A stretch of 53,537 bases of DNA from Bacteriovoracaceae bacterium (GTDB taxonomy: Bacteria; Bdellovibrionota; UBA1018), in assembly GCA_947463705.1 (NCBI GenBank), contig CANHSO010000001.1, positions 1 to 53,537 of the forward strand, given 5' to 3'. The position numbers were made by a program, and so were the translations under genes. Positions 1-53,537 of the stretch are shown here, piece by piece (positions within the stretch are counted from its first letter, which is position 1; each line of letters opens with the position of its first letter). A model generated the notes under the pieces. It had not been told where the DNA came from, ran no database searches, and worked only from the letters and a program-made list of their open reading frames with translations.

Positions 1-86
1 TGAATGCCTATAACATCACCGGCGACGATCATTATATCTACATCAGCGACCAGGGCTCCAACCGTATCGTCCGTTTACCCAAGTAG
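1..86 (+). CDS. 3' end of an upstream CDS (NHL/beta-propeller-like repeat C-terminus), partial
   Basis: The frame is open from the window edge (..NAYNITGDDHYIYISDQGSNRIVRLPK*) and stops at TAG 84-86. The YISDxGNxRIVRL pattern resembles an NHL repeat. Confidence 0.4.
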   Translation, partial: NAYNITGDDHYIYISDQGSNRIVRLPK

Positions 87-94
87 GAGGGCAG

Positions 95-3000
95 ATGATC
101 CCAAGATCGAACCCACCTCAATTTGTAACCTCCGCCCTGACTGGCTTCATCACGTTGTGTCTGAGTGGATGCTATGTAGGCGGAGGGGTGACAAACACAC
201 CGAGCCCCTGGCTCGGGGCACCGAAGTTGGTGACTCCTGTGGTGCAGCCGTATTACTCCAACGGTGACGATCTTGAAATTTCAGGGATGTGCGCTAATGA
301 TCACACCATTGTTCTAGCTGGAGATGCGAGCCTATCTCAGACGTGCACTCACTCCACGTTCGAGTTTAGGGTCCACAAGACGGTAGATCGAACTTATGCA
401 TTTAATATTCATCAGATCAATCCCAATCAAGATCTTTCGCCATCGATTTTGGTCCTTTGGGAAAGAAAAACGAGCATTGCAGCTCCATCCATTTTAGTGC
501 CTGCGACACAGCCTTACTTTTCAGATGAGTCGAGTTTAACGATTTCAGGCAGGTGCGAAGCAGGGGCACGAGTGCAGCTCTCAGGCACGCCTCCCACGGT
601 TCAAACGTGCGACACGCAATCTCATTTTGAGTTTACAGTTTCACAGTCAGCTCCCGGTGATTATTCGTTTAACGTGACTCAAACCGATTTGGCTGGCAAT
701 ACGGCCCAAAGCTCATTCACTTGGACCAAGGCGACTCTCAGCGTATCGCCCAGTTCGGTCACCCTTGTGGCTGGAAATTCACAGGTTTTCACTGCGAGGG
801 GAGGGGCAAATTCCTACACCTGGAGCCTGGGATCGAACCCGTCTGGCGGGAGTGGGGAAGCAGCAGGCCAACTCAATTATCAGTATACTTATACAGCGGG
901 GACGCTCGCTTCTCCCTCTCCGATCCCCGATGTGATTGAACTCAGGGACACGAAGGGGTCGGTCCTCTCGATTCCGGTTTTAGTGCGCGCTGCAGCAGCA
1001 GATCATTTAATTCAAGTCTCCAGCAGTCCTTCGCCTCAGCCCGTAGGTAGCCTCTTAACCCCAGCCCCTCAGGTGCGCGTCGTGGATCGCTACGGCAACG
1101 GGGTGGAGGGGATCCCCCTTCTCTTCAGCATTCCCCGCGGTGACGCTCAACTGATCAGTGCGGCAACCCAACTCTCGGACGGCTCAGGCTACGCACAGGT
1201 TAACGTCAGACTAGGGCAATCCGCCACCTCGAGCAAACTTTTGGTGCGGCGACTCGGTGGCGATTTACCCGCTCTAGCCACTGGCAGTAAAAAATCCATC
1301 GAGCTCACGCTCCAGAGTAGCGCTTCAAATAGCGGAGCATTCGGCGCGGTGTTTAAATTACTGATATCACCGACTCAACTGATATCACCGACTCAATGGA
1401 TCTTTGCCGACCTCCAGGGAAGCGGGCATGCCGATGATTTGATCGTCGGATACTTAGGGGGCTTTACAGCTTTACTGAATCATTCACATGGGATTTATCA
1501 GAGTAATCCGACAGGACAGCCGTTCCCTTGCTCTTGGCTCTATTCATTTAGAGATAAGATTATGGGGACTGGCTCATTGACGGCCTCTCCAGACCAGAAT
1601 GATCTCGTAATTACTGATCCAAACTCAGGCCAAGTCTGGCTTGCTGGGCACCAAACCCCAACCCCACCCGAGGTCTGTCCATTTGCAACGCCCTCACCGA
1701 TTTACTCACCCTCTGGAGGGACCCCGTCTTTCTCTGGGGTCGTTGGGGTCACGCCCTCGGTGCTCAAGTCGCCAGGTCCATCCGCTGGTCAAGATATCTT
1801 GTTACTCAGCAGTGACGGCGATGCCAGCCCTGGCACCTTAAGAGTACTTCATCAAGATTCGGGGTCATCAGACTGGTCGCTGAATCAGACGATCCCAGTC
1901 GGAAACAATCCCAGTCACTTCAGCGTAGGAGACATCAATGGGGATGGATTGCAGGATGTTCTGGTATCAAACGTCGGTGACTCCAGCGTGAGCGTGTTAC
2001 GACTCAATGCGGAAAATGGCAACCTTGAGCTTGATCCAGATATCCCTCCCCCCTCGGTTGATTTCTCCGATCTCGTTGGGATTGCTCTGGGTAATTGGTT
2101 TGGCTTACCCCCACTCGACCTAGCTATGACCAGCTTTTCTGCAGGCCAAATTCTAGTTTATCCGGGTCAAGGCACTGATGAATTTGGGACAAACCACTCA
2201 ACTCTTTCATTAGGAGCCAATGCCATTCGGATTGCTCAACTCGACGCTAACCACGATGGTCAGCATGACTTGCTCGCCATGAGAGACGATCATTCCATCG
2301 AGTGGATCCCTGGACGCGGGGGCGGAAAGTTTGGCTTCAAGAATCAACTCGACTCTGGGGCTCAAATCATTGCGGCCGTCCCTGCCTATCTGGGAGCCGA
2401 AGGTCGGTTGGATGTGATTTTGGGGAGCACCGGATCGGGAACGAGTTCGCTTCAAGTCCTCAGAAATTTGGGGGATGGGATTTTTGCGTCACCCTCTCCA
2501 CTCGGACTCGGAGGAGGCACTCTCAAGGCGATCGCGGTGGCTGATTTTAATCAGGATTCTAAAACAGATAGTGCTGTTGCATTAACGAGCGGACCTAACG
2601 GTGTTTTAAGCATTATTTCCGGCCAAGGGGACGGAACTTTTAGTCCTACACCCCTGGCCAGCTTTACAATCTCGAACGCAAGTCAGATTTCTTCCATCGT
2701 CGTTGGGGATTTTAATCAAGATGGATACCCAGACTTAGCGATTGCAGACCAAGCCTCTGAGCAGATTTATATCCATCTTAATTCGACTTCAGGAGGTGTG
2801 ACGTCATTTGTTCCGAGTTCAATCTCATCTTATTCGACCGCTGGAGATCCAGGCTCATTGGTGGTCACCGATTTAAATGGGGATTTGATATCGGATTTGC
2901 TGTTTTTTGAGTCCTCTGAGGACGATGATGGGAACTTGAGAGGTGGCGTTGGGGTTTTAATTGGCCAAGGCGACGGAACTTTTCAGACTCTCGTCCACAA

Positions 3001-3487
3001 TTGGGCAAGTGAAAACACGCCAGTGGGGATCGTTGCAGGGGACATGAGTGGCGACGGTCAAACGGATGTGGCGCTTCTCGAACAGGATGGAGATCAAAAC
3101 TGCCAAGTCAGGCTTTTAAGAGGGAACGGCTCTGCGAGCTTAGTTTCTACCCCTCAAGGTCCGTGGCCAGCTGGTGTGTCGTGCACATCGATGAAGCTCG
3201 CTGACTTAAATGGGGATCACCTGGCCGATTTAATTGTGACCAATGGATTTGATCCATTTGCTGAAAATGCTCCCGGTTCTTACACGATTCTACAGGGAGA
3301 CCGGAGCCCGGCTGGATACGTTAATGCTCCGAAGATTTTTTCTCCTTCCATCTCCATCACTCTGCCAAACCGGGATTCAACTCAATTCGATCTGGTTTTG
3401 GTCGGCGATTACAATCAAGATGGTGCAAGCGATTTGCTGATGATCGATAAGGCCAACCGGAGTATGGAAGTGTTTCCGGGACAGTAA
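95..3487 (+). CDS. Large surface lipoprotein with bacterial Ig-like (Big_1/Big_2-type) domains and multiple FG-GAP/VCBS repeats
   Basis: 1130-aa ORF with GGAGG 86-90 upstream of the ATG. It has a lipobox-like N-terminus (LTGFITLCLSGC). An invasin-type Ig segment reads PQVRVVDRYGNGVEGIPLLFS. At least 7 FG-GAP motifs are visible (VGDINGDGLQDVLV, VGDFNQDGYPDLAI, LADLNGDHLADLIV, VGDYNQDGASDLLM and others). Confidence 0.85.
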   Translation: MIPRSNPPQFVTSALTGFITLCLSGCYVGGGVTNTPSPWLGAPKLVTPVVQPYYSNGDDLEISGMCANDHTIVLAGDASLSQTCTHSTFEFRVHKTVDRTYAFNIHQINPNQDLSPSILVLWERKTSIAAPSILVPATQPYFSDESSLTISGRCEAGARVQLSGTPPTVQTCDTQSHFEFTVSQSAPGDYSFNVTQTDLAGNTAQSSFTWTKATLSVSPSSVTLVAGNSQVFTARGGANSYTWSLGSNPSGGSGEAAGQLNYQYTYTAGTLASPSPIPDVIELRDTKGSVLSIPVLVRAAAADHLIQVSSSPSPQPVGSLLTPAPQVRVVDRYGNGVEGIPLLFSIPRGDAQLISAATQLSDGSGYAQVNVRLGQSATSSKLLVRRLGGDLPALATGSKKSIELTLQSSASNSGAFGAVFKLLISPTQLISPTQWIFADLQGSGHADDLIVGYLGGFTALLNHSHGIYQSNPTGQPFPCSWLYSFRDKIMGTGSLTASPDQNDLVITDPNSGQVWLAGHQTPTPPEVCPFATPSPIYSPSGGTPSFSGVVGVTPSVLKSPGPSAGQDILLLSSDGDASPGTLRVLHQDSGSSDWSLNQTIPVGNNPSHFSVGDINGDGLQDVLVSNVGDSSVSVLRLNAENGNLELDPDIPPPSVDFSDLVGIALGNWFGLPPLDLAMTSFSAGQILVYPGQGTDEFGTNHSTLSLGANAIRIAQLDANHDGQHDLLAMRDDHSIEWIPGRGGGKFGFKNQLDSGAQIIAAVPAYLGAEGRLDVILGSTGSGTSSLQVLRNLGDGIFASPSPLGLGGGTLKAIAVADFNQDSKTDSAVALTSGPNGVLSIISGQGDGTFSPTPLASFTISNASQISSIVVGDFNQDGYPDLAIADQASEQIYIHLNSTSGGVTSFVPSSISSYSTAGDPGSLVVTDLNGDLISDLLFFESSEDDDGNLRGGVGVLIGQGDGTFQTLVHNWASENTPVGIVAGDMSGDGQTDVALLEQDGDQNCQVRLLRGNGSASLVSTPQGPWPAGVSCTSMKLADLNGDHLADLIVTNGFDPFAENAPGSYTILQGDRSPAGYVNAPKIFSPSISITLPNRDSTQFDLVLVGDYNQDGASDLLMIDKANRSMEVFPGQ

Positions 3488-3500
3488 AACCAATCAACGG

Positions 3501-4139
3501 CTACCAGATGCGCGTATAGATCCCAACGCCAATTAAATAAGATCCCAGACTGGGGGATGTCACGGACTGGGAGACCGTCACCTCAGGCCGAAGACCAAAG
3601 CCCCGACTCATGGAAAAATCAACGCCAGCACTGAAGCCCAGCATCAGGCCATCTCCTTGAACAAGCGGGAAAAGATCTCCCTCTCGAGTGATCGAGGCGA
3701 CTCCATAACCGGCGCTTAAGCCTACAAAAGGGGACCAACCACTCAGGGTGAGCCTCAGCTCTGGGTGGTCTGATTTGCTCACCATGGGAGGAGGACCTAA
3801 AAAATACCACCTCGCCCCAAGATCCGTTTGAGAAAACCCAGAAGTGACCGGTGACGGACGAAATGTTCTCAAGTGATCGATAAAAATCATCCAGCGATCG
3901 TCGACCACGATATCGACAAAAATCGACGCCGCGCCGGGTCCTTCACTGCGAGAAACCGAAATGGGTCGAGCAATCGCGATCGGCGCGAGTTGGGTGGTCA
4001 CCCCACCCGAGCCCACTCCAACGGATGCGCCCAAATTCAACTCAAGTGCAAATGCAGAAGGCGATGCTCCCAAAACAAGGAGACCGGCTAGAAGTTGAAG
4101 TAAGCAGGGGATGATGCGGCCTCTCTGATTAAGACGCAT
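3501..4139 (-). CDS. Outer-membrane beta-barrel protein (porin-family-like)
   Basis: The track ORF is 3501..4223. I prefer the start at ATG 4139 (MRLNQRG..LLVLGASPSAFA signal peptide). The sequence has alternating hydrophobic beta-strand character and ends in an aromatic residue (..YTRIW). It overlaps the upstream gene's stop by 11 nt, which suggests an operon. Confidence 0.6.
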   Translation of the reverse strand: MRLNQRGRIIPCLLQLLAGLLVLGASPSAFALELNLGASVGVGSGGVTTQLAPIAIARPISVSRSEGPGAASIFVDIVVDDRWMIFIDHLRTFRPSPVTSGFSQTDLGARWYFLGPPPMVSKSDHPELRLTLSGWSPFVGLSAGYGVASITREGDLFPLVQGDGLMLGFSAGVDFSMSRGFGLRPEVTVSQSVTSPSLGSYLIGVGIYTRIW

Positions 4140-6024
4140 TTTGCTCGAAGTCTCCCGAATCAGGCACGCCGGATGTGAGTGTCTCACTCTCATCTGTTTC
4201 TTGAAAGACCTGTTCAAAATCAATGGCCTTTTGTTGAATCATCGCCTCAAGCCGTTTCAAAAATTGAGTCATGAGTCGATTTTTCTCGAGAGCGTTCGTT
4301 CGATCTGTTCTCGAGAGTTCATCATTCACCACCTCGGCGGTCATTTGCGGAGCAAGCCCAAGGATCCGATCTTTGAGTTCAGGGCGCAGCCTGAGGTAGA
4401 CGGTCAGCTCATCCAGATTGGCGCGAGAAATGAACAGAGAAAGGGGCTGGTCCTTCCAAGAATCCAAAAATGAAAGGGAAGGGGCTTTACGCTTAAACTG
4501 CTCCAACGCTTCGCCCGAAAGACCAACAAAGAGAACCACTTCCTCAACGGGAGTGAGGGCCTCACGAAGTCGCTCGAGTCCCATCTCGAGGGAGATGGCG
4601 CCCGAGCCACGCCCTCCTTGCATTTGGCTTTTAATCTTCAGATCCGACGATCGAAGTTCATCCAAGGGCACTTCGCTCATCTGAGCGGCCGAGTGAACTA
4701 GGGCCCGCTTCTGATCTAGAGTGAGCGATTTGAGATACGAGGCTCTTAAGTCTTTCGGCATATAAAGGGAGACGAGAGTCTGCAGTTTTGGATTTTGTTC
4801 GATGAGAACACTTTTCACCATTCTGAGATTCATCGCGCCTAAGTATCCAAATGGGCGGTCGAGCGCAGTTGGGCCTAGGTTAATCAGAGACAAAAGATCC
4901 CAGTAGATCTTTTTGAGGAGGGCCTCTCGCTCCTCCAGTTTCACATCAGGCATTCGGGCAAAAACCTCAGTCAGATCTTGGAGGGCATCAGCAGGGATCG
5001 GGAGTCTCCCCATTTCCTTACCCACAGCCTCAGCATAAAGAGCTACCTTGAGTTTACCTTCTTCACCCGCTGCGTACCACGAGCGTAAGATGGGTTCGCT
5101 CACCTTCCAGTGTTTGACGGCAAGATCGTTAATGCGTCGCTCGAGACTGAGAACTTCAGATTGAAGCTGTAGGCGTTGATCCGACTCAGCGGAGCCTAAC
5201 TTTTCATCTTCCGTTTCAACTCTGTTTTGACTGCCACCCGGATTCAGTCCGCCAGAGGAATCTAAAACTCGGAGTTCCTGCGCCTTTTCAGCCGTACCCG
5301 TTGAGGTTGACCGAGAGGCAAGAAGTTTCCAAATCAAAACTCCTAGAATCATCGCGCAGGCAATCAGAAATTGCCCAATGAGGTCTTGAAAGTCGGCAAT
5401 TCGATCTAGAAGCGTCTTAGGCTCAGCAGGAGGAGCAGGGACTGGAGAGGGGGACTGGATGAATGAAACGATCCCCTCACCCATTTTGCCGACCTCGCTC
5501 GTGAGGCGGCGCTTGAGCCAATCCTCAGTCTTTGCCTTGACGTCAGGGGCAAGGGTACGCTTCAGTCCAACGGCTACTGCAATTTTTTTTAGTCGATAGG
5601 ATTTTAGAAATGCTCGAAATTGATCGGGATCTTTCTGCTCGGCTGCATACCTTTTTATTTCCTGATCCAGGTTGAGATTGCCAATCAAAAGATCCAAAGG
5701 GAGTTGAGGGCTGGGTTTTGGCTCCGACTGAAAGTCAGCAGAAACCTCGCCCAAGTCGAGATGAGCCGATAAAGTGAATGAATCACGATCGATTTGAGTG
5801 GCTAGTTCTTGGGTCAGTCTCCGGACTACCAGATCTTCCAGAATGACCTTTGCTCCAAGACTTTCTGGGGTGAGCAAATTGATAGAGCTCAAATCAGATT
5901 TCTTTACTGAGATGCCGCTCTTTTTTGTCACTGATTTTTTTGGGGCTGCGCTCACAGGTTGAACGACTAATCCGACCGAGAGGGCGAGAAGTATTCCAAA
6001 AATGATCCTATGAATGGAGCTCAA
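4129..6024 (-). CDS. Bitopic membrane protein of unknown function with a coiled coil and C-terminal helical repeats (tentatively FliG/MgtE-N-like)
   Basis: 631-aa ORF with an N-terminal signal/TM segment (IIFGILLALSVGLVVQPVSA) and a second TM segment (FLIACAMILGVLIWKLL). A coiled-coil segment is followed by two repeats of the LDELxxxDLxxxL helical type. It overlaps the upstream gene by 4 nt. Confidence 0.6.
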   Translation of the reverse strand: MSSIHRIIFGILLALSVGLVVQPVSAAPKKSVTKKSGISVKKSDLSSINLLTPESLGAKVILEDLVVRRLTQELATQIDRDSFTLSAHLDLGEVSADFQSEPKPSPQLPLDLLIGNLNLDQEIKRYAAEQKDPDQFRAFLKSYRLKKIAVAVGLKRTLAPDVKAKTEDWLKRRLTSEVGKMGEGIVSFIQSPSPVPAPPAEPKTLLDRIADFQDLIGQFLIACAMILGVLIWKLLASRSTSTGTAEKAQELRVLDSSGGLNPGGSQNRVETEDEKLGSAESDQRLQLQSEVLSLERRINDLAVKHWKVSEPILRSWYAAGEEGKLKVALYAEAVGKEMGRLPIPADALQDLTEVFARMPDVKLEEREALLKKIYWDLLSLINLGPTALDRPFGYLGAMNLRMVKSVLIEQNPKLQTLVSLYMPKDLRASYLKSLTLDQKRALVHSAAQMSEVPLDELRSSDLKIKSQMQGGRGSGAISLEMGLERLREALTPVEEVVLFVGLSGEALEQFKRKAPSLSFLDSWKDQPLSLFISRANLDELTVYLRLRPELKDRILGLAPQMTAEVVNDELSRTDRTNALEKNRLMTQFLKRLEAMIQQKAIDFEQVFQETDESETLTSGVPDSGDFEQNAS

Positions 6025-6638
6025 GATTTGCCACCTTTCACAGATTTTTGTTCCTTGATCTGTTTGATCATTTTGATGGCATCATCTAAATTGGGATCAG
6101 CACCTAGGGCCTTTTCATACCATTTTAAGCTCTCATCGAAATTTTTTTGAAGATAGTAGATCGATGCCCGCATCGAAAGGGCTCTTGGAAAATCTGGAAA
6201 CTCATGAAGGACCTGGTCGAGCTGAATCTGAGCTCGTTCGTGTTCGCCGCTCAGAGCTAATCGTTGCGCAAGGAAAATATGATCGAGAGCTTCCTTCGCT
6301 GTTCGGGCCTCTTTCTCAACTGGAGTCGATTTAAGATTCACTTCAAGCTCAGTCACCATGACGCCAGTCCTTGAAGCAGGCACAAAGATACTCTCCGAAT
6401 GGTAGCCCGATTTTTCAATGGAGAGCGTCAAGTAATCTCCCATTTTGAGGGGCTCACTGAGTTTCTCCTTCACGTCAGACATGGGGACATCCAAGGGTGT
6501 TTTTCCCAACGGCTTTTTTTCCCCACTTTTGAGATTCACGACGTAGACGTCTGCATCCAAAGGATCGCATTTGACTCTAAGAACTGAAGAGCAACCAGAC
6601 AGTGCGACCAGAAAAATTGGAATTAGAAGCTTTTTCAT
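6021..6638 (-). CDS. Lipoprotein with a PEGA-like N-terminal domain and C-terminal TPR repeats
   Basis: 205 aa with a lipobox (FLVALSGC). VKCDPLDADVYVVN..GKTPL resembles a PEGA domain. The C-terminus (SIYYLQKNFDESLKWYEKALGADPN) is a TPR motif. Confidence 0.6.
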   Translation of the reverse strand: MKKLLIPIFLVALSGCSSVLRVKCDPLDADVYVVNLKSGEKKPLGKTPLDVPMSDVKEKLSEPLKMGDYLTLSIEKSGYHSESIFVPASRTGVMVTELEVNLKSTPVEKEARTAKEALDHIFLAQRLALSGEHERAQIQLDQVLHEFPDFPRALSMRASIYYLQKNFDESLKWYEKALGADPNLDDAIKMIKQIKEQKSVKGGKS

Positions 6639-6671
6639 TCTAACTCCCTATCGAAACAAACCTAAAACTTC

Positions 6672-7364
6672 TTAATGAGATTTTTGAGGGTCCTGATTCG
6701 GGACATAATAAAGAGTAAAACCAGCGTAGATCCGATTTGGGTCTCGAATCAGCTCAGGGTTATTATGCCAAATCCCTGACCAGCGAGCTGGGGTGCCATA
6801 GACCCGGCGCGAAATCTTGCTCAGCGTATCCCGGAGGTGAATCAGATAGGGGAGGCCATTTTGACTGACCTCGGCAAACGCTGAAACGGGCAGCTGCAGC
6901 GACACTCCCACGGACAAGCCATGGGCACCCTGAATGACAGAACGATTGAGTTCGTAAACTTCTTTCCACCGCAGAGGATCGGCTAGGGCTTTGAATGCGA
7001 CTTTCATCAAAGTATCACCCCTTTTGACCTCATAACGCATGGAGCCAGACGATGAGGGCTTTCGCGTCGAAGTGACGGGAGTTGGGGCAGAATTCGAACG
7101 TTTGGCCTTTTGACCGGATGCTGGGCTGGTTGGGGGCGGGGCAGTTTTATTCTCCTGGATGAGTTGAGAAACATGACTCACTGCTTCCACTTCTTCGGCC
7201 TCGACCAAACCATCTGATTTGACTTGTGCCATCAGTGTCGAATTATCAGTCTCCGCATCACGACTCGAGGTCGTCGGTCGAATCGATGAACACCCCTGGA
7301 AGGTGCTCAACCAGAGGGTGATAGCCACCCCGCAGATTATCGTACAATACCAATAAGTCCTCAC
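6672..7364 (-). CDS. Lipoprotein with two LysM domains (peptidoglycan binding)
   Basis: 230 aa with a signal/lipobox (LSTFQGC) and a low-complexity linker. Two LysM-like segments are present (YEVKRGDTLMKVAFKAL..W and YLIHLRDTLSKISRRVYG..PNRIYAGFTLYY). Confidence 0.7.
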   Translation of the reverse strand: MRTYWYCTIICGVAITLWLSTFQGCSSIRPTTSSRDAETDNSTLMAQVKSDGLVEAEEVEAVSHVSQLIQENKTAPPPTSPASGQKAKRSNSAPTPVTSTRKPSSSGSMRYEVKRGDTLMKVAFKALADPLRWKEVYELNRSVIQGAHGLSVGVSLQLPVSAFAEVSQNGLPYLIHLRDTLSKISRRVYGTPARWSGIWHNNPELIRDPNRIYAGFTLYYVPNQDPQKSH

Positions 7365-7505
7365 AGTTGCTCCTTAGGTCCTGAAATCCTGCTTAATAGC
7401 TGACAAGACCAATTTGATCAACTTATCGGCAAGTTCGAAACAAAATAAACAAAAATCTGCAATTAATCCGATGACCCAAAATTAAATTAAGTTTATGTTT
7501 AAAAT

Positions 7506-8828
7506 ATGAAGCAGATGGGCTTAGGAGAAAAAAAATGGTTTATTCTACGGGATGACACCCAAGAAGGCCCCCTCAGTTCTGATGACATTCTAAAAAACAT
7601 GGGAGATGGAACTCTTCTCCCCTCGGATTACGCCTGGCATCAGGAAATGGAAAACTGGGTGCAGATCGAATCCATCAAAAACTTTGACCTTTCTCCTGCC
7701 CGAGCGAACTTCCCTAGATCCTTCTCACAGCCCAAGGTCATGCGCCCAGATTCGCCCCGTCCCCAGCTGAGCGACCTTCCCGAGCAAGCTCGTCGAGTCA
7801 AAGCCATTCGAAGGAAGGCCAGATTAAAAAGCGCCCTGGGAGTGATTAGCATTCTCACTTGGGCTGCATTACTGAGTTGGGAGGCCTATCATCATACCGA
7901 TGGCAATCAGCGACGCACTGCAATTGAGCAGGCCGAGGGATTGAGTCCATCCGACCGAGAGACTCTACTGAATCAGTCTCTCCAACCTTTGAGGGAGCAC
8001 CCTCCCTCCGCAGCGATTGCAATTCTTCACCCTGAAAGCCTGGGTTTTGAAATCCTCATCAGCAGCAATCTCCCTGACCATGCCACACTAGAACTCCAAT
8101 TAGAGGGGGTGCAAGAAACCTTACTCGGGGCTCCGTTTTTCTCACAACGGACTTCTATTTCATTTCAAAAGGGTCTAGCCAAAGTCCGCGTCCATCAGCT
8201 TGCTCAAAGCGGATCCATTCCCCGTGGAGAGTACAGAATTCAAGTTTCACTTCCCAATACGAAGCAACCTCTCGCACTGATGCAACCCGCGAAAACTTAC
8301 TTTCTGGGGGGCGTCAGAAACCAGGACTATCTCAATGAGCTAGCAGTCTATCGAAACAGCCTTAAGGCCCAGGCACAAGCTGAGCTCGTTGAGTTAAATG
8401 AATTTTGCTCCGTCCTTGAGGACCAACTGAAACAAACCTCTGACGAGTTTGGAAGGGTTTTACTCCCCCTAAAGTCTGGGGATGAAAAACCACTCAAGCA
8501 TTGGAGCAAATTCCACAAAGATTGGATTGCCTTTGCGACTCGGCTCGAGCCCTCATTTCAAAAATGGACAGCTGATTGGCTCAAGTCGCATGCTCTCTTT
8601 GGAAAACTCTATCACCTCGCAGCTGAAGCCGGAAAAACGGTGTCGAGTATCCATGAAATGCAGGACCATTACCTCAATTTACCATCCACTCACCCTGATA
8701 CCGAGCTCAGAATTCTAAAAAGCGCCTCCTTGGCTCAAAGCATGCTCCTCTCGCTCAAAGTCAAAATCCAGTTAGCTGAACAGCTACCCAAGGGCTCCGA
8801 TGGGGTGCCAAACGCCCCCAGCCTCTAA
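7506..8828 (+). CDS. GYF_2 (DUF4339) domain membrane protein
   Basis: 440 aa. The N-terminus (WFILRDDTQEGPLSSDDILKNMGDGTLLPSDYAWHQEMENWVQIESI) matches the bacterial GYF_2 pattern. One TM segment is visible (ALGVISILTWAALLSW), followed by a domain of about 300 aa. Confidence 0.7.
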   Translation: MKQMGLGEKKWFILRDDTQEGPLSSDDILKNMGDGTLLPSDYAWHQEMENWVQIESIKNFDLSPARANFPRSFSQPKVMRPDSPRPQLSDLPEQARRVKAIRRKARLKSALGVISILTWAALLSWEAYHHTDGNQRRTAIEQAEGLSPSDRETLLNQSLQPLREHPPSAAIAILHPESLGFEILISSNLPDHATLELQLEGVQETLLGAPFFSQRTSISFQKGLAKVRVHQLAQSGSIPRGEYRIQVSLPNTKQPLALMQPAKTYFLGGVRNQDYLNELAVYRNSLKAQAQAELVELNEFCSVLEDQLKQTSDEFGRVLLPLKSGDEKPLKHWSKFHKDWIAFATRLEPSFQKWTADWLKSHALFGKLYHLAAEAGKTVSSIHEMQDHYLNLPSTHPDTELRILKSASLAQSMLLSLKVKIQLAEQLPKGSDGVPNAPSL

Positions 8829-9940
8829 AAACGGTAACCTAATCGAAGGTCAAAGAGCCGGGCTTGAAGGAGTGTGTTTTGAGTAGGATTAACTTTAACG
8901 TCTGAGATCGATGCTTCTAGATCCAGCGCGTGATTTCTGGCAGTTGGAATTCGGCCCCCGAGACTGAGGTTTACACCATACTGATCAAAGCCGAATACTG
9001 ACTTTGAAAGAGGTTGAAACCTTGCGGCTGCGATGAGAGCTAGATCCTGTTTTATAGAGAAAATCGTTGAGATGCCAAGTTCGGGAGTGAGCAAATTGGC
9101 GAAACCAAAAGGGGCCCCGTTGGAGAGCATCGTGAGATAGCTTGCGCCTAAAGTGAGTCTAATTTTGGATGAGTTCATGGATTCAGGCAGCAGGCGATAG
9201 GTCGCCGCCAGTTTCGCACCAATGATCTGAGGGCCCGCTTGGATGGGTTGTGAATTCAATGTAAGAACTGTGGAGAGGAGCTGAAAATCGAGACCCAAGG
9301 CAGATTCCCAACTCGGGGTTGCATAATCGATCCTGACTACGCCTGTGGTGGAGCGAAAGTCTCCATAGCTGGACTGATGAAAGAAAAGACTCGCGATTCC
9401 TACCGATATTCGAGCTGTACCCCAGGAGTTGGGGCGAATCGTCTCGAGAGAAATCGGGTTCAGAATCATAATTCTCTCTTGCTCAATGGTGCCGCTAGCA
9501 CCCTTGGCAATCAAGGTGAGTTGGTTGGTGGTCGAGGTAAGATGAACAGTGACTCGAAATTCACTTGGGTCATCGAGTTTTCCCAAGATTGACTCCCCAT
9601 GGAAATAAAGGCTCCAGCCTGGCCGCGAGTAATGTCCTCGAACTTCAATCACTGACTGAGAAGGATTGCCGGGAGTTGTAATCAGTACTACAGGAATATG
9701 ATTCTCAGAAAAACTCAAGTATTTGATTTGCTTACTGAGTGTCGTGGGTCTCACAATTTCTGCAGACCACTTGGCCTTAGCGATCCTGAGTGTAGTGGGT
9801 GCAGGTGAGCTGGGAGCCATGGGTACAGAGTCGGCCTCAGTCCGGACCGGGAAAAGTGATAAGAAAAGAATAAACAGAACCAGAAAAGCGAACGGAATAA
9901 ATGGATACCAGCAATATCTCAGGCGCTTCATGTGGGGCAC
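8825..9940 (-). CDS. Putative outer-membrane beta-barrel protein
   Basis: 371 aa with an N-terminal hydrophobic signal. The C-terminal half has beta-strand-rich alternating patterns and ends ..LRLGYRF, with the terminal Phe typical of outer-membrane proteins. Confidence 0.55.
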   Translation of the reverse strand: MPHMKRLRYCWYPFIPFAFLVLFILFLSLFPVRTEADSVPMAPSSPAPTTLRIAKAKWSAEIVRPTTLSKQIKYLSFSENHIPVVLITTPGNPSQSVIEVRGHYSRPGWSLYFHGESILGKLDDPSEFRVTVHLTSTTNQLTLIAKGASGTIEQERIMILNPISLETIRPNSWGTARISVGIASLFFHQSSYGDFRSTTGVVRIDYATPSWESALGLDFQLLSTVLTLNSQPIQAGPQIIGAKLAATYRLLPESMNSSKIRLTLGASYLTMLSNGAPFGFANLLTPELGISTIFSIKQDLALIAAARFQPLSKSVFGFDQYGVNLSLGGRIPTARNHALDLEASISDVKVNPTQNTLLQARLFDLRLGYRF

Positions 9941-10006
9941 TCAATCATTTTAATCGGGTGCGCGAGGAGCTGCAATAAGAAGTGTGCTAACGCTCTGCAG
10001 TAAATT

Positions 10007-10912
10007 CTAGTATTCTGGAGCCTTCATTTCCGCCTGTTTAGGGGCTGGCGAGGGAGGCGGTATCGGGTGTAACGCATCCTCCATTGACATTTCAAGGAGG
10101 GAGTTTGCTCGCCTCTGAAGTTCAGCTTGAGATGCCTCAATAAGTTCAAGAATAAAATTCCTTTGTTCGGCGAGCTGGGTCAGTCCGCCTTCGAGCTCTG
10201 GGCGTTCCATAGAGGATTCAGGGAGTTTTCGGAGTCTTAATTCGAGGTGAGTCAGTTCCATTTCAGTTATTTTTAGACAATCTTTCAGCGGGTGAAACTG
10301 AGATAAATTCTGAATTTCATGGGCAACTTGGTTCGAAATCTCCCTCACCTTGAGTTTACTCTGATTCACACTCTTCGAGTACTGAGTGAGTCGGCTCTGG
10401 TAGCGCTCGAGCCAGGCTGACTTGGATTCTATCGCTTTTTGGTGGTTCGCGAGCTTCTGCCCTTCTTCAAGGACTACTCTCTTGCTTTCGATCTCGACGA
10501 CTGCATCGAGGTCCCTTTGAAGCACCTGCTCTAGAAGTCGGTCTCGTTCTTGAGTGAGTGCTTGAATTCGACTCTCTTGTTGAGTCACTCGAGATAACCA
10601 CTTAGCTTCAATCTTTTTGAAAGTGTCAATATACCCTTGCCGGCGCTCGAGCTCTCTTTTAGTCACCTGGTGTTCGAGGTGGGACTTTTCAATTTTCTCA
10701 GAGAGAGTCTGGTTAGTCAGTAGGGTCTCTTGATTCTCCTCGCGGAGAGAAGCATTTTGAAGTTGAAGAATTCGGATCGAGTTCAATAGTTGATGCCGTT
10801 CTTCGGCGTAGCTGATGCGCTCTGGAACTGCTCCTGTGCGGGTGTTTTGTTCCGGGTTGATTAAAGAATTTTCTATGCCGGGATACATTGGATGATTTGA
10901 TGAAGCGTTCAT
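10007..10912 (-). CDS. Coiled-coil protein of unknown function
   Basis: 301-aa ORF rich in E/Q/L/R with heptad character throughout. I recognised no enzymatic motif. Confidence 0.5.
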   Translation of the reverse strand: MNASSNHPMYPGIENSLINPEQNTRTGAVPERISYAEERHQLLNSIRILQLQNASLREENQETLLTNQTLSEKIEKSHLEHQVTKRELERRQGYIDTFKKIEAKWLSRVTQQESRIQALTQERDRLLEQVLQRDLDAVVEIESKRVVLEEGQKLANHQKAIESKSAWLERYQSRLTQYSKSVNQSKLKVREISNQVAHEIQNLSQFHPLKDCLKITEMELTHLELRLRKLPESSMERPELEGGLTQLAEQRNFILELIEASQAELQRRANSLLEMSMEDALHPIPPPSPAPKQAEMKAPEY

Positions 10913-10995
10913 AACTCCCCCTATTCCTTAAAGCATAGATCGTCAGAATTCTGACAAAGCTTTAATTTAACCTTCGCGCAGGCCTATTGATTCGA

Positions 10996-11916
10996 TCAGG
11001 AAGTCTTTCGCTTTTTTTTAAAAAAGTTTTTAATGTCATTGAGTCGACCGAGTACAAGACTTCTGAAATCATTTAAATCTGAAAGACTATCCACAACATC
11101 GACGAGATCATCGATCGTAAGATTTCTCTCCGACGTCTCAACCTGACCCAAAGCCTCGAGATAAATCAGAGTTAAAGCGACAAAATCCATGTCCTCATAT
11201 TTTGCCGTCAGCATCTCAGCAACGTGGTACTGAGCATGACCTACAGAACTCGTGCCCAGGCCGTAATCAATGATGTAAACAGCACCGGGTCCTCCATCGA
11301 GTCCTGCGGTCACGAGGATATTGGAGGGGGCCAGGTCACGATGTGAAATCCCTACCCCATGGAGGTCGCCCAATTTCCCAAAGGTTTGTCGCGCCAGGGC
11401 TTGAATCCGTTCATTTCTTTCAGAAGTGGAGAGAGCATTCATGCCTTCAACTGCACCCTCTAGAGTCTGAGCATTCTCAACTAATTCCATAGAAAACGCT
11501 AAGACCGGCCCCGTTTCAGGATAATCAGGGATGCAAAAATAAGAGTCTCCAATCACTCGTGGAGCAACTCCCTTCTCTCCAGCTTGTTGCTGAGTGCGGA
11601 ACTCAGCTAAAAGTCTAGGGCGATCAAACTCTCCGGTCAAAACCTTGACGGCAACCGTCTCGCCACCCAAGCTAGCGCGGTGCACTTCTCCATAACTTCC
11701 CTTGCCCAAGAGGGCTGAAAAGTTCAAACTTGCACTAGTCCTTTGCTGGATACCTTCCGGACAACCCGTTTTAGACCGAGGCCGCTCAGGGCGGCCGGGT
11801 TCAGGGCGTGGGGCTTGTCGGACTCTAGGTGGTGAATCCATTGCGCTCGCAGGAACTAGCCCCGCCAGGATCAAACTCACGCCCAAAACACTGAACTGCT
11901 TAATTAACTTCATCAA
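10996..11916 (-). CDS. Exported Hanks-type Ser/Thr protein kinase-like protein
   Basis: 306 aa with a signal peptide (VLGVSLILAGLVPASA). It carries a glycine loop and VAVK lysine (GKGSYGEVHRA..VAVKV), a catalytic loop (HRDLAPSNILV) and a DFG-equivalent (IIDYGLG). Confidence 0.7.
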   Translation of the reverse strand: MMKLIKQFSVLGVSLILAGLVPASAMDSPPRVRQAPRPEPGRPERPRSKTGCPEGIQQRTSASLNFSALLGKGSYGEVHRASLGGETVAVKVLTGEFDRPRLLAEFRTQQQAGEKGVAPRVIGDSYFCIPDYPETGPVLAFSMELVENAQTLEGAVEGMNALSTSERNERIQALARQTFGKLGDLHGVGISHRDLAPSNILVTAGLDGGPGAVYIIDYGLGTSSVGHAQYHVAEMLTAKYEDMDFVALTLIYLEALGQVETSERNLTIDDLVDVVDSLSDLNDFRSLVLGRLNDIKNFFKKKRKTS

Positions 11917-12012
11917 AAGACCTCAACCAAGCTGATTGCCATGAATACTCTGAAAACGGTGAGGAATTTACTATACTAAATATTTAAAAAATTCAAGAGT
12001 CGGGGAACGCGA

Positions 12013-12573
12013 TCAATCCATCCAGAGAGAACCCAGGTCGATATCGACGGCATCGAATGGAGCCGCACGAATCGGACTATTACCTACATATGAATTAAGA
12101 AGGACCCACTGAGCTTCACTTCGTTGGAAGACCTCGAGTGTTTTCATTACTGGGTCGATCAACCAAACATGATCGACTTTCTCACGAAGGTAGATGGGCA
12201 TTTTTTTAACGCGGTCCAACCCCGCAGTGCTAGGCGACAGGACTTCGCAAACCCAGTGCGGTGCGATTTTACAGTGCGCGTCAGTGGGAAGATTGGGCAC
12301 AAGATCCCTCCGCCACCCAGCAAGATCCGGGACCAGGACGTCCCCTTGCAGGTGCAGTTCGGGCTCATCCAAAATCCACCAGCCGCCCGGACCGCCTTTT
12401 CCTTTTTGGAAAGGACTAACAAGCTCGTCTCCTAAACTGGACGATGCCTGGACGTGACGCATCGAGGGCCTTGGGGACGTGATGAGTTCCCCTGCAATGA
12501 TCTCCGCCACCAGATTCTCAGGTAATGAGAGTAGATCTTCGTAGGTTGCAAATTTCTTAGCCGGTTCTCCCAT
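12013..12573 (-). CDS. Uma2-family (DUF820) putative PD-(D/E)xK endonuclease
   Basis: 186 aa. The pattern YEDLLSLPEN..AEIIAGEL, then ..PDLAGW and ..PHWVCEVLSPST.., is typical of Uma2/DUF820. A GGAGG RBS lies upstream. Confidence 0.7.
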   Translation of the reverse strand: MGEPAKKFATYEDLLSLPENLVAEIIAGELITSPRPSMRHVQASSSLGDELVSPFQKGKGGPGGWWILDEPELHLQGDVLVPDLAGWRRDLVPNLPTDAHCKIAPHWVCEVLSPSTAGLDRVKKMPIYLREKVDHVWLIDPVMKTLEVFQRSEAQWVLLNSYVGNSPIRAAPFDAVDIDLGSLWMD

Positions 12574-12970
12574 ATAAAATCCTCCAAGATTTTATTATTT
12601 TAGCTTCATTCTGACCGCTGATTTCCCGGTATAGAGCTGGGTAACCCAGTGCTGCGTGAACTTCAGATGCCGACCGTAGGTATCCGCTGCACCCTCTAGC
12701 TTTCCGGAGTTCGAAACCAAAGCTAGTTTTGCAATTCGTGTCACCAGCATCTTGCCGCTAAACTAGCGTATTTCTGAGCAAAACTGAAGACCTGAGTGCC
12801 GCTACTCCGCAGGTCGTCCTAACCTGCTCAAACACGGGTTCCTCTGCTGCGCAACCGTCAGCCTGCGGCCGCCGCAAAAGTCATTACAAGCGGCTTACGC
12901 CCTGCCTGCTGGCACCATCAAAACGACGTGCGTTTTGTCTGGGCTGGTTGAAATAGGTAGAAACAAAAAA

Positions 12971-13006
12971 GCCCCTGAAATCACTTAAGACTTCAGAGGC
13001 TTTTGC
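12971..13006. terminator. Bidirectional intrinsic terminator-like hairpin
   Basis: Stem GCCCCTGAA (12971-12979) pairs with TTCAGAGGC (12992-13000) with one mismatch. It is flanked by AAAAAA on the left, which reads as a T6 run on the minus strand downstream of tRNA-Asn, and by TTTT on the right. Confidence 0.6.
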
Positions 13007-13009
13007 AAT

Positions 13010-13084
13010 TGGCTCAGGAGGAGGGATTCGAACCCCCGACCAGCCGGTTAACAGCCGGCTGCTCTACCACTGAGCTACTCCTGA
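13010..13084 (-). tRNA. tRNA-Asn (anticodon GTT)
   Basis: The reverse complement is TCAGGAGTAGCTCAGTGGTAGAGCAGCCGGCTGTTAACCGGCTGGTCGGGGGTTCGAATCCCTCCTCCTGAGCCA. It folds as a cloverleaf with a 7-bp acceptor stem, anticodon loop CTGTTAA, T-loop TTCGAAT and an encoded CCA. Confidence 0.95.
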
Positions 13085-13219
13085 ATAGTAAATGCAAAGA
13101 ACTCCAAAAACTTAGCATGAAAACTCGGGGATGACAATACAGTGCGACACGAAAACTACGTTCTTTAAACGATGTCGGGGTGATGGGCGGTTTACAGGGT
13201 TCCGAAAACGCGGCATAGT

Positions 13220-13543
13220 TTGAGTCTTATGAAGCTCAAATCTCATGTTTTCGTCTGTACGAACCAACGCCCAGAAGGGCACCCTCGAGGATGCTGCCAA
13301 TCTAAGAACTCGGAAAACCTCGTCCAGCTCTTTAAACAAGAATTGAGGCGCGTAGGATCAGCAAAGGAAATCAGAGCGCAAAAGGCTGGGTGCCTGGATG
13401 CTTGCGAATACGGGCCAGCCGTGGTGGTTTACCCTGAGGGAGTCTGGTACGGGAAAGTCACACCCGAGGACGTATCCGAGATTGTCGAGTCGCACCTGAT
13501 CAACGGAAAGCCGGTCGAACGACTCAGAATTGCCGAAAAGTAA
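13220..13543 (+). CDS. Thioredoxin-like [2Fe-2S] ferredoxin domain protein
   Basis: 107 aa. HVFVCTNQR..GCC and then ..GCLDACEYGPAVVVYPEGVWYG match the (2Fe-2S) ferredoxin/NuoE-like thioredoxin fold pattern. Confidence 0.75.
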   Translation: MSLMKLKSHVFVCTNQRPEGHPRGCCQSKNSENLVQLFKQELRRVGSAKEIRAQKAGCLDACEYGPAVVVYPEGVWYGKVTPEDVSEIVESHLINGKPVERLRIAEK

Positions 13544-13562
13544 TTCAGATTAAGGGGGGCAT

Positions 13563-15476
13563 TTGAAAACAAATCGAGCAAGAATCGGCTCCTTTGGAGT
13601 ACTGGGTCTCATCACACTCACCGGAATCGGTGCTGACCTGGGCGCTTCAATTGCCTTGGCAAAATCGACGCCCCACCCATCCACTAACTCCAAGATGAGT
13701 GAAGCTGAGAATCAACCTCTGGACACTCTGGTCCAAAACCTGGACAAGAAATTTAAGTCAAAAAAAGCCCACCGAATCAGAAACGCTTATCAAGCGTTTC
13801 AAAAGGGCAAACTCGATCTTGCAGTTCAGGCGGTGAGGTCGATCATTCACCCGACATCCAAGTTGAGACTTTCTGATCCATACGTTGATTATGCCCACTG
13901 GATCGTATTTCAAGTCAATCGCGCTCGAGCTCAAAAAGCGACTACTCAAAAAAAGTATGCAATGGTCAGTCACTGGGCGGAGCTAGCGTTTCAAGCTTAT
14001 TTGCAAATTTTACAGACCAGTCCGATGTCACCCCTCACTCGTAATTCAAGCAAGGACCTTGCTTCAATCGAGTTGGTCATTGCGGATGCAAATTGGGGTT
14101 TGAAGAACTGGACGCTCTCCCAAAGCTATTACGAAAAGGCTCTGTTCAGACTCAATTCTCAAAATGCTCTGATTGCGGTTCAACCCGAATCCTTTGCCCA
14201 TTACGCGGCCACCTGCCGGAAAGAAACCACACAGGCTTGCATCACCTGGCTCAACAAGGTGAAGGCCTCGTTTGCTGCCCGGTCGCAGGAGGTCGCAGCG
14301 ATTATCCAGGAGTTCCCAGAAATCTCAGATCAGCCCAAGATCAAGCCCTTCCGTGCACAGAAACTCTACACCCTCTACCGCTCGGGAGACTTGGACCAAA
14401 CTGCGTTCACAGCAGCGCTTCAGTTATCACTCGATCAAAGTTACTCAAAATCTGTAAAGGCATTCGACCAATTTTTAATCGATTTCCCCCGATCGAGTTT
14501 TCGAGTGAGGGCTAAGTATTTGCTCGCCAACTCTCTGGAAAAGGACAAAGAGCCGGAGAAGGCAAAAAAAGCCTATTCTGAACTCCAGCTTGAAGCACCC
14601 CTCACTTATTATGGCCTTTTAGCGTCCTTTAAAACAGGAGCGCCGATCAATGAGGGAATTCAAGGTCAAATTCCTTTAGCGTCTGAAACAGATCCCTCGC
14701 TTCAGCCGAACGAAGTTTTCCATCTGAGACGAGGCCAGGAATTCATCGCCGAGAAAGCCTATGAATTAGCAGCCCTAGAGCTGAGTCAAATCAAAGCCCG
14801 AGATGGGTTATCCAACGAGTTTTTGCTTTATTTAGCCCTACTCAACTCAAAGGCCCAGAATATTGCTACAGGACTCCAAATTTTCTCAGATCTGGGGCAA
14901 CGCGGATTTGAAGGAATCCGAACCTCATTTGGACTTCGATCAATTTTCCCTAAGCGCCACTTTGATCTCATCGAAAAATATGCAGACTCAAAGCAGCTCG
15001 ATCCGATTTTAGTCCTGAGCTTGATCAAGCAAGAATCGGCGTTTGATGAGATGGCAGGTTCATCATCGGGCGCGCTGGGCTTGATGCAACTCATGCCTGC
15101 GACGGCACTCGAGACCGAATCAGGGATTCCGATCTCCCATCTCCACCAGGCCGAGGATAATATCCGAGTGGGTACGACCTACCTTAAAAAACTACTCGAT
15201 CGCTTCCAAGGCAACACCGCTCTCGCTCTAGCATCCTACAACGCAGGACCCAACGCCGTCGATCGCTGGCTAAAAAACGCCAAGCCCGAAACTGGCCTAA
15301 CGGAGTTTATCGAGTCAATTCCCTACAAAGAAACCAGGGAGTATGTAGCCGCGATTATTAGAAATTATTTTTGGTATACTTACCAGATGAAGGGGGATCG
15401 ACTCCAAAACCTCGACCGGTTTTGGAAGCCCATCCCGCCTCATAGTCAGACTAAACCGCAAAACGGAAGTGCATGA
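13563..15476 (+). CDS. Soluble lytic murein transglycosylase (Slt70-like)
   Basis: 637 aa with a TTG start and a signal peptide. A superhelical N-terminal region precedes a C-terminal SLT domain with a catalytic ES motif (LIKQESAFD), GLMQLMPATA and ASYNAGPNAV. Confidence 0.85.
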   Translation: MKTNRARIGSFGVLGLITLTGIGADLGASIALAKSTPHPSTNSKMSEAENQPLDTLVQNLDKKFKSKKAHRIRNAYQAFQKGKLDLAVQAVRSIIHPTSKLRLSDPYVDYAHWIVFQVNRARAQKATTQKKYAMVSHWAELAFQAYLQILQTSPMSPLTRNSSKDLASIELVIADANWGLKNWTLSQSYYEKALFRLNSQNALIAVQPESFAHYAATCRKETTQACITWLNKVKASFAARSQEVAAIIQEFPEISDQPKIKPFRAQKLYTLYRSGDLDQTAFTAALQLSLDQSYSKSVKAFDQFLIDFPRSSFRVRAKYLLANSLEKDKEPEKAKKAYSELQLEAPLTYYGLLASFKTGAPINEGIQGQIPLASETDPSLQPNEVFHLRRGQEFIAEKAYELAALELSQIKARDGLSNEFLLYLALLNSKAQNIATGLQIFSDLGQRGFEGIRTSFGLRSIFPKRHFDLIEKYADSKQLDPILVLSLIKQESAFDEMAGSSSGALGLMQLMPATALETESGIPISHLHQAEDNIRVGTTYLKKLLDRFQGNTALALASYNAGPNAVDRWLKNAKPETGLTEFIESIPYKETREYVAAIIRNYFWYTYQMKGDRLQNLDRFWKPIPPHSQTKPQNGSA

Positions 15477-16554
15477 TGTCGCCGTCTTTAACGATGTATT
15501 CTTTGCCTTCCAGGCGAAGTGATCCAGCATCACGAATAGCAGATTCGCTCTTGTGCTTCATCAGGTCGTTGTAATGGTACACTTCGGCTTTGATAAACCC
15601 TTTTTCAAAGTCAGTGTGAATCACGCCGGCAGCCTGAGGCGCTTTAAATCCTTTTTCAATCGTCCAGGCACGAACTTCAGTTTCACCTGCGGTGAAGTAG
15701 GTTTGGAGTCCAAGTAATTCGTAACCGGCTCGGATCACCCGATTCAATCCTGGCTCGTCCATTCCCATTTCTTTTAGGAAAGATTCTTTTTCATCTTGAG
15801 AGAGTTCAGAAATTTCGGATTCAATTTTGCCGCAAATCTGTACGACTGGACTTCCTTCGATCGCCGCATGGGCCATGAGTTTTTTCACATACTCATTAGG
15901 CTCGCTATTGCCAATATCGCTGTCATCCACGTTGGCTACGTACATGACTTTTTTAGCGGTAATCAGGTGGAAGTCATGGATGAGCTGTAACTCATCTTCA
16001 CTCAAATTGAGCGAACGCACGGGTTTACCTGATTCTAGGGCTGCTTTCACAGGCTCAAGAACTGCCATGACGGCAGCGGCCTTCTTATCGCTCCCTGCTC
16101 GGGCAGCCTTCTGCATGGAAGCAAACCATTTATTCACAGTATCCAGGTCAGCAAACATGAGCTCGGTATCAATGACCGAAATATCTCGAACTGGGTCGAC
16201 GGAGCCATCCACATGAATCACGTTTGGGTCTGAGAAGCATCGAACCACGTGAGCGATTGCGTTGGTTTCGCGGATGTGACCGAGGAACTGATTCCCGAGT
16301 CCTTCGCCTTTGGATGCACCCTTCACCAACCCTGCGATATCGACGAAAACCATGCTCGCAGGAACGAGTTTCTGCGGCGGAATGTACCGAGCGATGTCAG
16401 CCAAACGCGGGTCCGGGACTTTCACGATCCCTGTGTTGGGGTCGATGGTGCAAAACGGATAGTTAGCCGCTTCTGCTTTAGCTGATGTTAAAGCATTAAA
16501 AATAGTTGATTTACCGACGTTCGGAAGTCCTACAATCCCGCATTGAAAACCCAT
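15451..16554 (-). CDS. ychF: Redox-regulated ribosome-binding ATPase YchF
   Basis: 367 aa. The N-terminus MGFQCGIVGLPNVGKSTIFNALT, a C-terminal TGS-like domain and the ending ..DGDIMHFRFAV fit YchF. Confidence 0.95.
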   Translation of the reverse strand: MGFQCGIVGLPNVGKSTIFNALTSAKAEAANYPFCTIDPNTGIVKVPDPRLADIARYIPPQKLVPASMVFVDIAGLVKGASKGEGLGNQFLGHIRETNAIAHVVRCFSDPNVIHVDGSVDPVRDISVIDTELMFADLDTVNKWFASMQKAARAGSDKKAAAVMAVLEPVKAALESGKPVRSLNLSEDELQLIHDFHLITAKKVMYVANVDDSDIGNSEPNEYVKKLMAHAAIEGSPVVQICGKIESEISELSQDEKESFLKEMGMDEPGLNRVIRAGYELLGLQTYFTAGETEVRAWTIEKGFKAPQAAGVIHTDFEKGFIKAEVYHYNDLMKHKSESAIRDAGSLRLEGKEYIVKDGDIMHFRFAV

Positions 16555-16558
16555 CTGA

Positions 16559-17176
16559 TTACTCCTTTTTTTGGCGATGAACTCGCGTCATCGCCGCCTG
16601 AACTTTACCCTGAATGATTTCTTCAATCGCCCCTGCGGCTTCATCGAGCAGAGGGTCTAACTCACTTAACTCCTGATCTGAAAATGGCATCAGAACATAA
16701 TCTGCCGGTGACATCCGGGACCAATCGCGCCTGGATCCATCCGCGTCCGCGGGCAAACGGGCAGGGTGCCCAATGCCAATTCTCACGCGGTGATAGCCAT
16801 TCAGATTCTTACCCAAACTTTCGTCGATGGATTTTAGCCCATTATGCCCACCTGCGCCACCCCCGGTTTTAAGGCGGAGGACGAGCGGATTGAGATCCAA
16901 TTCATCATGAATCACAATGAGGTCGCTCGCTGCACATTGATAAAATTGAAAAATTGGCGCGACGCAAATCCCAGAGCGATTCATAAAAGTCTGAGGCTTC
17001 ACCAGCAAAACCTTTTCGCCTTGAACGGTCGCTTGGTAAATTTCACCCTGATTTTTGATTTGTGGGCCTTGCGCCTTCCATCTTTCGATGAGTCGATCGA
17101 TCGCTAAAAAACCTACGTTATGTCGAGTGGTTTCATATTTGAGACCGGGATTGCCCAGTCCAACTACTAGCTTCAT
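16559..17176 (-). CDS. pth: Peptidyl-tRNA hydrolase
   Basis: 205 aa. [21 protein letters not shown] and ..GGHNGLKSI are Pth signatures. Confidence 0.95.
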
Positions 17177-18123
17177 ATAAAGAGGCTGCTCACGCTATCG
17201 TAATTGTGAATTCTGTAGATCGCCTCAGCGAGAAGGTCTGCGACGGTGAGCTGAACGATTTTTCCGCATGCAGCTGCTTCATCCGTCAGTGGGATGGTAT
17301 CAGTCACAATCACGCGCTCGATTTTAGAATTTTGAATTCTTTGAATGGCCGGACCCGATAGAATCCCGTGGGTCGCGGCGGCAAAAACCTCGACGGCACC
17401 CTGGTTCAAAACGGCGTCGGCCGCTTCGCAAAGAGTACCTGCGGTATCAATCATATCATCCAGAATAATGGCTGACTTGCCGGCCACATCGCCGATCACG
17501 TTCATGGCCTTGGCTACGTTGGGTGCCGTTCTTCGTTTGTCGATCACCGCTACAGTCGTATCCAATCGTTTTGCAAACGATCGCGCACGCTCCACACCAC
17601 CTGCATCGGGACTTACGATGACCGGCGGGGCTTTGGTGACGAGATTTTTCTTCACGTACTCCAAGATCACAGGGGAGGCGTAGAGGTTATCAAAAGGGAT
17701 TCCGAAAAAGCCCTGGATTTGGCTCGCATGAAGATCCATCGAAACCATTCGAGTTGTCCCCGCCGCCGTGAAAAGATCTGCCACTAATTTAGCGCTAATG
17801 GGGGTTCTCGGAGCCACTTTACGATCTTGTCGTGCGTAGCCATAGTAGGGGACGACAGCCGTGATCTCCTTAGCACTTGCCCGCTTCAGGGCATCGATCA
17901 TAATGAGCATCTCCATGAGAGTCTCGTTCACGGGACGGCAAGTGCTTTGAATCACATAGACGTCACGACCCCTGACATTTTCGCCGATTTCGACAAAAAT
18001 CTCACCGTCGCTAAACCTTCTAATCTCAGCGTGAGCTAGAGGTTTGCCCAGTTTCTCACAGATACTCTGAGCTAAAGGCCGCGTGGCACTTCCAGAAAGG
18101 ATGACCCAATCTCGCATTCGCAT
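17173..18123 (-). CDS. prs: Ribose-phosphate pyrophosphokinase
   Basis: 316 aa. The motifs are YARQDRK, the PRPP-binding loop [12 protein letters not shown] and DLHA. Confidence 0.95.
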
Positions 18124-18169
18124 GCCTTTAACTACCTCAAATTGGACTATTTTGGTAGGTGCTTCCGGC

Positions 18170-20602
18170 CTAGCCTACGACAAAATTAATGATCTTATCC
18201 TGAACGAATATGGTTTTGCGAATGACCTTTCCTTCGAGCTGATTGGACACGGAGGGGAGCTCACGGGCAAGCTTTTCCACTACCACTTGCTCTGAGCCGG
18301 GTTCAACCTCGATGGTCCCTCTCATTTTGCCCATGACTTGGACCGCTACTGAGATCACCTGATCTTTGGCCAGTTCGGGATCAAAGCTAGGCCAAGATTC
18401 ATGAGAAAGCGAACTTTGCTGACCCAGCATTTCCCAGAGCTCTTCGGCAATATGAGGTGCAAAAGGCTGCAAAAGCTGTAAAAACGGTCTTAGACAGGAG
18501 AGAGGCTTTTGCTTTAACCCAGTCATGTGATTCACAAAAATCATCATCTGGCTCACCGCCGTATTGAATCGGAGGTGCTCCAAATCTTCGGTCACTTTCT
18601 TGATCGTTTTATGAGTCACCTTAAGATCTTCGGCTGAAGGCTCGCAATCGACCACTGCAGCACTCAAACCATCTGCCTGATTCTCACCAACTTCCTCGGC
18701 AAAAAGGCGCCAAGTGCGCTGCAAGAATCGATAAACTCCTTCAATTGCAGTCATTGACCAGGGTTTGTCTCGATCCAAAGGCCCCATGAACATTTCATAG
18801 ATGCGAAGGGTATCGGCACCGTACTTTTCGATCACGAGGTCTGGGTTGATCACGTTTCCTCGAGATTTGGACATTTTCTCGCCGTCCTCGCCCAGAATCA
18901 TTCCCTGATGGACCAGCTTTTTAAAGGGCTCAGAATGAGAAACGAGTCCCAAGTCATAGAGCACCTTAGTCCAAAAGCGGGAGTAAAGGAGATGACCAAC
19001 GGCGTGTTCAGGCCCCCCCACGTAGAGATCTACCGGCATCCAGTACTTCTCAGATTCGGCACTGAATGGCTCATTCATGTTTTTGGGGTCGCAGTACCGC
19101 AAAAAGTACCAAGACGATCCGGCGCTTCCGGGCATCGTGTCGGTTTCTCGTCGAGCCGGTTCGCCCGTCACAGGATCCGCCACGTTCACCCAGTCCGAAA
19201 TGGCAGCCAGGGGACTCTCCCCTGTGCCGGTAGGCTCATAGCTCTGAACACTCGGTAAGATGACTGGAAGCTCATTTAAAGGCACAGGTCGGGTGTCGCC
19301 ACTTTTTGAATGGATGAGTGGCAAAGGCTCACCCCAGTAGCGCTGCCTAGAAAAAAGCCAATCGCGGAGTTTGTATTGAATCGTTTTTTTCCCAAAGCCT
19401 TGATGTTCTGCTCTCTGGATCACGGCTTGAATTGCATCGACTGTCGCCATGCCATTCATAAAGTCAGAATGAACTGCGGTACCGTATCCAGCGAAACACC
19501 CCTCGCCTTCAACGCCCCCTTGGACAACTACTCGAATCGGCAGGCCAAACGCTTTGGCAAACTCGTGATCTCTCTCGTCATGCCCTGGAACAGCCATGAC
19601 TGCGCCGGTGCCGTACCCCATCAGAACATAGTCAGCAATCCAAACAGGGACTTTTTCACCACTAAAGGGATTGATCACATTGCCGCCCGTGAAAACTCCG
19701 GTTTTTTCCTGGGTCTGATCTTGGCGAGCAATCTCTGATTTTTGAGCTGATTGCTTACGGTATTCCTCAACGGCAGTTTTCTGCTCTGGAGTGGTCAGCG
19801 ACTGAACTAGAGGATGTTCAGGTGCCAAAACCAAGAAGGTCGCGCCATAAACCGTGTCCGGCCGCGTGGTAAATACTTCAATTGATCCTGATCCGGAAGC
19901 GAGTGGAAATCTCAGGAGTAATCCCTCACTGCGACCGATCCAGTTCCGCTGAAGTTCTTTCGTGCTCTCAGGCCAATCCAAATCATCCAGATCCGTGAGC
20001 AGCCGCTCAGCGTAGGCGGTGATCTTCAACATCCACTGCTTCATCGGCACTCGGTAAACAGGATGATTCCCGCGCTCGGACTTTCCGTCTACGACCTCTT
20101 CATTGGCTAAGACCGTCTTGAGGGCAGGGCACCAGTTCACGGGGACTTCTTTTTGGTAAGCAAGTCCCTTTTCGTGGAGTTTTAGAAAAATAAACTGGGT
20201 CCACTTGTAATAATCAGGCTCACAGGTCGACACTTCTCTCGACCAATCGAAACTGAATCCAATGGACTTCAGCTGGCGCTTAAAATTCTCAATCGCCTCT
20301 CGGGTCGTGATCGCCGGATGCACTCCCGTCTTGAGGGCATATTGCTCGGCTGGTAATCCAAACGCGTCCCAGCCCATCGGGTGAAGGACATTGAATCCCT
20401 TCGCTCGTTTATACCGAGCTACAATATCTGAAGCGGTGTACCCCTCGGGATGGCCGACATGCAGCCCCGAACTGCTCGGGTAGGGGAACATATCCAAAAC
20501 GTAGTACTTGGGCTTGGTGCTTTTCTGCTCAGCGCGGAAGGTACCCTGATCATCCCAAAATTTCTGCCACTTGGATTCAAAACGGTTTGGTAAATAAGCC
20601 AT
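18170..20602 (-). CDS. leuS: Leucyl-tRNA synthetase
   Basis: It carries a HIGH motif ([11 protein letters not shown]), KMSKS and a CP1 editing domain. The track ORF begins at 20656. I prefer the start at [16 protein letters not shown] (ATG 20602), which matches canonical LeuRS N-termini. Confidence 0.95.
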
Positions 20603-20657
20603 GAACCTTATATACACGGGTCGAGGCCTAAAACCAATCAGCCCGTTAGAACGCACT

Positions 20658-21566
20658 ATGACACCACCGGCAACTCAGCACCAGATTGAGGCTTTCCCGA
20701 ACGGGAGTTTTTCCGTAAGAAATACGGAACTTAACGAGTGTATGCACTCGACCATCGGCCCGTGGGTCGAGGCCCAGGAGATCTACCTAGAGCAGTCTAA
20801 CTTACTCAATTGCCTAGCCACCGTTTCTAAAGAACCCCACGCTGCCCCTTGGGTCATTTATGATGTGGGCTTGGGAATCGCCGCAAACTCGCTTGCCGTT
20901 TTGGAACACTTGGGTCAATCACAAACCGCCAGTGCATCTCCTCGGCTTGTAATGATTAGCTTTGAAACCGAACTGGATGGAATCAAAAGGGCACTGCAAA
21001 GACCCGAGCTTTTTCCTTTTTTGGAGAGAAACCAAGAAATTGTAAGAACGCTACTAGAGAAAGGGGTCTGGACGGGTCAGCTGGCATCCGGAATTCACTT
21101 CAACTGGGAGCTAAAACTGGGGGACTTTCGCACTCAACTCTCTCAGTGTCCAAAAGCAGATCTCATTTTTTTCGATCTCTATTCACCCAAATCACTCCCA
21201 GAGCTCTGGAGCTATCAAACCTTTCAATTACTCGCCGAAAAGAGCCACCATCCCCAGAACCCACTTGAACTCCGCGAAACACGCCTCATTACCTACAGTG
21301 CTTCAACAGCAGTTCGAACGGCCCTCCTATTGAATGGTTTTTACGTCGGAAAAGGGCAACCTACTGCGGGTAAAAAAGAGACGACTCTTGCAAGCACCCG
21401 GAGAAAGTCCCTCACGAATCCGCTCTCCAAGGACTGGTTAGATCATTGGCAGAGATCGAGCCAACCACTCCCCAGAGATTTAGCTGAACCATTCATTCCT
21501 GAAAAAAAAGAGCAAATTTTATCCCAGCTGTTGGCAATCATCCGAGATCAAGCTCTCTCTAGCTGA
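20658..21566 (+). CDS. MnmC-like SAM-dependent methyltransferase (DUF752 family)
   Basis: The pattern is S.RN..L.E.MHS..GPW.EA, then ..YDVGLGIAAN, then ..DLIFFDLYSP....ELWS and ..YSASTAVRTALLLNGF. I prefer the internal start MTPPATQ (20658), which avoids overlap with the leuS start. Confidence 0.65.
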   Translation: MTPPATQHQIEAFPNGSFSVRNTELNECMHSTIGPWVEAQEIYLEQSNLLNCLATVSKEPHAAPWVIYDVGLGIAANSLAVLEHLGQSQTASASPRLVMISFETELDGIKRALQRPELFPFLERNQEIVRTLLEKGVWTGQLASGIHFNWELKLGDFRTQLSQCPKADLIFFDLYSPKSLPELWSYQTFQLLAEKSHHPQNPLELRETRLITYSASTAVRTALLLNGFYVGKGQPTAGKKETTLASTRRKSLTNPLSKDWLDHWQRSSQPLPRDLAEPFIPEKKEQILSQLLAIIRDQALSS

Positions 21567-22818
21567 TCTTTGCTGTGGTCAATTGGTGCAGGGCTTTCAC
21601 CAATTCATTTTCTGTTTCCGCGAGCCATCGTTCGTAGGCAGAATGGATCCGCGAATACTCATCTCGCCCGGATTTTGAAACATCACTCAGGCGATCCAGC
21701 AGAGTTCGACTCTCGAACGTTTTTCTGGCAGCTAGAATTTTTTCATAATACCGGTTTAATGCCTGATCGAACTGAGTCAGGTTTTTATTCTGATCGATTG
21801 CCTTAAGACACTTTGCCGCGCCGAAACAGCCCCAAGCTTCAGAATTTTCGACAAACTCCACATTTCCAAATGAGTGAAAATCAAAAGTTTCGAATACCAC
21901 TCCGTATTGAAAAGGGAGTTGTCCAAATTGAATTAAGGAATCTTTCAGGTGCGGCCGCTTAAAGACTTGATCAACCGTCGGAATTTCGGCCTGAACTTTT
22001 TTTGCGATTCGAGTCAGGGTTGAAGCAGGACTCAGGTGAGTTAATGACAACAGATTTTTAAGGCCCTTCGGCATTGGCTTCATCAACTTTGCTGCAGCCA
22101 AGATGTTAACTACAAAATGATTGCAATTTGACTGAATGGCATCCCAGAAATAGACTTCTTCATTGATTTTGTTTGCCCAAGTTACGATCGCACTCATTTG
22201 TTTAATATTGACCGGAATTTTCCAACACTTCACCTCTCGCCCCAAGGTCAGTCCGTAATCCGAGGTGAGCGCATACTCGGCTAAATAGTGATCTAGAGAT
22301 TCCCCAAAGTCTCGGACTTCAAATTGACGTTGACTTGAAGAATGGAGCTGCAGACCTGAATAAACCCCCAAGTCTACAATTCGTTTTAATAGCTGTTCAT
22401 GAAATTTCGCGTCCAAAGACGCTGTCGCTGGCAAACCTCCACTCAACCCTAAGTTCCTACCAGGAACTGCAATCCAGTGACTATTCGCAACTCGGGCGTT
22501 AGCACTCAAAAAAATCCCCTTTTGAACTGCCTCACCCGCTAGGGAAACATCTTCAGAAAGGTCATCAGCCGAGCAAATTTTAAGCTTCCAGGGAGCCGGA
22601 GCCTTCTTGCCCACTTCAATATCCGCAGGCGGAACTCGTTCCCGACAAACACCCTTGAGATAGGTGACTGCATGGCCCCAGGCATTTCCTGATGTTTCTT
22701 GAGTGGAACCGCAAGCCATCACATAATAGGGAAACAGCGCCTCATAAGCCGTGTCAGCATAGGAAACTTGGGCCATCGCCATCCAAATTGGCAGCAATCG
22801 GAATAAGGCATTTTTCAC
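21559..22818 (-). CDS. Exported hypothetical protein
   Basis: 419-aa ORF with a signal peptide (LLPIWMAMAQVSYA). I recognised no motif. Confidence 0.5.
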   Translation of the reverse strand: MKNALFRLLPIWMAMAQVSYADTAYEALFPYYVMACGSTQETSGNAWGHAVTYLKGVCRERVPPADIEVGKKAPAPWKLKICSADDLSEDVSLAGEAVQKGIFLSANARVANSHWIAVPGRNLGLSGGLPATASLDAKFHEQLLKRIVDLGVYSGLQLHSSSQRQFEVRDFGESLDHYLAEYALTSDYGLTLGREVKCWKIPVNIKQMSAIVTWANKINEEVYFWDAIQSNCNHFVVNILAAAKLMKPMPKGLKNLLSLTHLSPASTLTRIAKKVQAEIPTVDQVFKRPHLKDSLIQFGQLPFQYGVVFETFDFHSFGNVEFVENSEAWGCFGAAKCLKAIDQNKNLTQFDQALNRYYEKILAARKTFESRTLLDRLSDVSKSGRDEYSRIHSAYERWLAETENELVKALHQLTTAKIS

Positions 22819-22922
22819 GTGAATTCTCCCAAGCCAGGAGTACCGACCGAGCTAATGGAAGTCAAGAATTCCCGATGAACTTTTCGTGGATGATCCTGAT
22901 TGGTTTTGATAACTATTCTTTT

Positions 22923-24947
22923 ATGAAAGCCAAAAATACTTCCTCGCAAGACTTTAAAGACGCTATCCTTGCTGGCATTCCCGACACCATACCTGAAAAA
23001 AAACCCTATGACACGAAGGTGAATCATGCTCCCAAACGCAAAGATATCCTCTCTCCAGAGGAAAAACGGCTCGCACTGAAAAATGCACTGAGATATTTTA
23101 AACGAGAGCATCATCCGATTCTAGCCCCTGAATTCTTAGAAGAACTTCAAGCTTACGGACGCATCTATATGCATCGGTTTCGTCCTGATTATCCCATCTA
23201 TGCTCGACCCATTACCGAATATCCCGCTCAATCTCATCAAGCAGCAGCCATCATGCTCATGATCACAAATAATCTGGACCTGCAGGTTGCCCAGCATCCC
23301 CATGAATTGATCACTTATGGTGGGAATGGTGCTGTTTTTCAAAACTGGGCCCAATACCTTCTCACGATGCAATACCTCAGTCGAATGACTGACGAACAAA
23401 CCTTAGTACTCTACTCGGGCCATCCGTTGGGACTCTTTCCATCTCACCCTGAGGCTCCGCGCGTCGTAGTGACCAACGGTCTGATGATCCCCAACTATTC
23501 AAAAAAAGATGACCTCGAGCGATTTAATGCGCTCGGGGTCACTCAGTTTGGCCAAATGACTGCAGGATCATTCATGTATATTGGGCCGCAGGGGATCGTG
23601 CACGGTACGACGATCACCCTCTTAAATGCAGGTCGAAGATCCAACCCCAACCTCAACTCCCTCGAGGGGAAACTCTTTGTCTCCTCAGGACTCGGAGGAA
23701 TGTCGGGTGCCCAAGGAAAAGCCGCAGTGATTGCTGGAGCAATTGGAGTCATTGCAGAGATCAATCCCAAGGCGATTGAGAAGCGCCATTCACAGGGCTG
23801 GATCAACGAAGTGTTTACTGATCTGGAACTCCTCGCTCATCGGATCGAAACTGCGCGAAGCAAAGGGGAGGGAATCGCTCTCGCCTATCAAGGAAATGCC
23901 GTAGACCTCTGGGAGTACCTCGCGAAAAATAAAATCCCGGTCGATTTAGGCTCAGACCAAACCTCTCTGCATAACCCGTGGAGCGGTGGTTACTACCCCG
24001 CTGGACTCACTCTCGAAGAGTCAAATCGAATGATGGCAGAGCGTCCCGATGATTTTAAATTACGGGTCCAGCAGAGCCTCAAACGCCAAGTTGCAGCCAT
24101 TCATTCACTCACCCAGCAAGGAATGTATTTTTTTGACTACGGTAATGCTTTCTTACTCGAGGCAAGCCGAGCCAAGGCTGATGTTTTAAATGCCGATGGC
24201 CAATTCAGATACCCGTCATATGTCCAAGATATTCTCGGGCCTCTTTGCTTTGATTATGGATTTGGACCCTTTCGTTGGGTGTGTACCTCGGGATCAGAAA
24301 AGGACTTGGATACGACAGATGCAATCGCTACCCAGGTCCTTCGAGACCGCTTGAGGGAGTCCCCAAAGGAAATTCAGTCCCAACTCATGGACAACCTACG
24401 CTGGATTGAATCTGCAAAGGAGAATCGCCTCGTGGTCGGTTCACAGGCACGCATTCTTTATGCTGACTCTGAAGGCCGGATCGAGATTTCACGTGCACTC
24501 AATCAGGCCATTCGAGAGGGCAAAGTTTCTGCCCCCATTGTCTTAGGTCGTGATCATCACGACGTATCAGGAACTGACTCGCCCTATCGTGAAACCTCAA
24601 ACATCTATGACGGCTCCCAATTTACAGCCGATATGGCAGTCCATAATTTTGTCGGAGACTCCTTCCGAGGCGCCACCTGGGTTTCTCTCCACAACGGAGG
24701 GGGAGTGGGCTGGGGCGAGGTCATCAATGGCGGATTTGGACTGGTTTTAGACGGAACCCCTGAAGCCGATCGGCGGCTAGAATCGATGCTTTTTTGGGAT
24801 GTGAATAACGGAATTGCAAGGAGAAGTTGGGCACGAAACCCCGAAGCGCGATTCGCAATCGAACGAGCTATGGAAGAGGAGCCTCGACTCAAGGTCACTC
24901 TCCCTCACTTAGTCGAGGACTCGATTCTCAATCAGATCTTGGATTAG
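22923..24947 (+). CDS. hutU: Urocanate hydratase, long form (about 674 aa)
   Basis: Urocanase motifs run throughout (GGNGAVFQNW, GQMTAGSFMYIGPQGIVHGT, GLGGMSGAQ, VSLHNGGGVGWGE). I chose the start at ATG 22923 (MKAKNTSS). The upstream part of the track ORF overlaps the divergent gene and looks non-coding. Confidence 0.9.
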   Translation: MKAKNTSSQDFKDAILAGIPDTIPEKKPYDTKVNHAPKRKDILSPEEKRLALKNALRYFKREHHPILAPEFLEELQAYGRIYMHRFRPDYPIYARPITEYPAQSHQAAAIMLMITNNLDLQVAQHPHELITYGGNGAVFQNWAQYLLTMQYLSRMTDEQTLVLYSGHPLGLFPSHPEAPRVVVTNGLMIPNYSKKDDLERFNALGVTQFGQMTAGSFMYIGPQGIVHGTTITLLNAGRRSNPNLNSLEGKLFVSSGLGGMSGAQGKAAVIAGAIGVIAEINPKAIEKRHSQGWINEVFTDLELLAHRIETARSKGEGIALAYQGNAVDLWEYLAKNKIPVDLGSDQTSLHNPWSGGYYPAGLTLEESNRMMAERPDDFKLRVQQSLKRQVAAIHSLTQQGMYFFDYGNAFLLEASRAKADVLNADGQFRYPSYVQDILGPLCFDYGFGPFRWVCTSGSEKDLDTTDAIATQVLRDRLRESPKEIQSQLMDNLRWIESAKENRLVVGSQARILYADSEGRIEISRALNQAIREGKVSAPIVLGRDHHDVSGTDSPYRETSNIYDGSQFTADMAVHNFVGDSFRGATWVSLHNGGGVGWGEVINGGFGLVLDGTPEADRRLESMLFWDVNNGIARRSWARNPEARFAIERAMEEEPRLKVTLPHLVEDSILNQILD

Positions 24948-26515
24948 CTCCGCTCGCATTCGAATAGGCCCCAAATCGTGATGCGCTCCAACCAGCCGTT
25001 CGAGCTCCCTAGAACGCCAAAATTGAATTTCTCTACCCATCTAGGCAAGGATTGATAGACAGGATGACAAGAGGAACGCAACGCCGGGAATTCCGGTGGC
25101 AAATCAAACGCGTGATGAACCAAGTAGATCGGCTGATGTTTTGATTGCAGGAGACTCTCAAACGCCGTACCCGACTCGATTCGACGAATCTCCAGACCTG
25201 CGGGGCGATAGAAAAAGGTCGGGGTCCCAAATAAATCATAGGGATCTCGACCCAGTGTATAAATCAACTTCACATCCGGACGACGTTTGAACTCCCCATC
25301 CAACCCTTGAAAAAACAGAATTGTCCTCGAAGCAGGGGAAAAACTCATCACCAGGAGCGCAAGGCAGTTATCAAGAATGAGGAACCGACCAGTCCAGCTC
25401 ATCAGCGACCGGAGACGCTCAGGCAAGGATGATAAGGAAAAAAATGCCCGACTTTTCTCCGAGTAAAAACAAAACGTCAAAAGCGCTGGCGCTGCTGATG
25501 CGAGAGGCAAAAAGAACCTCAACTCTTTATGCCCGATCAGCTCATGAACCACAAAAAAGGGAAGATGAGCCCAAGTCAGCAAATGCTTTGGGTGCCTCAG
25601 CCAAGCTACGATCATCGCTATGAGGAGGAAAAATCCAAGCGGAGGCCAAGACTCCGTCAAAGACATCCTAAAAATATCCCACCAGGGAGAATCACCGTAT
25701 TGAGAGGCCCCGCCACGAATCAAATTATAAGAAAAGTAGTTCCAAGGTGACCAACTCCATGATCCATACCCCCAGACATCTACCCATCGACCCAAAGCGA
25801 AGATGACAAAAAAACCTGCAAATACCGATAAAATCTGGCCCCAACGCAACCTTTTATAAACTAAGACCCACCCTAATGTGCCGACTAGCATGAGAGCCAT
25901 TTGAAATCGGCACTCAAAACTTAATCCGAATAAAGCTCCAATGAGCGTCAGCACTGAAAAGCTCCGACTCGAATTTCCCTGGGATTTGGAAAACTCGAGA
26001 TGAATCGAAAGTAGGCAAAGACCAATCAAGAAAAGAGAACCCCCAAGCCCCTCCGAGGAAGCTCTGCTATGAAGTGCAGGTAGGAACCAAAGCAACCCAT
26101 TCGCAGCCAGAAAAAATCGCTGCGCTCGCTCACCCTGAAACCAATATCGAGAGCAAAGAGCCATCAGAACTAAGCTCGACCACCCCACTAGCGAGCAGAT
26201 CATTCGAAATACCCAGACCCAGTTGAACGGACTCTGCACTCCGAATCCCTTCAAAACTTTGACGACTCCGTAATAGAAAGCGGGCTGCAACCAAGGTCGC
26301 ATCTGCTCATGAAACTCATCTGGAAGCACACTCTGAGGAGTAAGGCCCAGCTTGTAATTTAGAAACTCTAAAATTTGAAAGTGTTCATCTGCTGCGTGAT
26401 ACCCAACGCTAAAGTAGCTGCAAAAAAGGTGCAGTATCAGACTGAATGAGAGCGATCCAAAGAACCAACGCTTCCAATTCGACGACTCGGAGCTGAAAGA
26501 TAAACTTTTTAACAT
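24944..26515 (-). CDS. Polytopic membrane glycosyltransferase, GT22/Alg9-like (PMT_2-type) mannosyltransferase family
   Basis: 523 aa with at least 10 predicted TM helices. An N-terminal loop motif (GYHAADEHFQILEF) resembles the DE(x)FQ motif of GT22/GT-C enzymes. Confidence 0.6.
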   Translation of the reverse strand: MLKSLSFSSESSNWKRWFFGSLSFSLILHLFCSYFSVGYHAADEHFQILEFLNYKLGLTPQSVLPDEFHEQMRPWLQPAFYYGVVKVLKGFGVQSPFNWVWVFRMICSLVGWSSLVLMALCSRYWFQGERAQRFFLAANGLLWFLPALHSRASSEGLGGSLFLIGLCLLSIHLEFSKSQGNSSRSFSVLTLIGALFGLSFECRFQMALMLVGTLGWVLVYKRLRWGQILSVFAGFFVIFALGRWVDVWGYGSWSWSPWNYFSYNLIRGGASQYGDSPWWDIFRMSLTESWPPLGFFLLIAMIVAWLRHPKHLLTWAHLPFFVVHELIGHKELRFFLPLASAAPALLTFCFYSEKSRAFFSLSSLPERLRSLMSWTGRFLILDNCLALLVMSFSPASRTILFFQGLDGEFKRRPDVKLIYTLGRDPYDLFGTPTFFYRPAGLEIRRIESGTAFESLLQSKHQPIYLVHHAFDLPPEFPALRSSCHPVYQSLPRWVEKFNFGVLGSSNGWLERITIWGLFECERS

Positions 26516-26651
26516 GGAAACTTCCTATCCGAGCAGCCCACACAGGTTCTCGGATACTCAACCGGTTCAATCATCACCAGACGTCCTCGAAGTCAATGCT
26601 TTCAAAGACTCTGAATTACAGCTATAAATCCTATTCATAGGAGACTTATTC

Positions 26652-26888
26652 ATGTCAAAATTTCTTGCTGTCTGTTTAGCTGCCTCACTCCTCACAATCG
26701 CTGCACCAGTCTCTGCTTTCGCCCACTGCTCCTGCGACGAGCACTGTGCCGATCGTTGCGCCCAGGGAAAGGCCAAGGACTGTTCCTGTAAGGAATGCTC
26801 CAAGAGTGGTGGCTGCGATCCAAAAACTTGCTCTCATCACAAGGGAAAGCACGACCATCACGACGGATCCAAGGAAAAACAAAAATAA
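26652..26888 (+). CDS. Small exported Cys/His-rich protein (putative metal-binding)
   Basis: 78 aa with an AGGAG RBS about 9 nt upstream and a signal peptide (LAASLLTIAAPVSAFA). The 53-aa mature part has 10 Cys in CxC/CxxC-type spacing (HCSCDEHCADRCAQGKAKDCSCKECSKSGGCDPKTC) and a His-rich tail (SHHKGKHDHHDG). Confidence 0.6.
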   Translation: MSKFLAVCLAASLLTIAAPVSAFAHCSCDEHCADRCAQGKAKDCSCKECSKSGGCDPKTCSHHKGKHDHHDGSKEKQK

Positions 26889-26921
26889 ACTCCTCGGCCT
26901 ACGATTAGTTTTAAATCCACC

Positions 26922-27797
26922 TCATGTCCAGCGTCTTGGCGCCATTTTTGGAGGCATAACGAATCGCTGCTGCGGAGTAGGATCCACGGTGTCAACAACA
27001 AATCTTTGTTGTGCCACCCTCTCCTTTTGATCTCTCCGGTGATCTGTGCCGCCGACCTTAATCCATTGACACATCTCATGGAGGCGACTGATCACTCGTT
27101 GGTGATACCGCTCTTCCAACTCAGCCTCATTCAGATTAGTCGTCACGAAGAGGGGCCGGTCCTCTTTTGAGTTGAGTCGCGTATCGATGATCATGTAAAG
27201 CTTTTCTTCGCCCCAGTCTGTGGCCTTTTCCGCACCCAGATCGTCTAGCATCAAGAGATGCACCTGACTCGATACCATTCTCAATCTTTCGTCGAAGAGG
27301 TCTTCGTCGTAACCTCGCCGCAGAAGCGCTAAAAGGCCGCTCATGTTCTGAAAGGCTCCACTCATGGGGCTCCCCATACAGAGCCTCGACCCTAAGCTTG
27401 CCATCAGGTGACTTTTCCCGCGTCCAGGAGGCCCCATTAGGAGGATTCCTTTTCTTTGGTAAGTCCATTCACTTGTGGCCGTATAGGCCTCACGATTCTC
27501 GTCACACACGTCGAAGGCCTTTTGAGGCCCGTCTGTGAATTGAGAGAATCCGAGTTCTTGCAAGTTTCTCTTGACAGCTAACCGTTGAGCGTCTCGATCC
27601 TTAGCCTCTTTTTCGGCTCTTTTTCTTTCCTCAAGAGCGAACGCACAGGTTTTGTGCTCGATTTCCTTCCAGTAGAGCTTCTCGCTCATGGTCTTAATCC
27701 AGCGCTTTTGAATCTCCCAATCGGGGTTCTTTTCATAGCTCAGGGGCTTTTGGCAAAACTCACAGAATTGATTTGGCTTCAACGGTATTTCGGTCAT
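26922..27797 (-). CDS. DnaC/IstB-like AAA+ ATPase with an N-terminal Cys-containing extension; no IstA partner
   Basis: It has a Walker A (LLMGPPGRGKSHL), a Walker B (HLLMLDDLGAEK) and a sensor region (PLFVTTNL). The N-terminus carries CEFCQKP. I prefer the start ATG 27797 (MTEIPLK) with AAGGTG upstream. Confidence 0.7.
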   Translation of the reverse strand: MTEIPLKPNQFCEFCQKPLSYEKNPDWEIQKRWIKTMSEKLYWKEIEHKTCAFALEERKRAEKEAKDRDAQRLAVKRNLQELGFSQFTDGPQKAFDVCDENREAYTATSEWTYQRKGILLMGPPGRGKSHLMASLGSRLCMGSPMSGAFQNMSGLLALLRRGYDEDLFDERLRMVSSQVHLLMLDDLGAEKATDWGEEKLYMIIDTRLNSKEDRPLFVTTNLNEAELEERYHQRVISRLHEMCQWIKVGGTDHRRDQKERVAQQRFVVDTVDPTPQQRFVMPPKMAPRRWT

Positions 27798-27872
27798 GGC
27801 TCGAAGCACCTTACCAAAGATTTTGCTCCAGCGGCACTCTAGAGTTCAGCGCACGGTCGCTTGCTCCACGGC

Positions 27873-29339
27873 TCACCTGCTGTCAATTCGTAGCTGATTC
27901 CTAACTCCCTGAATTAAATCCAATTCAAAATCCCGATCATCTGATTTCCCAGCACTCCGTTCAAAGTGATTCAGTAGTGCTATCACCATCTCGCGTCCTT
28001 CGGCGGTCTTCATTGCTTGAACAGGGGTTTTGTTCCCTAGAGCAGGAATGCGTGAGGTGACCCAAGTCTCCATTTGCTTCTGCCGCATCTCTCGCAGCCT
28101 CTTCTTCGCCTCTGGGTGACTCATCAGCTCTTGCTGTTTCTTGGCATATTTTTCACTACTCTCCGGAGTCTGTCTAGCCTTGTGCTCCTCCATCTTTGCT
28201 TCTAGAGATTCAATGAGAGTTGTTTTGTACCTCGCGTTCCCCTTGCAGCGCTTTTTTATAATCTCCTTGATGGCGGCCTCGCGTTCAAACGAGTTTACAT
28301 CAATAGTCATCTTGTTTTTCTCGATCGTTACATGACCAAGAATAGTGGTTTCCATTCCGCGATGAGCTTTATTGCCTTTTTTGAGCCAAGGAAATTCGAC
28401 ATCAATAATGGTGTTATCCGTACCCATCCTGGCTCGATCGAGCAGTGAGTCGAAGGTTTCATTAAAACACAGAGTGTGAAGCGCCTCAAAGGCATCATTC
28501 GAGCTATCGATCTCAAAAACCACTTGATTAAAAGATAGTGCTTCGCCATCCGTATTCACCATTTGAGGCGGCTTGGGGTTGATCCAACGATCACGGATCT
28601 CGCGATAAACACCCCTGATGTCGGACTCGAAATCCAAGACGTGATTTGACTTTAAGAGTGAGTCCTTTTTAACCCGCTTGAGGCGCTTGATATCTTGACG
28701 TAGTTCGAGAATTGCACCCTTCCATGCCGGTGGAATCAAAATATCCGAGACCGCATCAAAAATTGCAGTTTTACCCTCTGAACTCATGACGCCAATTCTT
28801 CCAAAGAAAATATCACCCGGCTGCACATACTGAGATCCAGTTCGCTCGCTAACGTACAACTCGCGCCCAGTAAAAATACAGCGCACCTGGATGCCGTGAT
28901 TGGCCCTTGCCTCAATTACCTCATAAAACGTGATCGGCTCATTTAAGAGCGACTTCAGGTACTCCAACTCCTTCTCATCCAGGGAAGAGAAGCGGTCCGC
29001 CAAGTAGAGAATAGACATCCGCGCTCGCGGCTCAGGCAGGCGCGGACAAGCCCAATTATGCAGGAACCAAGTCATGAATAGGCCGAACTCCTTTTGATTG
29101 GCTCCAAGCGGTTCCTTAAAATCCATGCACCACGCTTCCCATCCAGCGAGCTGATCATCTTTAACGTAAAACTCGTGGGAATACCGCTCGACCTTCCTAT
29201 GGACGCTATCGCGGGTGTTGCGAACGTTCCTCCAAAGGAGGTCATCTGACACGACGGTCGACATCTTGAGTAGGCAGCACCTTTTGTATTTCTTGCTACT
29301 GCCGCAAGGGCATGCGTCATTTCGTCCAATATCTTTCAT
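27873..29339 (-). CDS. SEC-C-motif protein of unknown function
   Basis: 488 aa. The N-terminus has the SEC-C metal-binding motif (NDACPCGSSKKYKRCC). The C-terminal segment (GNKTPVQAMKTAEGREMVIALLNHFE) resembles the helical toxin-binding-type module of Xre/MbcA/ParS antitoxins; that match is tentative. It lies 63 nt upstream of the DnaC-like gene on the same strand. Confidence 0.6.
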   Translation of the reverse strand: MKDIGRNDACPCGSSKKYKRCCLLKMSTVVSDDLLWRNVRNTRDSVHRKVERYSHEFYVKDDQLAGWEAWCMDFKEPLGANQKEFGLFMTWFLHNWACPRLPEPRARMSILYLADRFSSLDEKELEYLKSLLNEPITFYEVIEARANHGIQVRCIFTGRELYVSERTGSQYVQPGDIFFGRIGVMSSEGKTAIFDAVSDILIPPAWKGAILELRQDIKRLKRVKKDSLLKSNHVLDFESDIRGVYREIRDRWINPKPPQMVNTDGEALSFNQVVFEIDSSNDAFEALHTLCFNETFDSLLDRARMGTDNTIIDVEFPWLKKGNKAHRGMETTILGHVTIEKNKMTIDVNSFEREAAIKEIIKKRCKGNARYKTTLIESLEAKMEEHKARQTPESSEKYAKKQQELMSHPEAKKRLREMRQKQMETWVTSRIPALGNKTPVQAMKTAEGREMVIALLNHFERSAGKSDDRDFELDLIQGVRNQLRIDSR

Positions 29340-29506
29340 TCAACACTCCGATTCTAAGAGCCGAAACGGTCTTTGCAGGCGCTGCCATCGTTCCGCAGGA
29401 CAACTGCCCATCAAAGTCGTGGCCCAAAATATCTGAGTCTTAAGCCAAAAGCCTAGAATTTTCTTCTCGTGCGTAAACTTCTTTTACCTTCAGCTCCTTG
29501 TGAGCT

Positions 29507-29769
29507 GAGAGTTACAGGTCCTCGACTAAGCGGGAGCCGATATGAGCGCTGGGGAAATCGGCGTCACTATCGCTCCGACTGGACGACCGCGCTTCGCAAT
29601 ACCTACTACCGAACGAGGCGCCCCGAGCCAACTTGTCGCAGTGCATGATTCGAATGATTTCAGTAGATTAGGCACGTGTGTGTCGACTTTGACCTGACTA
29701 GTGATCGTAGGACTGATAAAAATTTCGACACTTTAAATTGATTGAATTTAGCTAGCAGTGGAAGACTCC
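29507..29769. repeat. Repeat family copy 1: FGE-domain C-terminal remnant fused to a conserved 135-nt non-coding block
   Basis: Positions 29507-29634 align with 31432-31559 at about 74% identity. On the minus strand this part codes ..GSRLVEDL*. Positions 29635-29769 align with 32023-32157 at 125/135 identity, and the last 52 nt are identical. Confidence 0.85.
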
Positions 29770-29892
29770 ATCCCACCGGTTCCCCATTCTGGATTAGCAC
29801 GCTGGCCACTTTGTTAAGCCCATCAGCCTGAATCGCTCGAAATCGAGCGCCTCAGATTTAGCCACTGCGACACAGCCGAATCTCTTCGTACA

Positions 29893-35761: not shown

Positions 35762-36619
35762 ATGGAACTAGCGACCAGTGAGGTCAAAAGTCACATCCAT
35801 CTGATCAGAGGCTTGCACGTTATGATGGATAGTGATCTTGCAGTCTTGTTTCAGACCAAAACAAAAGCGCTCAATCAAACTGTGAGTCGAAACAATGAGC
35901 GATTTCCAGAAGACTTTTCATTCCCTTTGACTCGTGAAGAATACGAAACCTTAAGGTCACAAATTGTGACCTTAAGAAACTTGGCCCATGGGCAACATCG
36001 AAAGTATCTACCTCGGGTTTTTACTGAACACGCGGTTCTTATATTGTCGAGCATCTTGAACACCGATCGAGCAATTCAAGTAAGTATTGCTTCCGCACGG
36101 GCCTTTACGCAGCTTCGCAGTCAAAAGGACTCGAGTAATCATGTGCACAGCTTGCAAGTGAATGCACTGCTTGGCAAAATTGATAAAATCGATTTAAAGC
36201 TGGAGCATACCATCAGCGAATTGCGGGTCTTGACCAAGCAATCCAAGGAACCGATTAACCAAGCCACTCCTCAGATATCAGAAATTGCTTATTGTAAAGG
36301 TGGCCACTCCGATGAGCACCAGGTTAAAAGGATCTATTCCATCCAATCAGCCGTTGCCAAAAAATTCGGGATAAATGCATCGGACTTGAGCAGTGCAAAG
36401 CGAGAGCAAAGGATTGTTCTTCCGCGGCAAATCACCATCTATCTCATCAGAAAGCATCTAGGAATCAGCTTCAAAGAAATTGGGCAAGTATTTGGAGGTC
36501 GGAATCACGCCACACTCATCCACGCTGTTGAGCGGATCTCCACCAAAATAAAGTTGAATCAGGCAATTGGTTCTACTGTTGTCGAGGTCGAGAGGTCGCT
36601 TGGTTTCGAGTCGAATTAA
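35762..36619 (+). CDS. Fusion protein: N-terminal ORF6N (KilA-N/Bro-related) DNA-binding domain plus C-terminal DnaA domain IV (Bac_DnaA_C) HTH
   Basis: The N-terminus (IHLIRGLHVMMDSDLAVLFQTKTKALNQTVSRNNERFPEDFSFPLT..RKYLPRVFTEHAVLILSSIL) fits the ORF6N pattern. The C-terminus (IQSAVAKKFGINASDLSSAKREQRIVLPRQITIYLIRKHLGISFKEIGQVFGGRNHATLIHAVERI) fits the DnaA domain IV pattern (RQIAMYL..S...IG..FGGRDHTTV.HA..KI). I prefer ATG 35762 with GAAGGAG upstream over the TTG at 35729 in the track. Confidence 0.75.
   Translation: MELATSEVKSHIHLIRGLHVMMDSDLAVLFQTKTKALNQTVSRNNERFPEDFSFPLTREEYETLRSQIVTLRNLAHGQHRKYLPRVFTEHAVLILSSILNTDRAIQVSIASARAFTQLRSQKDSSNHVHSLQVNALLGKIDKIDLKLEHTISELRVLTKQSKEPINQATPQISEIAYCKGGHSDEHQVKRIYSIQSAVAKKFGINASDLSSAKREQRIVLPRQITIYLIRKHLGISFKEIGQVFGGRNHATLIHAVERISTKIKLNQAIGSTVVEVERSLGFESN
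35950..35976. repeat. Intragenic copy of the 27-nt palindrome core CTTAAGGTCACAAATTGTGACCTTAAG
   Basis: It is an exact match to 35669-35695, the core of the 41-nt palindrome. It lies within the ORF6N-domain coding region, in the codons for LRSQIVTLR. Confidence 0.85.
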
Positions 36620-36644
36620 CTCAGACTCTTCAAGGATCGACAAA

Positions 36645-37094
36645 TTACTGAATCACAGAATCTAGATCAGAATCTGAGTTAGCATTTTCCTCGAACTGAG
36701 AGAGGTCTGCTCGATCTGCAATGATGATGTGGAAAACATATTCGACCAAAAGATCGTCTAAATCGATGTTGGCCGGAGCATTAAAACTCCGCTTGTAATG
36801 AACAATGATCTCCCAAAGAGGAATGTGGGTGATTTCATCTTCGCCCTCAACGATATCGATCACTTCAAAAAATTCTTGATGATCTGGAATCGTTCCCTGC
36901 AGGAGGACAAACTCTGGATGCTCGTCATTTCGCAGAGAGACAATGTCTTCTTCTCCAATGACAGCAGCTTGTACTGGCACGCTCCCCCAAGCAACACACG
37001 GCATAAAAAACGAAGCCAAACAAAGAATTTTCCAAAAATTTTTCACAGGATGAGGTGTCCTCGGTTGATTATGACTGATGCGCTTCGACGGCAA
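36645..37094 (-). CDS. Small exported protein of unknown function (intact paralog of the 35130..35533 fragment)
   Basis: It has a signal peptide (FWKILCLASFFMPCVAWGSVPVQA) and an acidic C-terminus. The start is uncertain: TTG 37094 in the track, or GTG 37046, which would give MKNFWKIL... Confidence 0.55.
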   Translation of the reverse strand: MPSKRISHNQPRTPHPVKNFWKILCLASFFMPCVAWGSVPVQAAVIGEEDIVSLRNDEHPEFVLLQGTIPDHQEFFEVIDIVEGEDEITHIPLWEIIVHYKRSFNAPANIDLDDLLVEYVFHIIIADRADLSQFEENANSDSDLDSVIQ

Positions 37095-37166
37095 ACAGGT
37101 GGCGGAGAGACTTTGAGGCAGGAGCCGAAAAGTCGTGCCGATCTTTGAGAGGCCTCGGAGCTATGA

Positions 37167-37256
37167 TGGCGGAGAGAGAGGGATTCGAACCCCCGGTAAG
37201 GTTGCCCCTACGTCGGTTTTCAAAACCGATGCATTCGACCACTCTGCCATCTCTCC
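37167..37256 (-). tRNA. tRNA-Ser (anticodon TGA)
   Basis: The reverse complement is GGAGAGATGGCAGAGTGGTCGAATGCATCGGTTTTGAAAACCGACGTAGGGGCAACCTTACCGGGGGTTCGAATCCCTCTCTCTCCGCCA. It has anticodon loop TTTGAAA, a long variable arm, T-loop TTCGAAT and an encoded CCA. Confidence 0.95.
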
Positions 37257-37333
37257 ATTGGGTCGGAAGCTACAATTTGAAGGCCTAGGTTTACACTGAA
37301 ACCAACCTGTTTGCAGCAAGAAAGCGATTGAAG

Positions 37334-38710
<1,377 letters not shown>

Positions 38711-41700
38711 TCATAAGCAGCCTTGAATCACGATGCCTCGATCAGGAGCATCGGGCTCCATCTCAATATACTTTCTCAGAGCAACGCATGCACCGGCTGG
38801 ATCACCCGAGTCGCGATAAACTAACCCGAGCCGACGGTAATGAGCTGGGTTAGCTGGGTCCAGTGCAATTGCCTCTCGAATCAAAGCAACTCCAGCAGTG
38901 TAATTTTTCAATTTGAAATTGGCCCAACCCGCGTTCTGCTTTGCATCGGCAGAGCGTGGATTGACCTGCATAGCCTTGGTGAGCTGAACGAGGGCTTCGC
39001 GAGTCGCATCGGGCTCATTGAGCTCGAGAAGTTCTTTTCCATACCCAATGAGCGCCTGGGCACTCATTGGGTTATTTTGCGTTTCAGTCTTGAACTCCTC
39101 GATCGCCAATTTATGATTTCCTTGGAGTCCGTAAAGGGCTCCCAGATAGTAGTGTAGATTTGGGTATTTGGGGTAAATCTCGAAAATCTTGTTAAGCTCT
39201 TCCTTCGCCTGATCGTACTGAGTTCTTCTCACAAAGATCTGATACCGCTCGAGGTACCCGGAAGGATCAGAAAGGTTCCGATCAGAATACGACTTATAGG
39301 AAGCAAGGGCCTTGTCGAGGGCCTGGCGATCGACTGGCTCTCGACTCATGTGAATTTGCGCCTGAAGTTTCCATGAATAGGCGTAGTCTGGATTGACTTG
39401 AATTGCTTGATCAACATTCTCTTGAGCAAGATCCAAATTACCTTTCTGCATTTGAAGTTCAGCAATCGCGGCCAAATACTCAGCACGTGCAATACTGCCG
39501 GCTCTCAATTCATCTTGCAAAAGACTAATGGCTCGCTCGATCGACTCAGTTTCGGCAATGCACTTGGCAGTACCAATCATGGCTTCAAAATTAAGAGGGT
39601 CAAACCTCAATGCAAGAGCAAAGAAAAATGGAGCGTCCTTATAATTCTTGGTCGACATTAAACTCTTTGCATAAGCAATATAGACTTCTGGATCGATCGA
39701 TGGACGAGCCATGGCCTTCTTGTAGAACATCTGAGCCTCTACAAAGCGACCCTGCTGCTGATACATATCCGCTGCGGCCTTATCAATAGCACTTTGGCTC
39801 ACATTGAGTTTTCGAAACCGATCCATTGCCTTGTTAGCCTCTGCCCAATCAAAGCTTTGAATCAAGGTTTTAATGTATTTTGACCAGATTTGGATATGAT
39901 TCGGTGCACGATCTGCGGCAAGTTTGTAATTTTTACGCGCATTTTCGACATCATGTAAGTAGCTAAACATGTCCCCAATCTTAACCGGGGGGATCGGTGA
40001 CTGATCATCCGCTTGCCGGGCTTGAAGAAATGGAATGAGCGCATCATGATATCGCCCTGCCTGTACCAACCGTTCCCCTTCTCCTAAAAAATAATACATT
40101 CGGGCCTGACCTTGAACAGCCTCAATCGAGCTCCCAGACTTAGCCTTGATTGAATAGAGCTCTAAAAGATGCCTATGATTTTCTGGGTCTAACTTCACAG
40201 CATTCTCAATCGACTCACTTGCAGACTTCCAGTTCTTTTCAGATGCCATGAGCTGCGAATGAAGAAAATAGGTCTCACTAAGTTCCTTCGGAGAAAGCAG
40301 CTCAACATGACTCAGATTATAATTCAAATGAGTCGCAGCATTTCCAATCTTGCCCTGACCACTCGAAATCCAAGCAACTCTCAGACGAGACTTGACATGG
40401 CTACTATTGAAGGCAATTGCTTTGTTATACTGAGCTAGTGCTGACCCCACATCTTTTAAACGCTCGGCAATTTGCCCCCTAAGGTAGAATACCTTAGCAG
40501 AGAATGCCTTTGAGTCGGGCAACTGTTCAATAAATCGAGCAGCATTGACACTGTCACCACGCCAAAAAAATGCCAGTGCCAAATAATAGAACATCTCAGG
40601 ACCGTAATTTGAGTGAGCTTTAGTATAGTCAATGACCCGGGCTTGAGCCGCTTCGGCCTTATTCACCACAATAAAGAACTCAACATCCGCAATCACAGAC
40701 TCAGGCAGATCCACCGACTTGGCTCGCGACATGTCAATGAGCCGCGTTAGGACATCAAAGTAGTTTTCGTCCTTATTCGAAGAATCAATCAAGTTCAAAT
40801 AACTCGAAGCCAACATCGCCAATGCTTTGACGTTATTCGGATCTAAGGTAATGGCCTCTCTAAACTTCTCTGACGCCAATTTATAGCCAAGCACTGTATC
40901 GAGCTGATAATATTGGAAGGCAGCATTATACCTCTCAATGCTGCGACTCGGATTCAAATTTCCTCGATCAGCCTCAGGAAGCTTGGGTCGAATAATTTCG
41001 AGTGAATTCATCCTTGGATGTTCTGGTGTAATCAAAAATTGATCATACACCAGGTAGCTGAAGCCTAAGACCAGTAACAGCCCTCTGCCGATCTGCCAAG
41101 CCCGCTTCCCCAAAGATACGGGATCGGACCTCGACTGGTTGACCTTACCCAACGAGGGATCGCGAGAGATCAATAAGGTCCTGTCACTTGAAAAAGTCTC
41201 GTCAGGTCTCTCAGTGGACTGTGCTGAGCGCGCATCACCCGGCTCAATCACCTGAACGCCAATTCGAGTTGGCTCACCTTGAGCATCTTCGCCCACGAGA
41301 GGCTCGTGCTCCTGCCGCACCACCAGCAAGGTAGCGTCCTGTTCTGAGGAGGAGGGGGAATCGGGTGGTTCTGACTGAGCCTCAGGATCTGGCACCGACT
41401 CAAAAGCTTGATCCTGAGTTGTGCCCGGCAGAGCCCCTCCAGGGCCAGACGGTGCCGAGGAAAAGGCAAACGTGCCCTTTTCAAGTCGTCCGACCAAAAG
41501 GTTAAATAATTCTGGAATTTGACTGATGGGCGTCCACTCGCCAACCTCAGATTCTCGAGCGACTTCTTCACCCAAAATCTGTTTCTTGACGACAAGACGC
41601 GCTATTCTCTCAAGATCGAGAGGCCCCAGTACGCGCCCGGACTTCAGTCTGATATAAAAAGTCTTACCCGACCTAGATTCACTCTCTTGCACATCCGCCC

Positions 41701-41716
41701 CCATCCTTGGTGGCAT
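38711..41716 (-). CDS. GYF_2 domain - TM - TPR-repeat protein
   Basis: 1001 aa. The N-terminal GYF_2-like segment (FYIRLKSGRVLGPLDLERIARLVVKKQILGEEVARESEVGEWTPISQIPEL) is followed by an acidic/Pro-rich linker and one TM segment (LLLVLGFSYLVY). About 750 aa of TPR repeats follow. Confidence 0.75.
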   Translation of the reverse strand: MPPRMGADVQESESRSGKTFYIRLKSGRVLGPLDLERIARLVVKKQILGEEVARESEVGEWTPISQIPELFNLLVGRLEKGTFAFSSAPSGPGGALPGTTQDQAFESVPDPEAQSEPPDSPSSSEQDATLLVVRQEHEPLVGEDAQGEPTRIGVQVIEPGDARSAQSTERPDETFSSDRTLLISRDPSLGKVNQSRSDPVSLGKRAWQIGRGLLLVLGFSYLVYDQFLITPEHPRMNSLEIIRPKLPEADRGNLNPSRSIERYNAAFQYYQLDTVLGYKLASEKFREAITLDPNNVKALAMLASSYLNLIDSSNKDENYFDVLTRLIDMSRAKSVDLPESVIADVEFFIVVNKAEAAQARVIDYTKAHSNYGPEMFYYLALAFFWRGDSVNAARFIEQLPDSKAFSAKVFYLRGQIAERLKDVGSALAQYNKAIAFNSSHVKSRLRVAWISSGQGKIGNAATHLNYNLSHVELLSPKELSETYFLHSQLMASEKNWKSASESIENAVKLDPENHRHLLELYSIKAKSGSSIEAVQGQARMYYFLGEGERLVQAGRYHDALIPFLQARQADDQSPIPPVKIGDMFSYLHDVENARKNYKLAADRAPNHIQIWSKYIKTLIQSFDWAEANKAMDRFRKLNVSQSAIDKAAADMYQQQGRFVEAQMFYKKAMARPSIDPEVYIAYAKSLMSTKNYKDAPFFFALALRFDPLNFEAMIGTAKCIAETESIERAISLLQDELRAGSIARAEYLAAIAELQMQKGNLDLAQENVDQAIQVNPDYAYSWKLQAQIHMSREPVDRQALDKALASYKSYSDRNLSDPSGYLERYQIFVRRTQYDQAKEELNKIFEIYPKYPNLHYYLGALYGLQGNHKLAIEEFKTETQNNPMSAQALIGYGKELLELNEPDATREALVQLTKAMQVNPRSADAKQNAGWANFKLKNYTAGVALIREAIALDPANPAHYRRLGLVYRDSGDPAGACVALRKYIEMEPDAPDRGIVIQGCL

Positions 41717-41739
41717 TTGACCTCAGTGAGGCCAAGGAT

Positions 41740-43245
41740 CTACAGACTCAAAACGGCTCTCTTAGCTAAGTCTATCATTCTTTCAGGAAGGACTCCAACC
41801 TGAATGGTAATGAGGATCATGGCCGCGACGCCCAATCCAGACCAGAGGGAAATCCGGAGCACAGGAGGACTCCCCACAGGTTCTTTCATATACATATAGA
41901 CTAAAACTCTCAGATAATAATAAACTGAAACTGCGCTGCTAAGAACTCCAATCACAGCCAGTGGGATTTCGTTGGCCTGAATGGCCGAATAAAATACCAG
42001 GTATTTAGCGGCAAAGCCCGCCGTAGGAGGAATACCGGCCATCGAAAGGAGGAAAACAGACATTGCAAAAGCAAGCCATGGGTGTCGGCGCGCCACTCCG
42101 GAGAGGTCATGGAGATTCAGCTTTGAATCACCCTCAGCCGCAAGCAAAGTCAAGATCACGAACGCGCCGAGATTCATCGCCGCGTAGACCAAGATATACA
42201 TAACTCCGGGAGCAAATCCGAGCTCACTTCGTGTCCCCGACAAAATTCCCAAGAGCAGGTAGCCAGTATGCGCAATCGATGAATAGGCCAACATTCTCTT
42301 CAGATTTACCTGAGTGAGAGCAATAAAATTTCCAAGTAACATCGTCAAAGCACAAGAAACCCAAAGGACATCATGAAGATGGTTTTGAATGGCGGCTGAT
42401 ATTCCATTTCCATAACCCATAGTCGCCAAGATGCGTACAAAGGTAGCAAAGGCAGCTGCTTTCAGCCCTGTGGTCATAAAACCAGTCACAGGAACTGGGG
42501 CGCCCTCATAGACATCAGGCATCCACATGTGAAACGGAACGGAGGCCACCTTAAAAAGAAATCCAAACAGGACCAAAGCAAAGCCAAGTCCAAAAATTGG
42601 ATTCAAGCTCTGCGGGTGCTCCTGCAAAAACTTGAGTACCGATCGAATTTCAGTAGAACCAGTCGCTCCATAAATGAGCGCGGAGCCGTAAAGAAGAACT
42701 GCGGAGGCGGCTGAGCCCAGGATAAAATACTTCATCGCAGCTTCATTGCTCTTTCGGTCGTTTCTTCTAAAGCCAACCAAAATGTAAACACTCAAAGACA
42801 TCAACTCAAGAGCGATGAAAATGACAATCAGATCCAAAGCCGACGCCATGAGCATCATCCCCAACGCCGCAAACATCACCAACACGTAATATTCTGGGTG
42901 CTGGAGCTTTTCGTCGTCCAAATATCGAAACGAGGAAAAAATCGTAAATAACGCAGCGCCCAAGAAAATCACGTTAAAGAACTGTGAGTAGGTATCAGCC
43001 ACCATCATCCCGTTGAAAAGGGTGTGAGAGGTTCCGTCACCTGAGCTAGAACCTAAAAGCATCGCAATAATGCAGGTCAATGACGTCACCAAAAATACTG
43101 GCCACTTCGGCTTAAGTCCTCCCCAAACGCTCAATAGAATGGAAAGGCATGTGCCACCGAAAACTGTAAAATAAGGAAGAAGACAGTTCAGCTGCTCCTG
43201 ACTGAGAGTGAGGAGCTCGGGGCGGATGGTTTTAAGAACTTCCAT
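41740..43245 (-). CDS. nuoN: NADH-quinone oxidoreductase subunit N
   Basis: 501-aa polytopic antiporter-like subunit and the last gene of the nuo operon. It overlaps nuoM by 14 nt. Confidence 0.9.
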   Translation of the reverse strand: MEVLKTIRPELLTLSQEQLNCLLPYFTVFGGTCLSILLSVWGGLKPKWPVFLVTSLTCIIAMLLGSSSGDGTSHTLFNGMMVADTYSQFFNVIFLGAALFTIFSSFRYLDDEKLQHPEYYVLVMFAALGMMLMASALDLIVIFIALELMSLSVYILVGFRRNDRKSNEAAMKYFILGSAASAVLLYGSALIYGATGSTEIRSVLKFLQEHPQSLNPIFGLGFALVLFGFLFKVASVPFHMWMPDVYEGAPVPVTGFMTTGLKAAAFATFVRILATMGYGNGISAAIQNHLHDVLWVSCALTMLLGNFIALTQVNLKRMLAYSSIAHTGYLLLGILSGTRSELGFAPGVMYILVYAAMNLGAFVILTLLAAEGDSKLNLHDLSGVARRHPWLAFAMSVFLLSMAGIPPTAGFAAKYLVFYSAIQANEIPLAVIGVLSSAVSVYYYLRVLVYMYMKEPVGSPPVLRISLWSGLGVAAMILITIQVGVLPERMIDLAKRAVLSL

Positions 43246-44809
43246 GGTTATTTCCTTGTGCGTAAGAAGTTTGAGAAGCAGAGTTCGGCTGGCTCGTTAT
43301 TCCTGCAGAACTCCGATTAAGAAATCTCTGAACCGAGGGGTCCATCTTCTCGAAGAAAAGATTGGGAAAAATTCCCATCACGAAAATAGCGATTACGAGC
43401 GGAGCAAGAACTAAAACTTCTCTTACAGACAAATCGCGAAGTTTCTTGTTTTCCTCGTGCGTGATAGGTCCGAACATGACCCGCTGGAACATCCACAGCA
43501 TGTAAACAGCGCCCAGCACAACTCCAAGAGCTGCTACTGAAGCGAGAATTCGGTTAGTATTCCAAGATCCCAGGAGGATCAAAAACTCACCGACGAACCC
43601 GTTGGTTCCAGGAAGCGCAACCGATGAGAGGGTTACGATCATAAATGTGACAGCAAAAAGAGGCATGACACGAGTGATACCCCCAAATGCAGAGATCTCA
43701 CGAGTATGCCGTCGTTCGTAAATCATTCCTACCAAAAGGAAAAGGGCTCCGGTCGAAATCCCGTGATTGAGCATTTGATAAATCGAGCCCGTAACGCCGA
43801 TCTGATTCAAAGAGAACAACCCGAGTATTACGTAACCCATATGACTTACTGACGAGTAAGCAACCAGCTTTTTAATATCCGGCTGAACCGTCGCAACAAG
43901 CGCTCCATAGATAATTGCTATTGCGCCCAAAGTCATAAACGGCACCTGATACAGGCTTACCGCTTGAGGAAAGAGAGGGAAAGCAATTCGAAGAAAACCG
44001 TATCCACCCATTTTGAGCAAAACGGCGGCCAAGATCACACTGCCCGCCGTAGGAGCCTGAACGTGAGCATCGGGTAACCAAGTATGCAACGGGAATAACG
44101 GCACCTTGATCGCAAAAGCCAAAGAAAACGCAAGAAACAACAAACTTTGGGCGCCAAAATAGCCGACGCCAGGAATGTGCAACTTGTACAAATCTAAAAT
44201 TAGGGTCGAATAGCTCCCCAACTGTACTTTATGTTGGTAGGCCAGATAGAAAATCGCGACCAACATCAGAAGTGATCCGACCATGGTATAGAGAAAAAAC
44301 TTCATGGCAGCATAAATTCGTTCTTTGCCTCCCCAGATTCCAACGAGGAAATACATAGGAATCAGCATGACTTCCCAGAACACGTAGAACAAGAATAGAT
44401 CTAGAGAGACAAACGCTCCCAGCATCCCAGTCTCAAGAGCCAGAAGGAGGAAGTAATACTCCTTTTCGCGGTGTTCCACTGCTTTAAACGAACCCAAGAT
44501 CGCAATAGGCATGAGAAATGTGGTCAGCATGACCAGCCAGAGACTGATTCCATCGATTCCAACCGAATAGGAAATTCCCAAACTTGGAATCCAACTTGCG
44601 GTTTCGAGCCACTGAAATTCCTCTCCATGAGGAGAAAACTGGACATAAAGAAAAATTGAGAGGAAAAAAGTGACCAAACTGCCCGCTAAGGCCCAATATT
44701 TCAAGGGCGCGCTTCCTCCCGTTTTTACCGGAATCAGGAGCCCAGCGAGTGCCCAAGCGGCCGGTAGAAAAACCAGAATTGTCAGTAAACTTGAATTAAA
44801 CCCAGACAT
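43232..44809 (-). CDS. nuoM: NADH-quinone oxidoreductase subunit M
   Basis: 525-aa antiporter-like subunit (..PLHTWLPDAHVQAPTAGSVILA..). Its position between nuoL and nuoN supports the call. Confidence 0.9.
   Translation of the reverse strand: MSGFNSSLLTILVFLPAAWALAGLLIPVKTGGSAPLKYWALAGSLVTFFLSIFLYVQFSPHGEEFQWLETASWIPSLGISYSVGIDGISLWLVMLTTFLMPIAILGSFKAVEHREKEYYFLLLALETGMLGAFVSLDLFLFYVFWEVMLIPMYFLVGIWGGKERIYAAMKFFLYTMVGSLLMLVAIFYLAYQHKVQLGSYSTLILDLYKLHIPGVGYFGAQSLLFLAFSLAFAIKVPLFPLHTWLPDAHVQAPTAGSVILAAVLLKMGGYGFLRIAFPLFPQAVSLYQVPFMTLGAIAIIYGALVATVQPDIKKLVAYSSVSHMGYVILGLFSLNQIGVTGSIYQMLNHGISTGALFLLVGMIYERRHTREISAFGGITRVMPLFAVTFMIVTLSSVALPGTNGFVGEFLILLGSWNTNRILASVAALGVVLGAVYMLWMFQRVMFGPITHEENKKLRDLSVREVLVLAPLVIAIFVMGIFPNLFFEKMDPSVQRFLNRSSAGITSQPNSASQTSYAQGNNHGSS

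Positions 44810-53537: not shown

Follow-up and report, generated by a model that had tools for sequence, protein, structure and literature searches.

In Borrelia, paralogous surface-protein genes are flanked by conserved homology regions, such as the UHS and DHS of the Borrelia hermsii vsp/vlp genes and the upstream homology boxes of the erp and mlp genes. Two further kinds of system bear on the locus described here. Promoters of the sigma-54 (RpoN) type carry a -24/-12 element together with upstream activator sequences for enhancer-binding proteins, and Bdellovibrio bacteriovorus encodes an RpoN-like sigma factor, gene bd0843 (PMC3464611). The targets of diversity-generating retroelements (DGRs) include FGE-type C-lectin folds, for example TvpA of Treponema denticola, with remote paralogous targets, and remote targets lying more than 100 kb from the reverse transcriptase (RT) are known (PMC5758913). 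Our locus, which resembles each of these in part, lies in a stretch of 53,537 nt from a Bacteriovoracaceae bacterium (contig CANHSO010000001.1; hereafter, the window). A genome scan identified one related genome, a Bdellovibrionales MAG (GCA_947380295.1), and orthologous and further loci were obtained via homologs of the intact 310-aa FGE-like protein of that MAG.

From left to right, the region consists of a SEC-C/Xre_MbcA gene, a first FGE 3' remnant (unit 1), the first copy of a repeated block, a plus-strand AAA_14/DUF4143 ATPase gene, a second FGE remnant (unit 2) and the second copy of the block. These are followed by an HTH-like gene and a second ATPase gene, also on the plus strand, a third FGE 3' remnant (unit 3), VapBC, an ORF6N-DnaA_C gene, tRNA-Ser(tga) and serS. 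All of the FGE-like sequences lie on the minus strand, and the blocks therefore stand on their upstream side in the gene sense. The first-pass annotation reported that the 135-nt block at 29635-29769 recurs at 32023-32157 with 125 of 135 positions identical, and this was confirmed. The 10 mismatches are confined to the first 83 nt, leaving none in the last 52 nt, a clustering with P = 0.006 under even placement, and the 52-mer has two exact copies in the window, where shuffled sequences would lead one to expect none. A repeat search widens the pair to 29620-29772 and 32008-32160 at 91% identity. The end of identity, described as abrupt, is indeed sharp, but ~20 nt of weaker similarity (GGAAaCGtt..GGAGTC) lie beyond it, and one MAG copy can be aligned to the second block for 16 nt past 32157. 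The coding remnants next to the two blocks had been given as 91/123 (~74%) identical; an ungapped register (29512-29634 against 31437-31559) yields 87/123 (71%), and the contrast with the block is real. No match to the block was returned by BLAST against plasmid and phage collections, nor to a 23-mer from it by a metagenome scan. A plus-strand ORF over the block (..VAVHDSxDF..) is excluded by a stop codon in copy 2 and by differing starts.

We suggest that the block, with high probability, makes up the distal two-thirds of a 5' control module of ~215 nt that belongs to a family of secreted proteins with an FGE-sulfatase domain, and that the copies seen here are relics. The module, in which an upstream palindrome, a -24/-12 element, a 5'UTR hairpin and a Shine-Dalgarno sequence follow one another, was found 5' of every FGE-family member in the related MAG. 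A profile search with nhmmer recovered 10 module copies. Class-A copies of the block stand directly 5' of the intact 378-aa and 365-aa genes (L005 9792-9989 and 12811-13024), other MAG paralogs are preceded by diverged versions of the module at ~60-70% identity, and within L001 the segment 663-865 aligns with the start codon and upstream region of an intact gene at 2338-2541. Block copy 1 is the distal part of a class-A module up to the -24 position (29620-29769, minus strand; nhmmer E = 4.7e-46) and is 90-91% identical to two class-A copies of the MAG. Block copy 2 is the part of a class-A module upstream of the -24 position (32008-32157, minus strand; E = 4.5e-63), and the nhmmer match around it covers 31960-32168. 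Judged by its sequence, the block is an ordinary paralogous promoter or regulatory region rather than a stand-alone element, and in the window it is a relic beside dead genes. Modules also precede two non-FGE secreted proteins at L007 7054-7259 (plus strand) and 1827-1665 (minus strand), both with an identical TTGGCGCGGGGCTTGC; these proteins, one of 510 aa with a weak Lcl_C/DUF1566-like match and one of 282 aa, have similar signal peptides. This sharing of the module with non-FGE proteins suggests either a regulon or the shuffling of modules. The earlier proposal of a functional element was right in kind where it named a promoter or operator, as motif-level conservation extends across diverged paralogs and to positions before unrelated genes, but the argument from differential conservation that led to it fails.

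The block is not unusually conserved. Between the two genomes, its class-A copies are 86-91% identical, a level that orthologous intergenic DNA also shows (85-96%) and that most of the coding DNA exceeds (89-98%); the idea that it is conserved beyond the neighboring sequence is thus not borne out. The block looks better conserved because the remnant beside it is the hypervariable C-terminal region of the family, which makes that remnant a misleading yardstick: 27 of its 36 mismatches fall within a 78-nt hypervariable region, and outside that region it mismatches at 9 of 45 positions (~80% identical). Even the 52-mer is not invariant, since each copy in the related MAG shows 3 differences as read from the alignment. 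A conserved non-coding block beside a programmed hypervariable coding remnant is no evidence of a new element, and the case counsels caution in scans made from sequence only.

A sigma-54-like -24/-12 element, TGGCGCGGGGCTTGC, lies at 32004-32018 on the minus strand, next to block copy 2; it was recognized as a match to GG-N10-GC and may be compared with TGGCAC-N5-TTGC. Identical or similar elements are present in four MAG paralogs and in the two L007 genes, and TGG-N9-TGC occurs 58-70 nt before the ATG in 6 of the 10 module copies (classes A and B and both from L007), and in classes A and B its distance from the ATG is constant, at -68 to -70. At -12, TTGC is replaced by TTAC in the class-C module, and at -24 a distant homolog (L008, 53% amino-acid identity) has AG, not GG. 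By itself, the sigma-54 motif is not enriched in the window, where 3 were found against 2.06 expected. About 95 nt upstream of the -24 element, a motif search found an exact palindrome, TGTC-N9-GACA (32102-32118), that may serve as an activator-binding site or operator. Besides the one in block 2, exact copies occur in the two L003 modules and 5' of the distant L008 homolog, with ~0.6 occurrences expected per 53 kb, and block copy 1 carries the palindrome with one mismatch (TGATAAAAATTTCGACA, 29714-29730). From this arrangement we infer that the module holds a sigma-54 promoter and, upstream of it, an activator site. Sigma-54 RNA polymerase would bind TTGGCGC-N4-CTTGC ~55 nt upstream of the ATG and an activator would bind the palindrome ~95 nt further upstream, so that the module would act at the DNA level. 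Like described sigma-54 promoters, the module has GG-N10-GC with flanks near the consensus and, ~95 bp upstream, a 17-bp palindrome, with a long conserved non-coding stretch between the two. Unlike them, it has some members that deviate at the critical GG or GC, and no activator gene is linked to it; neither rpoN nor an activator gene was found in the window.

The block might instead act divergently, as promoter or operator of the plus-strand cargo genes (the PDC-S01 ATPase gene at 29937 and the HTH gene at 32296), retained after the FGE genes died. In 3 of 3 class-A cases with a divergent neighbor, the opposite-strand gene does start 125-170 nt beyond the block, and in one MAG copy (L005 12902-12874) a promoter scan picked out, in the plus-strand sense, a sigma-70-like site whose -10 is TG-extended, with the 52-mer starting at that -10. 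However, the scan did not score the site in any of the three remaining copies, neither window block gave a sigma-70-type hit, and the overall count of 6 compares with a shuffle expectation of 5.2. Several of the modules in L005 and L003 are preceded by co-directional genes, which means that a divergent gene is no constant partner, and the cargo genes differ in every case. We consider a divergent promoter unlikely.

An RNA encoded by the block, either a small RNA, as the first-pass annotation also proposed, or a cis-acting leader, would fit with a long non-coding stretch that is conserved in several copies, and with the 7-bp inverted repeat GTGTCGA...TCGACAC seen in the class-A copies. Against this, the block folds no better than shuffled sequences on either strand (z from +1.21 to -0.55), RNAalifold gives a consensus of -2.2 kcal/mol in which no helix within the block is supported, and an Rfam search of the block found no relevant match at the gathering score or at permissive E-values. 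Moreover, the only consensus promoter-like element, the -24/-12, lies downstream of the block, and we regard an RNA of either kind as extremely improbable. The inverted repeat was also rejected as a conserved stem or paired site, as it is kept in class A and one L007 copy and lost in classes B and C. The one hairpin that we place in the control module belongs to its 5'UTR; among the window units it is present only in unit 2 (CGCTCC GTTG GGGGCG in the sense orientation, 31967-31982, minus strand, paired by eye). By eye, the hairpin arms at alignment columns ~205-225 vary with module class yet still pair (CGCCUCC/GGGGGCG, GCGC/GCGC and GCUCC/GGAGC).

All three family members in the window are pseudogenes produced by internal deletions. 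Unit 1 is an FGE-sulfatase-type 3' remnant at 29512-29625 (minus strand), delimited by alignment with intact paralogs and by its codons: a stop at 29512-29514, a conserved 3' tract at 29515-29532, a hypervariable region (VR1) at 29533-29610 and R-G-A-S-F codons at 29611-29625. Its deletion junction, at 29620-29631 on the minus strand, joins the TTGG of the -24 element to the V/A-R-G codons that border the hypervariable region on its 5' side. With the deletion, the -12 element and the remainder of the gene were lost, and block 1 adjoins only the last ~115 nt. Unit 2, at 31437-31969 (minus strand), is a pseudogene with a 170-aa ORF that matches Pfam PF03781 (E = 9e-8) over profile positions 80-186 only, with VR2 at 31458-31535. 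By comparison with L001, L005 and L071, it is missing the start codon, signal peptide, linker and a further ~206 nt, and has kept the promoter and hairpin; upstream of it, stop codons occur in all minus-strand frames. Its 3' flank (31341-31436, minus strand), as read from the sequence and a downstream alignment, consists of CTCTCGGCCCTTTTACCC... and then a hairpin TCTCTCTGGC...GCCAGAGAGA. Unit 3 is a 3' remnant at 34106-34223 (minus strand) with a stop, the conserved tract, VR3 at 34127-34204 and R-A-G-S-F codons, joined at ~34220-34226 to its upstream region. The latter is a remnant of a class-C module (34222-34300, minus strand) that shares 91% identity with the sequence preceding the intact 310-aa MAG paralog.

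A 3' flank of the same kind was noted after the stop codon in the related genome, where it reads CTCTCGGCCCTCTTACCCTTTTACCC... followed by a CCTGGC...GCCAGG hairpin; three MAG paralogs from two loci have it at 92-97% identity to one another (L005 11138-11270; L003 11057-11190 and 13926-14060; compare 31341-31436 of the window). The last 135 coding nt of those three paralogs are only 68-76% identical. In addition, in the metagenomic relative L071, positions 1-110 hold a 5'-truncated FGE gene that adjoins sequence like the region upstream of the window vapB (34436-34464), a junction that would be a further rearrangement variant of the same locus.

The C-terminal region that misled the comparison with the block has the marks of a DGR target. 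The last ~56 codons of the family run from ..EGVVRGGSF through a variable stretch to ..G.RLVEDL*, with the variation in codons 24-49 (78 nt). Mean entropy at codon positions 1, 2 and 3 is 0.99, 1.03 and 0.77 in these codons, versus 0.23, 0.16 and 0.49 in the 19 preceding ones, and many variable columns are NNY codons, an AAY-to-NNY pattern that is indirect in being read without a template repeat. Mismatches between unit 2 and the 368-aa MAG gene number 5/72 before, 29/78 within and 4/51 after the variable stretch, and identity between unit 2 and the metagenomic contig L071 drops from 92% ahead of the stretch to 64% inside it (Fisher P = 1e-9). Unit 2 and all of the MAG paralogs have the PF03781 domain with the variable patch at its C-terminal side, as is found in the fold of DGR targets. 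GGCKCCCGCC, together with the ~21 nt running through the stop codon and CTCTCGGCCC, is nearly invariant in all copies, synonymous sites included, and lies at the 3' end of the VR, where an IMH-like element would be expected in a DGR target.

We suggest that the hypervariable region would have been diversified by a DGR elsewhere in the genome. A link between the family and a DGR is likely, albeit circumstantial, and it may be historical. Like the TvpA-type variable proteins, the family combines an FGE-sulfatase domain with a ~78-nt C-terminal hypervariable stretch right after R-G-G-S-F, varies at codon positions 1 and 2 (NNY), ends in a conserved GC tract plus ~21 nt, and has many paralogous targets scattered in one genome. 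Unlike the TvpA type, it has neither a template repeat nor an RT in the window or the related loci. The template repeat would be expected to match GGTTCGGGGCGG...CGCCTAGTCGAGGACCTGTAA over ~100-130 nt, with adenines at the variable columns; an nhmmer search with a VR profile of the window and ~130 kb of related loci gave only VR-type copies, none of them adenine-rich, and a C-terminal-peptide profile search for an ORF over the template repeat gave only a known 91-aa fragment. No RT was found among window ORFs of at least 120 aa or among the called genes of L003-L008 and L068-L070. A viral-contig scan with the VR 3' end returned no match, nor did a PDB sequence search with an intact paralog. 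The short remnants were themselves considered as template repeats and rejected, as their variable codons are not adenine-rich. A further difference from the TvpA type is that non-variable positions of the hypervariable region differ among the paralogs, and because of this the paralogs have not all been recently rewritten from one template.

A complete DGR was encountered at 2689-7401 of L030, an unrelated high-GC metagenome contig, in a scan that used the shared VRGGSF edge. Its 937-aa target has an FGE-type VR at 5364-5487, the RT gene is adjacent (5769-6890), the template repeat is at 7278-7401, and 24 of the 25 mismatches are at an A in the template repeat.

Units 1 and 3 carry modules of different classes, and the endpoints of the deletion coincide in the two: TTGG of the promoter on one side and, on the other, the V-R-G codons bordering the hypervariable region. 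The best available microhomology was rejected as the cause of the deletions, since the units contain other direct repeats that are as good or better. The fusions of promoter to VR might be aberrant products of DGR retrohoming, in which the 3' end of template-derived cDNA would anneal to a promoter look-alike (TGCGGCAaGTTGGnnCGGGGC versus TGCGGAGGGTGTGGTTCGGGGC) and loop out the gene, although we think this quite improbable. Were it true, the hypermutation system would repeatedly be eliminating the very genes it targets, and at two defined sites. 3' remnants with other breakpoints are present in the MAG and L071 (e.g., L007 9280).

The orthologous site in the related MAG has flanks 92-94% identical to those of the window and holds intact family genes for proteins of 310, 378 and 365 aa, all three with a signal peptide and a module. 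A comparison of the 378-aa and 365-aa genes gives 93-100% identity from -210 to +58, ~48% in the linker and 62-90% in the domain, and a comparison of the 378-aa and 368-aa genes gives the opposite pattern. The coding part of unit 2, in turn, is nearest to a paralog with a different upstream class. Because the identity profiles of the paralogs are mosaic in this way, they indicate frequent recombination or gene conversion among the units. We suggest that the perfect 52-nt identity would represent a short gene-conversion tract between paralogous modules, rather than selection on relic copies, and that the block copies have probably been homogenized locally by gene conversion. The lack of mismatches in the last 52 nt could also mean constraint, as the tract overlaps the palindrome and the weak, plus-strand extended -10-like site that was scored in one MAG copy.

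These patterns are reminiscent of the Borrelia surface-protein families, in which the 5' flank, with the signal peptide, and the 3' flank are likewise more similar among paralogs than is the gene body, and in which mosaic patterns also point to gene conversion. In contrast to Borrelia, no layout of expression site and silent cassettes is evident here, and variation is found in a short C-terminal patch rather than in whole genes.

Given the sharp junction, one may ask whether the block is a site of recombination, or forms one end of a mobile element or cassette, in which case cargo would insert at the junction. The flanks past GACTCC do differ in every copy, the genes between the FGE units are wholly different in the two genomes despite the nearly identical flanks of the site, and the region adjoins tRNA-Ser. 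However, the edge at ~-210 is the limit of homology in every pair of paralogs, and turnover of the cargo can be explained by homologous recombination between directly repeated FGE units. The recombination site put forward by the first-pass annotation finds no partner enzyme: between 26.5 and 37.2 kb there is no integrase, transposase or recombinase, and only an IstB-like ATPase. The repeat search detected no terminal inverted repeat within the block, and plasmid and phage collections held no match. An integron or attC site is not indicated either, as no integrase was found in the window and no inverted repeat was reported within the block. We consider a recombination site or cassette end very unlikely. 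A more specific version, in which the block would be the P' arm of an att site and tandem integrative elements would have entered at the FGE 3' end, was rejected, as the homology of the block is to the upstream region of the gene itself and no recombinase was found.

The genes that lie between the FGE relics are candidate anti-phage genes. The two plus-strand AAA_14/DUF4143 ATPases (29937-31244 and 32901-34034) match PADLOC PDC-S01 (E = 9e-129 and 6e-54), the ORF6N-DnaA_C protein (35729-36619, plus strand) matches PDC-S05 (E = 4e-41), and VapBC is at 34490-35091 (plus strand). The MAG genes between the paralogs at the orthologous site are entirely unlike these, and a second MAG locus shows the combination of ORF6N-DnaA_C, FGE, DUF4143 ATPase and FGE again. 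It is probably the directly repeated FGE units that supply the homology for such cargo exchange.

Although of modest value, this context is worth recording. It points to a family of secreted proteins of the C-lectin/FGE type in Bdellovibrionales whose variable tips are DGR-like, and to a shared module of promoter, leader and signal peptide, likely with a sigma-54 promoter, whose presence before unrelated secreted proteins hints at a regulon. Directly repeated units of the family bracket fast-changing candidate defense genes beside tRNA-Ser.

Several other repeats were observed among the cargo genes. A perfect palindrome with 21-nt arms (TGAAGCATCTTAAGGTCACAA/TTGTGACCTTAAGATGCTTCA) occupies 35661-35703, and a second copy of CTTAAGGTCACAAATTGTGACCTTAAG lies 281 nt downstream (35950-35982), so that the two flank the start of the ORF6N-DnaA_C gene and have the look of operators. 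Between the HTH-like gene and the second ATPase gene, an inverted repeat at 32837-32898 has 30-nt arms with 87% complementarity and a 2-nt spacer. Two copies of GTA(C/T)(A/T)TTTTCATATGAA, 33 nt apart and each containing the palindrome TTCATATGAA, lie at 29888-29942, immediately 5' of the first ATPase gene. Finally, a ~124-nt segment occurs twice, at 35134-35257 and 36792-36915, with ~89% identity between window and MAG; both copies lie inside small minus-strand ORFs that have the motif ..IPDHQE(L/F)FEVI.. in common.

Follow-up and report, generated by a model that had tools for sequence, protein, structure and literature searches.

We analyzed a 53,537-nt stretch of contig CANHSO010000001.1 from a Bacteriovoracaceae bacterium (Bdellovibrionota; assembly GCA_947463705.1), here referred to as the window. 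Its forward strand carries an open reading frame (ORF) of 285 amino acids (aa) that starts with ATG, has GGAG 8 nt upstream, and encodes an ORF6N domain and DnaA domain IV in one protein (the fusion gene). The gene lies downstream of a toxin-antitoxin pair, is bracketed by a 124-nt direct repeat, and comes with two palindromes, one upstream and one inside the coding sequence. In window coordinates, the features are as follows.

32901 to 34034, plus strand: AAA_14/DUF4143 ATPase, PADLOC PDC-S01-like; not at this position in the sister metagenome-assembled genome (MAG)
34490 to 35091, plus strand: vapB-vapC toxin-antitoxin pair (Pfam VapB_antitoxin and PIN), upstream of the fusion gene; syntenic in the sister MAG
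35134 to 35257, no strand: left member of a 124-nt direct repeat whose copies are 88% identical; corresponds to part of the small ORF at 36645 to 37094
35661 to 35703, no strand: perfect 43-bp palindrome, its center 80 nt upstream of the ATG; the central 27 bp (35669 to 35695) equal the intragenic copy
35762 to 36619, plus strand: fusion gene (ORF6N, helix, linker, DnaA domain IV), 285 aa, from the ORF, Pfam, and an AlphaFold2 (AF2) model
35792 to 36055, plus strand: ORF6N domain, aa 11 to 98 (Pfam PF10543)
35950 to 35976, no strand: intragenic 27-bp palindrome CTTAAGGTCACAAATTGTGACCTTAAG, coding for LRSQIVTLR of the ORF6N domain; 13 of 13 arm pairs
36065 to 36241, plus strand: single long helix, aa 102 to 160, a candidate dimerizing coiled coil (AF2 DSSP, high pLDDT)
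36242 to 36304, plus strand: disordered linker, aa 161 to 181 (pLDDT of <50 at aa 167 to 180)
36305 to 36601, plus strand: DnaA domain IV, aa 182 to 280 (Pfam PF08299 match at aa 193 to 259, 36338 to 36538)
36792 to 36915, no strand: right copy of the 124-nt direct repeat, within the minus-strand ORF at 36645 to 37094
37167 to 37256, minus strand: tRNA-Ser(UGA), its 3' end towards the fusion gene

No sigma-70 consensus promoter was found upstream of the gene, and the terminator-like matches there are the palindromes themselves. No Rfam family reached its gathering score in the window. GC content is slightly lowered over the fusion gene.

Both domains score about three times their gathering scores in Pfam. 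ORF6N (PF10543) was matched with an E value of 6.6e-26 and 90.9 bits against a cutoff of 27.8, covering profile positions 2 to 86 of 86, and Bac_DnaA_C (PF08299) was matched with an E value of 9.6e-25 and 86.8 bits against a cutoff of 31.5. These matches bear out an earlier, sequence-only reading of the locus, which had named both domains; its coordinates were exact, and the DnaA signature that it quoted is present. That reading had also seen no AAA+ module, and we agree: the DnaA equivalog TIGR00362 gave 93.5 bits against a cutoff of 343.9, with model positions 339 to 436 alone matched, and since the NCBIfam DnaA models match only by their last ~100 positions, the AAA+ module and domain I are both absent from the 285-aa protein. 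The protein is a member of the Pfam ORF6N and Bac_DnaA_C families and is not a DnaA initiator. Identity as a phage antirepressor is not supported: PHROG anti-repressor families match the ORF6N part only (for PHROG 4792, the N-terminal half of the profile, positions 14 to 131 of 268), the gene is chromosomal, and a viral scan keyed to ORF6N peptides returned no fusion among the 80 viral-contig loci kept.

An AF2 model built from a 51-sequence family alignment (mean pLDDT of 90.1) divides the protein into a mixed alpha/beta ORF6N head (aa 1 to 100), an uninterrupted 59-residue helix, a disordered stretch, and a five-helix C-terminal domain. The linker at aa 161 to 181 varies in length across the family alignment. 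In Foldseek searches, the C-terminal domain superposes on the DNA-bound domain IV of Escherichia coli DnaA, 1J1V (TMt of 0.93, rmsd of 0.9 Å), and also matches its equivalents from Mycobacterium tuberculosis and Bacillus subtilis. Foldseek found no solved structure in the PDB similar to the ORF6N head. In a library of viral structures, the head matches proteins labeled "KilA-N DNA-binding," and the C-terminal domain matches many phage proteins of 92 to 190 aa that consist of DnaA_C only.

The C-terminal 100 aa share the fold of DnaA domain IV at 33 to 38% identity, in an alignment to 1J1V that is ungapped (E. coli residue = window residue + 185). In E. coli DnaA, the helix 434 to 451 reads TnCACA and R399 reads TTA, and the substitution T435M or R399A leaves DnaA defective in binding its boxes (PMC5742627). 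The window protein keeps R214 (E. coli R399), H249 (H434), and H254 (H439). Unlike DnaA, it has N248 for D433, A250 for T435, and K238 for P423, and it lacks domains I to III and with them the AAA+ module, the DnaB and DiaA contacts, and the filament. Across the fusion family, R214 and R222 (R407) are invariant, and the recognition helix reads DHTT..H in 42 members, DHST..H in 11, and NHAT..H in 2, the last being the window's type. By this comparison, the window copy's NHAT signature is atypical, or degenerate, relative to the usual DHTT, which makes this copy the least DnaA-like of the family, and given this noncanonical N-H-A-T helix, binding by its domain IV may be weak or directed to a diverged site.

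The sequence-only reading had called the architecture unusual. It is uncharacterized, but it is not unique. We searched 1.84 billion cluster representatives (50% identity clusters) exhaustively with HMMER, and the top matches align end to end (query 1 to 280) at 36 to 44% identity. With family profiles, at least 93 clusters at 50% identity carry both domains (median of 282 aa), a lower bound counted among 149 clusters, namely, the best 150 representatives minus the query's own. All 51 aligned members match both Pfam models, PF10543 and PF08299. Judging from these matches, the ORF6N-DnaA_C architecture is that of a family of about 280-aa proteins, not a one-off, and the window protein belongs to it by having both domains in the same order and an end-to-end alignment over about 260 to 300 aa. 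Most members are singletons from short metagenome contigs, and the only taxonomic labels, on which the family's placement depends, come from two Bdellovibrionales MAGs and one Bdellovibrionia MAG.

The family is visible only in the exhaustive HMMER search and not in word-indexed ones. A first word-indexed pass returned the gene itself and one 36%-identical fusion; searches of this type that started from the full-length protein or the family profile returned ORF6N-only proteins almost exclusively, plus two to five fusions, and the C-terminal half alone had no matches. A genome scan keyed to ORF6N peptides found one fusion (locus L005). We also tried a hand-made, degenerate DNA pattern for PRQ[IV][AT][MI]YL[IV]RK on metagenome contigs; it matched mainly DnaA_C ORFs without ORF6N, most of canonical DnaA length, and with fusions at 3 of 120 loci, the "RK" motif was rejected as a family marker. 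Of the product names found, a single one, from NCBI, refers to a domain ("ORF6N domain-containing protein"); all others read "hypothetical protein." In the searchable literature library, we found no paper on the ORF6N-DnaA_C architecture, and ORF6N itself is mentioned in 11 papers, always in passing. Within the literature searched, the architecture, its linkage to the origin, and the ORF6N palindrome (both described below) are undescribed, in keeping with the sequence-only reading, which knew of no characterized example of the architecture.

We recovered 14 distinct family loci and called chromosomal origins from DnaA-box clusters and dnaN-recF-gyrB synteny. At four of the 14 (L005, L089, the P0152 contig, and L177), the fusion gene borders the chromosomal origin, next to dnaN or a DnaA-box cluster; clusters are present in three of them, and P0152 was judged by gene order alone. 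In L005, from a Bdellovibrionales MAG, recF and dnaN on the minus strand are followed by 11 boxes in 215 nt, nine of them perfect TTATCCACA, and the fusion gene points away. L089 has recF-dnaN, then 16 copies of TTATCCACC, and then the fusion gene; a gene for a 914-aa protein with no Pfam record lies ahead of recF-dnaN. The P0152 contig runs gyrA-fabH-gyrB-recF-dnaN, a 1.1-kb gap, and the fusion gene. In L177, the fusion gene reads, in the normal orientation of dnaA, towards six perfect TTATCCACA boxes that extend to the contig end. At about 40% identity to one another, the four proteins occupy separate branches in a quick tree of the family. These loci show a physical link between the family and the chromosomal origin. 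Because Bdellovibrio bacteriovorus has dnaA at the corresponding dnaN-adjacent position (PMC5124646), the fusion gene occupies the place of dnaA in these uncultured relatives. If the family arose from a resident dnaA, the adjacency could be historical and not functional. The other 10 loci have ordinary chromosomal genes around them or are on contigs that are too short for a call.

The window copy is not origin-adjacent in the way that L005, L089, P0152, and L177 are: the 53.5-kb window holds no DnaA-box cluster, and its densest 500 nt have two boxes. Proteins at least 90% identical to the window protein occur in four assemblies, one of which is the sister MAG (contig CANCQK010000003.1, 266 kb). 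Window and sister MAG have in common the layout vapBC, a 79-aa ORF, the fusion gene, a small ORF, and serS, and the sister orthologue lies about 52 kb from L005, its origin-adjacent paralogue. Since the sister MAG keeps both this layout and a separate copy at the origin, the window gene is best described as a stable, dispersed chromosomal paralogue. The neighborhood (two DUF4143 ATPases, an FGE-sulfatase fragment, vapBC, and tRNA-Ser) looks like a variable or defence island.

Such surroundings bear on a possibility raised by the sequence-only reading, an origin-binding protein of a defunct mobile replicon, which we took as the initiator of an integrated replicon. The gene does adjoin the 3' end of tRNA-Ser, within the brackets of the 124-nt repeat, and its GC content is slightly lower. 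Against this, the locus has no integrase, helicase, or primase and no iterons beyond the two palindromes, the layout is preserved in the sister genome, and the relatives sit at the chromosomal origin rather than at plasmid or phage origins. The tRNA 3' end has no repeat within the window, on which ground we rejected integration at tRNA-Ser. We consider a defunct replicon very unlikely.

The palindrome inside the fusion gene led to a wider pattern. We defined it as a 27-nt inverted repeat centered on the codon after the Q of LRSQ, with at least 10 of 13 arm positions paired, and surveyed 110 ORF6N domains from about 90 loci in many bacterial phyla, Candidate Phyla Radiation (CPR) bacteria, and archaea. 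The window gene pairs at all 13 positions and has the identical upstream copy. Among 100 distinct ORF6N coding segments, 93 are palindromic at 10 or more arm positions and 73 at 12 or more; phage ORF6N genes carry the same intragenic palindrome. When synonymous codons for the same peptides were resampled, the mean fell to 5.0 pairs, compared to 10.8 observed, and only 0.13% of resamples had 11 or more. The arms covary (TCACAA/TTGTGA, TCGCAA/TTGCGA, TGCCAA/TTGGCA, TTCCAA/TTGGAA, and ATCACAA/TTGTGAT), and the compensatory changes are not silent in the protein, where the paired residues become S..V, S..A, C..G, F..G, and T/I. In an alignment of 92 segments, 95.3% of pairing cells are paired, compared to 81.9% in shuffles, and double-sided changes number 170, compared to 41 (reached in 0 of 500 shuffles), a comparison biased upward because segments pairing at fewer than 10 of 13 positions had been dropped.

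Copies also occur outside the domain. In 1.07 Mb, we counted 43 beyond ORF6N domains and none in shuffled sequence, and 42 of the 43 lie within about 500 nt of an ORF6N domain. Of 30 stricter copies (at least 12 of 13 pairs), 22 are upstream and 8 downstream of the gene, several around -60 to -125. One locus, L007, has an array of about 10 units of 42 nt, and three copies stand upstream of the gene for the window protein's closest relative (L085). In four loci (L086, L091, L175, and L176), the intragenic palindrome is lost and flanking copies remain. By these comparisons, the palindrome is a general feature of ORF6N genes across phyla, held by compensatory changes. The sequence-only reading had mentioned the local palindrome as a candidate target of the protein; we find a property of ORF6N genes at large, and a DnaA box is unsupported, since the half-site has (G)TCACA in common with TnCACA and nothing of TTA. 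The core sequence of the palindrome was not found in any paper of the searchable library.

As for the cis element itself, the palindromes may be hairpins or cruciforms (in single-stranded DNA or RNA) or self-perpetuating quasi-palindromes rather than duplex operators, their perfection kept by hairpin-templated repair and the protein either recognizing the structure or being unrelated to it. We lean against this explanation but give it real weight. Arm positions 4, 5, 7, 8, 10, and 13 covary freely, which a simple duplex operator of a dimer does not predict and which counts against an operator model; adjacent copies in arrays differ from each other while each is still perfect; and some extragenic copies have arms of 21 to 24 nt whose extensions are built from unrelated sequence. 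The upstream 43-bp palindrome of the window folds as single-stranded DNA at -22 kcal/mol (z = -11). Against it, G.U wobble-type mismatches show no sense/antisense bias (21 compared to 16), which argues in particular against a strand-specific RNA hairpin, and no Rfam family matched at gathering score in 11 palindrome-rich loci. Weak Rfam matches to Bacteroides-1, rivX, and miRNA hairpins were far under the cutoffs and were rejected. Flanking copies also resemble the copy in their own gene modestly more than they resemble copies at other loci (4.7 compared to 6.4 differences; 29 of 2,000 permutations), and this similarity, together with the clustering of copies near ORF6N genes, mostly upstream, fits cognate binding sites.

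With belief and doubt about evenly matched, we propose that the chromosomal fusion gene encodes a regulator with two DNA-binding heads that is linked to DnaA boxes and oriC and is probably autoregulated. The long helix at aa 102 to 160 would dimerize the protein, and the domain IV head would dock on DnaA boxes of the TTATCCACA type. Because domains I to III are lacking, the protein could occupy the boxes but would form no DnaA filament; it would be unable to oligomerize like DnaA or to load helicase. It may therefore modulate, and most simply antagonize, the action of DnaA at oriC or at promoters under DnaA control. The ORF6N head would bind the 27-bp palindrome, and the copies flanking, and usually also inside, the genes may serve autoregulation or anchoring. 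For the window paralogue, whose domain IV signature has drifted and whose sole nearby candidate sites are the palindromes, the role may be narrower. DnaA-box binding or replication interference, as the sequence-only reading had suggested, is made plausible for the family by its four origin-adjacent members; for the window copy, the NHAT signature and the absence of nearby boxes speak against it. Several points count against an origin regulator: the substitutions N248, A250, and K238 in the window protein (compare the defective T435M mutant of E. coli), the lack of a DnaA-box cluster in the window, the 10 of 14 family loci that are not at an origin (several of them on contigs too short for a call), the possibly historical adjacency, the covariation of the palindrome arms, and the match of the ORF6N part to PDC-S05, along with the defence-island-like neighborhood.

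Alternatively, the protein may be a PDC-S05-type (ORF6N/RhuM) anti-phage defence or defence-regulating protein, in which the ORF6N head would sense or bind invader DNA and domain IV would block phage, plasmid, or host origins. The N-terminal half (aa 3 to 163) matches PADLOC PDC-S05 with an E value of 4.9e-41, the neighbors include vapBC and two DUF4143 ATPases (the one run against PADLOC matches PDC-S01), and the upstream stretch varies between the sister genomes and adjoins a tRNA. One PDC-S05 representative cut the plating of T7, T5, and T4 10- to 1,000-fold (preprint 10.1101/2024.09.26.614923); however, the protein assayed in that preprint is RhuM-type, of another architecture. The PDC models span the ORF6N part only, and the C-terminal half is foreign to them; four family members lie at the chromosomal origin amid housekeeping genes, which is atypical of defence islands; and the 80 viral-contig loci kept hold no fusion. 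We judge a defence role unlikely. A further alternative, which the degenerate DnaA signature of the window copy would fit, is an ordinary autoregulated transcription factor, a domesticated relic of a phage antirepressor-like gene, with DnaA_C acting as a generic helix-turn-helix that has no link to replication. PHROGs annotate ORF6N proteins as anti-repressors, small DnaA_C-only proteins are common in phages, and the sites near the window copy are palindromes, at -80 and +201, rather than DnaA boxes. This, too, we hold to be improbable, given that the family keeps the box-reading residues (R399 invariant, DHTT dominant) and is repeatedly found against DnaA-box clusters and that the window gene sits within conserved chromosomal synteny.

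A wider version of the origin-regulator proposal combines two ideas and is doubtful as a whole: that the family is a dedicated mimic of the DNA-binding domain of DnaA that times origin firing and that ORF6N genes carry a self-encoded operator or hairpin. The mimic would have arisen in dnaA's place beside oriC in a Bdellovibrio-like lineage. The cis element would be the 27-nt palindrome within the codons of the most conserved ORF6N motif, in bacteria, archaea, and phages alike, with the satellite copies near each gene as its cognate sites. How replication is kept off in the attack phase and fired repeatedly during filamentous growth is an open question in predatory Bdellovibrio-like bacteria, and a DnaA box-reading domain without ATPase, encoded against oriC, offers a concrete candidate regulator that can be tested. 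If the proposal is true, the family would be a natural example of a domain-IV-only DnaA competitor, and the palindrome would represent a so far undescribed kind of operator or hairpin that a gene encodes within itself. The palindrome offers a handle on what ORF6N proteins bind. It also shows a nucleic acid constraint shaping the "conserved motif" of this widespread phage and defence-island domain, PDC-S05 candidates included, and warns that part of ORF6N sequence conservation does not reflect selection at the protein level.

Several regulators bind the origin and compete with DnaA, among them Spo0A, CtrA, MtrA, AdpA, and HP1021. The fusion protein would resemble them as a noninitiator DNA-binding protein occupying oriC, which for the fusion is a proposal. 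These regulators recognize sites of their own by means of their response-regulator DNA-binding domains; the fusion protein, in contrast, carries the box-reading domain of DnaA and would mimic DnaA directly. ORF6N-only proteins (PF10543; PHROG "anti-repressor"; PADLOC PDC-S05) are 45 to 60% identical to it over the N-terminal 100 to 125 aa, and their genes likewise have the palindrome within the codons of the LRSQxxT motif and satellite copies close by. Unlike the fusion, they have about 170 to 190 aa with a short helical tail or have Rha or other C-terminal modules, and none of those seen has DnaA_C. The phage DnaA_C-only proteins (BFVD, 92 to 190 aa; PHROG 30669) share a stand-alone domain IV without AAA+ but have neither the ORF6N head nor the long helix, are viral and not chromosomal, and are also uncharacterized; their BFVD entries are labeled "Chromosomal replication initiator, DnaA C-terminal." DnaA_C-only ORFs also lie beside fusion genes in Bdellovibrionia loci, at positions 8016 to 8228 of L005 and 8889 to 9194 of L091.

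The fusion gene of the window, in which an ORF6N head is joined through a long helix and a linker to DnaA domain IV (DnaA_C), is flanked on both sides by a 124-nt direct repeat whose copies are 88% identical. Features of the surrounding stretch are as follows.

29937-31244, +, first AAA_14/DUF4143 ATPase
32901-34034, +, second AAA_14/DUF4143 ATPase (PADLOC PDC-S01 match, E 6e-54)
34490-35091, +, vapBC pair
35134-35257, left copy of the direct repeat
36792-36915, right copy of the direct repeat
36645-37094, -, ORF of 149 aa, signal-peptide-like

Because the repeat brackets the gene and its left copy is a piece of the reverse-strand ORF, the arrangement suggests that the fusion gene came in via insertion or duplication within that ORF. 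The two ATPases and vapBC make up a stretch resembling a defence island, which adjoins tRNA-Ser. Upstream of vapBC, gene content differs between the window and the sister MAG that carries an orthologue of the fusion gene.

Positions 35619 to 35696, which run into the 43-bp upstream palindrome, bear a weak likeness (tblastn E 0.002) to the part of the gene that codes for DFSFP...LRSQIVTLR. This palindrome may have descended from a duplicated gene fragment, its arms having lengthened afterwards to 21 nt. Copies of the 27-nt palindrome found within ORF6N coding sequence also occur at other loci. In a Blastocatellia MAG (L007 2890-3310), about 10 tandem units of ~42 nt, each consisting of this palindrome and the spacer GATGAAACAAGAG, lie directly upstream of an ORF6N-only gene, and compensation is individual to each palindrome. 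Two fusion genes contain in-frame 63-nt duplications within the ORF6N domain (L001 914-1004 and L283 1103-1192), which give each a second palindrome and add ~21 aa to the low-confidence loop following helix 58-73.

In the Bdellovibrionales MAG L005, the segment 7945-8228, located between the oriC boxes and the intact fusion gene, holds an ORF6N palindrome (LRSQIVTSK) and, after it in a different frame, 70 aa left over from a DnaA_C domain (Pfam E 5e-18); this looks like a decayed second copy. The dominant box variant is not the same across the origin-adjacent loci: L089 has 16 copies of TTATCCACC (5330-5777), and perfect TTATCCACA boxes occur in L005 (7455-7669) and L177 (7221-7320).

Single-domain genes also accompany the fusion. 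One contig (L176) carries an ORF6N-only gene (7817-8377) 2 kb downstream of the fusion gene, so both architectures are present together in one genome, and a separate 101-aa DnaA_C-only gene (L091 8889-9194) lies 2.5 kb from another fusion gene. Many phage DnaA_C-only proteins (92 to 190 aa) are found in BFVD. The motif PRQ[IV][AT][MI]YL[IV]RK was rejected as fusion-specific: in the metagenome scan, 117 of the 120 matching loci (L178-L297) hold a DnaA_C ORF that lacks ORF6N, most of canonical DnaA length (435 to 550 aa).
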